Virus record (IMG/VR): IMGVR_UViG_3300015195_000001
Span: 1-55,536 of that record
From: a virus
Length of the DNA stretch: 55,536 nucleotides
Direction: 5' to 3' (one strand)
Of this stretch, positions 1 through 55,536 are shown in pieces (position 1 is the first letter of the stretch; each line of letters begins with the position of its first letter). The translations under genes were made by a program, and so were the position numbers. The notes beneath the pieces were generated by a model. That model did no database searches, was not told where the DNA came from, and was given only the letters and a program-made list of their open reading frames with translations.

Positions 1-127
1 ATTCGTACCATACGCCTGAGTCGTCATTCCAAGAACAAGCGTCCGCGATTTCATCCGCTCCATACTTGGAGATGTCGCCATCGGTCGCGTAGTCCATTGC
101 CCACCACCACAGAAGGTGCAGGTGGCC
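1..127. repeat. 127-bp terminal direct repeat, identical to 55410..55536 (circular-contig overlap)
   Basis: Base-by-base comparison shows that the first 127 nt equal the last 127 nt. The unique genome length is therefore 55409 bp. Confidence 0.97.
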
Positions 128-220
128 GATGACTGTTGGAATAGATATGCCCAGTGTCCTCGCCAAACGTTTTGTCTTCGGATGGTTGGCGAGGCTCTGG
201 TAACTCTCGATCCACGCCAC
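1..220 (-). CDS. Replisome organizer / replication initiator, N-terminal part; the gene wraps the window junction and continues at 55409->54772
   Basis: A GTG at 220 is in frame with the ATG at 97 (=55506). It translates as VAWIESYQSLANHPKTKRLARTLGISIPTVIGHLHLLWWWAMDYATDGDI, a typical phage replisome-organizer N-terminal wHTH. The reconstructed CDS is 858 nt (285 aa). Confidence 0.7.
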   Translation of the reverse strand, partial: MAWIESYQSLANHPKTKRLARTLGISIPTVIGHLHLLWWWAMDYATDGDISKYGADEIADACSWNDDSGVWYE

Positions 221-224
221 AGAC

Positions 225-917
225 TTACACCGGCACTTGCGAGCTGCCATTCAGCGCGGTTATGAAGTCCGACGCCTGCCTCTTGCTGATCTCCGCTGGC
301 TTCGTGCCGAAGAGTGCCTCGCACTTTTCGTTGATCTCGTTCTCATTAAGGTTGTGGCGATCGCGACCAATCGCGTAGATGGCGCGGACCTGGGGCGGCG
401 TCGCCAGGATGGCGGCCGGTTCTGTCGGAGGCGGCTTGGTCGGTGCTTGTACGACCTCACGAATAGCCGCGGCGCGGCCGTTGTCATTGGTTGGTTCGGC
501 CTCGTGCGGTGTCGTCTGCTGGCGACGGGGTGCTGGCGCCGGCGTCTCGTCGTCACCCGCGAACGTCTCCCCCAGTTCTTCGAGGGCTGCCATGCCGACA
601 TTGACCGCATCGCGCAGCGCCCGCGCCTTTGCCCGCGTCTCGGCCAGCCTCAGCGTGACCGTGAGCATGGCCCGACTGACGTTCGACGGATTCGCCTCGG
701 CGTAGCCGGTGAACGTGCCGCGCTTGGTGTGTACAGTCGCTTTGAAGATGTACGTCAAACCGTTATCGTCGTTGGCGATCTGGACTAGTTGCGTTTCGCA
801 GACGTCGAGGCCGTCCTGGTGAGCGAGATCGAGCAGCCCCGCGTAAAGGACGAAAGATCGCCCCTGGCGCTCGACGATAAAGCGGCGATCGACCCTAACC
901 TGTGTATCCTCAGTCAT
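225..917 (-). CDS. Possible ssDNA-annealing/recombination protein (ERF/Rad52-like motif); otherwise hypothetical
   Basis: ATG at 917 with an AGGAG RBS. The motif LRLAETRAKARALRDAVNVGM after a beta-rich N-terminus resembles SSAP cores. The ORF-track start at 989 was rejected because of the ATGA coupling at 914-917. Confidence 0.35.
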   Translation of the reverse strand: MTEDTQVRVDRRFIVERQGRSFVLYAGLLDLAHQDGLDVCETQLVQIANDDNGLTYIFKATVHTKRGTFTGYAEANPSNVSRAMLTVTLRLAETRAKARALRDAVNVGMAALEELGETFAGDDETPAPAPRRQQTTPHEAEPTNDNGRAAAIREVVQAPTKPPPTEPAAILATPPQVRAIYAIGRDRHNLNENEINEKCEALFGTKPAEISKRQASDFITALNGSSQVPV

Positions 918-1066
918 GTCCCTTCTCCTGTTATTTCCCGAATCATTTCTCGCGTCCTGCGCCAGTAGCCGACGATGAGTTGCAGCCACCCCGCTCGAGG
1001 CGCCCGGAGCGGCGTGAGTGGACCGAAGACGATCGTCGTCTGGTAGGGCGTTTCTGGCGTTCTCAT
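914..1066 (-). CDS. Hypothetical small protein (50 aa)
   Basis: Fills the gap exactly, with ATGA start/stop overlaps at both ends (1063-1066 and 914-917). Below the 60-aa cutoff of the ORF track. Confidence 0.45.
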   Translation of the reverse strand: MRTPETPYQTTIVFGPLTPLRAPRAGWLQLIVGYWRRTREMIREITGEGT

Positions 1067-1590
1067 CGCTCCTCCGCCTTTCGCGCTGCTTCGTACGCTC
1101 TCAACTCATCCGGCGGCAGGTCCCCAATCGGCGTTGGTGTCCTGTCCCCGTTGCGCCGCCAAACGTCCTCGATCTCAGCGCGGCTCATCGTCCGCCAGCC
1201 GTCCATGACCGTGTACAGCGGACGGCGAGGATAGGTCGGGTCGAGAGTCTTGCGTAATTCCGACTGTCCCCAAAACATCGCGTCGCATAACTCCTGAGCG
1301 TCGCGGCGTGCATCGGGTTTGCGACCGGCGTTCTTCTCCGCGATCTCGGCCACCGAACGCCGATAGAGTTGGCTGACCATCGCCGGCCACTCGCCCATCC
1401 GAGCGTGTTGCCCGGCCTCGGTATCTGTCAGATCGGGCAACGGGTCGGGCGTACGTGACTGGTGGTGCAATGTCGCGATCTGTCGCGCCACATCGAGCGA
1501 CTGTCCGCGATCACGGGCGGCCGGATCGTTGCCGAGATGGCCGGAGCGGTCGAGGTCGTCGTACAGTTCGCCATAACCGGAGGCGGTCAT
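1063..1590 (-). CDS. Hypothetical protein
   Basis: 175-aa ORF in the early operon, coupled to its neighbours by overlaps. Confidence 0.6.
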   Translation of the reverse strand: MTASGYGELYDDLDRSGHLGNDPAARDRGQSLDVARQIATLHHQSRTPDPLPDLTDTEAGQHARMGEWPAMVSQLYRRSVAEIAEKNAGRKPDARRDAQELCDAMFWGQSELRKTLDPTYPRRPLYTVMDGWRTMSRAEIEDVWRRNGDRTPTPIGDLPPDELRAYEAARKAEER

Positions 1591-1820
1591 CGGCCCAATT
1601 CCTTGCGCCGATTCACGAACAAGTACTTGAGGTTCGCGCGATTTTGGTCGGCGTAGTCTCGCTCCCAGGTCCAGAGACTGCGGTACGTGGCATCACGCCG
1701 CTTTCGATGCATGTGCATCTCTTTCCACTGCTGGCAAATATCCGCCTCTATTTCCCGGAGCTCGGTGAGCGAAGTGGTGACGTTACTCAATGCCGGCCTC
1801 CACGGCGCGGACGGCAACAT
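1587..1820 (-). CDS. Hypothetical protein (start uncertain; alternative TTG at 1790)
   Basis: The ORF overlaps its upstream gene. A TTG at 1790 would give an 8-nt overlap with the TAA at 1783-1785. Confidence 0.45.
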   Translation of the reverse strand: MLPSAPWRPALSNVTTSLTELREIEADICQQWKEMHMHRKRRDATYRSLWTWERDYADQNRANLKYLFVNRRKELGR

Positions 1821-1968
1821 CGGTCGCTTCCATCAGGCAGTCGCAACACAGATAGCTGGGAACGTCAAACACGAGCTTGAGGGCGAAGACGTCCTCTTTG
1901 CCCTCACATCGTTGGCACTTCTGGCCCTCGGGCGCCTCCGTGACCCAGGACGGAGCGAGGCTGCTCAT
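1783..1968 (-). CDS. Small Zn-ribbon protein (61 aa)
   Basis: ATGA coupling at 1965-1968. Contains the cysteine pairs CQRC...CCDC. Confidence 0.55.
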   Translation of the reverse strand: MSSLAPSWVTEAPEGQKCQRCEGKEDVFALKLVFDVPSYLCCDCLMEATDVAVRAVEAGIE

Positions 1969-2282
1969 CGCTTCGCCTCCGTTACCGCGATCGCTCGGTC
2001 GAGCAACGCGATCACCTGCGCGTGCGTGCGGCCCGGCTTGTCCTGCCACTCAATAAAATCTCTGCCCAATACGCAGCGTTCGAGGATCCGCGCAACCTCA
2101 CTGCGCAGCTCTCGGGGCGCTTCCATCCTCACGGCGCTATCGAGGCACCAGGACACTGCGTCACCGTTGTTGTAGTGGCGCACTCGCCCTTGGGCATCAC
2201 GCGCGGCGCAGTTCTGCGTCCACGTCGCGGGGGTTGCGATACGGGTCTTGACGCGGCTGAGAGCGTCGACGAGATCATTCAT
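1965..2282 (-). CDS. Hypothetical protein
   Basis: 105-aa ORF in the operon. Confidence 0.6.
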   Translation of the reverse strand: MNDLVDALSRVKTRIATPATWTQNCAARDAQGRVRHYNNGDAVSWCLDSAVRMEAPRELRSEVARILERCVLGRDFIEWQDKPGRTHAQVIALLDRAIAVTEAKR

Positions 2283-2499
2283 GGGTCCGCTCCATACCCG
2301 CGAGGTCTTCGAGCAGGTTCAGCGCCACCCGCAGAGCGGCGATGCCGTTGTTGTAGCTGGCCGTCGCGGATTCGGGCTCGTCGGCGACGAGGCGGAGGGA
2401 TTCGACAGCTTCGAGCGGGCCCTCGGTCTGGGGGCGGGTGTCGCGATGCTTGGATTGACGAAGGGGGATCGTTCGTGGGATACTGTTTCTAGTCATCAA
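2275..2499 (-). CDS. Hypothetical protein (probable ATG at 2496)
   Basis: 74-aa ORF with an AAAGGGAA RBS upstream. Confidence 0.5.
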   Translation of the reverse strand: MMTRNSIPRTIPLRQSKHRDTRPQTEGPLEAVESLRLVADEPESATASYNNGIAALRVALNLLEDLAGMERTHE

Positions 2500-2558
2500 T
2501 AGTTCCCTTTCTGGTTCCGCCGCCTTGGTGTTTTGACCACACCAGGGCGGTCGTTTTT
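2490..2558 (+). ncRNA. Candidate OOP-like antisense sRNA (about 65-70 nt)
   Basis: Plus-strand promoter-like TTGACG (2455-2460), an 18-nt spacer, and TGgGATACT (2476-2484). A plus-oriented intrinsic terminator follows: stem 2520-2531 / 2539-2550 with one mismatch, then TCGTTTTT. The RNA would be antisense to the RBS and start of the 2275..2499 gene. Confidence 0.3.
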
Positions 2559-2745
2559 ACGCCGCGTTTTTCAGTAAGCGAATCCGCCCGGCGTCCGGTC
2601 GCTCCGGTGGCGTGTTGAGTAACACGCAGACCCGGCGGGCCATCTTGGCCTCGTCCGGGTGTCCGAGATCGAGCAAGCGGCACTGAATTTCGATCAAGAT
2701 TTCCTCGACGAGAACCCGTCTCCGCGCTGCTAAGTCAACGATCAT
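2557..2745 (-). CDS. Hypothetical protein
   Basis: 62-aa ORF with a 4-nt overlap with the upstream gene. Confidence 0.5.
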   Translation of the reverse strand: MIVDLAARRRVLVEEILIEIQCRLLDLGHPDEAKMARRVCVLLNTPPERPDAGRIRLLKNAA

Positions 2746-2951
2746 TCCCTACCTCCTTTCGCAGCCCCAACCGCCGCTACTTCGATCTGCGATTCGACCG
2801 CGTCCGCCCAGGCCACCAGAGCACGCGCCAGCCGTAGCGTCGGCGTCGGTCGGGCCCCCTGGAGCACCCAACATTCGCCTCGACGAGCCGCGGCGACCAG
2901 GTCGGCCGGCGGTAGATTGTCGACGAAGATATGGATCGGGCGGTTAGGCAC
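2742..2951 (-). CDS. Hypothetical protein
   Basis: 69-aa ORF that overlaps the stop of the Cro-like gene. Confidence 0.5.
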   Translation of the reverse strand: MPNRPIHIFVDNLPPADLVAAARRGECWVLQGARPTPTLRLARALVAWADAVESQIEVAAVGAAKGGRE

Positions 2952-3201
2952 TCGTTGCTACCTGCTTTCCAGTCGTCACCGTAGATGTGCTGTTAGGCAC
3001 ATCGGAGAGCAAAAAAGACACTGCGAGCGCGTGTAAGTCAGGAAACGTCCGCATAGCAGCTAGAGCCACGGTTCGACGGACCGGCCGGAGTCCGGTCCTC
3101 GCGTGAATCCACGTGGGGCGGGACAGCTTTAGAAGGCTCGCAAACTCGGTATCTGACAACCCTAACTCCCTCTGCTTTTCGATCAATTGCTCTCGGAGCA
3201 T
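2944..3201 (-). CDS. Cro-like HTH transcriptional regulator
   Basis: HTH segment LGLSDTEFASLLKLSRPTWIHARTG. It is the first gene of the minus-strand early operon and is divergent from the CI-like repressor. Confidence 0.7.
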   Translation of the reverse strand: MLREQLIEKQRELGLSDTEFASLLKLSRPTWIHARTGLRPVRRTVALAAMRTFPDLHALAVSFLLSDVPNSTSTVTTGKQVATSA

Positions 3202-3321
3202 CTTGCCTCCCGCGAATGTTACGATAGTAACTCATAATGTTCTAAATGTCTATACCCCTCGCGAAATTCGTGGAAAGTCATTCGGCATCTACCTGTTGCG
3301 CCGCGTTACTATTGGAACAAT
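3202..3321. promoter_or_regulatory. Lysis-lysogeny switch region with GTTAC-N4-GTAAC operator-like sites
   Basis: AT-richer divergent intergenic region. It holds a perfect palindrome GTTACGATAGTAAC at 3218-3231 and an imperfect copy GTTACTATTGGAAC at 3305-3318. Confidence 0.55.
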
Positions 3322-4101
3322 ATGGAAAACAAGAGCGAAACGCTGGGGCAACTCTCGCGGCGACTGCGAAAGAAGAACGGGCTGACCCAAGGGCAGGTCG
3401 AAGAGTACGCCAAGATTGACCGCACCTGGTTATCGAAACTAGAGGCGGACAAATGGATAAAGCCAGACCATGACCGTTTGACTGTCCTGGCGCGTCTGTA
3501 TCGCGTGCCGCCGGAGACGCTTCTTGCCAGGGCTGGCTACCGTGTCACGCCGCTTCCCCTACCACCCGAGGCGACGCCCATCGAGCAAGTCCGGAGCTTA
3601 CTGGCGGCATTGGAGCGTGAGCCGACTGTCCGAGAGTTACGAAGCGGTGATATCGTTCAATTTCCGCTCGACGGTAAAATCCCGGCCGGCTATCCGAACG
3701 TCATCGAGGACGACCACGAACCCCTGATCGGTCTAACCCTGACTCCACAGCAACGCGACCGGCTCCGCCATGTCGCACGGCATCCTCGCGCGCTCATCGT
3801 CCAGGGTGATTCAATGGCGCCGAAGATTAAAGACGCGATGGTCGTTATCTACGACCCCGATCGGACTCACACGTCGGGCGATGTCGTCGTGGCGCTCGTC
3901 GACGGTGAGTCAACCCTCAAGCGCCTGATCATGACAGCGGACGCCACTATTCTTAAAGCGGATAATCCGAAGTATCCCGAGATCGTTATCCGTGACGAGT
4001 TGCGTGGCCTCATCCAGGGTGTCGTCGTCGCGCGCTATCCGATGCCGACTCTTGAGTTTATGGTGGCGACCCCGGCTCAGTCCGACAGCGATGACTTTTA
4101 G
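3322..4101 (+). CDS. CI/LexA-like repressor (XRE HTH + S24 autopeptidase)
   Basis: N-terminal HTH (LTQGQVEEYAKIDRTWLSKLE). C-terminal GDSMAP serine motif, with the downstream TLKRL lysine. Confidence 0.85.
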   Translation: MENKSETLGQLSRRLRKKNGLTQGQVEEYAKIDRTWLSKLEADKWIKPDHDRLTVLARLYRVPPETLLARAGYRVTPLPLPPEATPIEQVRSLLAALEREPTVRELRSGDIVQFPLDGKIPAGYPNVIEDDHEPLIGLTLTPQQRDRLRHVARHPRALIVQGDSMAPKIKDAMVVIYDPDRTHTSGDVVVALVDGESTLKRLIMTADATILKADNPKYPEIVIRDELRGLIQGVVVARYPMPTLEFMVATPAQSDSDDF

Positions 4102-5716
4102 GGTCGTTATCCTCGCCGCCGTCAGTTCCGCCGCTCAGCTTCACTCCGCCGACGGCGACGAAAAGGAGTCGATCCCCTACCAGATCCGTAAAGCGCGTGA
4201 AGTCATCGCGGCTCGCAGTTGGACCGAGGTCGCCGAGCCGCTGGTTATCCCGGGCCAGTCTCGGTCAATCAATTGGCTCCATGAGGCGCTAGAATCAATC
4301 CCTGCCTATCGCCAACTCCGCGAACTCGTTGACGCGGGGCAGGTCGATCTGGTCGTCGTCCGTAATTACGACCGTCTCGCCCGCACGTCGACGCTCCAAA
4401 CCCAGGTATCGGCGTACCTTAAAGAGCGGGGCGCCCAAATCTACGCGCTCGAAATGTCGGTCGAGCCACAGGACCCCGCGACCTGGCGCCCGCGTTCGGA
4501 TAGTACCCGCGTATGGGTCGAGGCGATTGCTGGGGCCCAATCAGAATCCTACGTAAATGCTCTATCGAATTTCCATCGTTTTGGCATGGAGGGGCGAACC
4601 CGCCGTGGCCAGCACGCCGAGGGCATCGCGCCGTATGGCTATCAGGACGTTCTCGCGGCGGATGGGTACGGGAAGATCCCGAAGAAGCGGGTACCAGACC
4701 CCGAGCGCTTCCCGGTCGCTCAAAGAATCTTCCGGATGATAGCCGGGGGGAAAACATCGGTTTACATTGCTCGTTGGCTTAACGGAGACGTTGACAACCC
4801 GGGGAATGTGCGTCCGCCGATCCCAACCCTCAAAGGTTCGATCTGGACGCCGCCGACGATTGTCCAGATGATCCGCAACCCGGTCTATGGCGGGAAGGTC
4901 GCGCGCTATCGCTTCAGTCGGACGCGCGACGGAAAGCAGCGAAAGAACGCGCGAGGTACTCCACCGATCCTGGTCGACGGTCTCCACGAGGCCGCGGTGA
5001 GTTGGGACGAGTGGCAGCGGGCCAACGCGATCCTGACCGAGCGCGCTCAGTTCGTCCCTCGCCTGCGCCGGCGCGATTATCTGTGGTCCGGTCTCGCCGT
5101 CTGCGGTCTGTGTCTCGACCGTGGAGAGGTCCACTCGATGCGTCGTTGCTACGACCACCAGGTGAGCCAGAGCGGCCACGTCCGCGAGTACAACTATCTC
5201 ATCTGCTCGCGCTACTCCACGAGTAACGGTAAGGTATGCGAGCGCAATATGATTACCGTTGCTGACTTCACGGCAAACGTCGTCGCTTGGCTCCAGGCCG
5301 CGCTCGACGACCCAAGGATGCTTGCCAGCACCGCGCTCGACGAAAGTTCGGATCCAAGAACAGCGATACTTGCCGACGTGGACCGAGCTCGCGCGTCTCT
5401 CGCCGCTTTGGCCGGCGAAGAACGGCGATGGGATGAGGCTTACCGCCAGGGGGCCATTTCACTCGATCGGTTCGGACGGGGCGTGTCGGAGCTTGGAGAG
5501 CGGCGGCAACGAGCCGAGCTCGACCTATCGACGCTGACATCTGTGCTCGCTGGCTCGACGTCCGCCGAGATACAGCGTGTTCGCCGGGTTGAGGCATTGG
5601 GTAACCTCCGCACGATGGAATTGGATGGCGCGTCGCCCGAGGTGGTTGCCCTGATCCACCAGGTGCTCGCCCAGGTCCAGATTCGGGGGCGAGAGTTGAA
5701 CTTCGTGGCGCGGTAG
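4091..5716 (+). CDS. int: Large serine recombinase (integrase)
   Basis: ATG at 4091 overlaps the repressor stop. Resolvase-type N-terminus (VILAAVSSAAQ, YDRLAR), a recombinase domain, a Cys-rich zinc ribbon (CGLC...C) and a coiled-coil tail. Confidence 0.85.
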   Translation: MTFRVVILAAVSSAAQLHSADGDEKESIPYQIRKAREVIAARSWTEVAEPLVIPGQSRSINWLHEALESIPAYRQLRELVDAGQVDLVVVRNYDRLARTSTLQTQVSAYLKERGAQIYALEMSVEPQDPATWRPRSDSTRVWVEAIAGAQSESYVNALSNFHRFGMEGRTRRGQHAEGIAPYGYQDVLAADGYGKIPKKRVPDPERFPVAQRIFRMIAGGKTSVYIARWLNGDVDNPGNVRPPIPTLKGSIWTPPTIVQMIRNPVYGGKVARYRFSRTRDGKQRKNARGTPPILVDGLHEAAVSWDEWQRANAILTERAQFVPRLRRRDYLWSGLAVCGLCLDRGEVHSMRRCYDHQVSQSGHVREYNYLICSRYSTSNGKVCERNMITVADFTANVVAWLQAALDDPRMLASTALDESSDPRTAILADVDRARASLAALAGEERRWDEAYRQGAISLDRFGRGVSELGERRQRAELDLSTLTSVLAGSTSAEIQRVRRVEALGNLRTMELDGASPEVVALIHQVLAQVQIRGRELNFVAR

Positions 5717-5850
5717 GGTTTCGCTGGCAATAAGAGAGGTAGCTTTCTAGGTGTCTATCTAATTGCATGTGGGAATAGGTTGAATAAAGCCGCCACGCGC
5801 AGTGAGACGGGCGTACGGCAGCGTTCGGGGGTTGAGGTTAGTGGTACAAC
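5717..5850. other. Candidate attP region (non-coding, AT-richer, next to int)
   Basis: No ORF. Lower GC than its flanks. Short dyads are present (GGTTG-N12-CAACC at about 5830-5851). Position relative to the serine integrase is the main argument. Confidence 0.25.
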
Positions 5851-6036
5851 CTAGGCCGGGGTGTCTAGCTCTGGCACTCGGTACTTCTTGCCGATTTCGA
5901 CACTCTCGTGCGGGATGCTGTAGCGATTAGCCATGCCCTGGCGTACGACCTCTGACATCGGTATACCGCGCTGTTTCGCTTCCGCAGTAATCGCGTCGGC
6001 CAGTCGTTCGGTAAAGTGAATCCAAATCCGCTTCAT
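5851..6036 (-). CDS. Ribbon-helix-helix (CopG/Arc-like) DNA-binding protein, orphan
   Basis: N-terminal beta-strand KRIWIHF followed by two helices (LADAITAEAKQRGIPMSEVVRQG). Strong GAGGAGGA RBS. Confidence 0.65.
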   Translation of the reverse strand: MKRIWIHFTERLADAITAEAKQRGIPMSEVVRQGMANRYSIPHESVEIGKKYRVPELDTPA

Positions 6037-6039
6037 TGC

Positions 6040-6062
6040 ATCCTCCTCGCCCGATTATATCA
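6040..6062 (-). promoter_or_regulatory. Extended -10 promoter for the RHH gene
   Basis: The minus strand reads TGATATAAT (TATAAT = complement of 6054-6059), with TTTACT about 15 nt upstream. Confidence 0.5.
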
Positions 6063-6083
6063 CATAGTGACCTAAGTAAACGA

Positions 6084-6137
6084 GTTTCGGATTCGTCGGT
6101 CGAAACACTTTACATCCTACTTACCTAGGTATAGAAT
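6084..6137 (+). promoter_or_regulatory. Near-consensus sigma70-type promoter of the accessory cassette, with operator-like palindromes
   Basis: TTTACA (6109-6114), a 17-nt spacer, TAGAAT (6132-6137). A perfect 10-bp palindrome TACCTAGGTA (6122-6131) lies inside the spacer. An inverted repeat GTTTCG-N11-CGAAAC (6084-6106) lies just upstream. Confidence 0.55.
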
Positions 6138-6196
6138 GGCTTTACAAGCTACCAAGTCAGACGGGACGTAGGACCCGCTGATACGGAGATCAACCA

Positions 6197-6382
6197 GTGC
6201 GCTACAACATCATCGTTTCAGACAACGACGGCAATCGCTGCGTCGGCCATCGCGGCAATCTAGAAGATGCGACTGAACTAGCCCACCTGTGGCTCACGAA
6301 ATATCAAGTCGTCTACGTGAAGCGCGAAGACTCGGTCAACCCGCTTCGCACACTCGTTCGTGAGGGGGGTTGGGACCGCTAA
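6197..6382 (+). CDS. Hypothetical small protein (61 aa), first gene of the cassette
   Basis: GTG start with a GGAGA RBS. TAATG coupling to the next gene. Confidence 0.5.
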   Translation: MRYNIIVSDNDGNRCVGHRGNLEDATELAHLWLTKYQVVYVKREDSVNPLRTLVREGGWDR

Positions 6383-7389
6383 TGCCAGACATCCAGACCA
6401 ACCACGTCGTCACGGTTAAACCGTCACTCGCCACGCGCATGCTCGATGTCCTTCTGGACGCCGACCAGCCGACCATGATCTGGGGCGCGCCCGGTATCGG
6501 CAAGAGCCAGCTCGTCAAACAGATCGCCGACCGCCGCGGGATGAAACTGATCGACGTTCGGCTATCCCTTCTCTCGGACGTCGATCTGCGCGGCATCCCG
6601 TACACCAACAACGGTCGGACCGAATGGGCACCGCCCGCGTTCCTGCCCCGCACGAACGGTGACACGATCCTATTCTTCGACGAGATGAACCGCGCGATGA
6701 CCTCGGTGATGAACGCAGCCTTTCAGATCGTCCTCGATCGCAAGCTCGGCGAGTATGAGCTACCTCCAAATGTCCGGATTGTCGCCGCTTGTAATAGAGA
6801 AACGGACGGCGGCGGGATCACCCGGATACCATCCGCTCTTCTGAATCGCTTCACCCGGATCGACATCGAGCCGGACCACAAGGACTGGCTGAAATGGTCT
6901 GCCGGCGCTCAGATCGATCCAATCGTCCAGGCGTTCATCCGATTCCGTCCGGATCTCTTGCACCAGTTCGACGCCAAGGCGGCAGCCTTCCCCACGCCTC
7001 GGGCCTGGGAGTTCGTGAGCAAGATCACGGCGCAGGACGCGCCACTCGATGTAAAAGCCGCTCTCTACGCCGGCACGGTCGGCAAGGCCGCGGGTATCGA
7101 ATACATCGCCTTCGAACGAGCCTGGCGCGATCTCCCGTCGATAGCGGCGATCCTCCTCCATCCCGATACTTCACCAATCCCGAGCGGGGTCGCGACGGTG
7201 TACGCGGTTTCCAACGCGCTCAGCCACGAAATGACCACGACTAATATCGACGCCGTCATGACCTATCTCGACAGGCTCCCCGCCGAGTACCAGGTTTTCG
7301 CCGTCAGTCTGGCGACGGGGCGCGACCCGTCCCTGGCGAATACCCGCCGCTTCATCACCTGGGCATCCGCCCACGCCGATCTATTTTAA
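6382..7389 (+). CDS. MoxR/CobS-like AAA+ ATPase (AAA_5 type)
   Basis: Walker A GAPGIGKS, Walker B ILFFDEMNRA, sensor-1 VAACN, and the ALLNRF arginine region. Confidence 0.85.
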   Translation: MPDIQTNHVVTVKPSLATRMLDVLLDADQPTMIWGAPGIGKSQLVKQIADRRGMKLIDVRLSLLSDVDLRGIPYTNNGRTEWAPPAFLPRTNGDTILFFDEMNRAMTSVMNAAFQIVLDRKLGEYELPPNVRIVAACNRETDGGGITRIPSALLNRFTRIDIEPDHKDWLKWSAGAQIDPIVQAFIRFRPDLLHQFDAKAAAFPTPRAWEFVSKITAQDAPLDVKAALYAGTVGKAAGIEYIAFERAWRDLPSIAAILLHPDTSPIPSGVATVYAVSNALSHEMTTTNIDAVMTYLDRLPAEYQVFAVSLATGRDPSLANTRRFITWASAHADLF

Positions 7390-7407
7390 GGACGAAAGGA
7401 CACGACA

Positions 7408-8298
7408 ATGACAGCAACGATGACAGCCCCCGCCGGTATCTCCACGCGCGCAATGCTCGCCGACCTGACGATCTCCTCTTGGTCGGGACGGAAGTACGAC
7501 CGGAAGGTTTCCGATGATGTCGCGACCCAGCACAACGCGACGAGTGACGCGGGCCGCTATAACAAGCGGCTCATCGCGCGCAAGGCGCAGGAGGACCTCG
7601 AACGGATCGCGCGCACGGCCTTCCGCTACCACTATTTCGTGACACTCCCCTGGCTCGATAGCGGCGTTCGGGTCTTCCCCAGTGCCCTGTATTTCGACTA
7701 CGTCACGAAGATGAACGCCTCCGAGCGCGCGTTCAACGAAGCCGCCGATCGGTTCGCGGCGGCCTACCCGCAGATGATCACCGACGCGCAGCGCGACCTG
7801 AACGGTCTGTTCAACGCGAGCGACTATCCCGCCCCGAGCGCGATTCGAAGCAAGTTTGCCTTCCGGATCGCGATGCTTCCGCTCCCCGACGCGACCGACT
7901 TTCGGGTGGACCTCGGCGACGAACAGGTCAAGAAGCTTCAAGAGCAGTTCGTCCAGACCCGCGATGCCCTCTTCAATCGCGCTATCGGCGAGGTCGTCGG
8001 GCGGATTCAGGAGGTCGTCGGGCGGATGGCCGAACGACTACGTGCCTACAAGGTGACGGACGACAAGACCGAGGGCGTCTTCCGAGATACGCTCGTGACG
8101 AACATCCGCGATCTCGTCGCCGTTCTACCCGCGCTGAATGTCACAGAAGATGACCGGCTCGACGATCTGATCGACCGCGTCCGAACCAGCCTCTGCGCCC
8201 ACGACGCGGATGTCCTGCGAGAGAACACCACCGTGCGCATCGAAACCGCCGACGCGGCCGACGAGATTCTGGCGCACGTCAACGCGTTCTTCGCATGA
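7408..8298 (+). CDS. Hypothetical protein, possibly DUF3150-like
   Basis: 296 aa, lying between the AAA+ and vWA genes. The family assignment is from my memory of this gene neighbourhood and protein size only. Confidence 0.6.
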   Translation: MTATMTAPAGISTRAMLADLTISSWSGRKYDRKVSDDVATQHNATSDAGRYNKRLIARKAQEDLERIARTAFRYHYFVTLPWLDSGVRVFPSALYFDYVTKMNASERAFNEAADRFAAAYPQMITDAQRDLNGLFNASDYPAPSAIRSKFAFRIAMLPLPDATDFRVDLGDEQVKKLQEQFVQTRDALFNRAIGEVVGRIQEVVGRMAERLRAYKVTDDKTEGVFRDTLVTNIRDLVAVLPALNVTEDDRLDDLIDRVRTSLCAHDADVLRENTTVRIETADAADEILAHVNAFFA

Positions 8299-9626
8299 TC
8301 ACAACCATTCAAAACCCCGCCGAGGCTGGTCGCATCATGCGTGCTCGGATTCGTCTCTTGATCGATCATCCGTGGTTCGGCCAACTCGCCCTGAACCTCA
8401 AGGTCACGGAAACGACCAAGTGCCCCGCGATGGCAACGGACGGGACGCACCTGTTCTATAACCCGACCTGGACCGCCGCGCAGACCGACGACGTGCTCAG
8501 CGGTACGGTTGCTCACGAGGCGATGCACTGCGGTCTGCGGCACATGTTTCGGTGCCAGGGCCGCGAGATGAAGCTTTGGAATCAAGCCACGGATTACGCG
8601 ATCAATCCTCTCCTCGACGCCAGCAAGATCCAACTCCCCGAAGGCGTGCTGCGTAGCGCAGCCTACAGCGGCCTCGCCGCCGAGACGATCTACGCGAAGC
8701 TAGTTCACGAGCAGCAAGAGAAACAGCGCCGAGAAGAGCAGGAGCAGCAGGACAACGCGCAGAACGACGCCGCTCAGGATGAGTCAGACGAGAGCGAAGA
8801 TTCGGACGAGCAGCCCGAACCAGAAGATTCAGGCGACCAGTCCGACGACGAGAGCGACCGAGATCAGAGCGACGAGCCGGGCGAAGAAGAAGGCGAAGGC
8901 CCAGGCCAGGGCGACTTCGATAACGGCGATCTTCTCCCCGCGCCGAAGGCCAGCGACGTCAAGGATGGAGCCGACGGCGAGACGGACGCGCCGCTTACTG
9001 ATATGGATTGGGAGATCATCGCCGATCAGGCCACGATGGTTGCTACCAAGCGTGGATTAATGCCCGCTGATGCCGACCGGGCTTTCCGCGAGACGCTCGA
9101 ACCGAAGGTCAACTGGCGCGAAGTCCTCCGCCGCTTCGTCGATCAGACGATGCCGAGCGATTATAACTGGAGTCGCCCCAATCGCCGCTATGTCGCTCAG
9201 GGACTGTACCTACCTGCCGTCGTCAAGGAGAACGCACCGCGACTGCTCATCGCATTAGATACGTCCGGGAGCATCGACCAGAGCGTCCTCGACACATTCT
9301 CGGCAGAGCTCAGCGCGATCATGATGGAGGTTCGGCCTTCCGCGATCGACGTTGTCTCCTGTGACGCGCGGATCCAGAACGTCGAGACATTCACCGCCGA
9401 CGACGGCGAGATCATCCCGCACCCCAAGGGTGGCGGCGGTACAGCCTTTCAGCCTGTCTTCGATTGGGTCGAAGAACAGGACGAGCAGCCCGCCGCGATC
9501 ATCTATCTAACCGACCTCGACGGTGACGAGCCACGCGAGCCCGCGATGCCCGTCTTATGGGTAACGCCCGAACGAGTCACGAAGGAAGGATTATTTGGAG
9601 AAACGATTCGGATCCCAGCAGCGTAG
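8295..9626 (+). CDS. Putative metallopeptidase-vWA protein (DUF2201_N + DUF2201/vWA-like)
   Basis: AHEAMHCGLRH (HExxH, 8514-8528) and a MIDAS-like LDTSGS (9258-9272). An acidic low-complexity linker separates the two domains. ATGA coupling to the upstream gene. Confidence 0.8.
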   Translation: MITTIQNPAEAGRIMRARIRLLIDHPWFGQLALNLKVTETTKCPAMATDGTHLFYNPTWTAAQTDDVLSGTVAHEAMHCGLRHMFRCQGREMKLWNQATDYAINPLLDASKIQLPEGVLRSAAYSGLAAETIYAKLVHEQQEKQRREEQEQQDNAQNDAAQDESDESEDSDEQPEPEDSGDQSDDESDRDQSDEPGEEEGEGPGQGDFDNGDLLPAPKASDVKDGADGETDAPLTDMDWEIIADQATMVATKRGLMPADADRAFRETLEPKVNWREVLRRFVDQTMPSDYNWSRPNRRYVAQGLYLPAVVKENAPRLLIALDTSGSIDQSVLDTFSAELSAIMMEVRPSAIDVVSCDARIQNVETFTADDGEIIPHPKGGGGTAFQPVFDWVEEQDEQPAAIIYLTDLDGDEPREPAMPVLWVTPERVTKEGLFGETIRIPAA

Positions 9627-9685
9627 TAAAGCGTCGAAGAACGAGCAATAAGCCGGGGACTCCCCACGGCTAGGAGGGAAAGGAA

Positions 9686-9994
9686 ATGGGTGCCGCAGTA
9701 TTTTATCAGGAAGGCCGAGGTAAGAGCGCGAAGGAAGCATTTCAGGCTGCGCGTGATGACGCTGCATGGGAACGCGGCCACGGAGGTTATACCGGATCGC
9801 TCGCCGAGAAATCCGAGTTTGTCATGATCGCCGTACCGTCCGGGCAAGATCCCGAAATATTTGCCAGCGACCTCATCCATGATGGTGACGGACGTATTGT
9901 CGACAAGTGGGGGCCAGCCGGCTGTATTGATCTCGGCGAATCTGATCCAGTTGGATTGAGACGCTATCTCTTCTTCGGGTGGGCGTCCTGTTGA
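9686..9994 (+). CDS. Hypothetical protein (102 aa)
   Basis: AGGAGGGAAAGG RBS. Motifs GHGGYTGSLAEK and WGPAGC. Family not recognised. Confidence 0.6.
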   Translation: MGAAVFYQEGRGKSAKEAFQAARDDAAWERGHGGYTGSLAEKSEFVMIAVPSGQDPEIFASDLIHDGDGRIVDKWGPAGCIDLGESDPVGLRRYLFFGWASC

Positions 9995-9996
9995 CA

Positions 9997-10203
9997 ATGA
10001 TTCTCTCCGCCCTCCGGGCCGTGACCAGGTTCGGAATCTGGTCGGGCCTCGCGCCGACGGGCCTGCAAGTCCTCCGTGACGGGGAGTCGACGGACACGAC
10101 ATCGGAGCTAGATCGAATCATCAAGGATTGGGTAATAAGAGCATTTCGCCATCGCCAGGTTCGCCAGTCCGTCTACCGCGCGACGCGGGGGAAGCGGCGG
10201 TGA
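9997..10203 (+). CDS. Hypothetical basic small protein (68 aa)
   Basis: High third-position GC across the ORF, and it fills an otherwise 225-nt gap. Start is ATG 9997 or GTG 9979. Confidence 0.4.
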   Translation: MILSALRAVTRFGIWSGLAPTGLQVLRDGESTDTTSELDRIIKDWVIRAFRHRQVRQSVYRATRGKRR

Positions 10204-10220
10204 GTGAGCAGGAGGATAAT

Positions 10221-10553
10221 ATGACATCAACTATTGACGTTCTCGATCAGTCGGGCCATAGCGCACTCGCATGGAATCCCGACGACCCCGCCGATGTCGC
10301 CCACGCGGCGGAGGCGGTCGAAAATCTACGCAAGGCTGGTTACACGTTCTATCGCCAGGTGGAGGGCGCCGACGACTTTGGCACACCCGGTCGTCTCATC
10401 TTCGAAAAGGTTGACGACCCGATCACCCGGGATGTTCCGCTCGCGCTACCTTCACCGACCGAAACGCCCTCAACCGCCGAGACTGAACCGAAACACCGGA
10501 AGCCGTATGCGCCCCGGAAGACTATCGCACGACCTCCCCAACGAGGCGGGTAG
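10221..10553 (+). CDS. Hypothetical protein (110 aa)
   Basis: ATG at 10221 with a GGAGG RBS at 10211-10215. The ORF-track start at 10128 was rejected. Confidence 0.6.
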   Translation: MTSTIDVLDQSGHSALAWNPDDPADVAHAAEAVENLRKAGYTFYRQVEGADDFGTPGRLIFEKVDDPITRDVPLALPSPTETPSTAETEPKHRKPYAPRKTIARPPQRGG

Positions 10554-11105
10554 ATGACCCTCGACGAACGGAACGACTTAGCGTTGCGGCTAGGCTCCGG
10601 CGTCCTCGCGCCCGACTTCGTAGATTGGGATGCCCTACCCAAAGACGAGGCCGAGGAAATCCTTCGGGGCGCGACGGCGGTTCTGAACTGGCTCCGCTGC
10701 CGTCCGCTGCGAGTCGCCCAGCGTCGGGCGATGAACCTGCTTCGGTCCCTGCTGGATGACGGCCAGCGCACCCAGGTTCAGCGGTCGAGGACGTTCCACG
10801 TCGTCGGATCGACTGGCGGACTTTATCGGCTCATGCCCCACTGCGGTCACGCGGATCGAGTCGTTCGCCACGGTAAGCGGTGGTACGCGGACGTGAGTTA
10901 TTGCTTACACGAGGATGACCGCAAGATTCCTCGAGCGGACACGACTATCGGCCATCTACTCTTACTGACAACCGATGAACCCGCGTTTCTCGCCCAGGCC
11001 AACGCTTGCGAGTGCGATCAACTATGGAACGGGGATTATCTGCGCCACGTTCGAGGGCGGCGGAAGCGCTGGTTAGCAGAACTTGCGGCTGAGGGGATAG
11101 CGTAA
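10554..11105 (+). CDS. Hypothetical protein (183 aa)
   Basis: The start abuts the preceding stop. Cys/His-rich segments are present (HCGH, CLHED, CEC). Confidence 0.6.
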   Translation: MTLDERNDLALRLGSGVLAPDFVDWDALPKDEAEEILRGATAVLNWLRCRPLRVAQRRAMNLLRSLLDDGQRTQVQRSRTFHVVGSTGGLYRLMPHCGHADRVVRHGKRWYADVSYCLHEDDRKIPRADTTIGHLLLLTTDEPAFLAQANACECDQLWNGDYLRHVRGRRKRWLAELAAEGIA

Positions 11106-11143
11106 GCGAGGCGATTAGACGGTAATTCGTGCAAACAAAAAGA

Positions 11144-11169
11144 GGCCCGGAGATTTGATTCTCCGGGCC
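11144..11169. terminator. Bidirectional intrinsic terminator closing the accessory cassette
   Basis: Perfect 10-bp stem GGCCCGGAGA/TCTCCGGGCC with a 6-nt loop. An A-run lies upstream and a T-rich tail downstream. Confidence 0.75.
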
Positions 11170-11540
11170 TTCCGTTGTCTATGGGCTCTCTCTTTACCCC
11201 GGTGCCTGTCAATGCCGGGAGACCGAGCCCTAGTACGTCCCTAACGGTTTGGTACGCTACCCCTTGCGTTATGTCGATTGCAAGGTCGACCGGCGGCTTA
11301 CGGATACCGCGCCCGCCAACGATCTCTCGTCGCTGGTCCAGTTCCGCCCCTATGACCTACCGACTGTTGCCGGCGACATGCCGAGAACGGAACAACACCC
11401 TTAAAGGGTTCAAGGTTAGTGGCGCGCGATGGGTTTACACCATCCCGACCGCTCCCGGTCGCGCTTCCCTTGCGGGCGCTGAGGGGACTGAGGTGGCCGA
11501 TGCTTGACGACGGCCCCGCGCCAAAGTCCGATTATAGCAA

Positions 11541-11582
11541 ATAAAAAAGCCGCCCACCATCCGGGCTGGCAGATGGTGGGCG
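11541..11582 (-). terminator. Intrinsic terminator after the lysis cassette
   Basis: 11-bp stem CGCCCACCATC/GATGGTGGGCG (11551-11561 / 11572-11582). On the minus strand it is followed by GCTTTTTTATTT. Confidence 0.8.
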
Positions 11583-11608
11583 AAGGGTGGGGGAACCCCG
11601 AGGGACAG

Positions 11609-11890
11609 TTATCCGTGCGGCGGTAACGTCTGCCCTGTCGCGATTGACACGACTGGCGTGGACACTGGCGGACTTGCCTGAGCCGTAATCGTCGCCGCTT
11701 GGACGACGCTATCGCCGTGACTGACAACCGACGATGCGAGGAAGTACGCCGACATCGCGCCGATGGCGGCGAGAATGCCCGCCTCGGGTGTGACCACGCG
11801 GTCGTAGATGCCGAAGCCAGCGGTGACGAGCGCGGCCATGAGCAGGTAGGCGCGCGGGTTGTGAAGGGTGTCACTGATCCAGGTTGGCAT
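11609..11890 (-). CDS. Membrane protein, holin-like
   Basis: 93 aa with two hydrophobic helices (YLLMAALVTAGFGIY, ILAAIGAMSAYFLASSVV). Located immediately downstream of the endolysin. Confidence 0.5.
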   Translation of the reverse strand: MPTWISDTLHNPRAYLLMAALVTAGFGIYDRVVTPEAGILAAIGAMSAYFLASSVVSHGDSVVQAATITAQASPPVSTPVVSIATGQTLPPHG

Positions 11891-11945
11891 GGGTTACTCC
11901 TTGTCGATAGTCTACTTGACAGGTGCGCTAGGTCGTGCTCGCTTG

Positions 11946-13346
11946 CTATCCGTTGATCCCCAGCGCGATCTTGATACTCGCCACGCGCTCGTGGATGGCT
12001 CGCTCGGATTCGGCCGGGTTGGCCTTGATCGTGTCTGCCTTGGCCATGCCCCAGATCAGCCCGAGGTCGTCAAGAACCTTAGCTTTCTGCTCGTTCGTCA
12101 ATTCGTCACCTCCCGCGTAGCGCTTCACCCGTGCCAGGAAATCTGCTCGGTCAAACGGTCCGCCGACATCCTGGTGGCCATCGGTGTTCGAGGGCATATT
12201 GCGATGCTCTTCGATACCGTGCGTCGTCGACCAGACAATCGGAATCGCGTATTGCTTGCACCACCGCGCTACAATCTGCGCTGCGGCGTCGAGAATCTCC
12301 GGCAGGATCGGATTGTCGACGTGGGCTTTGCACATCTCGATCCCAAGGTGGGTAGCGTTCGACGCCCGACAGTGCCAAGCCTCATTCGCCAGATCGACCG
12401 GATAGTCGACCAGGCCAACCGGCCCAACGACCGCGTGAGCCGACACCTGTGAAGCGGGAGAGTAAAACCAGTTCAGCGTGGCGTGGTACTCCGTCAACGG
12501 ATTCGTTGAGTTCCCGAGCGTGGCGTGGATTACGACGCCCGTTGTCGTGGCTCTTGCGCCGCCGTGGTTGGGCGACGAGTACGTTGGTGGCGTCACCGGC
12601 GGTCCTCCTGTGTGCAATGACGCGGACAATTCGTCAAGGTCATAGTTATTCCAGTTCGGCTCCGCCCCGCTGATAAACGGTGTCGCCAGCTCGTGCGGGA
12701 GCAGTTGCGCACCGTAGGCGTTTAACTCGGCAGCGTAGGTATCGGCACTGAGGCCGTCAGCTTTCCATCCGCCCCGACCGATATAGGTGCCGTTGTCTCC
12801 GTCACGGATCGTGTCCCGTCCGCATTCGGTAATGACCACGAGACGATGACCGTCAAGAATTGCGTTGTAGTACGTGCGCCAACGGAGGCCGTTGTAAATA
12901 GTCGGCCCTCGATCCGCCCAATAGGCGTGGAGAGCGATGGCGTCGAGTCCGCACCAGTTGGCGGCGCGGAAGGCGTTCCAGTCGACTTTGTCATAGTCCC
13001 CCGTGGCCCAGCTCGGGCCGCACACTTTCAAGCCCCGCGCGTGAAGTATAGGCACGATGGCCTTCAAGAATGCTATGTAATCGTGGAGTGAGTTCTTCGG
13101 CAGCTCATTCAGCGTTTCTACGTACAGGTTCGGATGCCGATAGCCGGCGAGTGTCGAGACGATGCCTAATGCGATACTAGCCGGGTTAGCCAGGTCCTGA
13201 TTCCCGAACACCCAACGATAGATGCGGATGGCGTCATCGGGCGCTGCTCGGAGCACGTCGGTCTGATTCACGCCCTTCACCACGTGGCTGCGCGCGGCGA
13301 AGGCAAGCGCCTCCGGCGTGGAGCGCTGCGCCTGGCAGCCAATCAT
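11946..13346 (-). CDS. Endolysin: clan-GH-A-like glycosidase + N-acetylmuramoyl-L-alanine amidase (Amidase_2/PGRP) + C-terminal domain
   Basis: N-terminal TIM-barrel-like LNE...ITECG pattern. Central VVIHATLG, AHAVV, EAWHC, HLGIE and HRN..H.DVG amidase motifs. Confidence 0.8.
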   Translation of the reverse strand: MIGCQAQRSTPEALAFAARSHVVKGVNQTDVLRAAPDDAIRIYRWVFGNQDLANPASIALGIVSTLAGYRHPNLYVETLNELPKNSLHDYIAFLKAIVPILHARGLKVCGPSWATGDYDKVDWNAFRAANWCGLDAIALHAYWADRGPTIYNGLRWRTYYNAILDGHRLVVITECGRDTIRDGDNGTYIGRGGWKADGLSADTYAAELNAYGAQLLPHELATPFISGAEPNWNNYDLDELSASLHTGGPPVTPPTYSSPNHGGARATTTGVVIHATLGNSTNPLTEYHATLNWFYSPASQVSAHAVVGPVGLVDYPVDLANEAWHCRASNATHLGIEMCKAHVDNPILPEILDAAAQIVARWCKQYAIPIVWSTTHGIEEHRNMPSNTDGHQDVGGPFDRADFLARVKRYAGGDELTNEQKAKVLDDLGLIWGMAKADTIKANPAESERAIHERVASIKIALGING

Positions 13347-13852
13347 GTAATCAAACCCATCACGTACATCTGCGCCTCGAAGTCAGCAGCCGAGGCAGTA
13401 TGTGCTCCGCCGTGGCCGCGGTGGTGAAATTGGCAATACCAGACAAAGTTTTTGTCACTCTCGACAAACGCGTCTAACTCCTCTTTCGTCTGAATCTCAG
13501 GAAAGTCGATCTCAAGCGCCTTGAGGTCAACGGAGTTCTGGATCGCAAACTCGATGATCGTATGGTGGACTTCGAGAGGCTTATCCAGAACACACATGGA
13601 GAAGTCGTTGAACCGTGCGCCGACGTAGCAGACCGCCTGGGATTTCGTTCGCTTCTTGAACGCATTAAACGCAGCGTAATGAGGGTCACTTGCCCGAGGA
13701 GTATGGTCGGGGTATCGGACGGTGTAGTGATGCGTGATCTTCTGGTCGTGCGCCGGCACGATGATCGTTACCGGTACGCCGGTCGGCTTGACCTCGACGA
13801 CGACTGCCTCCGGCGTCTCGACAACGACCACGGGTGGGGGGGGATCGGTCAT
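13343..13852 (-). CDS. Possible HNH/His-Me finger protein
   Basis: LEVHHTIIEFAIQN ... YCQFHHRGHGGAH with flanking Cys residues. ATG at 13852, 4 nt after the upstream stop. Confidence 0.35.
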   Translation of the reverse strand: MTDPPPPVVVVETPEAVVVEVKPTGVPVTIIVPAHDQKITHHYTVRYPDHTPRASDPHYAAFNAFKKRTKSQAVCYVGARFNDFSMCVLDKPLEVHHTIIEFAIQNSVDLKALEIDFPEIQTKEELDAFVESDKNFVWYCQFHHRGHGGAHTASAADFEAQMYVMGLIT

Positions 13853-13856
13853 GGAA

Positions 13857-14072
13857 TCAATGCACCACGCCAAGCGCGCTCAGCAAGACAATCAGGACGA
13901 CCACGTGTACCACGAGCCACACAAGTTGCTTGACCGGCGGCGGTAGCGCGATCATCCCCAGGATGAGCGAAATAGCGTAGACGATGATCGCGAGCACGAT
14001 CAACGCGATCAGAAGCGGAATGAGCGATTCGAGGCTCAGGCTGATGGCGGCGACGATAGCGAGAACTGGCAT
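13857..14072 (-). CDS. Very hydrophobic membrane protein, holin-like (71 aa)
   Basis: Almost entirely Leu/Ile/Val/Ala, with 2-3 predicted TM helices. Confidence 0.55.
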   Translation of the reverse strand: MPVLAIVAAISLSLESLIPLLIALIVLAIIVYAISLILGMIALPPPVKQLVWLVVHVVVLIVLLSALGVVH

Positions 14073-14162
14073 CTAGTTACCTCCCGTAATTACGACTATT
14101 GCCAAAACGACGGTGAACCAAATTGCGATGATGATGAGGCCGATGGTGAACAGACGGTTCAC
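14073..14162 (-). CDS. Micro-ORF encoding a single-TM peptide (29 aa)
   Basis: A GTG at 14162 overlaps the upstream TGA, and the TAG stop abuts the next ATG. Translation: MNRLFTIGLIIIAIWFTVVLAIVVITGGN. Confidence 0.4.
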   Translation of the reverse strand: MNRLFTIGLIIIAIWFTVVLAIVVITGGN

Positions 14163-14842
14163 GGATGCCTCAATATCTCAATCAGGGCCATCACGAAGCC
14201 AGCGATCCCAACCGCTCCCATGACCAAGGACAGAGTGAATGTGCCCGATGCCCGCTGGTCCGTCTTGACTACCTGCTGGTTTTGCTGTGCGACCGCGACG
14301 GCTGCGATCAGGGCCGTGACCTGTCCTTCTAACCGGGTCTCACGTTCTCCCAGTTCAGTGATACGGCCATTCAGGCCGTCGACCTGCTTTGTCGTTTGTA
14401 GTTCCGTCTTCGATACCGCATCGTTAGCAGACTGGGTAGCCTGTAGTCCCAGTTTCTCTTGCGCGGCCAGGGCGTCCTTGATATTGGTCTTCGCCTCGGT
14501 CGTGCTCGTCTCGGAAGCCTTATCACGGAGCTCGAAGCCCTTATTGACTCCTTCAAACCTCTCAGTAACCGTTGAAAAGCGTTCAATGACCCAATCCTTG
14601 AGATGCTGAATCCGTGCTTCTGTCTCGGCCGGCATAGCCTCGCGCGCGCGTTGGAGAAGTTTGACCGCGTCATCGGCGGCATCCATGCGGGTGTCGTTGA
14701 CCTTCTGATTCCCGTCGATCTTGCCTTCGAGGGTCTCCCGAAGCGCCACGAGCGTTTCGCGCAGCCGGTCCAAAGTGGCCAAAGTAGGGTCAGGGTTGGG
14801 TACGGAGCCGTTTCTCGGCGGCTGCATTGGTGTGTCAACCAT
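14159..14842 (-). CDS. Coiled-coil protein with C-terminal TM anchor
   Basis: Long heptad-like, charge-rich region, then FTLSLVMGAVGIAGFVMALIEIL at the C-terminus. Confidence 0.6.
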   Translation of the reverse strand: MVDTPMQPPRNGSVPNPDPTLATLDRLRETLVALRETLEGKIDGNQKVNDTRMDAADDAVKLLQRAREAMPAETEARIQHLKDWVIERFSTVTERFEGVNKGFELRDKASETSTTEAKTNIKDALAAQEKLGLQATQSANDAVSKTELQTTKQVDGLNGRITELGERETRLEGQVTALIAAVAVAQQNQQVVKTDQRASGTFTLSLVMGAVGIAGFVMALIEILRHP

Positions 14843-14845
14843 CGC

Positions 14846-15058
14846 CTAAATCCTCACCCCAAACAACCGTAATACCCACATAATGATCGAGCCGACCCCC
14901 ACGCCCGACAGCGCCAGGAGCACCGTCTGCCGCCGTCGCATCCGCTCCACACTTTGCCGCAAGAGCTCCATCTGCGCGACGTAGCGCCGGAGCGCTTCGA
15001 GCTGCTGGGTCTCCCCGAACTCGATCGTGCGTTTCAAGTCGTCGAGTGCGGCGATCAT
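14846..15058 (-). CDS. Small coiled-coil protein with C-terminal TM anchor
   Basis: 70 aa. C-terminal VLLALSGVGVGSIIMWVLRLF. Confidence 0.55.
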   Translation of the reverse strand: MIAALDDLKRTIEFGETQQLEALRRYVAQMELLRQSVERMRRRQTVLLALSGVGVGSIIMWVLRLFGVRI

Positions 15059-15071
15059 CGTCTCTCCCGCG

Positions 15072-15401
15072 TCAGATCACGATGGGGTTGATGCGCAGCG
15101 TCAGCATCCGATCATTGGGGAAAGTGTCGTTACTGCCGTCAGCCCAGGCCACGGCGAACTCGAAGACGTAATCCCCCGCGATGGCCGTATCCGCCGCTTG
15201 CCAGGTATACGAAATCTTCCCGAGCGTCGGAGACACAATCGCGCAGAGAGCGTTGAGGATACTGACCGTCGGCGTCTCGGCGCGGGCGACCTTGATGCGG
15301 ACGCTTGAGGCGGCGGTGAGATTGACGACGCCGTTGCTGTCACTGAGAGTGGCCGTGAGGATGGGCACCGTGTTCGATTTCTTCAAAACGAAATCCGCCA
15401 T
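15072..15401 (-). CDS. BppU-N/Ig-like domain protein
   Basis: The pattern LTATLSDSNGVVNLTAASSVRIKV ... GKISYTWQAADTAIAGDYVFEF ... TFPN resembles the phage baseplate upper protein Ig-like domain. Confidence 0.45.
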   Translation of the reverse strand: MADFVLKKSNTVPILTATLSDSNGVVNLTAASSVRIKVARAETPTVSILNALCAIVSPTLGKISYTWQAADTAIAGDYVFEFAVAWADGSNDTFPNDRMLTLRINPIVI

Positions 15402-15411
15402 CAGTGTCCTC

Positions 15412-15609
15412 TCACGGAATCTTAGCGCTGGTCTTGCTCGATCCCAGGCCCGCGCTCGTCGGGTTGGCTAGGACGGCGACGGTGGTCCGTCCGGTATTCG
15501 TCACCGCAAAAAGCGGGCTGACCATCGTCGGCGCGGGCACGATCACGCTAGCTATGGAGACCCCGTTCCCGCCGAAGAACGCCCCCGCGAAGACGGCCCC
15601 GCCGAACAC
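15412..15609 (-). CDS. Hypothetical small protein
   Basis: 65-aa Gly/Ala-rich ORF that abuts its neighbours. Confidence 0.4.
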   Translation of the reverse strand: MFGGAVFAGAFFGGNGVSIASVIVPAPTMVSPLFAVTNTGRTTVAVLANPTSAGLGSSKTSAKIP

Positions 15610-16104
15610 CTAGGCTCGCTTCCGCTTGTTGATGCTGACGGGTCGTGATCCCTCGATACCAACATCGGCCGCGCGCGTGATATCAACCTTGTCAGAATCC
15701 TCGATCACCTTGTCGAGGCGCTCCTTACTCACCGCCGGCGCGTGGTCGATATCGTCGACGAACTGAATGACGTTCGCGTTGATGAGTAGCCAGTCGGCGT
15801 TATCGACGCGCCGCTTGAGATAGGCGTACAGGTCGTCCTCGATGCTGAACTTCTTGCCCTTGGCCGCGTCGAGAATATCGAGTACCTTGATCGACTGGCG
15901 TACCTCGTCGATCTGCGCACCCTTGGCCGCGTTCTCCGGCGTCTTGAGGATGACCGCGATGGTGTCCCGATACGAGAACATCTGACGGATCATCGAGTCT
16001 TCGTCGAAGGGCGTCCCTTTCGGCACTTCGGGGAGCTTTCCGTCCGGGCCGGGGCGACGGTAGTACGTCGCGTTCACGAGGTCACGGAGCTCGATGATTC
16101 TCAT
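15610..16104 (-). CDS. Hypothetical protein
   Basis: 164-aa ORF. Confidence 0.6.
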   Translation of the reverse strand: MRIIELRDLVNATYYRRPGPDGKLPEVPKGTPFDEDSMIRQMFSYRDTIAVILKTPENAAKGAQIDEVRQSIKVLDILDAAKGKKFSIEDDLYAYLKRRVDNADWLLINANVIQFVDDIDHAPAVSKERLDKVIEDSDKVDITRAADVGIEGSRPVSINKRKRA

Positions 16105-16367
16105 ACCTGGACCGCTCCAAGTGCGGCAATTGCCGCCGCGCGCTGGGCGGGGGAGGCGGTCTGCCAGGCTGCCCGTGCAATCTCGGCGTTGGTCGTCGTA
16201 CGGTCCGAAGCGTAGCCGCTGAACAGCGACCGGAACTCATCGGCTAGCATTTGCCCAGCGGTTTGCGGTGCTTGTTGAGCAGCGGCGCGAATTGTGTTGA
16301 CCACGACGAGACGAGCGGCTATCGCTGCATCTTCCGCCGCCGTGGTGGTGTAGTTAAAAGTTGCCAT
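16101..16367 (-). CDS. Hypothetical protein
   Basis: 88-aa ORF with a 4-nt overlap with the downstream gene. Confidence 0.55.
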   Translation of the reverse strand: MATFNYTTTAAEDAAIAARLVVVNTIRAAAQQAPQTAGQMLADEFRSLFSGYASDRTTTNAEIARAAWQTASPAQRAAAIAALGAVQV

Positions 16368-16472
16368 TTAACCCCCTGCCTGAACTCTGATATAATTGGC
16401 AAAGCTAAACCCGGGCACCGCTGCAAACGGCCCCGGGCACGGCACTCCGAAATCTGTATGAGAGGTTTCAGA

Positions 16473-17060
16473 ATGCCCGACTATTTTACCCTTACCTGTC
16501 GCAACTGTGCCCAAACCTTTACGGTTTCCCGCCACCTTCAAAAGCGTAAGTACTGCACGCTCCAGTGCTACAACTCGCTCCGACCATCGAAACCAACCCT
16601 GCCTCGTCTTGAAGCCAAAACTCAGAAAGCAGAGGGCGATCGTTGCTGGCTTTGGACTGGTGGCAAAAGCAAGGACGGATACGGCACCATTAAGGTCGGT
16701 GGCATCATGTGCAAGGCGCATCGCGTAGCGTGGGAACTCGCGTACGGTCCAATCCCCGATGATCTTGAAGTTCTTCACAATTGCCCCGACGGAGACAATC
16801 CGTCTTGTGTTCGACCTTCACACTTATGGCTCGGTAGCCAGGCCGAAAACATACTCGACATGATTCGCAAAGGGAGAGATCGCAAAGCGCGCGGCGAAAG
16901 AGCCGGTATGGCGAAACTGACAACTGAGAATGTCATCGCGATCCGACGGGCGAGAGAACAACATGGCATTTCATACGCGTCTCTCGCGGCAAAATACGGG
17001 CTCACCATCCAAGGAATCCAAGCTGTCATCATGAGAAAGACCTGGACGCACGTTTCATAG
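16473..17060 (+). CDS. HNH homing endonuclease (HNH_3 type)
   Basis: CWLWTGGKSKDGYG ... AHRVAWEL ... VLHNCPDGDNPSCVRPSHLWLGSQAEN. On the opposite strand to its neighbours and AT-richer. TGATATAAT extended -10 at 16387-16395. An alternative ATG lies at 16458. Confidence 0.85.
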   Translation: MPDYFTLTCRNCAQTFTVSRHLQKRKYCTLQCYNSLRPSKPTLPRLEAKTQKAEGDRCWLWTGGKSKDGYGTIKVGGIMCKAHRVAWELAYGPIPDDLEVLHNCPDGDNPSCVRPSHLWLGSQAENILDMIRKGRDRKARGERAGMAKLTTENVIAIRRAREQHGISYASLAAKYGLTIQGIQAVIMRKTWTHVS

Positions 17061-19151
17061 TCACCATGCCGGAATAAACCTCACGACCCCGGACGCATTC
17101 ACGACCCTGAACCATTCCTGAATAGCCGTGTTCGCACCGGTTGGTGCGGAGGCGGCAGTAAAAAGGGCCGCGACCGAACCATTAGCAACATTGGAATCCA
17201 AGCGGAAGTCACCCGCGCACCAGATTGCTACCGCCGGATTAGTAAACACCACGTTTGACCCAGCGATAGGCGGACCATCAACAGCGAACGTGGCGGCTTG
17301 AGTAAATGTGGTAGCTGCTGTCCCCGCCGTGTATGTGCGTGGACGGATGCGAAAGGCGCGAAGGGCCGCGACGGTGCCTGCCCCTGTCGTGAAGGCAAGT
17401 GAGGCAGTTAGGTTGAAGAGAACATCATTAGATTCCGCGATAGTCTGGCCGGTGTGGGCGCCGGCGGTGGCGGTTAGGAGGACGCGGTTGCCGCTACCAG
17501 CGACTGATTGGGTAAGGGTGAAAAGGTTGACAGATGCATTTAATGAATTATTGATAGTCGCGGCGACGTTCGCGACTAAGTTGTTGGCAGTAATGTTGCC
17601 ACAAAGCACAGTGCCGTTCACATCAACGCTAAATTTCGAGACCGCCACCAATTGAAAATCAACGAATCGCCCTGTAAACCCCGTTGCCGCATTTATTCCC
17701 AGCCCCGTCCCCGCCGTGCTCCACGCCGTACTCGTCGTCCCGGTCGGCTCGATGAGCACATACGGCTTCGTCGTCGTCGCGTTACCGCCGGTAATCCACG
17801 TCCCTGTCGCCTGAAAGATCGGCCCGGTCGTCGTACTCAACCCACCGTTGCCGTCGAGGCCCAGCCCACCGCTTTGCAGCAAGAGGGCGAGAGGCCGCGT
17901 AATCAGCGCCGATCCAGCCGCGACCGGCGCCCCCTCGATTGCGACGGTCGGTGACGTTGCCACCGTCTGCGCCGTCCCCGCCGTGATCGTCGGTATGCCG
18001 AACCGCACAAACCTCTGCAGCGCGTAGCCGCCGGTGATTGTCGTCGTCACACCGACTTTGTACAGGTGGTGGAACTCAGCGGTCACGGCGGTATGAGCGC
18101 CCGGAGTCCACGTCCAGAGTGTCGCGCCGCCAGCGGTCGCCACGCCGGTGATCGAGTTCCCGCTCCCTGCGCTTACGACGAGAGATCCGGAGGTTATTGT
18201 CAGGCCGCCGGAGTCGACGACCGGCGAGGTCATATGCGGCGCGGCGAGGATGCCGACTGAGGTCAGGGATGACGCCAGGACCGTCGCGTTGAGCGTAGCG
18301 CCGGTGAGAGTGGTCGCCGCCGCCGTGACGGTAATATTGGCCGTGCCGTCGAAGTTCACCGTGTTGATCGTGCGTACATTCTGGAGAGCTGTCGCGGTTG
18401 CGGCGTTCCCGTTCACGGAGCCGGCAATCGTCGCGGTCACGGTCAGGGTGGCAAGTGTCCCAACAGACGTAAGCGACGACGCGGTAACTCCCGCCGCGAG
18501 CGTGTTGCCGGTTAGCGTTCCGGCCGCAGCCGCAACCGTGATTGCGGCACTGCCGTCGAAATTGACGCCGTTGATGGCGCGCGGCGTGGCAAGGACTGTC
18601 GCGCTCGCTGCTAGTGTTGCCGAGGTCGCATTGAGGCCCGCGATGTCCGCATTGACCAGCGCTCGGAACGTCGGCGCGGCGTTACCGCCGGATGTTGGTC
18701 CGGCGTAGACGAGGTTCGGCGCTTGCACGACCTTCGTCAGGGTAAGGGTGCCTGCCCCGACAACCGGCGAGCTGCCGACGGTGAACAGGTCGGCCGGCGC
18801 GGTCAGGCCAACCGACGTGACGGTGCCCCCGAGCGCCAGGGCCTCGATGTCGGTGAACGTCTTAGCCGTGGCCGACTGGAATATCTCCCAGCCAACCGCC
18901 GCGTTGAGGGCCGCCGCGCTCGCGCCATGGTCGGTTTCGGCCAGGCGGGTGATCGTGAGCGTATCGCCGGCGACCGCCGTGACACGGACGATCTCCAGCG
19001 GCAGGACCGTGCCCGTTGCCCGCAGCGTGGCGTTTGCATTGGCGACAAAGCGGCCGCCGGTGCCAGGCGTGACGGACACGGAGAGGCCAGCAATGCCGGG
19101 GGCGTTCACAAGAACGCTGTAGGCGGCATTTGCGTGGAGGTCTACGGGCAT
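17061..19151 (-). CDS. Tail fibre protein
   Basis: Tail-fibre repeats (ATPRAINGVNFDGSAAITV; LQNVRTINTVNFDGTANITV) in a long Ala/Thr/Gly/Val-rich sequence. Confidence 0.8.
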   Translation of the reverse strand: MPVDLHANAAYSVLVNAPGIAGLSVSVTPGTGGRFVANANATLRATGTVLPLEIVRVTAVAGDTLTITRLAETDHGASAAALNAAVGWEIFQSATAKTFTDIEALALGGTVTSVGLTAPADLFTVGSSPVVGAGTLTLTKVVQAPNLVYAGPTSGGNAAPTFRALVNADIAGLNATSATLAASATVLATPRAINGVNFDGSAAITVAAAAGTLTGNTLAAGVTASSLTSVGTLATLTVTATIAGSVNGNAATATALQNVRTINTVNFDGTANITVTAAATTLTGATLNATVLASSLTSVGILAAPHMTSPVVDSGGLTITSGSLVVSAGSGNSITGVATAGGATLWTWTPGAHTAVTAEFHHLYKVGVTTTITGGYALQRFVRFGIPTITAGTAQTVATSPTVAIEGAPVAAGSALITRPLALLLQSGGLGLDGNGGLSTTTGPIFQATGTWITGGNATTTKPYVLIEPTGTTSTAWSTAGTGLGINAATGFTGRFVDFQLVAVSKFSVDVNGTVLCGNITANNLVANVAATINNSLNASVNLFTLTQSVAGSGNRVLLTATAGAHTGQTIAESNDVLFNLTASLAFTTGAGTVAALRAFRIRPRTYTAGTAATTFTQAATFAVDGPPIAGSNVVFTNPAVAIWCAGDFRLDSNVANGSVAALFTAASAPTGANTAIQEWFRVVNASGVVRFIPAW

Positions 19152-19384
19152 TGTGTCTCCGGGGCCGCGTCCTCAACGGGCACTGGTGCTGTCTCCGCGA
19201 CCGTCTCAGACGAAGCGAACCGCGTAATCCTCCCGGCCAGGTCGAAGTTGTCGAACTGTCCGATCTGGTAGGTATCGCTCAGGTAACGGCGGTAGCTCTC
19301 GTATACGGACGCGACCCGTTCGATCTCCTTGAGGGTAACAAGGAGGTAGCTGACATGATCGGCGGATATTTGGTCGGGTGGCAC
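19142..19384 (-). CDS. Hypothetical protein
   Basis: 80-aa ORF between two fibre genes. Confidence 0.5.
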   Translation of the reverse strand: MPPDQISADHVSYLLVTLKEIERVASVYESYRRYLSDTYQIGQFDNFDLAGRITRFASSETVAETAPVPVEDAAPETQCP

Positions 19385-19386
19385 GG

Positions 19387-20259
19387 TTAGACCAGTGTCC
19401 CGACGGCGAGCGACTTGAGGACGCCGCCGACGTTTCCATAGACCGTCAGAACGCTACCGGCCAGCCTGAACGCCACGGCGCCGCCTTCCAGAGTCGCAAT
19501 CGACAGCGGTACATCGCCATCAGCCTGAATCTCAACGAGCATCTTCTTTCCCGTACCGTCCTTCGCGCCGCACTGCAACCGGAGGCGCCCACCGCTGAGA
19601 TTAGAACCGGCGAACGCCCGACCCGACAGAATAATGGCATCACCCGGAGATCCGGTCAGGCCACCCTGCCCGGCGACTAACTGAGCGAGGCCTCCCGCAC
19701 CGTTTCCGTCACCGCCGCCGGCATTAATGCTGATGAAATCCCCGGAGCCGTTGCTACCGCCCGGCGCGGCCCCGGCATTGATGTTCAGGCCGCCACCTAA
19801 AATACCCCGGATGGGGCCAGACACGAAGGGTGACGTGAGGGTCTTATTCGTGAGCGTCTCCGCCATGTCCTCGGTGACAAGGACATGGCTCGCTGCTCCG
19901 TCGCCGATATACAGTTTCGGGTTGACATACGCGAGCCGCCCATCCACATTCGACGCCGCTCCGTTAATGCTTGGGTTCGTGAGGGTTGGCGTGAGATACC
20001 CGGCTGCGCCGGAGACCGTACCGGAGATGGTCGGACTAGCGATGACCGGCGAGTTAATCGTGGGTGCCCCGGTGATCGTCCCGGTGATACTCGGATTCGT
20101 GATGGTCGGTGCGGTTAGCGTCTTGTTCGTCAGCGTTTCCGTCGTCGCCGGCCCGACCATCAGGTCAATCGCGGCGAGCGCGGCGAGGTAGTTCGCGCGC
20201 GTGACAGTCTCGACGCCGAGCGGGAGCGGGATCGCGTTGCGAGCTGAGGGTGTTGGCAT
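19387..20259 (-). CDS. Tail fibre / fibre-adaptor protein
   Basis: Repeated TLTNKTLT.P and P.I.G motifs. Confidence 0.65.
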   Translation of the reverse strand: MPTPSARNAIPLPLGVETVTRANYLAALAAIDLMVGPATTETLTNKTLTAPTITNPSITGTITGAPTINSPVIASPTISGTVSGAAGYLTPTLTNPSINGAASNVDGRLAYVNPKLYIGDGAASHVLVTEDMAETLTNKTLTSPFVSGPIRGILGGGLNINAGAAPGGSNGSGDFISINAGGGDGNGAGGLAQLVAGQGGLTGSPGDAIILSGRAFAGSNLSGGRLRLQCGAKDGTGKKMLVEIQADGDVPLSIATLEGGAVAFRLAGSVLTVYGNVGGVLKSLAVGTLV

Positions 20260-20263
20260 GTCG

Positions 20264-20599
20264 TTACATCGCCGCCGTGCGGCCCAGCTCGATCAGGTTG
20301 ACGCCGTCGCTGAGAAAATGGATCGTCGCCGTCTTCGAGAGCACCATCGACAGCGTACCGACCGTCTTGAAGTTCGTGCCGAACGTGAAGACGACCGTTC
20401 CCGATGCGTCCGTCGTCAGGTCGACGGCGTAAATCTGCCCGGCGAGGCCACCCGAGGCGGCATTGATCGTGGGGGCCGCCGAGGTCGTGAAGCTCGCCGG
20501 GACTTGGAACGCCGTGGCCTTCGTCGGGTCAAGCGAGATCGTCGCGGAATACGCCAGTGCGATGAGGCGAGGGAAGGCGCTCGGGTAAGTCAGTTTCAC
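20264..20599 (-). CDS. Stand-alone paralogue of the tailspike C-terminal domain
   Basis: About 50% identity by eye to the last ~100 aa of the 22233..24371 product (ATISLDPT, TINAAS, FGTNF.T.GTL, FLSDG, RTAA). Confidence 0.6.
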   Translation of the reverse strand: MKLTYPSAFPRLIALAYSATISLDPTKATAFQVPASFTTSAAPTINAASGGLAGQIYAVDLTTDASGTVVFTFGTNFKTVGTLSMVLSKTATIHFLSDGVNLIELGRTAAM

Positions 20600-20601
20600 G
20601 A

Positions 20602-21030
20602 CTATCCCTCTTTCGCGGCAAATGCCTGCCCGGTGAGCGGGCCAATCACGCTGATAAGCTCGGTCGAGACGAATCCCGAATCCATCGAGAACACGGCACC
20701 CGGCGTCAACTCAATCGACGGCTGAGAGGCCACGGCGGTCGTCGTGAAGTTGACCCAGAGGCTATTCGTGCGATCAAGGTTCTGGAGAAAGAAGTGGCGT
20801 CGGGCCAGATTGATCGCCGCGAGTGTCTGAGCCACGCCCCCGGCGGTGATCGTGCCGGAGCGATTGGTGAGAGTTCCCTGAGACGGAGCGGTCGCGGTAT
20901 AGCCGCCGACGCCGCGCGGGTCCATGTAGCCGCCCAGACCGGCGTTGAGTGTCTGGTCCCAGACGCCCGTGTGAGATAGCCCGCTCTGGTCCTTGGGAAG
21001 TACGTTTGTGCCTTCAGCCGGTGCTGGCAT
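20602..21030 (-). CDS. Hypothetical tail-associated protein
   Basis: 142-aa ORF within the fibre cluster. Confidence 0.55.
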   Translation of the reverse strand: MPAPAEGTNVLPKDQSGLSHTGVWDQTLNAGLGGYMDPRGVGGYTATAPSQGTLTNRSGTITAGGVAQTLAAINLARRHFFLQNLDRTNSLWVNFTTTAVASQPSIELTPGAVFSMDSGFVSTELISVIGPLTGQAFAAKEG

Positions 21031-21053
21031 CGTGTGACTCCTTTGACATGTCG

Positions 21054-21830
21054 CTAGAGAACTTCAAACTGATTCCAACTGAAGTGCTGGTGGTCGACGA
21101 AATCCCAGGTCCAGTTCAACGCGTCGAGTTGATCCCAGGTCAGGCCGTTGATATTGAAAATCACAACCTCGTCGAGATGGGCCGGGAGATAGGCCCGCGT
21201 TTGCGCCAGGACGGCCTGCCAGTTGAGCGGCAACGTCTGGATCGGAAGGGTATACGTCGTTCCGAGACCGCGCGGAATAACGCCCTGGTCGAACCACGCG
21301 CTACCGTAGGCGGTGAAGTTGAAATAGACCGTCTCATTCGGGATGTCCTCGTAGACGAGCGACGGGCCGTCAAAGAACGTCAGATCGAGCGCCAACAGCG
21401 CGGCGATGGTCGGGACCGTGGGGAACGCGAGCCTCGCGTTGATCTGAGCGCGTCGCTGGCTGTCTGGCTGTCCGAGCGCGACGCTCTGCAAAGCACCAAG
21501 GCCACGCGGGACCAGGGTCGCGTCTCCGAGGCCCGTGCCAATAGTCGGTATGCCGAGCTCGCGTTCCCAGAGTGCGAGCGCCCAGACCGGCGCGTTGGCC
21601 ACGTAGGCCGCGTTCAAGACCTGCGTGATGGCGTCGACGAGCGCGTCCACTTCGACGCCCTGCGCTTGCAAGACCGAGGCAAGGTAGGTCGACGCGGCGT
21701 AGATGTTCTGGGGTAGGAGCGCCAGCATGGCCTTACCGGCGGGCGAGGTCAGAATCGTCGCGGGCGCGACGTAGTTGTAGGAGAATACGTCGTTGTAGGC
21801 GATGGTTGGACTCGAATAGCCGCCCGGCAT
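21054..21830 (-). CDS. Mu gp48-like / DUF2313-like baseplate-fibre protein
   Basis: Position after the baseplate J / tailspike genes. Motif ALWERELGIP and the general layout fit. Confidence 0.5.
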   Translation of the reverse strand: MPGGYSSPTIAYNDVFSYNYVAPATILTSPAGKAMLALLPQNIYAASTYLASVLQAQGVEVDALVDAITQVLNAAYVANAPVWALALWERELGIPTIGTGLGDATLVPRGLGALQSVALGQPDSQRRAQINARLAFPTVPTIAALLALDLTFFDGPSLVYEDIPNETVYFNFTAYGSAWFDQGVIPRGLGTTYTLPIQTLPLNWQAVLAQTRAYLPAHLDEVVIFNINGLTWDQLDALNWTWDFVDHQHFSWNQFEVL

Positions 21831-21855
21831 TACTTACACCCGCAATCAGCCATGA

Positions 21856-22011
21856 TCAGGAAACGACTAGCGTGCCATCGCAAACGTTCTCGACAAACCA
21901 GGCGCCGTCGGTCAGGGTCGAGATACCCCCATGAAAGGTCATCCGGTATATCGTCGGTCGCCCGCGCAGGACGTGCCAGGCCAGCGCCAGTCGTGTTCGC
22001 AATTCTCGCAT
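21856..22011 (-). CDS. Hypothetical small protein (51 aa)
   Basis: AAGGAG RBS. The ATG overlaps the TAA of the upstream Zn-ribbon frame (TAATG). Confidence 0.45.
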   Translation of the reverse strand: MRELRTRLALAWHVLRGRPTIYRMTFHGGISTLTDGAWFVENVCDGTLVVS

Positions 22012-22087
22012 TATGTCTCCTTCGTCACAACATAATCAATCGGGCCGTGTTCAAGTCGGTACGCGTGGCCGCAACACTCATGCCCGT

Positions 22088-22222
22088 CTAACTCTCCGCC
22101 GTTGAACCACAGATCGAACGCTTTGCCACAGACAATGCAGGCTCGCTCAATGCGGGGCTAATAGCGTTAGCAAAGACATCTAGTTCGCGGCTTACCTCAG
22201 TGACCATCTGTTCTGCTTCCAT
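22088..22222 (-). CDS. Small ORF (44 aa), possibly the 5' part of a -1 frameshifted Zn-ribbon protein
   Basis: GGGGGAGAGG RBS plus ATG at 22222. The -1 frame from about 22150 to 22011 encodes CIVCGKAF...HECCGH with no start codon of its own. Confidence 0.35.
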   Translation of the reverse strand: MEAEQMVTEVSRELDVFANAISPALSEPALSVAKRSICGSTAES

Positions 22223-22232
22223 CCTCTCCCCC

Positions 22233-24371
22233 TTACGTAATCGCCGCCGTGCGACTCTGCTCAATCCAGCTCGTGCCGTCCGACAGAAACGCCACGACGT
22301 TGACCTTCGAAGCCGTGAGCGTGAGCGTCCCCGTCGTGCGGAAGTTCGTCCCGAACGTCATCACGAGGCCGCCGGTGGAGTCGCTCGTAAACTTGATCCG
22401 CATCGGCTGGCTGCTCGGCCCGACCGACGCCGCATTGATCGTGCTTGCGCCCGTGGCGAACGTCGTTGTCAGCGTGAAGAAGTCGCCGAGCGTCGGATCA
22501 AGGGAGATCGTCGCAGCGTGGGTGAGGGCGACAACGCCGATGGGGTTGTAGCCGGGATTGTTGAAAACATTGTTGTGCGTGCCGAGCAATAACAGCGGTG
22601 CAGTAATCATGTTTTGGATCGCGTTGTCGTGGATGTTGCAGTAGTCGGTGATGGTTGAGCCATCCTGGATCATCTGAATTGCGTAGGTTGTCCCCCGCGC
22701 CCCGCCTGCGCGCGTGTCGGTGATGTCGTTATTGGCAATGGTGTTGTAGTAAGTGTTGGATGGACCGCCACTTTGGTAGAGCATGATCGCCGGGCTAAGG
22801 AAGCCCGGCGCGCCGGTATTGACAATGACGTTTTCTGTTATGACGTTATGAAGGCCACCGCTCTTGATTCCTCCACCCACGTAGGCCTGACATGCTTGGT
22901 TGATCGTATTGTGAGCAATGACGCAGTTTGGAGCGTTATTGAAAATTGCTTGCCCGTCGCAGGTATCAATCGTGTTGCCCGAAATCACCGTGCGAGGAAA
23001 ATCGTTCTCAATACCGAGCGTGCCAATGGTGGCGAAGAGAGTGCCGTTTCCTCCGTTGCGCAGCGTATTGCCCGTGACAGTGTGACCACCAGCACTCGCA
23101 CTGTAGCCAGTCCCGAATGCCGCGAGAAGAATACCGTCCGCTCCAAAATTAAACAGGTTGTTCCCATCAACAACGCACCCCGCGGCCGTACAGATTTGAC
23201 CTACCGACGCATACGCGCCGATCAAGATACCCGCCGCGCCATTGGTCATATCGCCGATGATAGTGTTGCCCGTGACCCGCACGCGACTGGCGTTGTACTG
23301 TGTCTCAATCGCCGCAGAAGCCGCCACCGCGTTGGTCATGTTCAGGTCGCAAGAAGCAACGCTCGTATCACTCCCATTCACAAGGATGCCGATACCGCTC
23401 AGGCTCGCCGCTGCGACCACACGGCACTCGCTGACCTTGCAATTTGCGCCGACTGCTATCGCGGCACTGGTTGCCTTATTTCCAATCGATGTGCAATGGT
23501 CGATGTCCACGAAATCACCTACTACAATGCCGGCAATGCCCTGGTTCCCATCGGTGTAGACGTGGGAAAGGTGCGAATCGGTCATTGTTCCAGACCCTGC
23601 CAGGCCCCGTCCGGCGCAGTTAGTGATCCGGACGTACTCAATCGTGAGTCGGGTGGCTGGAGGGTTGATGAAGATTCCGCTTCCGCCGCTTGGAGCGTTG
23701 GCGAAGTTCCCGTCAATCGTCAAATGGCCGATGTAGCAATCGACCGTACTGCTACCGATATTGAGAACTTGCTGTGTCGACCCCGGCATGAGCTTCAGCG
23801 TCGTCGCACCCATCCCCGCACCCATGATCCGGACGCGCGTCCGCTGGACTGTATTCAGCCCTGCCATGTAGAACGTACCGCTTGGAATAAACCCGAACGC
23901 GCCGACATCGTTTTGCAAGTCCACGAGCCAGGTGTTAACCGCGGCGGTATTATCGGTTCCCCACTCGTGGGCTGCGCCGACGACTGTCGTCGAGGCGTTC
24001 GCCGCGAGCGTGACCTGAGTTGTGCTTTGCCAACTCAGAATCGTCGTTACGAGGGGGGCACCGGCTACCCCAGCACCGATGACGGCAAAGACTTTTCCGA
24101 CGTCGACCGCGCTGAACGATGGCCCGCTCGCCTTGACAAAGATTGCTGCGCCGTTAGTGATTCCGCCCGTTCCGGCCTGAACGTCGCCCTTCGCTCCGTA
24201 CGCCATGACGTTGTAGTGCTTGAGACCGACACTGACCTTTTCGAGCGCCAGGATCGCATCGTTCGCGTTCGAGTGCTGAACATTGTGAACGACTAAGCCT
24301 GTGTTCAGGTTATCGGTCGTTCCATTGGGATTCGTGAAGGTGTCGAGTAGGGCCGGAAAGTTGGTGGGCAT
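22233..24371 (-). CDS. Tailspike with pectate-lyase-like right-handed beta-helix (depolymerase candidate)
   Basis: NVMAYGAKGDV...TNGAAIF pectate_lyase_3-type N-terminal motif, followed by many Asn/Gly/Ile-rich beta-helix coils. Confidence 0.75.
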   Translation of the reverse strand: MPTNFPALLDTFTNPNGTTDNLNTGLVVHNVQHSNANDAILALEKVSVGLKHYNVMAYGAKGDVQAGTGGITNGAAIFVKASGPSFSAVDVGKVFAVIGAGVAGAPLVTTILSWQSTTQVTLAANASTTVVGAAHEWGTDNTAAVNTWLVDLQNDVGAFGFIPSGTFYMAGLNTVQRTRVRIMGAGMGATTLKLMPGSTQQVLNIGSSTVDCYIGHLTIDGNFANAPSGGSGIFINPPATRLTIEYVRITNCAGRGLAGSGTMTDSHLSHVYTDGNQGIAGIVVGDFVDIDHCTSIGNKATSAAIAVGANCKVSECRVVAAASLSGIGILVNGSDTSVASCDLNMTNAVAASAAIETQYNASRVRVTGNTIIGDMTNGAAGILIGAYASVGQICTAAGCVVDGNNLFNFGADGILLAAFGTGYSASAGGHTVTGNTLRNGGNGTLFATIGTLGIENDFPRTVISGNTIDTCDGQAIFNNAPNCVIAHNTINQACQAYVGGGIKSGGLHNVITENVIVNTGAPGFLSPAIMLYQSGGPSNTYYNTIANNDITDTRAGGARGTTYAIQMIQDGSTITDYCNIHDNAIQNMITAPLLLLGTHNNVFNNPGYNPIGVVALTHAATISLDPTLGDFFTLTTTFATGASTINAASVGPSSQPMRIKFTSDSTGGLVMTFGTNFRTTGTLTLTASKVNVVAFLSDGTSWIEQSRTAAIT

Positions 24372-24380
24372 AGTCCGTCC

Positions 24381-25976
24381 TTACGTCCAGGTCGTGATGC
24401 CGAGCACCGGGATCGTGTTCGGTAGAATCGTAATGTTCCCGGTCCCGCCGTTGACAAATAGACTCGCGTAGTCCGAAACGCCGAGGGTCCCGAGAATAAT
24501 CGAGGCGATCTGGGTATAGCGCACGACCGGATCGACCGTGAACACAAGCCCGGCCAGGTATGCCGCGATGGCGACGTTCAGCGCGGTCCTCACGGAGTCG
24601 GGCACAGCAGGCAGCGTCGAGATCGTCAGGGTCGCCACGATATTGATGGGCACAGTCGCCGGAACCATAACCGTCACGGCCGCGCCGACCGGAGCCAGGC
24701 CGGTGCCGAGCTGTGAGCTGAACGTCGAGCGGTACTGCGCCTGATAGAGCCAGACCTGCGTGGCCGTATCCGCCACGAGCCGCGTGACCTGAAGCTGCAT
24801 CGTGTCGGTGCCGTTGAAGAAGAACGGCAGGATGACGTTCTGGAACGTCTGCGTAAGCTGGTTGCCCCGGAGGATGACGTGGGCGACACCCCCGGTCCCG
24901 TCGACCCGCTGGTTGGCGTAGGCGCCCTTCGTGACGTTCCAGACGGCCACGTCGAGTAGGTTAGTCGCGCCGGTGATCACGTCGGTCTTGACGCCGAGCC
25001 GCAGTTGCCAGACACCTGCCTGCGGGAGATCAATCGTCGGGACCGTCGCGAACAGCGTCCCGTTGCCCGAGACGTTGTAGAGCATCTTGATCGCGCCCAG
25101 CGGAGCGTCGGACTGGCCGTTGTCGATCGTGACCCCGAACCCGCCGATAGTGCCGGAGATCGCGTTGTAAAGAAAGCTCAGAGGCGGAGCGATCGTGGCT
25201 TGCACGAGGTCGATCAAGGCTTGGGCCGGAAGCGCCTTGGCCGTGTCGACGATGTAAATACCGACCGTACCCGCGCCAGCCCAGACCGGCACAACCGAGA
25301 CGGCTCCGACCCCTGGCACCGCAAGCGCCCAGTTGAGGTAGCTGGCGGCGTTACCGGAGCTCCCCGGATTGCGCACAAAGAGCAGGTAGCGTGCGAGAAG
25401 CGCCGCATCGGTTTCGACGGCGACGCCACCCGCGATGGCGAGCGGATTGGTCACGCCGTTCACGCCGGCAAGCGACGCGACGAGAAAGCCGATCTGGCCA
25501 GCCCCGACGTTGCCGGACGTACCCGCGACGAGCGCCGCGACCGGAACGCTGACCGAGCCTCCGCCGGGAATAGTCGCGGGCGCCGTGGTCGCGTAGACGA
25601 TCGCCGGTACGGTCGAGGTCGAGCCGGTCGACACCTGGGTCCCCGAGGGAATGACGGTGGCGTTCACGCCCGTAAACGTGACGTTTCCGGTCGCGGCAAT
25701 CGCCGGACCACGGATGACGCCATGCTCGGCGGCACGGAGATCGAGGTACGCGCCGTAGGTCGTTGTCGCAAACGTCCGCGCGAGCATTTGCTGCGCCTGG
25801 AGCGCGGCCTGCGCGAGTTGGATCGCAGCCGGGCTGAGCATGTCCCAGGCGAACGAGCCCTGCGACGGGTCGATCGTCGAGGGAAGTGTCGCCAGCATCG
25901 CGGCGAGGATCGCGGCATTATTCTGGTTGGTGTCCAGGAACGCCGGCAAGCCCGGTAGGGTCGCTACAGTCGCCAC
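24381..25976 (-). CDS. Baseplate J-like protein
   Basis: Size, position, and the N-terminal motif SQGSFAWDMLSPAAIQLAQ...YLDLRAAEHGV. Confidence 0.75.
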   Translation of the reverse strand: MATVATLPGLPAFLDTNQNNAAILAAMLATLPSTIDPSQGSFAWDMLSPAAIQLAQAALQAQQMLARTFATTTYGAYLDLRAAEHGVIRGPAIAATGNVTFTGVNATVIPSGTQVSTGSTSTVPAIVYATTAPATIPGGGSVSVPVAALVAGTSGNVGAGQIGFLVASLAGVNGVTNPLAIAGGVAVETDAALLARYLLFVRNPGSSGNAASYLNWALAVPGVGAVSVVPVWAGAGTVGIYIVDTAKALPAQALIDLVQATIAPPLSFLYNAISGTIGGFGVTIDNGQSDAPLGAIKMLYNVSGNGTLFATVPTIDLPQAGVWQLRLGVKTDVITGATNLLDVAVWNVTKGAYANQRVDGTGGVAHVILRGNQLTQTFQNVILPFFFNGTDTMQLQVTRLVADTATQVWLYQAQYRSTFSSQLGTGLAPVGAAVTVMVPATVPINIVATLTISTLPAVPDSVRTALNVAIAAYLAGLVFTVDPVVRYTQIASIILGTLGVSDYASLFVNGGTGNITILPNTIPVLGITTWT

Positions 25977-25986
25977 GCAGATGTCC

Positions 25987-26442
25987 TCACGGGTAACTCA
26001 GCTTGACCGTCAACGTGCGGCCGGTGCCGACGGTTGGCGTGACGAGAAACGAGACGTTGAGCGCGTCGCCGGCCCAGGAAAAGGTAAAGGCGGTGACAGA
26101 TTTCGTGCGGGGGTCAGCGAGGAGCGCCCGCGAGATCGCGCCCTGCGCGGCGGCCTGCGCGAGCGGCTGATTCGGCGCACTCGTGATCGTGTCGAGGTCC
26201 GCGCCGTAGTTCTGGTTGTAAACCGGATAGGCAAGTCGCTGGGTTGAGACCGCCTTGACGCACCAGATCGCCCAGGCGGTTTCGCCTTCGATCGGAGCCG
26301 GATTACCCCGTCCGTCGAGAACAAAGTCACCGACGTCGAAATCGAACGCGACCGAGGGCGGGTAGATAATCGGCGGCGCGGTCTGAGCGATCTGAATCGT
26401 CGACGGCGGCATCGCCCAGGTCGGATAGAGCGGGGTCGGCAT
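25987..26442 (-). CDS. XkdS/DUF2634-like baseplate protein
   Basis: Position upstream of baseplate J. 151 aa. Confidence 0.55.
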   Translation of the reverse strand: MPTPLYPTWAMPPSTIQIAQTAPPIIYPPSVAFDFDVGDFVLDGRGNPAPIEGETAWAIWCVKAVSTQRLAYPVYNQNYGADLDTITSAPNQPLAQAAAQGAISRALLADPRTKSVTAFTFSWAGDALNVSFLVTPTVGTGRTLTVKLSYP

Positions 26443-26443
26443 C

Positions 26444-26803
26444 TTACGCGCTCACCCGGCAGCGGCCGATGACGACCGGCGTCCGACCCGCGTGGAGCAA
26501 CGCGACAAGCACCCGGTCGCCCACGGCGTATGGTAGATACTCTCCGAAGGCCGGCACGTCGTGACTATGGGCCGAGACGATTGTCGTCGTCACGAGCGGC
26601 ACGACGAGCGGACGCTGGGAGTTACCCTGCTCAAGTACGAGATACGACGAGACCGGCCAGGCCGCCGGCTGTCCGTCGACGAGCAGTGCCCCGCCTGTTT
26701 GGATCGTGCCGAGCAGGAGTGTCGGCAGGATTTGAGGCGCGTGGTCTTTAATCAGGCCGATGTGCGCCTGAGCGAGACGCGCGACGCCGGGAGCGTTCGC
26801 CAC
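26444..26803 (-). CDS. XkdR/DUF2577-like baseplate spike-associated protein
   Basis: Position and size (119 aa). Confidence 0.5.
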   Translation of the reverse strand: MANAPGVARLAQAHIGLIKDHAPQILPTLLLGTIQTGGALLVDGQPAAWPVSSYLVLEQGNSQRPLVVPLVTTTIVSAHSHDVPAFGEYLPYAVGDRVLVALLHAGRTPVVIGRCRVSA

Positions 26804-26805
26804 GG

Positions 26806-28017
26806 TTAGCTCACCTTATTCTGACTGGGGAAGACGTGATTCGAGTGCGTCCGTCCGACCGCCTCAGACGGAAGCGCCGCCGTGCCCGGAGTAACGGCGT
26901 ATTGCACGTCCGGCGCGGTCAGGTCGCCCGAGGTGTCCACGGTGATTTGCATCCTGCGGCGGTCCGCGTCGTGCTGGATGCCCGAGACGATGTAGATACC
27001 GTTCAGCGTGCCGATCTGGACCGCGATAGCGTCACCCCGCCGGAGAAACGGCAGGTCGGGCGCGTCGAAGCGCTGGATGCGCCGAGGCTGGCCCCGGTTG
27101 CCGATGGTCTGCTTCGCGAATTGCGCGATGCCGGCCGGTAAGACGACGCCCGGATCGGTGATGATGTCCTGCATAATGCCGTACTCGGTGTGGCCGTCGT
27201 AGCTCGCCTCGACGTTGAGGAGGAATTTGTTCAGATTACCGTCGGGATTCAGGCTAATCCCCGACGTGGGCGACCCCGCGTTGGCGGTCCCGATGACGAG
27301 CACGCGCGTGACGAGGTCCTGCATATCCTGCTCGTCGGAATAGGATTCCACGCCGTCTCCGGTCAGCAGATAGATCGGGAGATTCGACGCCGGCACCATG
27401 ACCGAGATCGTGCCGTGGTCGGACCGCAGGTAGAACGAGCCGCCGCCGTACCAGTAGGTCCGGTCGATCAGCTCCATGACCATTTGCGAGAGCGGCGTGA
27501 TCTGCCAGACCATCTGCGCCATCGGCGTGCCGAGAAGCCCGCAGCCCTGGATATTCAGGCCCCAGGAATCCGAGATGTCCTGCAAGATCGCGCCGGCCGT
27601 CAGGGTCCCGCCGGGTGCTAGGGTCACCGCCCCGTAGGGTGATGCCTGCGGGTTGTACATTCGGCTGTCTTTGGAGCGGTTGAGATTGAATAGACTGTCG
27701 TACGCCGTGAACTCGACGAGCTCGACGCCGGCATCGCTGAACTTCCATTGCCAGACCTGCCCCCGGAAGACCTCCACCTCACCGTCGCCCCAGTCGGCCG
27801 TCAGGACCATCTGCGCCGCGAGTGCGATCACTTGGTGAAGCCACGCCCCGCCGATCTGGACATTCGCCACGGTCGCGGTCAGACGGACGGCGAGCTGGCC
27901 GGTCTGTTCCTCCCACTGGATCATCGTCGGAGTGAGCGGCACGAGCGTGCCATCCGACGGCGAGAAGAGCATGAGCGCGTAAGCGAGCTTGGTCTGGTCG
28001 AGAACGGCGACGGTCAT
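26806..28017 (-). CDS. XkdQ-like baseplate hub / late-control-D-like protein
   Basis: 403 aa, between the LysM protein and the small baseplate proteins. Confidence 0.6.
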   Translation of the reverse strand: MTVAVLDQTKLAYALMLFSPSDGTLVPLTPTMIQWEEQTGQLAVRLTATVANVQIGGAWLHQVIALAAQMVLTADWGDGEVEVFRGQVWQWKFSDAGVELVEFTAYDSLFNLNRSKDSRMYNPQASPYGAVTLAPGGTLTAGAILQDISDSWGLNIQGCGLLGTPMAQMVWQITPLSQMVMELIDRTYWYGGGSFYLRSDHGTISVMVPASNLPIYLLTGDGVESYSDEQDMQDLVTRVLVIGTANAGSPTSGISLNPDGNLNKFLLNVEASYDGHTEYGIMQDIITDPGVVLPAGIAQFAKQTIGNRGQPRRIQRFDAPDLPFLRRGDAIAVQIGTLNGIYIVSGIQHDADRRRMQITVDTSGDLTAPDVQYAVTPGTAALPSEAVGRTHSNHVFPSQNKVS

Positions 28018-28661
28018 GACGGGCTCGGCATCACGAGGGTAAGGCCCGGCACGAGCGGCACAGCCGCGTCGCCCCCAATCGTTCCCATGTTCAAAGCGTA
28101 GATCGCGCTCGTCTTGGTACTGTCCCCGTAGAAGTGAATCGCAATGGTCATCAGCGTGTCGCCCTGGCGCACAACGTAGCTCGACGGCACGAACGGTAAC
28201 GGCTGGCCGGTGTCGGTCGCGCGCCCCGAGCCGGGTGACGGAGCGTAGGCCGTCGAGGCGATCACGGCCAGGTTCCGCTTCTCCTCAAACGCGATCTTGA
28301 ACGCCAGGTCCCCGAATCCGCCCTGAACGGTCCAGTCAAATGTCGCGATGAACATGGAGTAGAAAAGCGGTAGCCCGGTGATAAAGAGAGTCGCCGCCGT
28401 GCCCGCCTTGACGTAGCCGTCGAGCAGGTACGCAAGCTTGTACGGGTCTTGCCAGGCCGTGATGACGGGTAGGTTCTGACGATCCTCACCGGGTAGGATG
28501 CCGTCGAACGTCGCCTTGTGCGGTACGAAGCCGCGCGGAAAGGCGATCTCTCCGAGAGTGAGCAGATTGAACGTCTGGACTTTGGCACCGGCCGACAGAT
28601 TGATCTTCTCGGGCGTCAGTGGAAACGTGACGTCGCCGAAAGTCACGGCGGCAATCGTCAC
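28014..28661 (-). CDS. XkdP-like LysM-domain tail protein
   Basis: C-terminal LysM: YVVRQGDTLMTIAIHFYGD...AIYALN. Confidence 0.7.
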   Translation of the reverse strand: MTIAAVTFGDVTFPLTPEKINLSAGAKVQTFNLLTLGEIAFPRGFVPHKATFDGILPGEDRQNLPVITAWQDPYKLAYLLDGYVKAGTAATLFITGLPLFYSMFIATFDWTVQGGFGDLAFKIAFEEKRNLAVIASTAYAPSPGSGRATDTGQPLPFVPSSYVVRQGDTLMTIAIHFYGDSTKTSAIYALNMGTIGGDAAVPLVPGLTLVMPSPS

Positions 28662-31147
28662 CGCGTCGGCACCGTATTCGCGGCGGCATGTTCCATATGC
28701 GTTGCGATAGCGTTAGCCAAAGGGTCGGCGACGAGCGTCGCGAACTTATTGATCGCCGCCGGATCGGTCGGGAGATGCTGGACGTTCACGACCACGGCGC
28801 CGGGACCGACGGTGACGGCGTTCTGATTGGCACCTGTTCCCTTCGTAGCTGTAATCAGTCCGTCTATACCACCACCGAGGCGTGTAATGTCGCTCCATGT
28901 CATCCAGTCGGAGCCACCGCGCATTGCTCGACCGCTGCCTCCGACGTGATATCTATCCGTCGCGGAGTCGTATTTATCGGCATCGTAATAGTGCTTCGGC
29001 GTATCGATAATCGCGGAGCCGCCACCAGCGAGAGCCGCTGTGAGGGCGCTGGCTGAACCCGCACCCTCTTGCGCGTTGATACCCATACTCCGCAGTAGCG
29101 CGACCTCCGAGGCCCCGCCGGCCATGCCGGCGCCCCGTCGCCAACCGACTTTTCGTGCCAAGGCCATCGCTTCACTCATGGTCGGGTTGCGTCCCATCGC
29201 GCGAGCGAAGGAAACAGCCGCAACGGGACCACAAGCCGTGGCTGCGTCACTAGCTGAGAGCTCACCCGTTCCGACAAGATCGAATTGATTGAGAATGGCT
29301 GAGCCCAGGCCACTACCACTACTGCCTTCCATCCCCTTGAATCCGCCGCCCGAGATCCCCGTTGACGCTCCGCCATCGCCGCTCGATCCTCCGAAGCCGC
29401 TACCCCAGGACCGCCGGCGCATATCCTCAAGCTCGAAGGCTAGGTCGGAGAAGTCGCGAATCAGGCGCAGTGTTTGTTCGTCGAGCAGGCCGAAGCCGGA
29501 CGACCCGGCGGAGGTATCGTCGGAGCCGGCGGGGAGCATGTCCGAGTACGACATACCGCCGACTTTGTGCCCCTTAAATGACGCGCTCGTGGGAGCGGTT
29601 CCCCGAGCAGTCGATACCGGATTAGCAAGATGATCCGAGAGTGCGGCGTTGATCGAGCCCCGTAGATTGCTTCCGACGGCGACACCGGGCGAAGTCATCT
29701 GCGGACTCGCCGTCGTCATCCAGGCCCACAGATTGGCCCAGCTCGCGAGCGGGGAGTCCTTACCCGGCGCGAGAGCATTGAGGAACCCGGTGAGGAATGA
29801 CGCCCCGACGGTATGGCCGACGTCCTGAGCCCCGCCCGTATCGGCACCGAGCACGGCCCACAACGCGCCGCCGACGAGGCTGCCGATACCGGTGCCGATG
29901 GTATTGGCTGCCGTCGCAGCCCACACTTTGCCGGCTCCGTTCCACCAGGTGTCGAAGGGCTGAGCGACGATCGAATCCCAGACGAGCTTGAGCTTGTCGC
30001 CTAAAGAGCCGGACATCTTCCAAGCGGAACTATTCGTTAGCCTGTCGAAGCCGTCGTATAAAGAACTGAGGTTATTCACGACGAAATTGCCGACCTCGAC
30101 CCCCGCCTTCTTGATCTCCGCTGACCACGCGGCCACGGTCGCCTTGTTTGCGGAGAGCCAGTCGACGATAACCTTGAGTTGTGGCTGGATAACCGATTTA
30201 ATGCCTAAGGCCCATTCTTGAACGCCGGACAGTTTGAAAGTGTCTGAAACCGTCGCCATCATCCCGATCCACGAGTACCCCATCTCTTTTGCCGCGTTCG
30301 GGAACTTCCGCTGCATCGCGGCGAGGTAGGCGTCCATCGCCTGCTGAGCCGGGACCATGCCAGCGGCGAGCATCTTCTCTAGGGAGTACATGCTCAGTCC
30401 CTCTTTGGTGAGGACGCCCGGTTCCATAAACGTCTTCCGGCCTTGAAGACCGGCGGCGTCGAGCGATTCGAGAATGTCGCTCGACATGAGGCGTTGGGTC
30501 ATGGACTGGCGCTTCACCCGAGCTAGCACGTCTAGGGCGTTGCTCGGGTCCGTCGAGACTGCGGCGACGTTCGAGAGCTTAGCCAGAGTCGGCATAATAT
30601 CGGCCATCGCCATACCGGACGAGGCCAGGCCTTGAGAAACGGCTTGCGTCTGGGAGAACTGGAACTGCGTGTGCATCGTCCAGTCCTGGAGGCCGGTCAG
30701 AAACGCCGATGCCTGGGGCGCACTGCGAAACAGATTCGTGAACGCGATCTGCGCCTGCTCTAACGTCCCGGCATAAGCCAGCGGCCATTTGACCAGCGAC
30801 TCGAAGATGCCGGCAGCACCTAGACCCACGCCGAGCATTGCCAGCGGCGAGGTAAGCGTATTCATGATCCGGCCGATGACGCTCGAGGCAAGGTCAATCG
30901 CGCGAATCGGGATCGTAACGACGTGGCCGGCTAAGGCGCGGACGCTGTTCGAGACTTCTTTGATAATCGCCGTCGCGCGGTCTTGGACCGAGAGCACCGG
31001 CGCACTTTTGGAGCCGTTGAGTTGCGCCAGCCTCGCCTGGGTGCCTTGGATCGTCTTCTCAAACGCGGACATCCGCGCCTGGACGTTCGCGAGCTGGGCG
31101 GTGTTATCGACGACCTCAATCGGAATACTGAGATTAAACTGCGTCAT
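28658..31147 (-). CDS. Tape measure protein with Gly-rich tract and C-terminal C39-like peptidase-type region
   Basis: 829 aa with TM-like central segments, positioned after the chaperone. Candidate catalytic residues ATACGPVAA (about 29233) and KHYY (about 28993). Confidence 0.8.
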   Translation of the reverse strand: MTQFNLSIPIEVVDNTAQLANVQARMSAFEKTIQGTQARLAQLNGSKSAPVLSVQDRATAIIKEVSNSVRALAGHVVTIPIRAIDLASSVIGRIMNTLTSPLAMLGVGLGAAGIFESLVKWPLAYAGTLEQAQIAFTNLFRSAPQASAFLTGLQDWTMHTQFQFSQTQAVSQGLASSGMAMADIMPTLAKLSNVAAVSTDPSNALDVLARVKRQSMTQRLMSSDILESLDAAGLQGRKTFMEPGVLTKEGLSMYSLEKMLAAGMVPAQQAMDAYLAAMQRKFPNAAKEMGYSWIGMMATVSDTFKLSGVQEWALGIKSVIQPQLKVIVDWLSANKATVAAWSAEIKKAGVEVGNFVVNNLSSLYDGFDRLTNSSAWKMSGSLGDKLKLVWDSIVAQPFDTWWNGAGKVWAATAANTIGTGIGSLVGGALWAVLGADTGGAQDVGHTVGASFLTGFLNALAPGKDSPLASWANLWAWMTTASPQMTSPGVAVGSNLRGSINAALSDHLANPVSTARGTAPTSASFKGHKVGGMSYSDMLPAGSDDTSAGSSGFGLLDEQTLRLIRDFSDLAFELEDMRRRSWGSGFGGSSGDGGASTGISGGGFKGMEGSSGSGLGSAILNQFDLVGTGELSASDAATACGPVAAVSFARAMGRNPTMSEAMALARKVGWRRGAGMAGGASEVALLRSMGINAQEGAGSASALTAALAGGGSAIIDTPKHYYDADKYDSATDRYHVGGSGRAMRGGSDWMTWSDITRLGGGIDGLITATKGTGANQNAVTVGPGAVVVNVQHLPTDPAAINKFATLVADPLANAIATHMEHAAANTVPTR

Positions 31148-31214
31148 CGGTCACCACCTTTCGGCCACGCGCCGTCGGCCTGTAGTAGACTGAGCACATA
31201 GGTAGGGAGGTCGT

Positions 31215-31685
31215 ATGAAATATCTTATGGGTCTATTAGCGTTGGTCGTTGTGGCCTGTTCGGCAGCACCGCCGCTACCGACGCCCGTACCGACTCAGAT
31301 CCCGACTGTAACGCCGGTGCCTACACCACTTTTCAGCCTGAAGGTCAACAAGGCGAACGACGGGCCGGGGTTCATGCAGAATCTACCAGCAGGACAGGGT
31401 CAGGTATTGACCGTCACGAATCTAACACTGACGAACGTTGGAACCGTGGCGGCGGTCGTTTTTGTGGATCAGTTCCATCTCGCGGATGCGGCTGGGAAAC
31501 TCTATGCGACTCAGAATGCCCCGTCGCTGGACCAATTCCCGGATAGTATCGTCTTGAAGCCGAGTGAGAGCGCCAGCGGCCAGGTATATTTCGTGGTCGA
31601 CCAACCCGGGCTAAAATCCGGGGTTGTGCATTACGGAGAATACGGAAAGCCTGGCGTGTCCCAACCTATCACGATCGAGAACTAG
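31215..31685 (+). CDS. Lipoprotein (DUF4352-like Ig-fold), moron
   Basis: Signal peptide plus lipobox LALVVVAC|S, a Pro/Thr linker, then a beta-rich domain. On the opposite strand, inside the tail operon. Confidence 0.75.
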   Translation: MKYLMGLLALVVVACSAAPPLPTPVPTQIPTVTPVPTPLFSLKVNKANDGPGFMQNLPAGQGQVLTVTNLTLTNVGTVAAVVFVDQFHLADAAGKLYATQNAPSLDQFPDSIVLKPSESASGQVYFVVDQPGLKSGVVHYGEYGKPGVSQPITIEN

Positions 31686-31849
31686 CGCCGCTTCGCCGCC
31701 TCTGCCGCCTCGGCGTCTAGCCTGATCTTCATCGACGCGAACAGAAACGCTCGGACGCCCGGTGGCTTCTTGAGAACCTCGTCGGGCGGAATATGATGCT
31801 CCTGGAAGATATGGTGCAGTATCGTGGCCCTGCCCCCGGCCAGGATCAT
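31682..31849 (-). CDS. Tail assembly chaperone -1 frame extension (T-like), or an independent 55-aa ORF
   Basis: It is in the -1 frame relative to 31846..32361. The junction reads GCA_AAA_TGA with the ATG embedded. Confidence 0.55.
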   Translation of the reverse strand: MILAGGRATILHHIFQEHHIPPDEVLKKPPGVRAFLFASMKIRLDAEAAEAAKRR

Positions 31850-32361
31850 TTTGCGGCGATGTCCTCGCTGTCCTCCGTCGCCTCGGCTCCGTAGCCGCTG
31901 ATCCGGTCGATGGTCGTAATCGCGCGGTCCTTTTCTCCGGCCCGGAGTAGCTTGTCGATAACGTAGGCTCCGGTGGGCTCCTCGACGAGGCGCTGGACCT
32001 CTTTGTTATCCCAGATGTTCCGGCGGTCCTCGTCGACGGTCGCGGCGTAGATGACGAACGAGCGAAACTTCCGCTGGTCCATTTCCTCGGGGAGCCGAAG
32101 GTTGCCGAGCGCCTTGTTGCGTGTGTACTTCGTCGCGCGTTCGCGGCAGTCGGTGTACTCGGCCTCGGTGAGCGGATGAACGCGGAAGTTGAGGAACTGG
32201 CCTTTCGAGCGAGCGAACTTCACCGTCTCGACGTCGCCCTCGGTCGTCTCGCGCGCGAAGTCGAGGAGAAGCGCGGTCGTGAGCGCCGGCTCGATCGCCC
32301 GGATAATCGTTGTCTCGGCGTCTTTCTCGGCAGTCTCCTCGGTACGGTCCGGTCGTGCCAT
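31846..32361 (-). CDS. Tail assembly chaperone (XkdN-like)
   Basis: Position between the tube and tape measure genes. Acidic C-terminus. Confidence 0.7.
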   Translation of the reverse strand: MARPDRTEETAEKDAETTIIRAIEPALTTALLLDFARETTEGDVETVKFARSKGQFLNFRVHPLTEAEYTDCRERATKYTRNKALGNLRLPEEMDQRKFRSFVIYAATVDEDRRNIWDNKEVQRLVEEPTGAYVIDKLLRAGEKDRAITTIDRISGYGAEATEDSEDIAAK

Positions 32362-32364
32362 AGA

Positions 32365-32829
32365 TTACGCGCCCGTGCCTAGGAGTTTATCCATCACCGG
32401 CGGGCTGTTGACGCGCCAGGTCCAGTCACGCTTGAGCGTGTCGCCCGGCGCGACGTTGGCAAGATCGATATTGCCGTCCGGCACGACGTTGTTGAAGAGG
32501 TATTTGGAATATTGCCCATCTGGCCGGAAAAGCTGGCACTGGAATGCAAAACTGGATTGCTTCCTGGCGCCAAGGTCAAGACTAATCTGCTTCAAGAACT
32601 TCAGGTCATCGATGATCGTCTCCTGGAACGTGAGCGTGACCTTGTAGCTCTGGAGAATCGCGACCTGGAGAGCCTGGCCAGCGGGCTGATAGTCGCTGTT
32701 GGTGATAGCGACGCTCGCGTGAAACGTGTTCACGGTGGCGATCAGGTTGCCCTGACCGTCGAAGAGCTCGCCCTGATAGCCGGCCATGATGAGCGTCTGG
32801 TCGATTTGCTGCGTTGACGGTCCGGGCAT
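32365..32829 (-). CDS. Tail tube protein (XkdM-like)
   Basis: 154 aa, directly downstream of the sheath gene. Confidence 0.7.
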   Translation of the reverse strand: MPGPSTQQIDQTLIMAGYQGELFDGQGNLIATVNTFHASVAITNSDYQPAGQALQVAILQSYKVTLTFQETIIDDLKFLKQISLDLGARKQSSFAFQCQLFRPDGQYSKYLFNNVVPDGNIDLANVAPGDTLKRDWTWRVNSPPVMDKLLGTGA

Positions 32830-32890
32830 GATGCAACTCCTTTATGCGGGTCGAGAGGGACTTAAGCAGACGACTAATTAACCTCTTACC

Positions 32891-34330
32891 TCAATAGCTG
32901 AAATTGAACTGGGTGTAAATCTTCTCCGCCGAATCGTTGTCAATCGTCGCGACTACGAACCAGACCGAATCACCGGCGGGTGGGTTGTTCGGGTCCTCGA
33001 TGCACGAGCCCGACGTGAGCGCGCCGATGCCGATCATCTTCGTGATGACGGTATAGGCCGCCGCGATGAGCGCGCCGCGCCCGGCCGCGTTGTTCGAGAC
33101 GACGCCGATCAACGGATCCCAGAGCTGGGCGATGGCGGTCACGAGGTAGTCGCGGGTGCGGACACGCCTGATTTTCTTCCAGCCGTTATCGAGGCCGGGG
33201 CCGGGCGTGACGAGTGTCGTGATGCCGTACTCGACCTGGACCTGATTGAGCGCGTTCATCGAGAAGGTGAGCGCGCCGCTCTGGATCGCCAGTACCTGGT
33301 CGCTCCCGATCATGGCGCCGGTGATCGAGATACCGTCCTTGATGATCTCGTGGGTCAGGCTGTTGGTGATGGGCGCGCCGACGATCAGGCCGGCGACTCG
33401 CGCCGCGGCTTGGTAGCCCTCGAACGTGACGGCCGGAGACGCGCCGTTGACGAAGCCGTTGGCGACGTAGACCGTCGAGAGATTGTTGAACGCGGCCGCG
33501 TTCGCCAGGCGGGTTGCCTGAGCGACCGAGGTCGGGACGCCGACGACGTAGAGCGCGCGCATCCCGTCGACGTTACGAACGCGGGTGACGTAGGCGTCGA
33601 AGACGAGCGCCTGGGTATGGCCGGTCGACGCGGCGTCGTCGTTCGAGTCGGAAACGAGCGCGTTCCAACTCAACGTCTCGATACCGTTCATGCCGGCCAG
33701 GTATGACGCGGCCGTGACGGTCGGATTGGCGCCGGTGATCAAAGCCGCGGCCGTGACGATAGCCGCGATGCCGGTGCCGGTAATGACCTTAGCAACCGTC
33801 ACCCACGGCGAGCCAACGGCGGCGACGGCAGCGACGATAGCCGCGGCAGCGTCCGCGCCCGGGGTGTAGGTGATCGTTTGGAGAACGGTCGTGCCTTCAA
33901 GGATAACCAGGTCGTTCTTGGTCGCGTCGACGAGGTTGACCCGCGATGTGACGCGGAACGCGTTACCACGCACCCCGGCGTATTTCGCGGTGATCGTCAG
34001 GATGCCGGCGGCGGCGCTGTCGTTAAGGGTATAGACAGCCGCGACGCCACCCGCTCCGCCGAGACGCCAGGCGAGGACGCTTTGCGCTCCGCCGACAAAC
34101 GCCTGCTGCGGGCAGTCAATCGTCGACGTGCCGGAGATAGCGCCAAACGTCGAGGCGACGGCATCGTAGTTCTGGATGAGGGTCGGCGTGGCGACCGGGC
34201 CCCAATCGGCCTTGAATATCGCGGCGACGATGCCGAGCGGATTCGGCGCGGCCTGCTGCGTTTGGCCGATCGCGACGTAGACGCCCGGGCGAACCTGAGT
34301 TGTGCCGGGAACGAAGGTAACGCCAGGCAT
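32891..34330 (-). CDS. Contractile tail sheath protein
   Basis: 479 aa, N-terminal PGVYV motif, correct position. Confidence 0.8.
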   Translation of the reverse strand: MPGVTFVPGTTQVRPGVYVAIGQTQQAAPNPLGIVAAIFKADWGPVATPTLIQNYDAVASTFGAISGTSTIDCPQQAFVGGAQSVLAWRLGGAGGVAAVYTLNDSAAAGILTITAKYAGVRGNAFRVTSRVNLVDATKNDLVILEGTTVLQTITYTPGADAAAAIVAAVAAVGSPWVTVAKVITGTGIAAIVTAAALITGANPTVTAASYLAGMNGIETLSWNALVSDSNDDAASTGHTQALVFDAYVTRVRNVDGMRALYVVGVPTSVAQATRLANAAAFNNLSTVYVANGFVNGASPAVTFEGYQAAARVAGLIVGAPITNSLTHEIIKDGISITGAMIGSDQVLAIQSGALTFSMNALNQVQVEYGITTLVTPGPGLDNGWKKIRRVRTRDYLVTAIAQLWDPLIGVVSNNAAGRGALIAAAYTVITKMIGIGALTSGSCIEDPNNPPAGDSVWFVVATIDNDSAEKIYTQFNFSY

Positions 34331-34554
34331 CAGACCTCCAGAGCCAGGTACGCGTCAATTGCCGCCTGGGCCTCGGCTTTGGTTGCCTCGGTGAGCTTGG
34401 CGTGCGTCATCGCGCCAAGAACGACTTCGGGGTGCTGGCCGAAAGCGCCGTAGGATGCGTCCATCAGATCGGCGAGCGAATACCGCGATTCCGTGGACGC
34501 GGTCGAAGGTGCGGCCTTGCGCGGGGACGTGGTCTGATCCAATGGTCCTCCCAA
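34330..34554 (-). CDS. Hypothetical protein
   Basis: 74-aa ORF with a TTG start abutting the upstream stop. Confidence 0.45.
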   Translation of the reverse strand: MGGPLDQTTSPRKAAPSTASTESRYSLADLMDASYGAFGQHPEVVLGAMTHAKLTEATKAEAQAAIDAYLALEV

Positions 34555-35079
34555 CTACGGCGGTGGCCGGTTGAATGCGTCGGCTGTGCCGGTTTCGTGA
34601 ATATGCGCGACCTTGGGAACGGGGATAGCGGCCGGGTCGGAGACCGAGAAAATCTGCCAGAGCCGGAACTTGAAGACGAACCCCCAGTGCTCCTGGCCGC
34701 TGATTGACTTGATCACCACCGCACCGGTATCGGTGACCTGGTCGATCTTGTTCGCTTTGGCGCCGAGCGTGATGTCGTTGAGATAACGCGCCCCGAACTG
34801 GACCATGAGCGGTAGACACGCCTGAAACCCTTCGTCTTGGCCGCGTCCCAGGCCCAGGGGTTTCACGAATACCGTCACGGTCATCTGGCGCATGACGGCG
34901 TTCCACGACCCCGGTGCTCCGACGGTGTACTTCTCCCACGTCGCCGGGCCCGGCTCCGTTACCACGAGCGGGAGGTCCGCCGCGTTCACCTGAGTCGGAT
35001 AGATCGGGTCCGAGCGCGTGACCCCGGCGATCGTCGCGTGTATCCCCTGGAGAACGGTGAACGGATCGGGGAGCGGCAT
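34555..35079 (-). CDS. Tail completion / neck protein
   Basis: Position and size only. Confidence 0.45.
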   Translation of the reverse strand: MPLPDPFTVLQGIHATIAGVTRSDPIYPTQVNAADLPLVVTEPGPATWEKYTVGAPGSWNAVMRQMTVTVFVKPLGLGRGQDEGFQACLPLMVQFGARYLNDITLGAKANKIDQVTDTGAVVIKSISGQEHWGFVFKFRLWQIFSVSDPAAIPVPKVAHIHETGTADAFNRPPP

Positions 35080-35080
35080 G

Positions 35081-35800
35081 CTAGGTAACGCCGAGTTGCT
35101 TGACGTAGGCGCCGCGCGTTAAGACGGCCTCGACGACCGCCGGGAAGCCGCGCGGCACCATGATCTGTCCGCCCGGTAACTCGATGACCTCGAAGACCTG
35201 ACTATCGCGCGAGCGATACCAGTAGGCGATAAGCTCATGCGTCGCGAGCGTGATATCGGCCGGCGCGGCGAGCGAATAGCCGAAGCGGCCGGTGACGACG
35301 ATCTCCTGGTCGGTGTTGATATTCCACGCTGACGTGCTCATGAGTTTGATCGCGTTCTTCGGGCTCGAATTGCGCGGCAACAGCCAGTATTTGTCCGGGG
35401 TGATCACGACGCCGTTTCCGTTGGTCAGCGACGTGACGCTGACGATGTCCTCGCCGAGATTGAGGATGCCGCTACTCCGTTGGAGGTAGTAGCGGTCGGC
35501 GGGGTCCCAACCCCGGAGGTTCATCGAGTAGGCGGCGTGGGTCGCCCATTCCGACGCCAGGAAATCATCGGACCCGTAGTAGCGCGTGGAATCCGATGTA
35601 GCCTCGAAGGTGCGGCGGCAGCGCTGGTCGATCTGCGACTGCGCGGCCGGGATCCAGCCCGCGAGTAGGGCGTCGTCGACCGACGCGCCTATCCCGAGAT
35701 AGTTCCGCGCGTCTTCGATGGTCGTATAGGCCACGGGCAACTCCTGATCGGCGATAGAGAAGGGTGTCCCGAATGGAAAGGAGGCATCCGGGGCACCCAC
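35081..35800 (-). CDS. Head-tail connector/adaptor (gp6-like N-terminus)
   Basis: ARNYLGI..DDALL...IPAAQSQIDQRCRRTF motif. Confidence 0.55.
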   Translation of the reverse strand: MGAPDASFPFGTPFSIADQELPVAYTTIEDARNYLGIGASVDDALLAGWIPAAQSQIDQRCRRTFEATSDSTRYYGSDDFLASEWATHAAYSMNLRGWDPADRYYLQRSSGILNLGEDIVSVTSLTNGNGVVITPDKYWLLPRNSSPKNAIKLMSTSAWNINTDQEIVVTGRFGYSLAAPADITLATHELIAYWYRSRDSQVFEVIELPGGQIMVPRGFPAVVEAVLTRGAYVKQLGVT

Positions 35801-35804
35801 TGGC

Positions 35805-36185
35805 TTACGCCATCGGTAGCTTCTTACCGATCTGGAGGATACCGACGGCCTCGAAAACGCAGCCGGTCGCGCCGCCGACGCCGATGACCTTCGGTCGGAC
35901 GTAGCGCTGAATCCCGACGTACCCGACCTTCTGGACCGTATTCGACGCCAGTACGACGAGCGTGCCGACGAGATTAGCGGCCGGGACGGCGGTCCAGACG
36001 GAGTTGTCGGGGCTATCCTCGACCGAGGGCGTCCACACGCCGTCGGTCAGGGTATCGGGCGCGAAGACGAGCGTGAGCGCGTCGGCATTGGCGGTGTCGA
36101 TACCGGTGCCGTTGAACGTCGCCGCGGCGTGGAGACCGCCGGCGATCGAGCGAGCGAAGGTGAGTTGCTGGGAGCGGTCGTACAT
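35805..36185 (-). CDS. Hypothetical head-associated protein
   Basis: 126 aa, the first gene after the capsid terminator. Confidence 0.5.
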   Translation of the reverse strand: MYDRSQQLTFARSIAGGLHAAATFNGTGIDTANADALTLVFAPDTLTDGVWTPSVEDSPDNSVWTAVPAANLVGTLVVLASNTVQKVGYVGIQRYVRPKVIGVGGATGCVFEAVGILQIGKKLPMA

Positions 36186-36210
36186 GGGGTCTGTCTCCTG
36201 TGACGAGAAT

Positions 36211-36242
36211 AGGAAAGGCCCCGAGCCGAGAGCGTCGGGGCC
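36211..36242 (-). terminator. Intrinsic terminator after the major capsid gene
   Basis: 8-bp stem GGCCCCGA/TCGGGGCC (36218-36225 / 36235-36242), followed on the minus strand by TTTCCTATTCT. Confidence 0.7.
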
Positions 36243-36259
36243 AGTCGGTCAACGATCTG

Positions 36260-37552
36260 TTAGGCTAGACGGAGCCTCGCGAACGCCTCCTCTAAAACCG
36301 GCGATCCATCGAGTTCGGCGCGGACAATGAATCCGGTCTGGTTCGTCTCGGCGTAGAGCTCGATCAGCCGCTGGATTTGCATATCGAGGGCGTCACAAAT
36401 CCAGTAGAAGCTAAAGTCGCCGAGAACCGCGAGATAGAGGCCGGTGGTGAACGTCGACGGCGCGAGCTCTGAGACGTTGTACGGCAATCCCAGGATCATG
36501 TCCGGGTTAGGGCCGATCATAGTCGTGCCCTGCGCGACGTAGCCGCCGATGCCGGGCTGCCAGAGATAGTTGCCGGCGGTATCCTTGAGCTTGCGCACGG
36601 CCGAGAGCACGAGGCGATGGAACGCCCACTGCGCCTTCGCCCAGTACTGCGGCTTGAGGTTGTGCTTGAGCGTGATCAGGTCGTCTCCGGCAATCACGGT
36701 GGCCGACGCGGCGACGGTGTCACGTGCGGTCGAGATACCGCTGGCCGATGCGACGAAGACGCCGAGCGGCTGGTCCTGGCCGGTGCCGTTCAGGAAGGCA
36801 TTCTCCTGAACGCGCGCGAGTCGATACGCGAGCCGATCCATGACGATCGCCTCAGGGTCAAGCGTCGATTGGCGCAGCAGCTTATTGCTGATCTTGATGC
36901 GCCGGGCCAGGGGGTGCGGAGTTAGTTGGCGCTTAGAAAACGGCGCGGTCGTATCCTCGGCGCCGGTCGCGAGCTCGGAGGTCCAGGTCGGGTCGCCCAG
37001 GTCGGTATCGAGGACCGGTACGCCAAGCGATTCGGCCTTCGCCATCGGAATGACCGTTGCCAGTGATCGGACGAAGACCCGATCTTTGACCAGGGCGATG
37101 AGGCGCTCGACAAGCACCTGCGGGATGACGAGGAATCCGCCGAGGTCGCCTTCCTGTGACGCCAGCGCCTTGATCGAGTCTGGGGTCATCTGCGCCGCAC
37201 TGACGCCACGGAAGTACGACTTCCAGGCGGATTTGACCGCTTTGTCTTCGAGACCCTTCTGCTCGGCGGCGGTGCCCTCGGACGTGGCGCCGGCGGCCTT
37301 CTCGCCATCGGCGAGCTTGAGCGAGGAATCGGAGCCGGACGCCCAAGCGCGGGCCTTACCCTCGCGGTCGATCAGGTCGATCATTTTCTTGGCTTCGTCG
37401 GCGTCGTTGAGCCAACGTTCCCAGGTCGCCTGATCTTCGGCCGACATGTCGGTCATCTTGCCCTGGAACTTAGCGCGAATGCGCTCGGAGGCGTCCAGCG
37501 CCTGGACGTACTGGTCGACGAGAGCCTTGCGTTCGACGGTTGCCATGCTCAC
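36260..37552 (-). CDS. Major capsid protein (HK97 fold)
   Basis: 430 aa with a delta-domain-like coiled N-terminus, and it follows the protease gene. Confidence 0.8.
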   Translation of the reverse strand: MSMATVERKALVDQYVQALDASERIRAKFQGKMTDMSAEDQATWERWLNDADEAKKMIDLIDREGKARAWASGSDSSLKLADGEKAAGATSEGTAAEQKGLEDKAVKSAWKSYFRGVSAAQMTPDSIKALASQEGDLGGFLVIPQVLVERLIALVKDRVFVRSLATVIPMAKAESLGVPVLDTDLGDPTWTSELATGAEDTTAPFSKRQLTPHPLARRIKISNKLLRQSTLDPEAIVMDRLAYRLARVQENAFLNGTGQDQPLGVFVASASGISTARDTVAASATVIAGDDLITLKHNLKPQYWAKAQWAFHRLVLSAVRKLKDTAGNYLWQPGIGGYVAQGTTMIGPNPDMILGLPYNVSELAPSTFTTGLYLAVLGDFSFYWICDALDMQIQRLIELYAETNQTGFIVRAELDGSPVLEEAFARLRLA

Positions 37553-38907
37553 GGGGTTATCTCCTGCTTTTGGATGACGTGGAGGCGTGTACGCGATTCG
37601 AGGAGGCGCAGCCGGTCCGCGCTGGCTTTCGCCGGCGGGGTGATGGCCCTCAGCAGGTCCTCTTGGGCGCGTACGACTTTCCGATTGGCCTCTAACTGCG
37701 CGTCGAAACGCGCGCGGTGGCCGACGGAAAGTTCACGCCCCTCGCTGAGTCGGCGCTTTGCCACGTCTTCCGTGCGGGCAAGAGCGATCTGAGCGTACTT
37801 AGCGGCGATGTCATAGACGACGGCGATCGGGATGGTCTGCCAATGGGTCGCGTCGGCGGCCTTGGCCGGCACCCATACCTGCTCCATCGGGGTGACGGTG
37901 CCGAGGCGGATGCAATCGTCCTCTAGGGTGTAGTCGATGCGGTAATCCCCGCCCTCGTCGGACTCGTCATACGAGCGGTAGCTGACGATGACGTAATCGG
38001 GGAAGGTCGCGCGAACGTAGGCGTAGCCGGTCGGCGGGAGGCCCGGCACGGTCTGGCCGAACATGCCGTTAATCGCCGATGTGAGGTCCTCGATGCGATC
38101 CTCGTAGGAGGATTCGACATCTGCGGCCTTGACCTGGGGAACGTGGTGGCCGTGGCCGGCGGCGATACCGACGGCGGAGTCTGAGGGAACGTCGACGTTA
38201 AAGCGCTTGGCGCGGGCGACGATCTTGCGCGCGGCTTTCTTCTTGTTAGCGTCGGTGAGGTCAACGGCCTCGAACGATGCCAAGGTAGCCTTTACTGCAT
38301 CGACATCGTGGATCGGTAAGAATCGCTGGCTATCAGCAATGTGGGCGAAGTCGGAATCGGGTAGTGACGCGAGCAGAGTTGCCCATTCAGCGTCAATCTT
38401 GTTAGCGAGGTCCTCGGGCAAAACGCTTTTGAGGGACGGTTCCATCTCGGAGAGATTGGCTAACTCACGCACACCCAGCGTGCGAGGCTCGGCCGGCGTG
38501 TTGGTGAGCGACCATTCCCCAACCGGCCAACTCGTTATCTTCCCGGTGTTGGATCGCTCGGTGAGGTGCCCGATGCTGCCGCTAGACCATCCCAAGACCC
38601 CCTTGGAGATCAGCTCCTTGATCGCGGCGCTGTACTTCTCGTGGTCCTTAATCTGCGCTTCGATCCACATACCGATGTCGTCGATCTTGTGGCTAATTAC
38701 CTTGCCCAGAACGGCGGCGCCGATCTTTCGGTCCTGGCCGTGGTTGTAGAGAACCATCGGCGTTTCAGTCAGGCGGTCAAACCAGAAGTCCGTTGACTTA
38801 TCAAAGTGTTCGCCGTCCGTGTCCTTACCGCCCCACACGACCCCGTAGCCGCCGACAAAAAACGAGCCGGCGTCTTCTTTGAGTAGCTTCACCGTGCCGG
38901 TGGCCAT
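37549..38907 (-). CDS. Prohead protease / scaffold fusion
   Basis: The N-terminal ~170 aa are protease-like. The long C-terminus is scaffold-like with a coiled end. Confidence 0.65.
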   Translation of the reverse strand: MATGTVKLLKEDAGSFFVGGYGVVWGGKDTDGEHFDKSTDFWFDRLTETPMVLYNHGQDRKIGAAVLGKVISHKIDDIGMWIEAQIKDHEKYSAAIKELISKGVLGWSSGSIGHLTERSNTGKITSWPVGEWSLTNTPAEPRTLGVRELANLSEMEPSLKSVLPEDLANKIDAEWATLLASLPDSDFAHIADSQRFLPIHDVDAVKATLASFEAVDLTDANKKKAARKIVARAKRFNVDVPSDSAVGIAAGHGHHVPQVKAADVESSYEDRIEDLTSAINGMFGQTVPGLPPTGYAYVRATFPDYVIVSYRSYDESDEGGDYRIDYTLEDDCIRLGTVTPMEQVWVPAKAADATHWQTIPIAVVYDIAAKYAQIALARTEDVAKRRLSEGRELSVGHRARFDAQLEANRKVVRAQEDLLRAITPPAKASADRLRLLESRTRLHVIQKQEITP

Positions 38908-38920
38908 GTGTCCTCCAAAT

Positions 38921-38947
38921 AGAAAAGCCCACCGTTTTGGGTGGGCC
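38921..38947 (-). terminator. Intrinsic terminator upstream of the protease gene
   Basis: Stem GCCCACC/GGTGGGC with a 6-nt loop, then TTTTCTATTT on the minus strand. Confidence 0.65.
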
Positions 38948-38972
38948 TGAAACGAGAGTGAGGCGCTTGGGG

Positions 38973-39443
38973 TTACTTGCCCGCGCCCGCCTGACTAAAT
39001 GCGTGCGCTAACGCGCGCGAGATAATCTGCGCGATTACGCCGGACTGGATGACCTCGGTTACGGCGGTCCTGGCGTTCGTCCAGCCGATACGTTTCATCG
39101 TCGCGGTCTGCTTCGAGCCTAAGACGTATTGCGCGTAGGTCGCCGTGTTGCCGAGCACGCTCCCGTTCGGAAGGCGGCTAATGGACCATCGTCGACCCAT
39201 GGTTTGCGAGTTCTGATTGCCATGGACGGCACCCGATTTCACGACCCACCGCGAGCCGCTGCCACGGACATACCAGCTATTCTGACCGCCGCTCGCCCAC
39301 GCTCGCGCCTGGTTGCCGTGGCCGGCTGGCGGATAGGGAGCGAGCTTATCTTGGATGGCTGCGGCGATCGCAGGGGTCGCACTGACCAGCGCGTCGTAGA
39401 CTTTGACCCTGCCGAGCGCGGCGATAAGGTCGTGGATGGTCAT
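38973..39443 (-). CDS. Hypothetical protein (HK97 gp10-like?)
   Basis: VLGNTATYAQYVLG resembles the gp10-family YA..VE.G motif. The match is weak. Confidence 0.5.
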   Translation of the reverse strand: MTIHDLIAALGRVKVYDALVSATPAIAAAIQDKLAPYPPAGHGNQARAWASGGQNSWYVRGSGSRWVVKSGAVHGNQNSQTMGRRWSISRLPNGSVLGNTATYAQYVLGSKQTATMKRIGWTNARTAVTEVIQSGVIAQIISRALAHAFSQAGAGK

Positions 39444-39472
39444 GGACTATGTTCGCTTTCGTCTAAAAGAGT

Positions 39473-39506
39473 GGTGGGAGCGCCGAGGTAGAAAAACGCT
39501 CCCACC
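39473..39506. terminator. Intrinsic terminator / strong hairpin
   Basis: Perfect 10-bp stem GGTGGGAGCG/CGCTCCCACC. Confidence 0.55.
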
Positions 39507-39539
39507 GGAGACAGGAGGAGAAAATGGGTCGCCGGCAAC

Positions 39540-40190
39540 TTACAGCGGGTTGACGTCCGTGATGCGCTCTTCGGTCGGCTGGTACGGATTCGGGTCCTGC
39601 CGGCCCTGATTCGCCAGGCGCACGTCGTTGGCTCGTCGGGCCGAGTCGGCTCGCTTCGTCGCGGTCTCCTGGCGCGTTCGCTCGCGGACTTCCTCCGGCG
39701 ACTGGCCCTCGGGATACGGCACCGGCTGGCCGGATAGCGTGCGGCCGCTGATATCTCGCGCCTCGTCGGCACGGCGGGCGGCCTCGGCACGCCGGGACTC
39801 GGCTGCACCCCGCGCGTCCGCGTTCGCGCGGGTCAGATCGACGCCCTCCGATGAGGGGATATCGGCTAGCGGGCTGTGGATGTGCTCGACGTGCGGATTC
39901 GTCGGCGCGTACGACACGCCTTCGTGAACGGCTTGGTGGTCGGTCAGCTTGTGCTTTTCGAGGACGGCCAGGATCGTGAGGTTGCGCGAGTCGACGCCGA
40001 TGACCCGATAAGTCGCCTCGCCGTTCTCGGCGGTGACTTTGATCTCGCCGGTGAACGTCACGCCCGGGACGCGGCCATCGAGGGACGCAAGGTGGAAGAC
40101 AGCGTCCTGGTGCCAGGCATCGACGGTGTGCTTGGCCGGAGCGCCGGCGGGTTCGACGTGGCGGGTGAAGGTAATCATTTCGTGCGGCAT
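39540..40190 (-). CDS. Hypothetical protein with charged Arg/Ala/Glu-rich C-terminus
   Basis: ATG at 40190 with an AAGGAG RBS. The ORF-track start at 40268 was rejected. Confidence 0.6.
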   Translation of the reverse strand: MPHEMITFTRHVEPAGAPAKHTVDAWHQDAVFHLASLDGRVPGVTFTGEIKVTAENGEATYRVIGVDSRNLTILAVLEKHKLTDHQAVHEGVSYAPTNPHVEHIHSPLADIPSSEGVDLTRANADARGAAESRRAEAARRADEARDISGRTLSGQPVPYPEGQSPEEVRERTRQETATKRADSARRANDVRLANQGRQDPNPYQPTEERITDVNPL

Positions 40191-40230
40191 GGGTGGTTTA
40201 CTCCTTGCGTTTGTTTGGGGTGGCCGACGG

Positions 40231-40458
40231 TTAGTAGTATTCGACGTCCGGAACGTCGCCGCGAGCAACCTCCCGGACCTTCGCGCTGGCCTCTTGGACT
40301 TTAGTACGGGCAGTCAAGGCTTCCAATTTGCGGGCATCACACAATTTCTGCGCGTCTGCCGCGATCTCGATAGCGGCTCTGAGCTCGTTGAGGGCGAGTT
40401 GGTATGCCCTCGCGGCTACTTCGAGTTCGGTCCATACCGGCCGTTCAGCTAAGGGCAC
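40231..40458 (-). CDS. Hypothetical coiled-coil protein
   Basis: 75-aa ORF with a GTG start. Confidence 0.5.
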   Translation of the reverse strand: MPLAERPVWTELEVAARAYQLALNELRAAIEIAADAQKLCDARKLEALTARTKVQEASAKVREVARGDVPDVEYY

Positions 40459-40596
40459 CTAATTCGCTCCAATTCTCGACCGAATCTTCACCGTCCCCCA
40501 CGGCGTCCAGCACGTCAGCATCAACGTCCAGTATGCCCACGAGTATGCCTTGTGGTAGATCGCTACCTCGTAGGGCAGGATGAGGATGACCCTCAC
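40459..40596 (-). CDS. Micro-ORF, Trp-rich hydrophobic peptide (45 aa)
   Basis: A GTG overlaps the upstream TGA, and the TAG stop abuts the next GTG. It fills the gap exactly. Confidence 0.35.
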   Translation of the reverse strand: MRVILILPYEVAIYHKAYSWAYWTLMLTCWTPWGTVKIRSRIGAN

Positions 40597-40796
40597 GCGT
40601 CGGTCGTCTCCTCGCGGATGATCCGGTCGCGAATCGCCAGGAGATATCCCGCTTGGTTCTGCGTCAGATTACCGATAATAGCAATCCACCAGAGATCGAC
40701 GCCCGCGACCTTCGCCTTGCGGAGCGCAATCGAGCGCTGAGAAAGCAGGCCGTACTCGTCGGCGGGACGGTCGGTAGGAAGGGTCATGAGGTTCAC
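40593..40796 (-). CDS. Hypothetical protein
   Basis: 67-aa ORF with a 4-nt overlap with the portal stop. Confidence 0.5.
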   Translation of the reverse strand: MNLMTLPTDRPADEYGLLSQRSIALRKAKVAGVDLWWIAIIGNLTQNQAGYLLAIRDRIIREETTDA

Positions 40797-42898
40797 GCGA
40801 CGCGGACCAGGCCAACTGACTTCGTGGGCGTTAATTCGAGTGACACGCTACAGCGACAGCCTACATGCAGTGGGGGGCCAGCCGTGTACTGTTCGGGCCA
40901 TTCGGATTCAGGCTTGCCGTTGAGGGGAGCACAGGCGACACAGGTTCGATCATCGTGGTTAGTCCGAAATATTCTATGCATCGCAATTCCGTCGTCGGCT
41001 AGTCGCGCCTGATACGCGGAAAATGCCTGGGAGCTAGCGCGCGTCGTCTCAGTCGATGCGATAAGACCAGCGCGATGAGTTCCGAAAGCCGGCGAAAGTC
41101 GTAAACGCAAGTCGGCTTGGGTCATACCGGGAGTCTGGCGATACTCGTTAACGGCTGAGGTTACAACGGCTCGCGTCGTCTCGGTGAGACCCTGGATCAT
41201 TTGTGGAACGTACGTGGCCGCCCATCCGGCTGCCTGGACCGAGATAACGGCCGGGTCATATTGCACGCCCGCAATAGCGCCGAGACGAAGCATCGCGCCG
41301 ACGTAGATACCCTCAAGCATCGGACCGAGACGAAGAAACGCCGCAGCTAGATCGTCGTCCGAGATATACTCCCGCGCTCGAATCCGCCGGGCGATGTCGT
41401 CCTGGACGTTATCGAATAACTCGGCCAACGCGGCGCGTAGGTTATCCTCGTCGGCGTCCCGCTCGGCGTCGACCATCGCAGCCTTGAGCCGTCGCCCCTT
41501 CGCCGTCCCGTCGCCTAAGAGCAGGAGTTGGCGCTGCTGGCTAATCGCCTCGTCCGATCCGATCTCCGACGGCGGTTGCTTGACGAATTCATCGGTGGTC
41601 GGCGTCGGCGTGACCATCGACGGTAGGTAGACCGACTCCCCGAACTCGCCGCCAATGGGCGCGAGGTGCAGGACCTTATCGCGGTACTCGTCGACTGTGA
41701 CTGCACCTTTGACGAAACCATCGGAGATTTTCACCGACTCAGCGGCCTGCTGGGCTGCCAGGGCCTTGACCTTCGTCAGGTCGAACTGGCAGACGATGCC
41801 GTCGCCAAACTCGGAGGACACGTCGAGAGTGTATTGATCCGAGAAGCGCCGCCAGAGGTTGCTCAGCGTCGTCTCGGCGAAATACTCGCGCTGCTCGTCG
41901 ATCGTGGCTTTAATGCCGGCCGTGATCCCAACGTTGAGCTGGGCGAGAATGGCTGGGATGCCGAACGCGGCGGAGATGCGCGACTCGGTGAAGTTCCGCA
42001 TCGACGGATATTCGAGCTGCGAGAGCGAAAAGCCCATCTGCGTGATAACGGTATCGCCGTCGACGACGGCCGGCTCGCCGCGGTTCGATCCGCCGAACTG
42101 CGCCTGAAAGTTTCGCTTGATATCCTTGGCGTCCGCGCGAGATAGTCCCTGTTGCTTGACGCTGAGGATGACGCCCGGCGTGGCCGAGTTCCGCAGGAGC
42201 GCCGCCGAGAACGCGGTCATTTCGTTATCGACCTCGGCCTCGCGGGCGATCACTTGGAGCGGTCCGAGCCCCTCGACGAGGCCACCCGACTCACCGGCAG
42301 GGTCGGGAAAGTTGAACGTCAGTACGTCGTTTGCGGGGAGGATTTGCGCGACGAGGATACCGGGTTGCCAGTAAGCCCAGCCCTCAAGGACGCGCATGGC
42401 GTTCTCGGTCGACGTGGCGCGGTCGGTGCCGTCCGCGTTCTTTGGTATCTCAGCGTATTTGGGCGACACGCGATCCGGGCGGAGCGGCCAGAGGGCCATG
42501 ACACGGCCGACGCGATCCCGCTGCTTCCACCAATGCGACCGGCCGACGATGCCTGTATGGAGCGTCACGAGCTCCCAGAACTCGTATTCCGTCTGGAGCG
42601 GGTTGGGTTGGCGGATGAGCTGCATCAACGGATGATCGAACGCTAACGGCTCTTTGTTCTCTTTGGCGTCGAGCGTATACGCCAGGAGTGGCGGTTCGGG
42701 CACCGATGTCGAGAGGACGCGGAGGCAGGCGTAGACGGCGCTATTGCCGCCATAGGCATCACGAGCGAGCACGGCAAAATCGCGCTTCAAGCTCCAGACG
42801 ACGGATCTTAAGTAAGGGCTAATCAGAGAGACGGATTGCGCCGCCTTGCCGAAGAGGCCCTTGACCCAGCCGCCAGTGCGACCGACGAAACTGAACAT
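40793..42898 (-). CDS. Portal protein fused to a Mu F-like minor head domain
   Basis: The N-terminal ~430 aa are HK97-type portal-like. The C-terminus carries the MuF motif NHDDRTCVACAPLNG...PPLHVGCRC. Confidence 0.8.
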   Translation of the reverse strand: MFSFVGRTGGWVKGLFGKAAQSVSLISPYLRSVVWSLKRDFAVLARDAYGGNSAVYACLRVLSTSVPEPPLLAYTLDAKENKEPLAFDHPLMQLIRQPNPLQTEYEFWELVTLHTGIVGRSHWWKQRDRVGRVMALWPLRPDRVSPKYAEIPKNADGTDRATSTENAMRVLEGWAYWQPGILVAQILPANDVLTFNFPDPAGESGGLVEGLGPLQVIAREAEVDNEMTAFSAALLRNSATPGVILSVKQQGLSRADAKDIKRNFQAQFGGSNRGEPAVVDGDTVITQMGFSLSQLEYPSMRNFTESRISAAFGIPAILAQLNVGITAGIKATIDEQREYFAETTLSNLWRRFSDQYTLDVSSEFGDGIVCQFDLTKVKALAAQQAAESVKISDGFVKGAVTVDEYRDKVLHLAPIGGEFGESVYLPSMVTPTPTTDEFVKQPPSEIGSDEAISQQRQLLLLGDGTAKGRRLKAAMVDAERDADEDNLRAALAELFDNVQDDIARRIRAREYISDDDLAAAFLRLGPMLEGIYVGAMLRLGAIAGVQYDPAVISVQAAGWAATYVPQMIQGLTETTRAVVTSAVNEYRQTPGMTQADLRLRLSPAFGTHRAGLIASTETTRASSQAFSAYQARLADDGIAMHRIFRTNHDDRTCVACAPLNGKPESEWPEQYTAGPPLHVGCRCSVSLELTPTKSVGLVRVA

Positions 42899-42902
42899 CT
42901 AG

Positions 42903-43031
42903 CTAATCCTTGACAATCAGACGAAACGCTATAGCCAGGGCGACAAGAAAAATGCTCAGGGTGATGATCGCAAAGGCGGCAAAGAATACCAGGAACTTCA
43001 ATAGTTCCACATCCGCCGAGGTCAACATCAT
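42903..43031 (-). CDS. Micro-ORF, single-TM peptide (42 aa)
   Basis: ATGA overlap with the upstream gene. Translation: MMLTSADVELLKFLVFFAAFAIITLSIFLVALAIAFRLIVKD. Confidence 0.45.
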   Translation of the reverse strand: MMLTSADVELLKFLVFFAAFAIITLSIFLVALAIAFRLIVKD

Positions 43032-43396
43032 CTAACCGTCGTGGTCGTCATCGGGCTTCGTTCTAGACCGCGGTGCAACTGCTCCCATTGCTCGCGCAAC
43101 GTCGCGGCCTCAGCCGACGACAACGAACGAGGAACGAGCGCCGGATGCATCGTGATCGGTTCGACGCTATAGGATGTCTCGATCCTGAAACCGTTACGCA
43201 GCGCGTGTAGGCGGTTTATTCCATCGCCGTCCATCAGCCATTCAAAGATATGCTGCGTATTGTCTGATGAACCTTTAGATAGTTTCCAATCACGACGCGC
43301 CAATTCTTCGGCCTGCCACTCAGCATCCGCCAGTGTCTCCCAAGCGTCGTGATGCACGCAGATGTCCCCTGAGTGGCTTACCAAGTAGATCATCAC
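43028..43396 (-). CDS. Hypothetical protein
   Basis: 122-aa ORF between TerL and the portal. Confidence 0.55.
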   Translation of the reverse strand: MMIYLVSHSGDICVHHDAWETLADAEWQAEELARRDWKLSKGSSDNTQHIFEWLMDGDGINRLHALRNGFRIETSYSVEPITMHPALVPRSLSSAEAATLREQWEQLHRGLERSPMTTTTVR

Positions 43397-44761
43397 TTAT
43401 CCATCCTCATCGTCACCGCCGTGGTCCCAGCCCTCGCCGGAGAAGGGGCGACCGCCCGCGCTAATCATGAGCTCGGTAAGCGCCCAGACGAGCGCGTCCA
43501 TACGGTTCGGACTGTCCTCGGTCGGATCGCCGGTGTAATTGCATTGCTCGTCCTCTAACTTCGAGAAGCCGCCGACGTGGTGGACGAGTCCCTTTTCGTA
43601 GAGGGCCGAGACCGGCTCGGCTCGGGTGCGCTTACCGCGGCTCGCGTGGACGGCCTTGTAGGGAATCGCGCGATCGATGGTGCGTAGCGTGAGCTCGACC
43701 ATCTCGCCGCCCTGGTTGACTTCAGCGACGATCCGGTCGGCGTGATGGCGATGGTAGGCATGAATAGCCGCGGTCGCCCAGGCGTGAGGTGACGCCCGAA
43801 CGGACAGATCGGCTAGCACGTAGCCGTGCCCGTCACTCGCTTTACCGGCGACGATAATCCCCGCCTCGTCGGCTGTATCTCCCGAGGACGCCGAGGGGTC
43901 GATCGCGACGACGATACGATCCAATGCCGGTGCCTGCCGGACCCGGAGATCGTCGATCTGCTGGCGTCGCCACAAAGCTCCGGGGATCTCTGACAATAAC
44001 TCCGCCAGAAGTTCCTGGCGTCCGAGCGTGGTCCCTTCGTACTTGGAGATGATCTGGTTGAGGAACGACGGCGGGAGATTCGCGGCGTTATCGTAGGTCG
44101 AGCCGCGCGTGGTCACCGTGGTCGGCTCGGAGATCAACTGGCGGATGAAGTTGCGTGGGCGTGGTGTCGTCGTAAACACCGCTTGCGGCTGGTCACCGAG
44201 ACGCAAGCCGAACATAAGATTGCTCAGCGCTTCCTCGGCATAGCGCCAGGTCGCTATCTCATCCCCCCAGGCTCCGTCATGCTGGGGTCCTCGGAGGAGG
44301 TCGGGTGTATCGGCGGTATACGTCGTCGCGGTCGCGCCGTTCGGCCAGGTAATGCGCCGCTTCGAGGGGGAGTACGTCGGCCGAAACCACGGCGGGCAGA
44401 TCGCGAGAATACCGCTCTCGCCCTCGACCATGACGTCACGCACATCGGCGGAGCTTCGGGCGATCAGGGCGATACGACTACGGCGTCCGTTCTCGATCTC
44501 GGAGCGAACCCACTCGGCGCCGACTCTCGTCTTGCCGAAGCCACGGCCGGCCATGACGAGCCAGGAGATCCAGTTACCCGGCGGCGGTAGTTGGTCCGGG
44601 CGGGCCCAGAAGCCGGTCCAGTCCCAGAGGAGCTGCCTCGCCGCTTTCTCCGGCAGGCTCGCCAGGAGCGAGTTCCTCTCGGCTTCGTCGAGCAATAATA
44701 GCGATGCGAGTCGAGAGGAGTTGACGGGCGTCCGTGACTGAGACGCGGATGTCGCCACCAT
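43397..44761 (-). CDS. terL: Terminase large subunit
   Basis: LWDWTGFWARPDQ N-terminal motif, Walker A GRGFGKT, and a C-terminal nuclease-like half. The start is uncertain. Confidence 0.85.
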   Translation of the reverse strand: MVATSASQSRTPVNSSRLASLLLLDEAERNSLLASLPEKAARQLLWDWTGFWARPDQLPPPGNWISWLVMAGRGFGKTRVGAEWVRSEIENGRRSRIALIARSSADVRDVMVEGESGILAICPPWFRPTYSPSKRRITWPNGATATTYTADTPDLLRGPQHDGAWGDEIATWRYAEEALSNLMFGLRLGDQPQAVFTTTPRPRNFIRQLISEPTTVTTRGSTYDNAANLPPSFLNQIISKYEGTTLGRQELLAELLSEIPGALWRRQQIDDLRVRQAPALDRIVVAIDPSASSGDTADEAGIIVAGKASDGHGYVLADLSVRASPHAWATAAIHAYHRHHADRIVAEVNQGGEMVELTLRTIDRAIPYKAVHASRGKRTRAEPVSALYEKGLVHHVGGFSKLEDEQCNYTGDPTEDSPNRMDALVWALTELMISAGGRPFSGEGWDHGGDDEDG

Positions 44762-45056
44762 CGCTCCCTGTGATTTCGGTGCGGTCGGCGTAAATATCGC
44801 GGGCCAAGGTCCGGAGCGCGAACGTCACCGCCCACGGCTCCTGCTTGAGCACCGCGCCACGGAGTCCCATTTCGGCGAGGTCGACGAGTTCCGTACGCTT
44901 CTGGATCAAGGCATCATGAACGGCTTTCCAACGTTTCTCGTAGCGATGAACAGTTGACCAGGAACACTTGAGGACGGTCGCTGTCCCGACCTTGGTGATG
45001 CCCTTCTCGACCGCGGCTAGGACTTGCGCTTGGGTATGTGAGGTCGGGGCTCCCAT
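44574..45056 (-). CDS. terS: Terminase small subunit (HTH)
   Basis: N-terminal HTH (VLKCSWSTVHRYEKRW), positioned upstream of terL. Its 3' end overlaps terL by up to 188 nt. Confidence 0.6.
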   Translation of the reverse strand: MGAPTSHTQAQVLAAVEKGITKVGTATVLKCSWSTVHRYEKRWKAVHDALIQKRTELVDLAEMGLRGAVLKQEPWAVTFALRTLARDIYADRTEITGSDGGDIRVSVTDARQLLSTRIAIIARRSREELAPGEPAGESGEAAPLGLDRLLGPPGPTTAAG

Positions 45057-45070
45057 GTCTAGTACTTCTT

Positions 45071-45274
45071 TCAGGAAACGACTAGCCGGTCCTTAAACCG
45101 TTCTCGCAAACTCTCACTCTTGATCGGCTTGACCTCAACCAGCTTCATCCCGTACTCGTTCGGTTCGAGCGTCGAGAGGTCGATCCCGGGCTTGAGCTTG
45201 AGCGGAGTATCGAACTTACCCCAGGCGTTCTTGACGATATGCTGCGGGCGCTTAAAGCGACGACCGGTTTTCAC
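45071..45274 (-). CDS. Hypothetical basic protein (67 aa)
   Basis: A GTG at 45274 overlaps the upstream TGA (GTGA). The TTG at 45313 given in the ORF track is less likely. Confidence 0.4.
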   Translation of the reverse strand: MKTGRRFKRPQHIVKNAWGKFDTPLKLKPGIDLSTLEPNEYGMKLVEVKPIKSESLRERFKDRLVVS

Positions 45275-45828
45275 GACACCGGGCCAGAGACGTTCGCCAG
45301 GACTTGGAGGCAAAGGTCGGTATCCTCGTTGTAGCGACCGCGCCAGCGATAGGGCAGATCGTTCCGAATAAGGAAGTTGGAATAGACATGGTTATTGAGA
45401 TAGAGCGGTGGCACTTTCTTCCGGTTCGGTGCGAACATATACGCTTGCATGCCGGCGATCGCGAGATTCTCGTAGCGGTCCGCGAAACCCTCGATTGCCT
45501 CAAGAGCAGAGCCGGAGTTACAAGGCATGCGGATCGACTGAACCCGCCGGAACACCTGGCGAATATTATCGTCGAAGATCCAATGCTTCGCGCAGCCGTT
45601 AGAGATAGCGTCATCCCAGACCCAATTACGGGCCGGGATCGAGCCGAGGCCGAGGTTACTAAACGGCAGGATCGCTAGTCGCCCCGCTCCGTAGCCGGCG
45701 GCGTAAGCGTCCGCTTCCTGTGGCTCCACGACAAGCCGAAAGTCGAGGCCGTCTTTGACCATAAACTTCGCGGTCATGCAGCGGTCGGCGCGACCCTTAC
45801 TAATGATGTAGACCGGGTATCGCGGCAT
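45271..45828 (-). CDS. Putative GT-A-fold glycosyltransferase-like protein (TAGT/GREB1-like?)
   Basis: PVYIISKGR N-terminal strand, a WIFDDN DxD-like motif, and NEDTDLCL near the C-terminus. The assignment is by motif recall only. Confidence 0.3.
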   Translation of the reverse strand: MPRYPVYIISKGRADRCMTAKFMVKDGLDFRLVVEPQEADAYAAGYGAGRLAILPFSNLGLGSIPARNWVWDDAISNGCAKHWIFDDNIRQVFRRVQSIRMPCNSGSALEAIEGFADRYENLAIAGMQAYMFAPNRKKVPPLYLNNHVYSNFLIRNDLPYRWRGRYNEDTDLCLQVLANVSGPVS

Positions 45829-45833
45829 GCGTC

Positions 45834-46511
45834 TTATCGTCCCTTGCTATCGACGTAGCGGAGCGACGACGCATCATCCTTCTGTCGGTTCGGCCAGAAT
45901 CCAGACCAGGTCGCCGTCCCGTTCTGTTTCAGAATAGCGATCCCGACCTTGTCGACGAAAGTCTTGCGATTCTGCTCGTTCTCAAACGAGATCACGAGCT
46001 TGAACGGATCGGTTCCGTCCTCGTAGCCCGGCATCCCGGCCCAGGCAGCAGCCGCGTCGAAATCTTGGATCTCACTTTCCGGCCGTGTCACGAAGACGAG
46101 GTTCGCTAGCATCATCTCGTCGTAGCCTGTCCCGAGTAGCCCGGCGAGATCGTCGTCCTTGATTTCTTTGAGTAACTCCGAGAGCAGGCGGTCGTCACGT
46201 TCGGCCAGGTGGCTAATCTCATTATCACCGGCGAGAAGCTTGAGTGCGCGGGGTTCGTCAGGGTCGAGCGGCATCCGAATTACCGGGACACTAACGTAAC
46301 CGAGCTGCTTCGCCGCCTGGACGAGACCGTGGCCCGCGAGGATCGTCCCGTCTTTCGCGATGACGACCGGGCGATAGAGGCCGTGCTCTTGGATGGATTC
46401 GACGATATGGAAAAGTTGATCCTCGGGGTGACTCTGGTAGTTTCGGGGATGTGGCCGGAGCTCAGTGATCAGAACAGTCTCGACTTTCAACTGCGCTTCA
46501 GCGACAGCCAC
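45834..46511 (-). CDS. ParB-like nuclease-domain protein
   Basis: ITELRPHPRNYQSHPEDQL...PVVIAKDGTILAGHGLVQAAKQLG. The C-terminal half has no methyltransferase motifs. Confidence 0.75.
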   Translation of the reverse strand: MAVAEAQLKVETVLITELRPHPRNYQSHPEDQLFHIVESIQEHGLYRPVVIAKDGTILAGHGLVQAAKQLGYVSVPVIRMPLDPDEPRALKLLAGDNEISHLAERDDRLLSELLKEIKDDDLAGLLGTGYDEMMLANLVFVTRPESEIQDFDAAAAWAGMPGYEDGTDPFKLVISFENEQNRKTFVDKVGIAILKQNGTATWSGFWPNRQKDDASSLRYVDSKGR

Positions 46512-46520
46512 CGTTCACCC

Positions 46521-46549
46521 CAAACAAAAATACCGCCCTCAAAAGGCGG
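46521..46549 (-). terminator. Weak intrinsic terminator immediately upstream of the late operon
   Basis: CCGCC/GGCGG stem (46533-46537 / 46545-46549), followed on the minus strand by TATTTTTGTTTG. Confidence 0.4.
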
Positions 46550-46648
46550 GTAGTTTATCTCGTATTTTATCCATATACCTTTAGTTGACAGAACGCAAGC
46601 CCTACATGCACTCGTTGGCGTCAACGTCCTAACCTGCTTCAATGCGCT

Positions 46649-47164
46649 CTATGCCAGCACGTCCAGGTACAGCCGCTCGATGAGCACGTCTAGCCCAGCG
46701 TCGATCTCGTAGGATACCGTTTGGCGGCTCTTATGCCAGCGCTCAGCGATTTGGGCGCGCGTGAGGTTGTCCCGGTACTGGCGCACGACGGCGAGCCAGA
46801 GATTTAGGTGTTCGCGATGGAGTGACACGAGCGCGTTCGCTACCTCTAGACGGCTCGTCATGCGATCTGCAAGCTCGGCTCCCGTGTGAGATTCGCTGCG
46901 CTCGACGGGTTTGTTCATCCGTCCGCGCTCCAAGGTCCCGCCGAAATACTCGCGCAGACAGGAGGCGACGGCGCTCCGATTCGCGCGGGTACGGTGGTCC
47001 ACGCCGAGCGCGGAATGATGGCCTATTGGATCGCGATTTGTGCGGGCCACGTATTCCTCCGATCTTGCGGCGGCGAGGAGGTCCTCCCGCTGTTGGCGGC
47101 CAAAATGGCCGTGTAGGGTTTCATAGTTCCTCATCGCCAACTCGTTGGGGTCGGAATCGGTCAT
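46649..47164 (-). CDS. Sigma-70 region-4-like HTH protein, putative late-gene activator
   Basis: C-terminal LTRAQIAERWHKSRQTVSYEIDAGLDVL. It is the last gene before the late operon. Confidence 0.45.
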   Translation of the reverse strand: MTDSDPNELAMRNYETLHGHFGRQQREDLLAAARSEEYVARTNRDPIGHHSALGVDHRTRANRSAVASCLREYFGGTLERGRMNKPVERSESHTGAELADRMTSRLEVANALVSLHREHLNLWLAVVRQYRDNLTRAQIAERWHKSRQTVSYEIDAGLDVLIERLYLDVLA

Positions 47165-47400
47165 TCTATTGTCTCAATGTTCAGACGTCGTAGATAGACA
47201 GTTTCGGCCCGACTAGCCGCGAGCTGGGAAATTAAAGAGTCATACATAAGTAGTAGGCCGCGACGATCATTAAAGGCGAGGACCGCGTCGATGTAACTGA
47301 TTTTCATGGGCATCTTGCGCCCTTTTTTAGATCTTGTGCGCATCATAGCGATATCGTCCAGGCCGGGGATGCGCGCCTCGGATTGCGATTCGTTCGTCAT
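47161..47400 (-). CDS. Hypothetical protein (79 aa)
   Basis: The ATG at 47400 shares its A with the upstream TGA. The 177-aa ORF-track version was rejected. Confidence 0.5.
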   Translation of the reverse strand: MTNESQSEARIPGLDDIAMMRTRSKKGRKMPMKISYIDAVLAFNDRRGLLLMYDSLISQLAASRAETVYLRRLNIETIE

Positions 47401-47705
47401 CACGTTACCCGCCTTAGCGTCGGTTGCGGAGTCTTCGCCGCGCGACGCTTCTCCTGTTTCCTCTGGCACCGCACCTCGCCCTGCGCCAAACGCTCTGCGA
47501 CATCGGCCAGCCGCGGGCGCCCACGGTGGACCGTTTGCGGATCCCCATAGATCGCTAGATTCCGCGCCTGGGTCGCTAGGTCGATGTTGCTGGCGATGGG
47601 CGGCAACGGGTCGGCGTAGCGCGAGCACGCCCAGCAGTAACGGCGGTTGTCCTGGTCGACGAGAAGTGTGCCGCCGCAGTGGTCGCGCGGGCATGGGGAG
47701 ATCAT
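47400..47705 (-). CDS. Zn-ribbon protein
   Basis: CPRDHCGGTL...YCWACSR. It is a paralogue of the 48047..48313 product. Confidence 0.55.
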   Translation of the reverse strand: MISPCPRDHCGGTLLVDQDNRRYCWACSRYADPLPPIASNIDLATQARNLAIYGDPQTVHRGRPRLADVAERLAQGEVRCQRKQEKRRAAKTPQPTLRRVT

Positions 47706-48037
47706 AATATTTGCGCCAGCATTTCTTCGACTGCTTGGTGTAACTCGCTGGGGTTCAGAACGACCTCGTACAGATATCCCCGTTCATTCAAGAACTCGAA
47801 ATCCACCACGCCATCACGACCCTTCACGCTGATATCTGAGTCCTGATAGATTCCGTCCGGGGTCAGCGCGGCGATAAACATAATTTGCTGCTTAGAAAGA
47901 TCGACATACGTTCCGACAGTGAAACGTCCATCACGCTTCCCAATAAATAGTCCCGGCTTACCGTTGTCCAAGTGCAGTCGAACGATCGTGTCTGAGTTTG
48001 TTTCAAGAACCCATACTGTTTTCAAGGCATCCTCCAC
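47702..48037 (-). CDS. Hypothetical protein
   Basis: 111-aa ORF, AT-richer than its neighbours. Confidence 0.6.
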   Translation of the reverse strand: MEDALKTVWVLETNSDTIVRLHLDNGKPGLFIGKRDGRFTVGTYVDLSKQQIMFIAALTPDGIYQDSDISVKGRDGVVDFEFLNERGYLYEVVLNPSELHQAVEEMLAQIL

Positions 48038-48046
48038 CGGTCACTG

Positions 48047-48313
48047 TTATTGCGGGTACTCATGCGCTACCCGTCTCGCCCGTGCCTGTAGATTCCGTCT
48101 TGCTTTGACCTCGGGGCGATCCCGGTACGCTCGGTCCAGGGTCGCTCGGTACTGTTTGCGCTCGACGTGGCCGTAGGTGCCCGCGAGTGCCCCCTCGGGG
48201 ACCCACGGGAGCGACGAGGGTGGGTTGTTGGTCACTCTTGAACAAAGGCTGCACACCAGCCTGTCGCCGTCTCGCTGAATCCATCCTCGGCAACCTTCGC
48301 GCGGGCACGTCAC
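48047..48313 (-). CDS. Zn-ribbon protein
   Basis: CPREGCRGWI...VCSLCSR. Confidence 0.55.
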   Translation of the reverse strand: MTCPREGCRGWIQRDGDRLVCSLCSRVTNNPPSSLPWVPEGALAGTYGHVERKQYRATLDRAYRDRPEVKARRNLQARARRVAHEYPQ

Positions 48314-48720
48314 GTCCCCTCCGCCGGCCCGAGCAGTGCGGCGATCTTGTCCAGCCAGTCAAACTTCTTGCCCGCTTCTCGGAGCGGGCGATGGTTGTAG
48401 CCGCCAGCGATCTCCGCCCCAATCTCTTCCAGCAGCGCTTCGCACGCCGCGAGATGGGCACGGCAAGCCCCTAGCTCAATCGCCTGATCAGATTCCATAG
48501 CGTGCATCTCAGCCATGTTCTCCGCGATAGTCGCCTCCGCTGCCGCGAGTTTTCGTTCCAGTTGCGTGACTTCCGATTCGCGCACCAACAATTGCTCAGC
48601 TAGGTCTGCGCGGTCGGAGACGAGACGCTTAGTAATAACCTCCAACTCTTCGATGCTCGGCACTGTCCCTCCGTGCTCGTACACCGCTCGTTCCTCGCCC
48701 AGCGCCTTCGTCTCGCTCAT
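48310..48720 (-). CDS. Coiled-coil protein (early paralogue family)
   Basis: Shares ERAVYEHGG and LAAAEATI motifs with neighbouring genes. Confidence 0.55.
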   Translation of the reverse strand: MSETKALGEERAVYEHGGTVPSIEELEVITKRLVSDRADLAEQLLVRESEVTQLERKLAAAEATIAENMAEMHAMESDQAIELGACRAHLAACEALLEEIGAEIAGGYNHRPLREAGKKFDWLDKIAALLGPAEGT

Positions 48721-48974
48721 TCGACTGCCGCCCGATGATTGCCGCCAGCGCGTTGGTAGTCGCGTACCGCCGCAACCAAATCCGACTGCGCCTTGACGAC
48801 GCTATCGACAACAAAGTTCACGTTAATATTCTCCGTTCGCCGTAACCGAACGAGATCGCTTTCCAGGGTTTTGGCCAGATGATCGGTGCAATCGACGTAG
48901 ACCTGCGCCAGATTGAGAAGGCTCTGAACGTCTGACGGTAACGTGTCCCACCACTTCGCATCAGGAATGGGCAT
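48717..48974 (-). CDS. Hypothetical protein (85 aa)
   Basis: ATG at 48974. Confidence 0.5.
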   Translation of the reverse strand: MPIPDAKWWDTLPSDVQSLLNLAQVYVDCTDHLAKTLESDLVRLRRTENINVNFVVDSVVKAQSDLVAAVRDYQRAGGNHRAAVE

Positions 48975-49257
48975 CGGTTGTCTCCTTCGCGGCAGCCCGG
49001 GCGGCGAGCAAGGCGCGAACCTTTTCCTCAAGGTTATAAATTACCTCGTATGATCGAGTGGTAACACGCCTGATTGCCGCCTCGACCACCGCGCGCTCGG
49101 CAGCGGTGAGATCGTTGCCCTGGTTTTCGAGGTCCTCGCGCAGTTCCAAGATGGTCGCCTCCGCTGCCGCGAGTTGGGCACGAAGTTGGGCAATGTCTGC
49201 TTCGTACACCTCGGCTACCGTTGTCGCTTCGGGACCGAGGTAACGCTTGCCTTTCAT
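48961..49257 (-). CDS. Coiled-coil protein (early paralogue family)
   Basis: LRAQLAAAEATILEL and a C-terminal ALLAARAAA. Confidence 0.55.
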   Translation of the reverse strand: MKGKRYLGPEATTVAEVYEADIAQLRAQLAAAEATILELREDLENQGNDLTAAERAVVEAAIRRVTTRSYEVIYNLEEKVRALLAARAAAKETTDAHS

Positions 49258-49463
49258 TAGGTTGCCTCCGAGTGATACGCATGGCGCAGTCCGGCAGCGA
49301 AGCCAGCACGGTAGGCCACCATCTCCACATCAGGAAACAGGCAGACTTTTTCGCGATGACGCTGGCGAAGCCACAGAATAAACGACCAGTCGCACGAATC
49401 GCGTGGATTAAGCGGAACACTCTCCGGCCCTCCGTGGACGTACACCGCCCGTTGCTCGCTCAT
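49257..49463 (-). CDS. Hypothetical protein (68 aa)
   Basis: ATGA coupling at 49460-49463. N-terminal MSEQRAVYVHGG. Confidence 0.5.
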   Translation of the reverse strand: MSEQRAVYVHGGPESVPLNPRDSCDWSFILWLRQRHREKVCLFPDVEMVAYRAGFAAGLRHAYHSEAT

Positions 49464-49945
49464 CGGCCCTCTCCTTTCTCCGTCGTAGCAGCCCTGGCGG
49501 CTATGTAACTCTCGGGGATATCCTGGAAAGCGTCGGATAGTTTCCGAACGGGGCAATAATCCGGGTGGCCCTCAGCCGGCGTCACGCTGTCTGGGTCATA
49601 GTCGCATCGAAATGGGCAGTCGTCGCCTTCGACATCGATATTGAGAAAATGATCGACCGCCACGACCAGAACATCGAATCGGCGCGTGTGCTCGATCTGC
49701 GCCTCCAGCGCCGCCTGGCAGCGGGCGAGGTCGGCTTCGTCAGCGGCCATCCTCTCTAGCCACGTCTCGCGTTCGCTCGGGTAGAGAGCAAACGCTTCCA
49801 GCTTCTTGTTGGCGACGTCGAGGTCGGCACGGAGTTGGTCGCGTTCGGCAATCAGACGGCTCAATTCTTCCCCGCTACGCATAGCCTTGATCCGATCGCC
49901 GTAGGATGTATTCGAGTAAGGCGGCGTGTAATCGTCATAGCTCAC
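49460..49945 (-). CDS. Coiled-coil protein, tandem paralogue A
   Basis: Contains DQLRADLDVANKKLEAFALYPSERETWLERMAADEADLARCQAALE. Confidence 0.6.
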   Translation of the reverse strand: MSYDDYTPPYSNTSYGDRIKAMRSGEELSRLIAERDQLRADLDVANKKLEAFALYPSERETWLERMAADEADLARCQAALEAQIEHTRRFDVLVVAVDHFLNIDVEGDDCPFRCDYDPDSVTPAEGHPDYCPVRKLSDAFQDIPESYIAARAATTEKGEGR

Positions 49946-50244
49946 GCTCCCTCCGTCGCGGCAGCCCTGGCGGCGAGGAGGGCGTCAATCTGGCGATACA
50001 TCTCCATGACTTCGGCCTCCGTCTCGGCGAATGCAATACCGTAGCGTGCAAGTTTTGGCAGTGCCAGTATTCGCTTCACCTGCTCCAGCGCCTGGCGGCA
50101 GGCGGCGAGGTCGGCCTCAGACTGCGCTAGTCGTTTCAGCCATGTCTCTCGTTCACTTGGATACAGCGCGAACGCTTCCAGTTTCTTGTTAGCTGTTTCG
50201 AGGTCGGCGCGGAGTTGGTCGATTTCCTCTGCCGTATCAAGCAT
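49942..50244 (-). CDS. Coiled-coil protein, tandem paralogue B
   Basis: Contains DQLRADLETANKKLEAFALYPSERETWLKRLAQSEADLAACRQALE. Confidence 0.6.
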   Translation of the reverse strand: MLDTAEEIDQLRADLETANKKLEAFALYPSERETWLKRLAQSEADLAACRQALEQVKRILALPKLARYGIAFAETEAEVMEMYRQIDALLAARAAATEGA

Positions 50245-51322
50245 CGGTGCGGTAGACAGTGATCGTCACTGTGTCCTTTGACCATCCGGGCGGCGCTAAA
50301 TGATCGGGATTCCCATGACCGCTCAGACTAGCTGCGACGTTGCCCGTTCCGACCACGCCGCTCTTGACAAGCTCGATAGCTGCGTCAAGAGCGGCTGCCG
50401 ACGCCGGCAAACCATCACGGTTATTCTGCTCAATCCCCGGCTTTTGGAATTCATAGACCTTTCTGGCTGTGGTCTCAAACTCCTCGGCGGGCGTGATCGG
50501 AATCGAAAATGACCAACTCATAGCTCCACTCCTTGTTTGTGCTTTCTTCCAAAGTCGAAATTCGGACATCGTTTGTGGTGGGTCGACAATCACCCGTGGA
50601 GGTAGGGACGGATCGTGCAAATACCTCACGTCGCCTCGGTGGTCGGCCGCTAAGCCATCGGGAGCCGTCCCCGTCTGGGCGGCGAGGAGAGCATCAACGG
50701 CGCGTTCATACAGCGAGTGGGCCAGGGATTGCTCAGCGACTATTTCCCTCAACCGTTTACGATCTTTCTCAAACGATCCGACAGCCATATCAGCGTAGCG
50801 TTGCCTCACCGCACTCTCAACCACGGCCCTCTCCGCCGCGGTGAGGGCGGGCGGTGCGTAGGTGTACAACTGCCGTCCCTCGTCTCCTTTGGTGTGACCG
50901 ATACGGGTATCCACAGGGGCGCCGCAAACTGGACATGTGGTCTTAGTCGATTGCACAGCCACATCCTCCCTCGTCAAACATATCCATTCGTCGGCCTCTA
51001 GCTCGGCCTTCGCCAGGACCTCGTGGGCGGTGAGTTTAGAGGTTACAAGTGCCCCAACCATAAACCCTGCTTCAAACAACTCTCCCCAAACTGGACCAGC
51101 CTTTCGATTGTTTAGTATGGCGTCGGTTCCCTGAGACTTTAACCACTCCCGGAAATGGTCCTCGATTGTAGGTAAGGGGTCGTCAATATTGCTCGTCACT
51201 TGGCGCTCCGCCGCGGTGAGGGCTGGCGGGGTGTAGGTGTACGTTGCTCGGATGTCGGAGCGGCCGGGGGTGCCATCGATTGTTACCAGCCCTCCGCAAG
51301 TGGGACACGTCGTCACGCTCAT
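50237..51322 (-). CDS. Hypothetical protein with internally duplicated Zn-ribbon module
   Basis: Two copies of TTCP.CG...YTY.PPALTAAER.V. Confidence 0.6.
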   Translation of the reverse strand: MSVTTCPTCGGLVTIDGTPGRSDIRATYTYTPPALTAAERQVTSNIDDPLPTIEDHFREWLKSQGTDAILNNRKAGPVWGELFEAGFMVGALVTSKLTAHEVLAKAELEADEWICLTREDVAVQSTKTTCPVCGAPVDTRIGHTKGDEGRQLYTYAPPALTAAERAVVESAVRQRYADMAVGSFEKDRKRLREIVAEQSLAHSLYERAVDALLAAQTGTAPDGLAADHRGDVRYLHDPSLPPRVIVDPPQTMSEFRLWKKAQTRSGAMSWSFSIPITPAEEFETTARKVYEFQKPGIEQNNRDGLPASAAALDAAIELVKSGVVGTGNVAASLSGHGNPDHLAPPGWSKDTVTITVYRTDA

Positions 51323-51882
51323 GTCGCCTCCTTCGCCTCAAACCTATGCCGCTTGTCGATAAACGCCTGGAGATTGTCGCGCTCGCCCGATAGCCGAGCG
51401 ACGGTCGCCTCCAAGCGTTCGTCTCTGGCCCGCGCCTCCTTCCGCTTTTCCATTAGCCGCACGATGTCAGCCTCCAGGAGTGCCTGCTGCTTCGCTTCGG
51501 TCAGGGGGTTCGGACGGATCGCGTCGAATTCCTCCTGCATGTGTTGGCGGCAGAGATACGATTCCGTGTTCGTCCACAGATCGATGATGGCTCCTTCGGC
51601 GCGTTGGTCGCAGCGGGAGCAGGTCAACGCCGTCAGATCGACCGTGCCACCCTGCGCGGCAAAGTCAGGGTCGCTCCGTGTCAGGGATTCGGTTGTCGGT
51701 AGTTCGATCTCGGGGCGGCGCTTGGCGTGGTCCAGGATGTCCTTGATCTGCGCCTCGTGGGCGGCCCAGCCGGCGAGGAATCCATCGGAAGCCCGGTTCA
51801 GTTCCACTTCCGGCCATCCACCCACGGCCAGGGTATTCAGCCACCGAATGCACGCGACTTCGCGGTCCTCTGATGTGCTCAT
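51319..51882 (-). CDS. Hypothetical protein (Cys-pair + C-terminal coiled coil)
   Basis: ATG at 51882 with a GAGAGGGAGAC RBS. ATGA coupling. Confidence 0.55.
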   Translation of the reverse strand: MSTSEDREVACIRWLNTLAVGGWPEVELNRASDGFLAGWAAHEAQIKDILDHAKRRPEIELPTTESLTRSDPDFAAQGGTVDLTALTCSRCDQRAEGAIIDLWTNTESYLCRQHMQEEFDAIRPNPLTEAKQQALLEADIVRLMEKRKEARARDERLEATVARLSGERDNLQAFIDKRHRFEAKEAT

Positions 51883-52085
51883 AGTCTCCCTCTCACGATA
51901 ATGTCCTCTGCCTGCTTCATCGCCTTCGCCTCCATCGTCCCCCACGTTCGCACGTACACCACCAGGCAGACGGCGAGGAAGACGGCGCCGAGGGTTAGCC
52001 ATGCCCCGACGATGAGGCCAGCGAAGAAAGCGGCGACTATCATCCAATCGCCTTCCAATTTGTCACCAGACGCGCCCAGAGCCAT
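51879..52085 (-). CDS. Small membrane protein
   Basis: TM segment WMIVAAFFAGLIVGAWLTLGAVFLAVCLVVY. Confidence 0.5.
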   Translation of the reverse strand: MALGASGDKLEGDWMIVAAFFAGLIVGAWLTLGAVFLAVCLVVYVRTWGTMEAKAMKQAEDIIVRGRL

Positions 52086-52119
52086 TTCTGGGCACTTTGC
52101 GCGAGCCGGCTGTGTGTTT

Positions 52120-52482
52120 TCACCTTGCTTGCCACACCGTCACATCCAGTCGCCCCTCGGGTAGCCCCGTCTGCACTGGGAATCGCCGCGCGCGCACGTC
52201 CACGAATCGGTAATCGTCGATCCCGTATGCCGCGGCGACAGCATCCATCGCCAGCTTGATCGGGCCATCGACATCCGGCTTGCGGCCATTCTTCGGCGGG
52301 TACAGGTCCAAGCCGATGCAGAGATCGCCATCGGGGAGGATGTCGCCCTTGTTGCGCATCACCAGAATCGCCTCGTCCTTCCACGCGCGCGCCTTCTCGG
52401 ACAGGTGGCGGCGCTTGCCCATGCCCGCGTACAAACTGTTCACGTTTACCCCCGAAGGCCAGCGTAGGAGGAAGGTGGGCAT
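52120..52482 (-). CDS. rusA: RusA-family Holliday junction resolvase
   Basis: 120 aa. Motifs GLDLYPP....PDVDGPIKLAMDA and YGIDDYRF. Confidence 0.75.
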   Translation of the reverse strand: MPTFLLRWPSGVNVNSLYAGMGKRRHLSEKARAWKDEAILVMRNKGDILPDGDLCIGLDLYPPKNGRKPDVDGPIKLAMDAVAAAYGIDDYRFVDVRARRFPVQTGLPEGRLDVTVWQAR

Positions 52483-52484
52483 CG

Positions 52485-52706
52485 CTAGTTGTCCCCCACC
52501 AACAGCATCCGCAACATCGCGATCTCGTCGGGTTTAAGATCGACAGAGACGTGTTCGCCGTCCGAGTCGACCAGGATCAAATACGCCGGGAAAGTCTTCC
52601 CGCCCTGGCCGAACGCGATGCTGCCGCCGAGTTCAAGGCGAAGGCGGTGCTCGGTTTGGGTGGCGGGGGTGGTCACGATACCGCCAATCGTAGTTGCCGC
52701 TGCCAC
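52485..52706 (-). CDS. Hypothetical protein
   Basis: 73-aa ORF. The start is uncertain because it overlaps the methyltransferase stop. Confidence 0.45.
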   Translation of the reverse strand: MAAATTIGGIVTTPATQTEHRLRLELGGSIAFGQGGKTFPAYLILVDSDGEHVSVDLKPDEIAMLRMLLVGDN

Positions 52707-53182
52707 GTTTCCAGAGCTTTCGTCACGGCGCCTGATCCGGGGTAGAGGTCGACAAGAGTATCGCCCCGCTCGATGCCGAGAACGTCAAAGAGCCAGTAGC
52801 AGAACTCGGCCGGCTTCGCTCCGTGGGTGCCACGTTCCAGCGTGATATTGGCGGACACCCAATCGCGGATCGTCGGATCGGATCGGTCTCGAGCTCGGCC
52901 ACCACGCATGATGACCGGCTCCCACGCATAGGCCACGCCGACGCCTGGCTTGAAACTGGCGAACGGTTTGACCCACGCCATAACCCTTACGTCGTCGGGA
53001 CACAGCGGTAGGATGACCTTGAGTGACGGCGACGAGCACGACAACGCCCAACCGTCCGGATAATCGCGGACGAGGCGGCTGATAAGTTCGGCGTGATCGA
53101 CTTCCCCTGCATAGTCCGGGTGGTTCCCGTAGTGCTTGGACGCTTGGCCTATGTAGGGTGGATCGGCAAAAGCGAATCTCAT
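52673..53182 (-). CDS. Compact DNA methyltransferase (DPPY, beta-class N6A/N4C type)
   Basis: Motif IV FADPPY at the N-terminus, HGAKPAEF, and motif I DLYPGSG at the C-terminus. ATG at 53182. Confidence 0.7.
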   Translation of the reverse strand: MRFAFADPPYIGQASKHYGNHPDYAGEVDHAELISRLVRDYPDGWALSCSSPSLKVILPLCPDDVRVMAWVKPFASFKPGVGVAYAWEPVIMRGGRARDRSDPTIRDWVSANITLERGTHGAKPAEFCYWLFDVLGIERGDTLVDLYPGSGAVTKALETWQRQLRLAVS

Positions 53183-53264
53183 GGTCCGCTCGTATCTCGA
53201 ATGAAGTAACGGCACCCATCCCACGGTCGGTCCAGCTCCTCGTCGCGCGGGTCGCGTGGGGTGG

Positions 53265-53501
53265 TCATCTAGACTCCATCTGGATCGAACTCACTTCAAT
53301 CGGGATGTCTGGAAAGGTGCCTGTCCATTTCTTGATCAGGTCCGCCGCCTCCTCCCTAGTCAGATCCTGAGGGTATTTATGCGTCGCCCAACGCACGAGT
53401 TCATCAGTCCTCTCAGCGCCCACCCATGCGTGTTCATAGCCCAATCTGTGAATCTCGCCAATTTGGGCCGGGCTTGCGAACGAATCCCAGCTAATATTCA
53501 T
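53265..53501 (-). CDS. Hypothetical protein
   Basis: 78-aa ORF with a 4-nt overlap with the DnaB stop. Confidence 0.5.
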   Translation of the reverse strand: MNISWDSFASPAQIGEIHRLGYEHAWVGAERTDELVRWATHKYPQDLTREEAADLIKKWTGTFPDIPIEVSSIQMESR

Positions 53502-54844
53502 CTCTCACTCCTCGCTAAATTCCTAAACGTCGCCAGCGTCGGCACCCACAGCAGCGGGACGGTCACGCCCGAAGCGCCCTGGCGTTGCTTGGCGATGATG
53601 AGCTCGGCCACGTTGCCGGGATACGCTGTCGTCTTGCGCGCCTGTTTCCACGTGGCCTCGGTCGGGTAGTGGTAGCTGGCGCGGTAGAGCAGCAGAACGA
53701 TGTCAGCCTCCTGCTCGATCTCGCCCGAGTTGCGGAGGTCGATCAGTCCGGGTCGCGTGTCCTGGTTTTCGCGTTCGGTCGTGCGGGAGAGCTGACTGCC
53801 GGCAATCAGCGGCACGTCGAGCTCCATCGCGATCGACTTGAGTGCGCGTGCCGTTTTGCTCACGCGCTCCAAGTCGGTCCTGCCAGGGTCAGCCATGCGC
53901 TGGATGTAGTCGACGACGATGGCGACGATCGGTTCCTCGTGGTGGACGCGCCGGGCAATCGCGCGGACTTTCTCACTCGTCATCGCGCCGTCGGTCACGG
54001 TCAGAATCGGCATAAACTCGCGCGTGGTGAGTGCTTGATTGATCCGGTCTTCGTCGAGGTCGTTCCAGGTATTGCCGGCAACGTCCGTTAATGGCACCTC
54101 GGACAGGACTGAAATATCTCGCGCGGCGAGGTCGATCTTGCCCATTTCGTTCGAGAAGAACAGAACCCGACCGTGGCCGGAGATCGACCGCGCCATGTCG
54201 CGCAGCATGGATGATTTGCCAACACCAGGCCGAGCGCCGATAACGCAGAACTGACCGCCCCGAAAGCCGCCAGACAGGTGACGGTTTAGGTCGTAATAGC
54301 CGGTCGTGACTCCGATTCCCTGACCGTTGCGAATGGCATCGCGCTTACCGGCAAAGAGGTCCATCAGGCTACGGTCGTCGGAGACGCTCGCATCGTCGGA
54401 TGTCTCGACTGTCGAGTCCGCGATGAGCGATGCCGACAACTCGGCTGCGCCGCTGGCGGTGAGGGCGGGATCACTGGCTGCCGTCGCGACGGTGGCGGAA
54501 GCGGCCAGCAGGCGGCGGCGGTTCGACGCTCGGCGCACGCGCTTCGCGTACTCGGTCGCGTAGATCGACGTGGGGCACTGACCGGCGATCTCGACCAGCG
54601 CGAAAGGTTTCACCTTACCGCCACGCCTCGCCAGTTCGTCGACGAGAGCGGTAAAGATCGGTAGATCGCCACGACCGGATATCTCGCGCATCGCCGTAAA
54701 CGTCTCGCGGCAGGCCGGGCTAAAAAACTCGGCCGGTGTCAGCGCGAGCGTGGCGACAATAGGCGGATCAATCAAGCAGGCCCCGATGATGTCCCGTTCA
54801 TCGCGGTCGGCTCGGATCGGCGCGGAGCTCGATATTTCGCCCAT
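53498..54844 (-). CDS. dnaB: DnaB-like replicative helicase
   Basis: N-terminal domain DERDIIGACLIDPP, Walker A GARPGVGKS, Walker B VVDYIQ, and RecA-like motifs. Confidence 0.9.
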   Translation of the reverse strand: MGEISSSAPIRADRDERDIIGACLIDPPIVATLALTPAEFFSPACRETFTAMREISGRGDLPIFTALVDELARRGGKVKPFALVEIAGQCPTSIYATEYAKRVRRASNRRRLLAASATVATAASDPALTASGAAELSASLIADSTVETSDDASVSDDRSLMDLFAGKRDAIRNGQGIGVTTGYYDLNRHLSGGFRGGQFCVIGARPGVGKSSMLRDMARSISGHGRVLFFSNEMGKIDLAARDISVLSEVPLTDVAGNTWNDLDEDRINQALTTREFMPILTVTDGAMTSEKVRAIARRVHHEEPIVAIVVDYIQRMADPGRTDLERVSKTARALKSIAMELDVPLIAGSQLSRTTERENQDTRPGLIDLRNSGEIEQEADIVLLLYRASYHYPTEATWKQARKTTAYPGNVAELIIAKQRQGASGVTVPLLWVPTLATFRNLARSER

Positions 54845-55536
54845 GGGTCCTCTCCTAACAGCTGTTGAGCCTCGAAATCGAATGGCGGTTCATGGTTCGA
54901 CGGTAAAGGAGCCTCGCGATAGTCCGACAGGTGCGAGGCGATCGCCGCCGGGTTGATCGGAAGATTCGGGCAACGCTTTCGGTAGCGCTCGACGATTGAC
55001 GGTATTTCCTCAAGAGTGACGACCGGCTCAGCTGAGCGAATTTCCGTCACGCCTTTACCCCACTTCGCCCACTCGCCTTTCGTCGACGGACGTTGACCGA
55101 TACTTTCGACGAACGATTCCAGGTATCGATCGTTGTCTGTCGGCGCGCGTTTTGTTTTCGCGACGCGCGCCGACTCTTCTTTGTCTTCTTTGTTTGTTTG
55201 TATTGTTTGTTTGTTTGTTTGTAGTACGTCATGTGACGCTACGGTGACAGTCACGTGACTGTCACTCGATTCACGGTGCTTAGCACGTGATGCACGCACG
55301 ACTTCAGCGTGACGAGCACGGCGCTCCTTATACTTTCCGTTGTAGTCTGGCCAATCGTGAATCACTGTCGTGCCCTCCGAGCGATCAACGAAACGCGCGA
55401 AAATCAGGGATTCGTACCATACGCCTGAGTCGTCATTCCAAGAACAAGCGTCCGCGATTTCATCCGCTCCATACTTGGAGATGTCGCCATCGGTCGCGTA
55501 GTCCATTGCCCACCACCACAGAAGGTGCAGGTGGCC
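54772..55536 (-). CDS. Replisome organizer / replication initiator, C-terminal 254 codons (N-terminus lies at 220->128 across the junction)
   Basis: The frame is open to the window end. Same gene as feature 1..220. It contains the ori-like repeat block. Confidence 0.7.
   Translation of the reverse strand, partial: GHLHLLWWWAMDYATDGDISKYGADEIADACSWNDDSGVWYESLIFARFVDRSEGTTVIHDWPDYNGKYKERRARHAEVVRASRAKHRESSDSHVTVTVASHDVLQTNKQTIQTNKEDKEESARVAKTKRAPTDNDRYLESFVESIGQRPSTKGEWAKWGKGVTEIRSAEPVVTLEEIPSIVERYRKRCPNLPINPAAIASHLSDYREAPLPSNHEPPFDFEAQQLLGEDPWAKYRAPRRSEPTAMNGTSSGPA
55142..55330. promoter_or_regulatory. Candidate origin of replication embedded in the organizer gene
   Basis: GC hairpin GGCGCGCG-N14-CGCGCGCC (55142-55171). 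A (TTTG)n / T-rich tract at about 55176-55224. A perfect 22-bp palindrome GTGACAGTCACGTGACTGTCAC (55244-55265). At least 6 further GTGAC/GTCAC/CACGTGA motifs up to about 55330. Confidence 0.5.
55410..55536. repeat. Second copy of the 127-bp terminal repeat
   Basis: Identical to 1..127. Confidence 0.97.

Follow-up and report, generated by a model that had tools for sequence, protein, structure and literature searches.

What does a mobile element gain from carrying, as one tightly packed block, a MoxR-type AAA+ ATPase, a protein related to the DUF3150 family and a zincin joined to a vWA domain? The question is raised by positions 6382-9626 (plus strand) of the IMG/VR virus record IMGVR_UViG_3300015195_000001, whose 55,536 nucleotides constitute the window analysed here. 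A sequence-only reading had singled out these genes as a phage-borne three-gene version without an established function, a description that holds, and had assigned them to prophage defence or superinfection exclusion. The word "prophage" needs correction at the outset: the window assembles as a complete circle whose ends overlap by 127 bp, and its source is the genome of a temperate phage, with no prophage embedded in host DNA. The locus comprises the following features.

5851-6036, minus strand: RHH protein (CopG/Arc-like), 61 aa, with a GGAGG Shine-Dalgarno sequence, divergent from the trio
6109-6137, plus strand: sigma-70-like promoter TTTACA-17-TAGAAT (promoter scan, 10/12 matches), upstream of the trio operon
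6197-6382, plus strand: leader ORF, 61 aa, its stop overlapping the ATPase start (TAATG)
6382-7389, plus strand: MoxR/AAA_5-type AAA+ ATPase of the N4 gp24 family (phrog_1297; Pfam AAA_5, 4e-10)
7408-8298, plus strand: divergent DUF3150-family protein, 296 aa (Pfam DUF3150, 1.9e-4, sub-threshold)
8295-9626, plus strand: zincin HExxH (DUF2201_N), linker and vWA/MIDAS (DUF2201), 443 aa, N4 gp25 family
9686-11105, plus strand: three further ORFs of 102, 141 and 183 aa in the transcription unit of the trio
11143-11170, no strand assigned: G+C-rich hairpin separating the convergent trio operon and late/lysis operon

Translational coupling of the three genes, as originally described, is borne out by their junctions: the TAATG overlap with the leader, an 18-nt gap with AAGGA ahead of the second gene, and an ATGA overlap between the second and third. 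The trio lies on the strand of the repressor and integrase, opposite to that of the structural operon, and forms a separate unit outside the early lytic operon; the replication genes (initiator and DnaB) belong to a different operon on the other strand. The earlier placement on the lysogeny strand as a separate unit is therefore sound, but the trio is not immediately next to the integrase, since a 134-nt spacer and the antisense RHH gene intervene. A position among unique small ORFs on the repressor/integrase strand is typical of lysogen-expressed accessory genes. As an observation in its own right, this placement counts against a role exerted for the element after entry.

The promoter that had been called strong is present as a recognisable site, but is not significant alone, because the scan found four such sites against 2.4 +/- 1.5 in shuffled sequences. 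A perfect palindrome, TACCTAGGTA, occupies 6122-6131 inside the promoter spacer, and copies of a direct repeat, CTTTACAnnCTAC, occur at 6108-6120 and 6140-6152; judged by sequence, both are candidate operators. The divergent RHH protein (Pfam RHH_1, E 0.0066, sub-threshold) is a candidate local regulator of the trio. At the other end, the hairpin carries a T-run on the minus strand and possibly also ends the plus-strand unit.

None of the ORFs flanking the trio has a counterpart in any of the 170 related loci that were compared. The RHH protein has a homologue in 0 of the 170 and is not conserved with the trio, the leader ORF is unique to the window phage and also lacks a Pfam or PHROG family match, and the three downstream ORFs lie outside the conserved module, the sole family match among them being a weak one of the 102-aa ORF to phrog_37401. 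What the window phage has in common with the other loci is the trio alone, which behaves as a cassette.

Profile searches of Pfam and PHROG uphold the domain make-up first proposed (an AAA_5 ATPase, a 296-aa protein and an HExxH-vWA protein), and all of the motifs quoted for it (GAPGIGKS, FFDEMN, ALLNRF, AHEAMHCGLRH and LDTSGS) are present in the translations. The ATPase matches phrog_1297 at 1e-93 over residues 9-334, and its sequence matches in the PDB include the AAA domains of midasin (2e-19) and NorQ. Its Walker A motif, D104, N142, R160 and R211 are 88-98% conserved among 150 homologues, the conserved residues including those of Walker B and the sensor. Inteins typically persist in genes that an element cannot lose; in the closest relative, the ATPase carries one in its P-loop, which suggests that the gene is indispensable.

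The third protein matches DUF2201_N (1.5e-43) and DUF2201 (1e-24) in Pfam, and phrog_1314 at 5.5e-93; the latter family is mis-named "HNH endonuclease". An acidic disordered linker at about residues 135-235 joins the two domains; in the AF2 model (pLDDT 84), a stretch at about residues 161-230 falls below 70. Fold matches of the C-terminal domain are to vWA proteins, among them NorD and the MIDAS domain of MDN1. Across 144 homologues, H74, E75, H78 and H83 of the head and D322, S324, S326, T383 and D407 of the MIDAS site are 88-100% conserved, and catalytic motifs across the trio as a whole are 86-100% conserved in about 150 homologues.

The middle protein was said to have no recognisable catalytic motif, and none was found. 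It scores 21.3 bits against DUF3150 (PF11348), below the gathering threshold of 24.9; many of its close homologues carry a precomputed PF11348 match. The AF2 model (pLDDT 92.6) predicts a mixed beta-sheet with two helices of about 43 residues, and a Foldseek search of BFVD with this model returns a "DUF3150 domain-containing protein" at TM 0.86 and E 1.5e-21. As modelled, the middle protein shares its fold with proteins annotated as DUF3150. It has no fold match in the PDB (best E 0.27) and hence no solved structural relative. The family is large, the profile of the middle protein matching 10,322 representatives of 50%-identity clusters.

The three genes travel together. Among 168 phage, plasmid and genome loci with a DUF3150-like gene, the three stand on one strand in each of the 152 whose flanking DNA is long enough, in the order ATPase, middle, vWA in 109, with the first two exchanged in 35, and as ATPase, vWA, middle in eight; every one of the 15 loci with a partial set is cut by contig ends. 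The three proteins co-evolve, their pairwise identities correlating at r = 0.92-0.93 over 136 loci, and both the zincin-vWA architecture and the DUF3150 protein of about 290 aa are unvarying across 144-152 homologues. Recurrent neighbours are genes for replication, modification and recombination, such as DnaB, pol III beta, primase/toprim, DUF4942, RecT/YqaJ/Rad52, exonuclease and Dam; integrases are rare among them, and several viral contigs have TerL and portal genes oriented divergently from the trio. In cyanophage MinM2, for which neither an integrase nor a repressor is annotated, the trio belongs to the early operon together with a primase, a PD-(D/E)XK nuclease and ERF. The DUF3150-like gene also occurs on 60 plasmids, 29 of them typed as conjugative. 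Three plasmid contexts were inspected. On Cupriavidus pRK1-1 the trio adjoins PRTRC genes, and on a Rhodovastum plasmid its neighbours are toprim, ParB and zeta-toxin genes; a MOBH plasmid of Simplicispira has it in a single unidirectional block that also contains exo-RecT-ssb, DUF4942 and a C5 methylase. Conjugative megaplasmids with the trio encode a relaxase and MPF components and lack virion genes. A two-gene form is found on Rhodococcus pREL1 and Synechocystis pSYSA.

Two members of the trio have close relatives in virulent phages. The locus profile of the ATPase matches G7C gp24 at 1e-96 over its full length (residues 4-348), and that of the vWA protein matches G7C gp25, which has the same two domains (DUF2201_N and DUF2201), at 7e-95, the homology again spanning the full length; PHROGs, adjacency and gene order are all in common. 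N4 gp24/gp25 are universally conserved signature genes of the strictly lytic Schitoviridae and are transcribed as middle genes, the class that holds the replication genes. Unlike the temperate window phage, N4-like phages have no detectable DUF3150-like gene, as judged from the lack of a profile match in the G7C locus, and such a gene is present in only three of 50,697 phage records. The vWA protein is carried by 595 phage records, mostly lytic, and matches the jumbo phages Muenster, Ettore, XbC2 and G; the pair is present in Bacillus phage G (gp576, profile match 2e-116) and other jumbo phages. For group 2.2 jumbo phages, a MoxR and metallopeptidase-vWA "chaperone-cochaperone pair" of identical two-protein architecture has been predicted to act in virion assembly (Iyer et al. 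2021, PMC7824862); that description contains the pair only, with neither a DUF3150 subunit nor a plasmid distribution.

The only experimental lead comes from an analogous set on IncC plasmids. The association of DUF3150 proteins with cobS- and cobT-like genes on plasmids, as put forward in the sequence-only reading, proved accurate: pAR060302 encodes, within a single block, an AAA_5+CbbQ_C protein, a DUF3150 protein of the canonical type and a CobT+VWA protein. The corresponding region of IncC and SXT/R391 elements, the host-defence-evasion (hde) operon, runs from vcrx089 (AAA_5+CbbQ_C) and vcrx090 through ssb-bet-exo to the DUF3150 and CobT-VWA genes; vcrx089 and vcrx090 together counter type I restriction in the recipient, the operon transcript extends through vcrx094 as judged by RT-PCR primed from that gene, and vcrx094/095 were not flagged by Tn-seq (Roy et al. 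2020, PMC7498323). The pAR060302 gene that corresponds to vcrx094 encodes the canonical DUF3150 protein and adjoins the CobT-vWA gene. The IncC set thus has in common with the window the three-part theme (AAA_5 ATPase, DUF3150, vWA protein with an N-terminal AHEAxH) and residence on a mobile element, where it is co-transcribed with SSAP and exonuclease genes, and the Simplicispira plasmid carries a window-type trio in an equivalent block. The two sets are nonetheless non-orthologous, with ATPases and vWA proteins in different Pfam families. The window ATPase has no CbbQ_C domain (Pfam) and no BLASTP similarity to Vcrx089, their profile match (E 9e-4) being confined to the P-loop; the window vWA profile matches none of the IncC proteins; the DUF3150-like profile is marginal against the IncC DUF3150 protein (E 0.003), with a weak motif-level alignment, and scores an hhalign probability of 0.6% against a Vcrx090 homologue. 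Moreover, the IncC genes are split by ssb-bet-exo whereas the window trio is contiguous, and anti-restriction was demonstrated for vcrx089-090 and not for the DUF3150 or vWA genes.

Cellular counterparts (RavA-ViaA, NorQ-NorD, CbbQ-CbbO, CobS-CobT, BchI-BchD and midasin/Rea1) likewise combine an AAA_5/MoxR ATPase with a MIDAS-vWA partner that grips a third protein. They differ in that the window partner bears a conserved zincin head, that its third component is DUF3150 and not a metabolic enzyme, and that window-type trios are found exclusively on mobile elements.

How do these observations bear on defence? The sequence-only reading envisaged lysogen-expressed defence or superinfection exclusion by a MoxR-vWA NTP-dependent switch with a zincin effector, and the separate unit on the repressor/integrase strand, with its promoter-like site, local RHH regulator and phage-specific small ORFs, speaks for it. 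Its allusion to conflict systems also has a basis, since MoxR-vWA-centred ternary systems with a VMAP, iSTAND or beta-propeller/FtsH-type third component are predicted conflict systems (Kaur et al. 2020, PMC7159879), and for one such pathway there is now an experimental link to epibiont defence. The trio follows the same three-component logic of MoxR, vWA and a specific third protein, but those systems swap effector domains, whereas the trio has none to swap and is constant in about 150 homologues; its third component matches only DUF3150 in Pfam, with no VMAP, iSTAND or beta-propeller, and the bpMoxR model reaches 17 bits against a cut-off of 27 (Pfam). PADLOC v2 and the NCBIfam antiphage models give no full-length match for any component, only P-loop noise of 14-18 bits (IetA, DolB, EruA and IteA) where the cut-offs for EruA and IteA are 510-1000. 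The ATPase and vWA protein have homologues that are core genes of strictly lytic phages, which is in large part the outcome that the sequence-only reading had named as its refutation. Given these homologues, carriage by plasmids and by MinM2, the lack of a defence-model match and the IncC analogue, the prophage-defence reading is weak, and we consider it quite unlikely; the rarity of integrases among the neighbours argues in the same direction. Since strictly lytic phages count two of the genes among their core set, the module more likely aids establishment of the element than defence of the host. A part in conflict on the element's side, as counter-defence, is plausible.

The reading that we favour, tentatively and at a little short of even confidence, is that the trio works on behalf of the element once the element has entered a cell, as a machine that uses ATP to remodel and proteolyse its target. 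The three proteins would form one cytoplasmic complex in which the MoxR/AAA_5 ring supplies ATP-driven remodelling, the gp25-family partner grips a target through its vWA metal-ion site and bears the zinc-protease head, and the DUF3150-family protein completes the complex as an obligate third subunit, most likely an adaptor that selects, presents or gates the target. As a portable cassette of temperate phages, conjugative plasmids and one phage in which no lysogeny genes are annotated, it would act for the element and not the host, soon after the DNA enters the cell, remodelling or cleaving a host or element protein such that the incoming DNA survives and is able to replicate and recombine. 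Evasion of host defence would be the most probable purpose. In the window phage, the operon would be read from a promoter of its own, for which the divergent RHH protein is the probable gatekeeper.

Other roles would account for parts of this evidence. The trio may instead be an accessory factor of the element's own replication or recombination, with no direct conflict with host immunity, which loads, remodels or clears replisome, sliding-clamp or recombinase complexes or strips DNA-bound proteins. The universal conservation of gp24/gp25 in Schitoviridae fits such housekeeping better than it fits a typically patchy anti-defence gene, and their middle-gene class, the prevalence of pol III beta, DnaB, primase/toprim and SSAP plus exonuclease genes among the neighbours and the P-loop intein point the same way. 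Yet the initiator and DnaB of the window phage are encoded elsewhere, no nucleic-acid-binding domain was detected in the three proteins (Pfam and fold searches), and the one analogous ATPase with functional data is linked to anti-restriction; this alternative is unlikely, if by no means negligible. Virion assembly by a chaperone and protease, the role published for the jumbo-phage pair by analogy with Acidianus two-tailed virus (PMC7824862), would agree with the TerL/portal contigs and with the structural genes near gp24/gp25 homologues in roseophages, but is very unlikely for a trio that resides on megaplasmids devoid of virion genes (and, in two-gene form, on pREL1 and pSYSA), is related to middle, not late, genes and opposes the structural operon in the window. 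An auxiliary metabolic chelatase or metal-cofactor insertion system similar to CobS/CobT, for which the AAA_5 plus vWA architecture of CobS/CobT and BchI/BchD, a weak phrog_249 "porphyrin biosynthesis" match and the CbbQ_C and CobT domains of the IncC analogues might speak, is extremely improbable: no CobN/BchH-type subunit or tetrapyrrole gene occurs among the window ORFs or sampled neighbours, the partner is a zincin head with DUF2201 and not CobT, and the contexts are DNA-related.

The remodelling and proteolysis machine can be taken a step further, to a widespread and previously unrecognised "portable AAA+ protease" of mobile elements, an idea that is speculative and on present evidence unlikely. 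A specific host immunity or DNA-repair protein, such as a restriction complex or RecBCD-like nuclease, would be brought by DUF3150 to the MIDAS site, unfolded or extracted there by the MoxR ring and cleaved by the zincin head. If true, the trio would represent a new mechanistic class of counter-defence common to phages and conjugative plasmids, and the role of N4 gp24/gp25 would be explained as well.

The three genes under study encode, on the plus strand, an ATPase (6382-7389), a middle, DUF3150-like protein (7408-8298), and a vWA protein (8295-9626). Their junctions consist of a TAATG, an 18-nt gap carrying a Shine-Dalgarno sequence, and an ATGA, and every motif cited for the trio in the sequence-only reading is present in the ORF translations. 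The ATPase matches AAA_5 (4e-10) and phrog_1297 (1e-93), and its nearest solved relatives by sequence are the midasin AAA domains, followed by NorQ. The vWA protein matches DUF2201_N (1.5e-43), DUF2201 (1e-24), and phrog_1314 (5.5e-93). This last family is labeled "HNH endonuclease", a name repeated for gp25 homologues in many GenBank phage records; it seems to be a misannotation, since Pfam detects DUF2201_N and DUF2201 alone. The middle protein scores 21.3 bits against Pfam DUF3150, below the threshold of 24.9, and its very confident AlphaFold model (pLDDT 92.6) superposes on phage proteins named DUF3150 with a TM score of 0.86.

In the model of the third protein, a helical zincin head is joined through an acidic linker to a compact vWA domain. 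Searches of the PDB by sequence returned no match for either this or the middle protein. By fold, no PDB relative was found for the middle protein (best E 0.27) or the zincin head, and the match of the vWA protein is confined to its vWA domain, which resembles ArnB-vWA2, CLCA1, NorD, and MDN1-MIDAS. The linker of ~100 residues (about 135-235; window 8697-9000) is extremely acidic and D/E/Q/S-rich (pI ~4) and is modeled mostly at low confidence, with pLDDT <70 from approximately residue 161 to 230; homologues of the vWA protein range from ~370 to 560 aa in length. The putative functional residues are kept in 88-100% of ~150 homologues of each protein, namely, Walker A, D104, N142, R160, and R211 of the ATPase, and H74, E75, H78, and H83 together with the complete MIDAS set (D322, S324, S326, T383, and D407) of the vWA protein.

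The three genes form a module that is both obligate and portable. More than 150 homologues of the middle protein were listed, and the DUF3150-like profile hits 10,322 cluster representatives (50% identity). When ORFs were searched with profiles of all three proteins in 80 loci each from IMG/VR and from species-representative genomes, plus several loci from plasmids and metagenomes, a DUF3150-like gene was found in 168 loci, 152 of which carry the three genes together on one strand. Their order is ATPase-DUF3150-vWA in 109 loci, DUF3150-ATPase-vWA in 35, and ATPase-vWA-DUF3150 in 8; each of the 15 partial sets lies at a contig end. Across 136 loci, the pairwise identities of the three proteins correlate (r = 0.92-0.93) at a median divergence of 34-36% identity. 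DUF3150 turns out to be an obligate third partner, on phages and plasmids, of a two-gene core formed by the ATPase and the zincin-vWA protein. Beyond the trio, the window and the other loci have nothing in common, and of 73 dereplicated loci, no more than 13 share even the commonest non-trio neighbor family. The 61-aa ORF, the RHH gene, and the three downstream ORFs of the window were considered as further parts of the system and ruled out, as their homologues occur in no related locus.

The closest relative of the window trio lies on a Logan contig (L007, SRR28624377, 5415-7253), where an intein of ~277 aa is inserted within Walker A of the ATPase (GAPG|C...|CGKS). The exteins share 92-95% identity with the window ATPase, against 68-69% for the other two proteins and their window counterparts, a gap suggestive of a far tighter constraint on the ATPase or else of gene conversion around the intein.

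The genome that carries the trio in the window is that of a complete, circularly assembled, temperate, myovirus-like phage. The window corresponds to an entire JGI metagenome contig. Its first 127 bases (1-127) are identical to its last 127 (55410-55536), leaving 55,409 unique bases, and this exact terminal overlap indicates a complete circular assembly. As such, the early minus-strand operon spans the junction, running from the cro-like gene to the replication genes, and the minus strand constitutes a single long lytic program.

Principal features of the phage genome (coordinates, strand, feature)
2944-3201, minus: cro-like HTH gene
3322-4101, plus: CI/LexA-like S24 repressor
3992-5716, plus: large serine integrase
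5851-6036, divergent, antisense to the plus-strand unit: RHH gene
Plus: separate unit of the 61-aa ORF, the trio, and three more small ORFs, ending at a hairpin
11143-11170: G+C-rich hairpin, the possible end of the trio unit
11946-13346, minus: putative lysin, 466 aa, without family match
45271-46511, minus: ParB-like nuclease-domain protein and adjoining phrog_842 match, just upstream of the terminase
Minus: TerL, portal, major capsid protein, and tail sheath
53498-54844, minus: DnaB, reached after wrapping round the circle
54772-55506, minus: replication initiator, reached after wrapping round the circle

The phrog_842 family is annotated as beta-glucosyl-HMC alpha-glucosyltransferase, and together with the ParB-like nuclease protein it may serve as an accessory to DNA modification or packaging. 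Between the stop codon of the serine integrase and the RHH gene lies a partly A+T-rich spacer of 134 nt (5717-5850), a plausible location for attP; if attP is indeed there, the trio and the integrase would come to lie at opposite ends of the integrated prophage. Among cellular sequences, the best relatives of the middle protein reach only ~43% identity. Within the putative promoter region of the trio unit (window 6108-6152), a perfect palindrome, TACCTAGGTA, occupies the spacer, and the -10 element is flanked by two direct repeats, CTTTACAnnCTAC. Palindrome and repeats are candidate operators for the divergent RHH protein. A divergent RHH gene, a spacer palindrome, and flanking repeats together suggest that gating of the trio may be local rather than through CI.

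A nucleotide search with 5.4 kb of the window returned no match among 50,697 phage records. The vWA protein, in turn, matches 595 phage records, in which N4-like podoviruses and jumbo phages predominate; in the N4-like Escherichia phage G7C, gp24 corresponds to the ATPase and gp25 to the vWA protein. These two genes are given as Schitoviridae signature genes and as middle transcripts, with their function recorded as "unknown", and no data on the essentiality of N4 gp24/gp25 were found in CRISPRi-ART or phage Tn-seq papers. Among cultured phages, the DUF3150-like gene is found in only three records, apparently of one cyanophage. In MinM2 (L176), small ORFs interrupt the trio, which is located in the early operon with primase, PD-(D/E)XK nuclease, and ERF genes; neither an integrase nor a repressor is annotated in the complete record. 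The gene is also carried by 60 plasmids, 29 of them typed as conjugative. Three plasmid contexts were inspected: Cupriavidus pRK1-1, where PRTRC genes are followed by a compact trio; a Rhodovastum plasmid, with the trio amid toprim, ParB, and zeta-toxin genes; and a Simplicispira MOBH/AcaB-type plasmid (L173), where a unidirectional block combines the trio with exo, RecT, ssb, toprim, DUF4942, and C5 methylase genes. Rhodococcus pREL1 (L171) and Synechocystis pSYSA (L172) carry a MoxR ATPase and DUF2201 vWA pair without DUF3150, adjoining toxin-antitoxin and replication genes.

Pfam families counted in random samples of 148 neighboring proteins
Viral loci: DnaB 4, DUF4942 4, pol III beta 2, gpA-type terminase 2, tyrosine integrase 2
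Viral loci, one each: RecT, YqaJ, Dam-like, ThyA, resolvase
Genome loci: pol III beta 6-7, tyrosine integrase 6, VirB11 3, TrbL/VirB6 3, portal/TerL, Rad52 2

Judging by these counts, the trio usually keeps company, on phages and conjugative elements, with genes for replication, recombination, and modification rather than with lysogeny modules. [quoted passage not shown]

The single functional lead comes from IncC plasmids. On one of these, pAR060302, a DUF3150 gene does lie between cobS-like and cobT-like genes, as the sequence-only reading had noted for plasmids and ICEs. The block, in the host-defense-evasion operon region (L175, 3680-11673), starts with an AAA_5+CbbQ_C ATPase gene, followed by one for an unknown protein of 302 aa and by ssb, bet, and exo; then come genes for a canonical DUF3150 protein (305 bits) and for a CobT+VWA protein whose N terminus bears an AHEAAH motif. 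In the corresponding operon of pVCR94, the ATPase and its neighbor (vcrx089-090) mediate evasion of type I restriction, acting in the recipient, and ssb-bet-exo repair CRISPR-Cas breaks; RT-PCR primed from vcrx094, whose pAR060302 counterpart is the DUF3150 gene, established co-transcription, and the DUF3150 and vWA genes were not flagged by Tn-seq (Roy et al. 2020, PMC7498323). The gene vcrx089 now serves as an anti-restriction marker when annotating phages. The IncC and window sets are alike in architecture and setting, sharing an AAA_5/DUF3150/vWA theme and an N-terminal AHEAxH motif in the vWA protein, but their families differ, and the IncC set is split by ssb-bet-exo. Orthology was rejected for the ATPases (profile E of only 9e-4, from the P-loop alone) and for the vWA proteins (no profile match); the window DUF3150 profile reaches E 0.003 against IncC DUF3150. 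Vcrx090 was also considered as a hidden DUF3150 paralogue and rejected. A paper on leading-region anti-defense does not mention vWA proteins.

What might such a module do? The sequence-only reading had proposed a lysogen-expressed prophage defense or exclusion system, which rests only on the position of the trio in this one genome. Against it, the two-gene core is a core component of virulent phages, the trio resides on plasmids and in a phage without annotated lysogeny genes, and its proteins match no model in the PADLOC and NCBIfam defense catalogs. Furthermore, MoxR-vWA conflict systems are defined by effector swapping (Kaur et al. 2020, PMC7159879), the opposite of the constant architecture observed here. 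A virion-assembly role, predicted for the published MoxR/metallopeptidase-vWA pair of jumbo phages (Iyer et al. 2021, PMC7824862), does not fit plasmid carriage or middle-gene timing, and a chelatase would require a substrate subunit, which the trio lacks.

A MoxR-driven, MIDAS-targeted zincin machine with a DUF3150 subunit fits all contexts. The MoxR ATPase would drive this machine, the MIDAS site would direct the zincin to its target, and the DUF3150 protein would serve as an obligate third subunit, the whole working for the mobile element after its entry into the cell. As to purpose, we tentatively favor host-defense evasion, a real possibility that falls short of probable, over housekeeping in replication or recombination, which we consider unlikely, although the universal conservation of the gp24/gp25 pair in Schitoviridae argues for it.

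The two-gene core is known and published, and has been an N4-like phage signature since the first comparisons. No description was found in the literature of the strict three-gene form with its DUF3150 subunit, its scale, or its spread across phages and plasmids. Literature searches by Pfam name (DUF3150 and DUF2201) yielded nothing useful, leaving a very large DUF3150 family (~10,000 clusters at 50% identity) with essentially no literature found. With the DUF3150 linkage and the lead from the IncC host-defense-evasion operon, what had been an anonymous gene pair becomes a three-protein machine open to testing. Should its role be counter-defense or establishment, the consequences would extend to plasmid spread and to the host range of phages, phage therapy with N4-like phages included.
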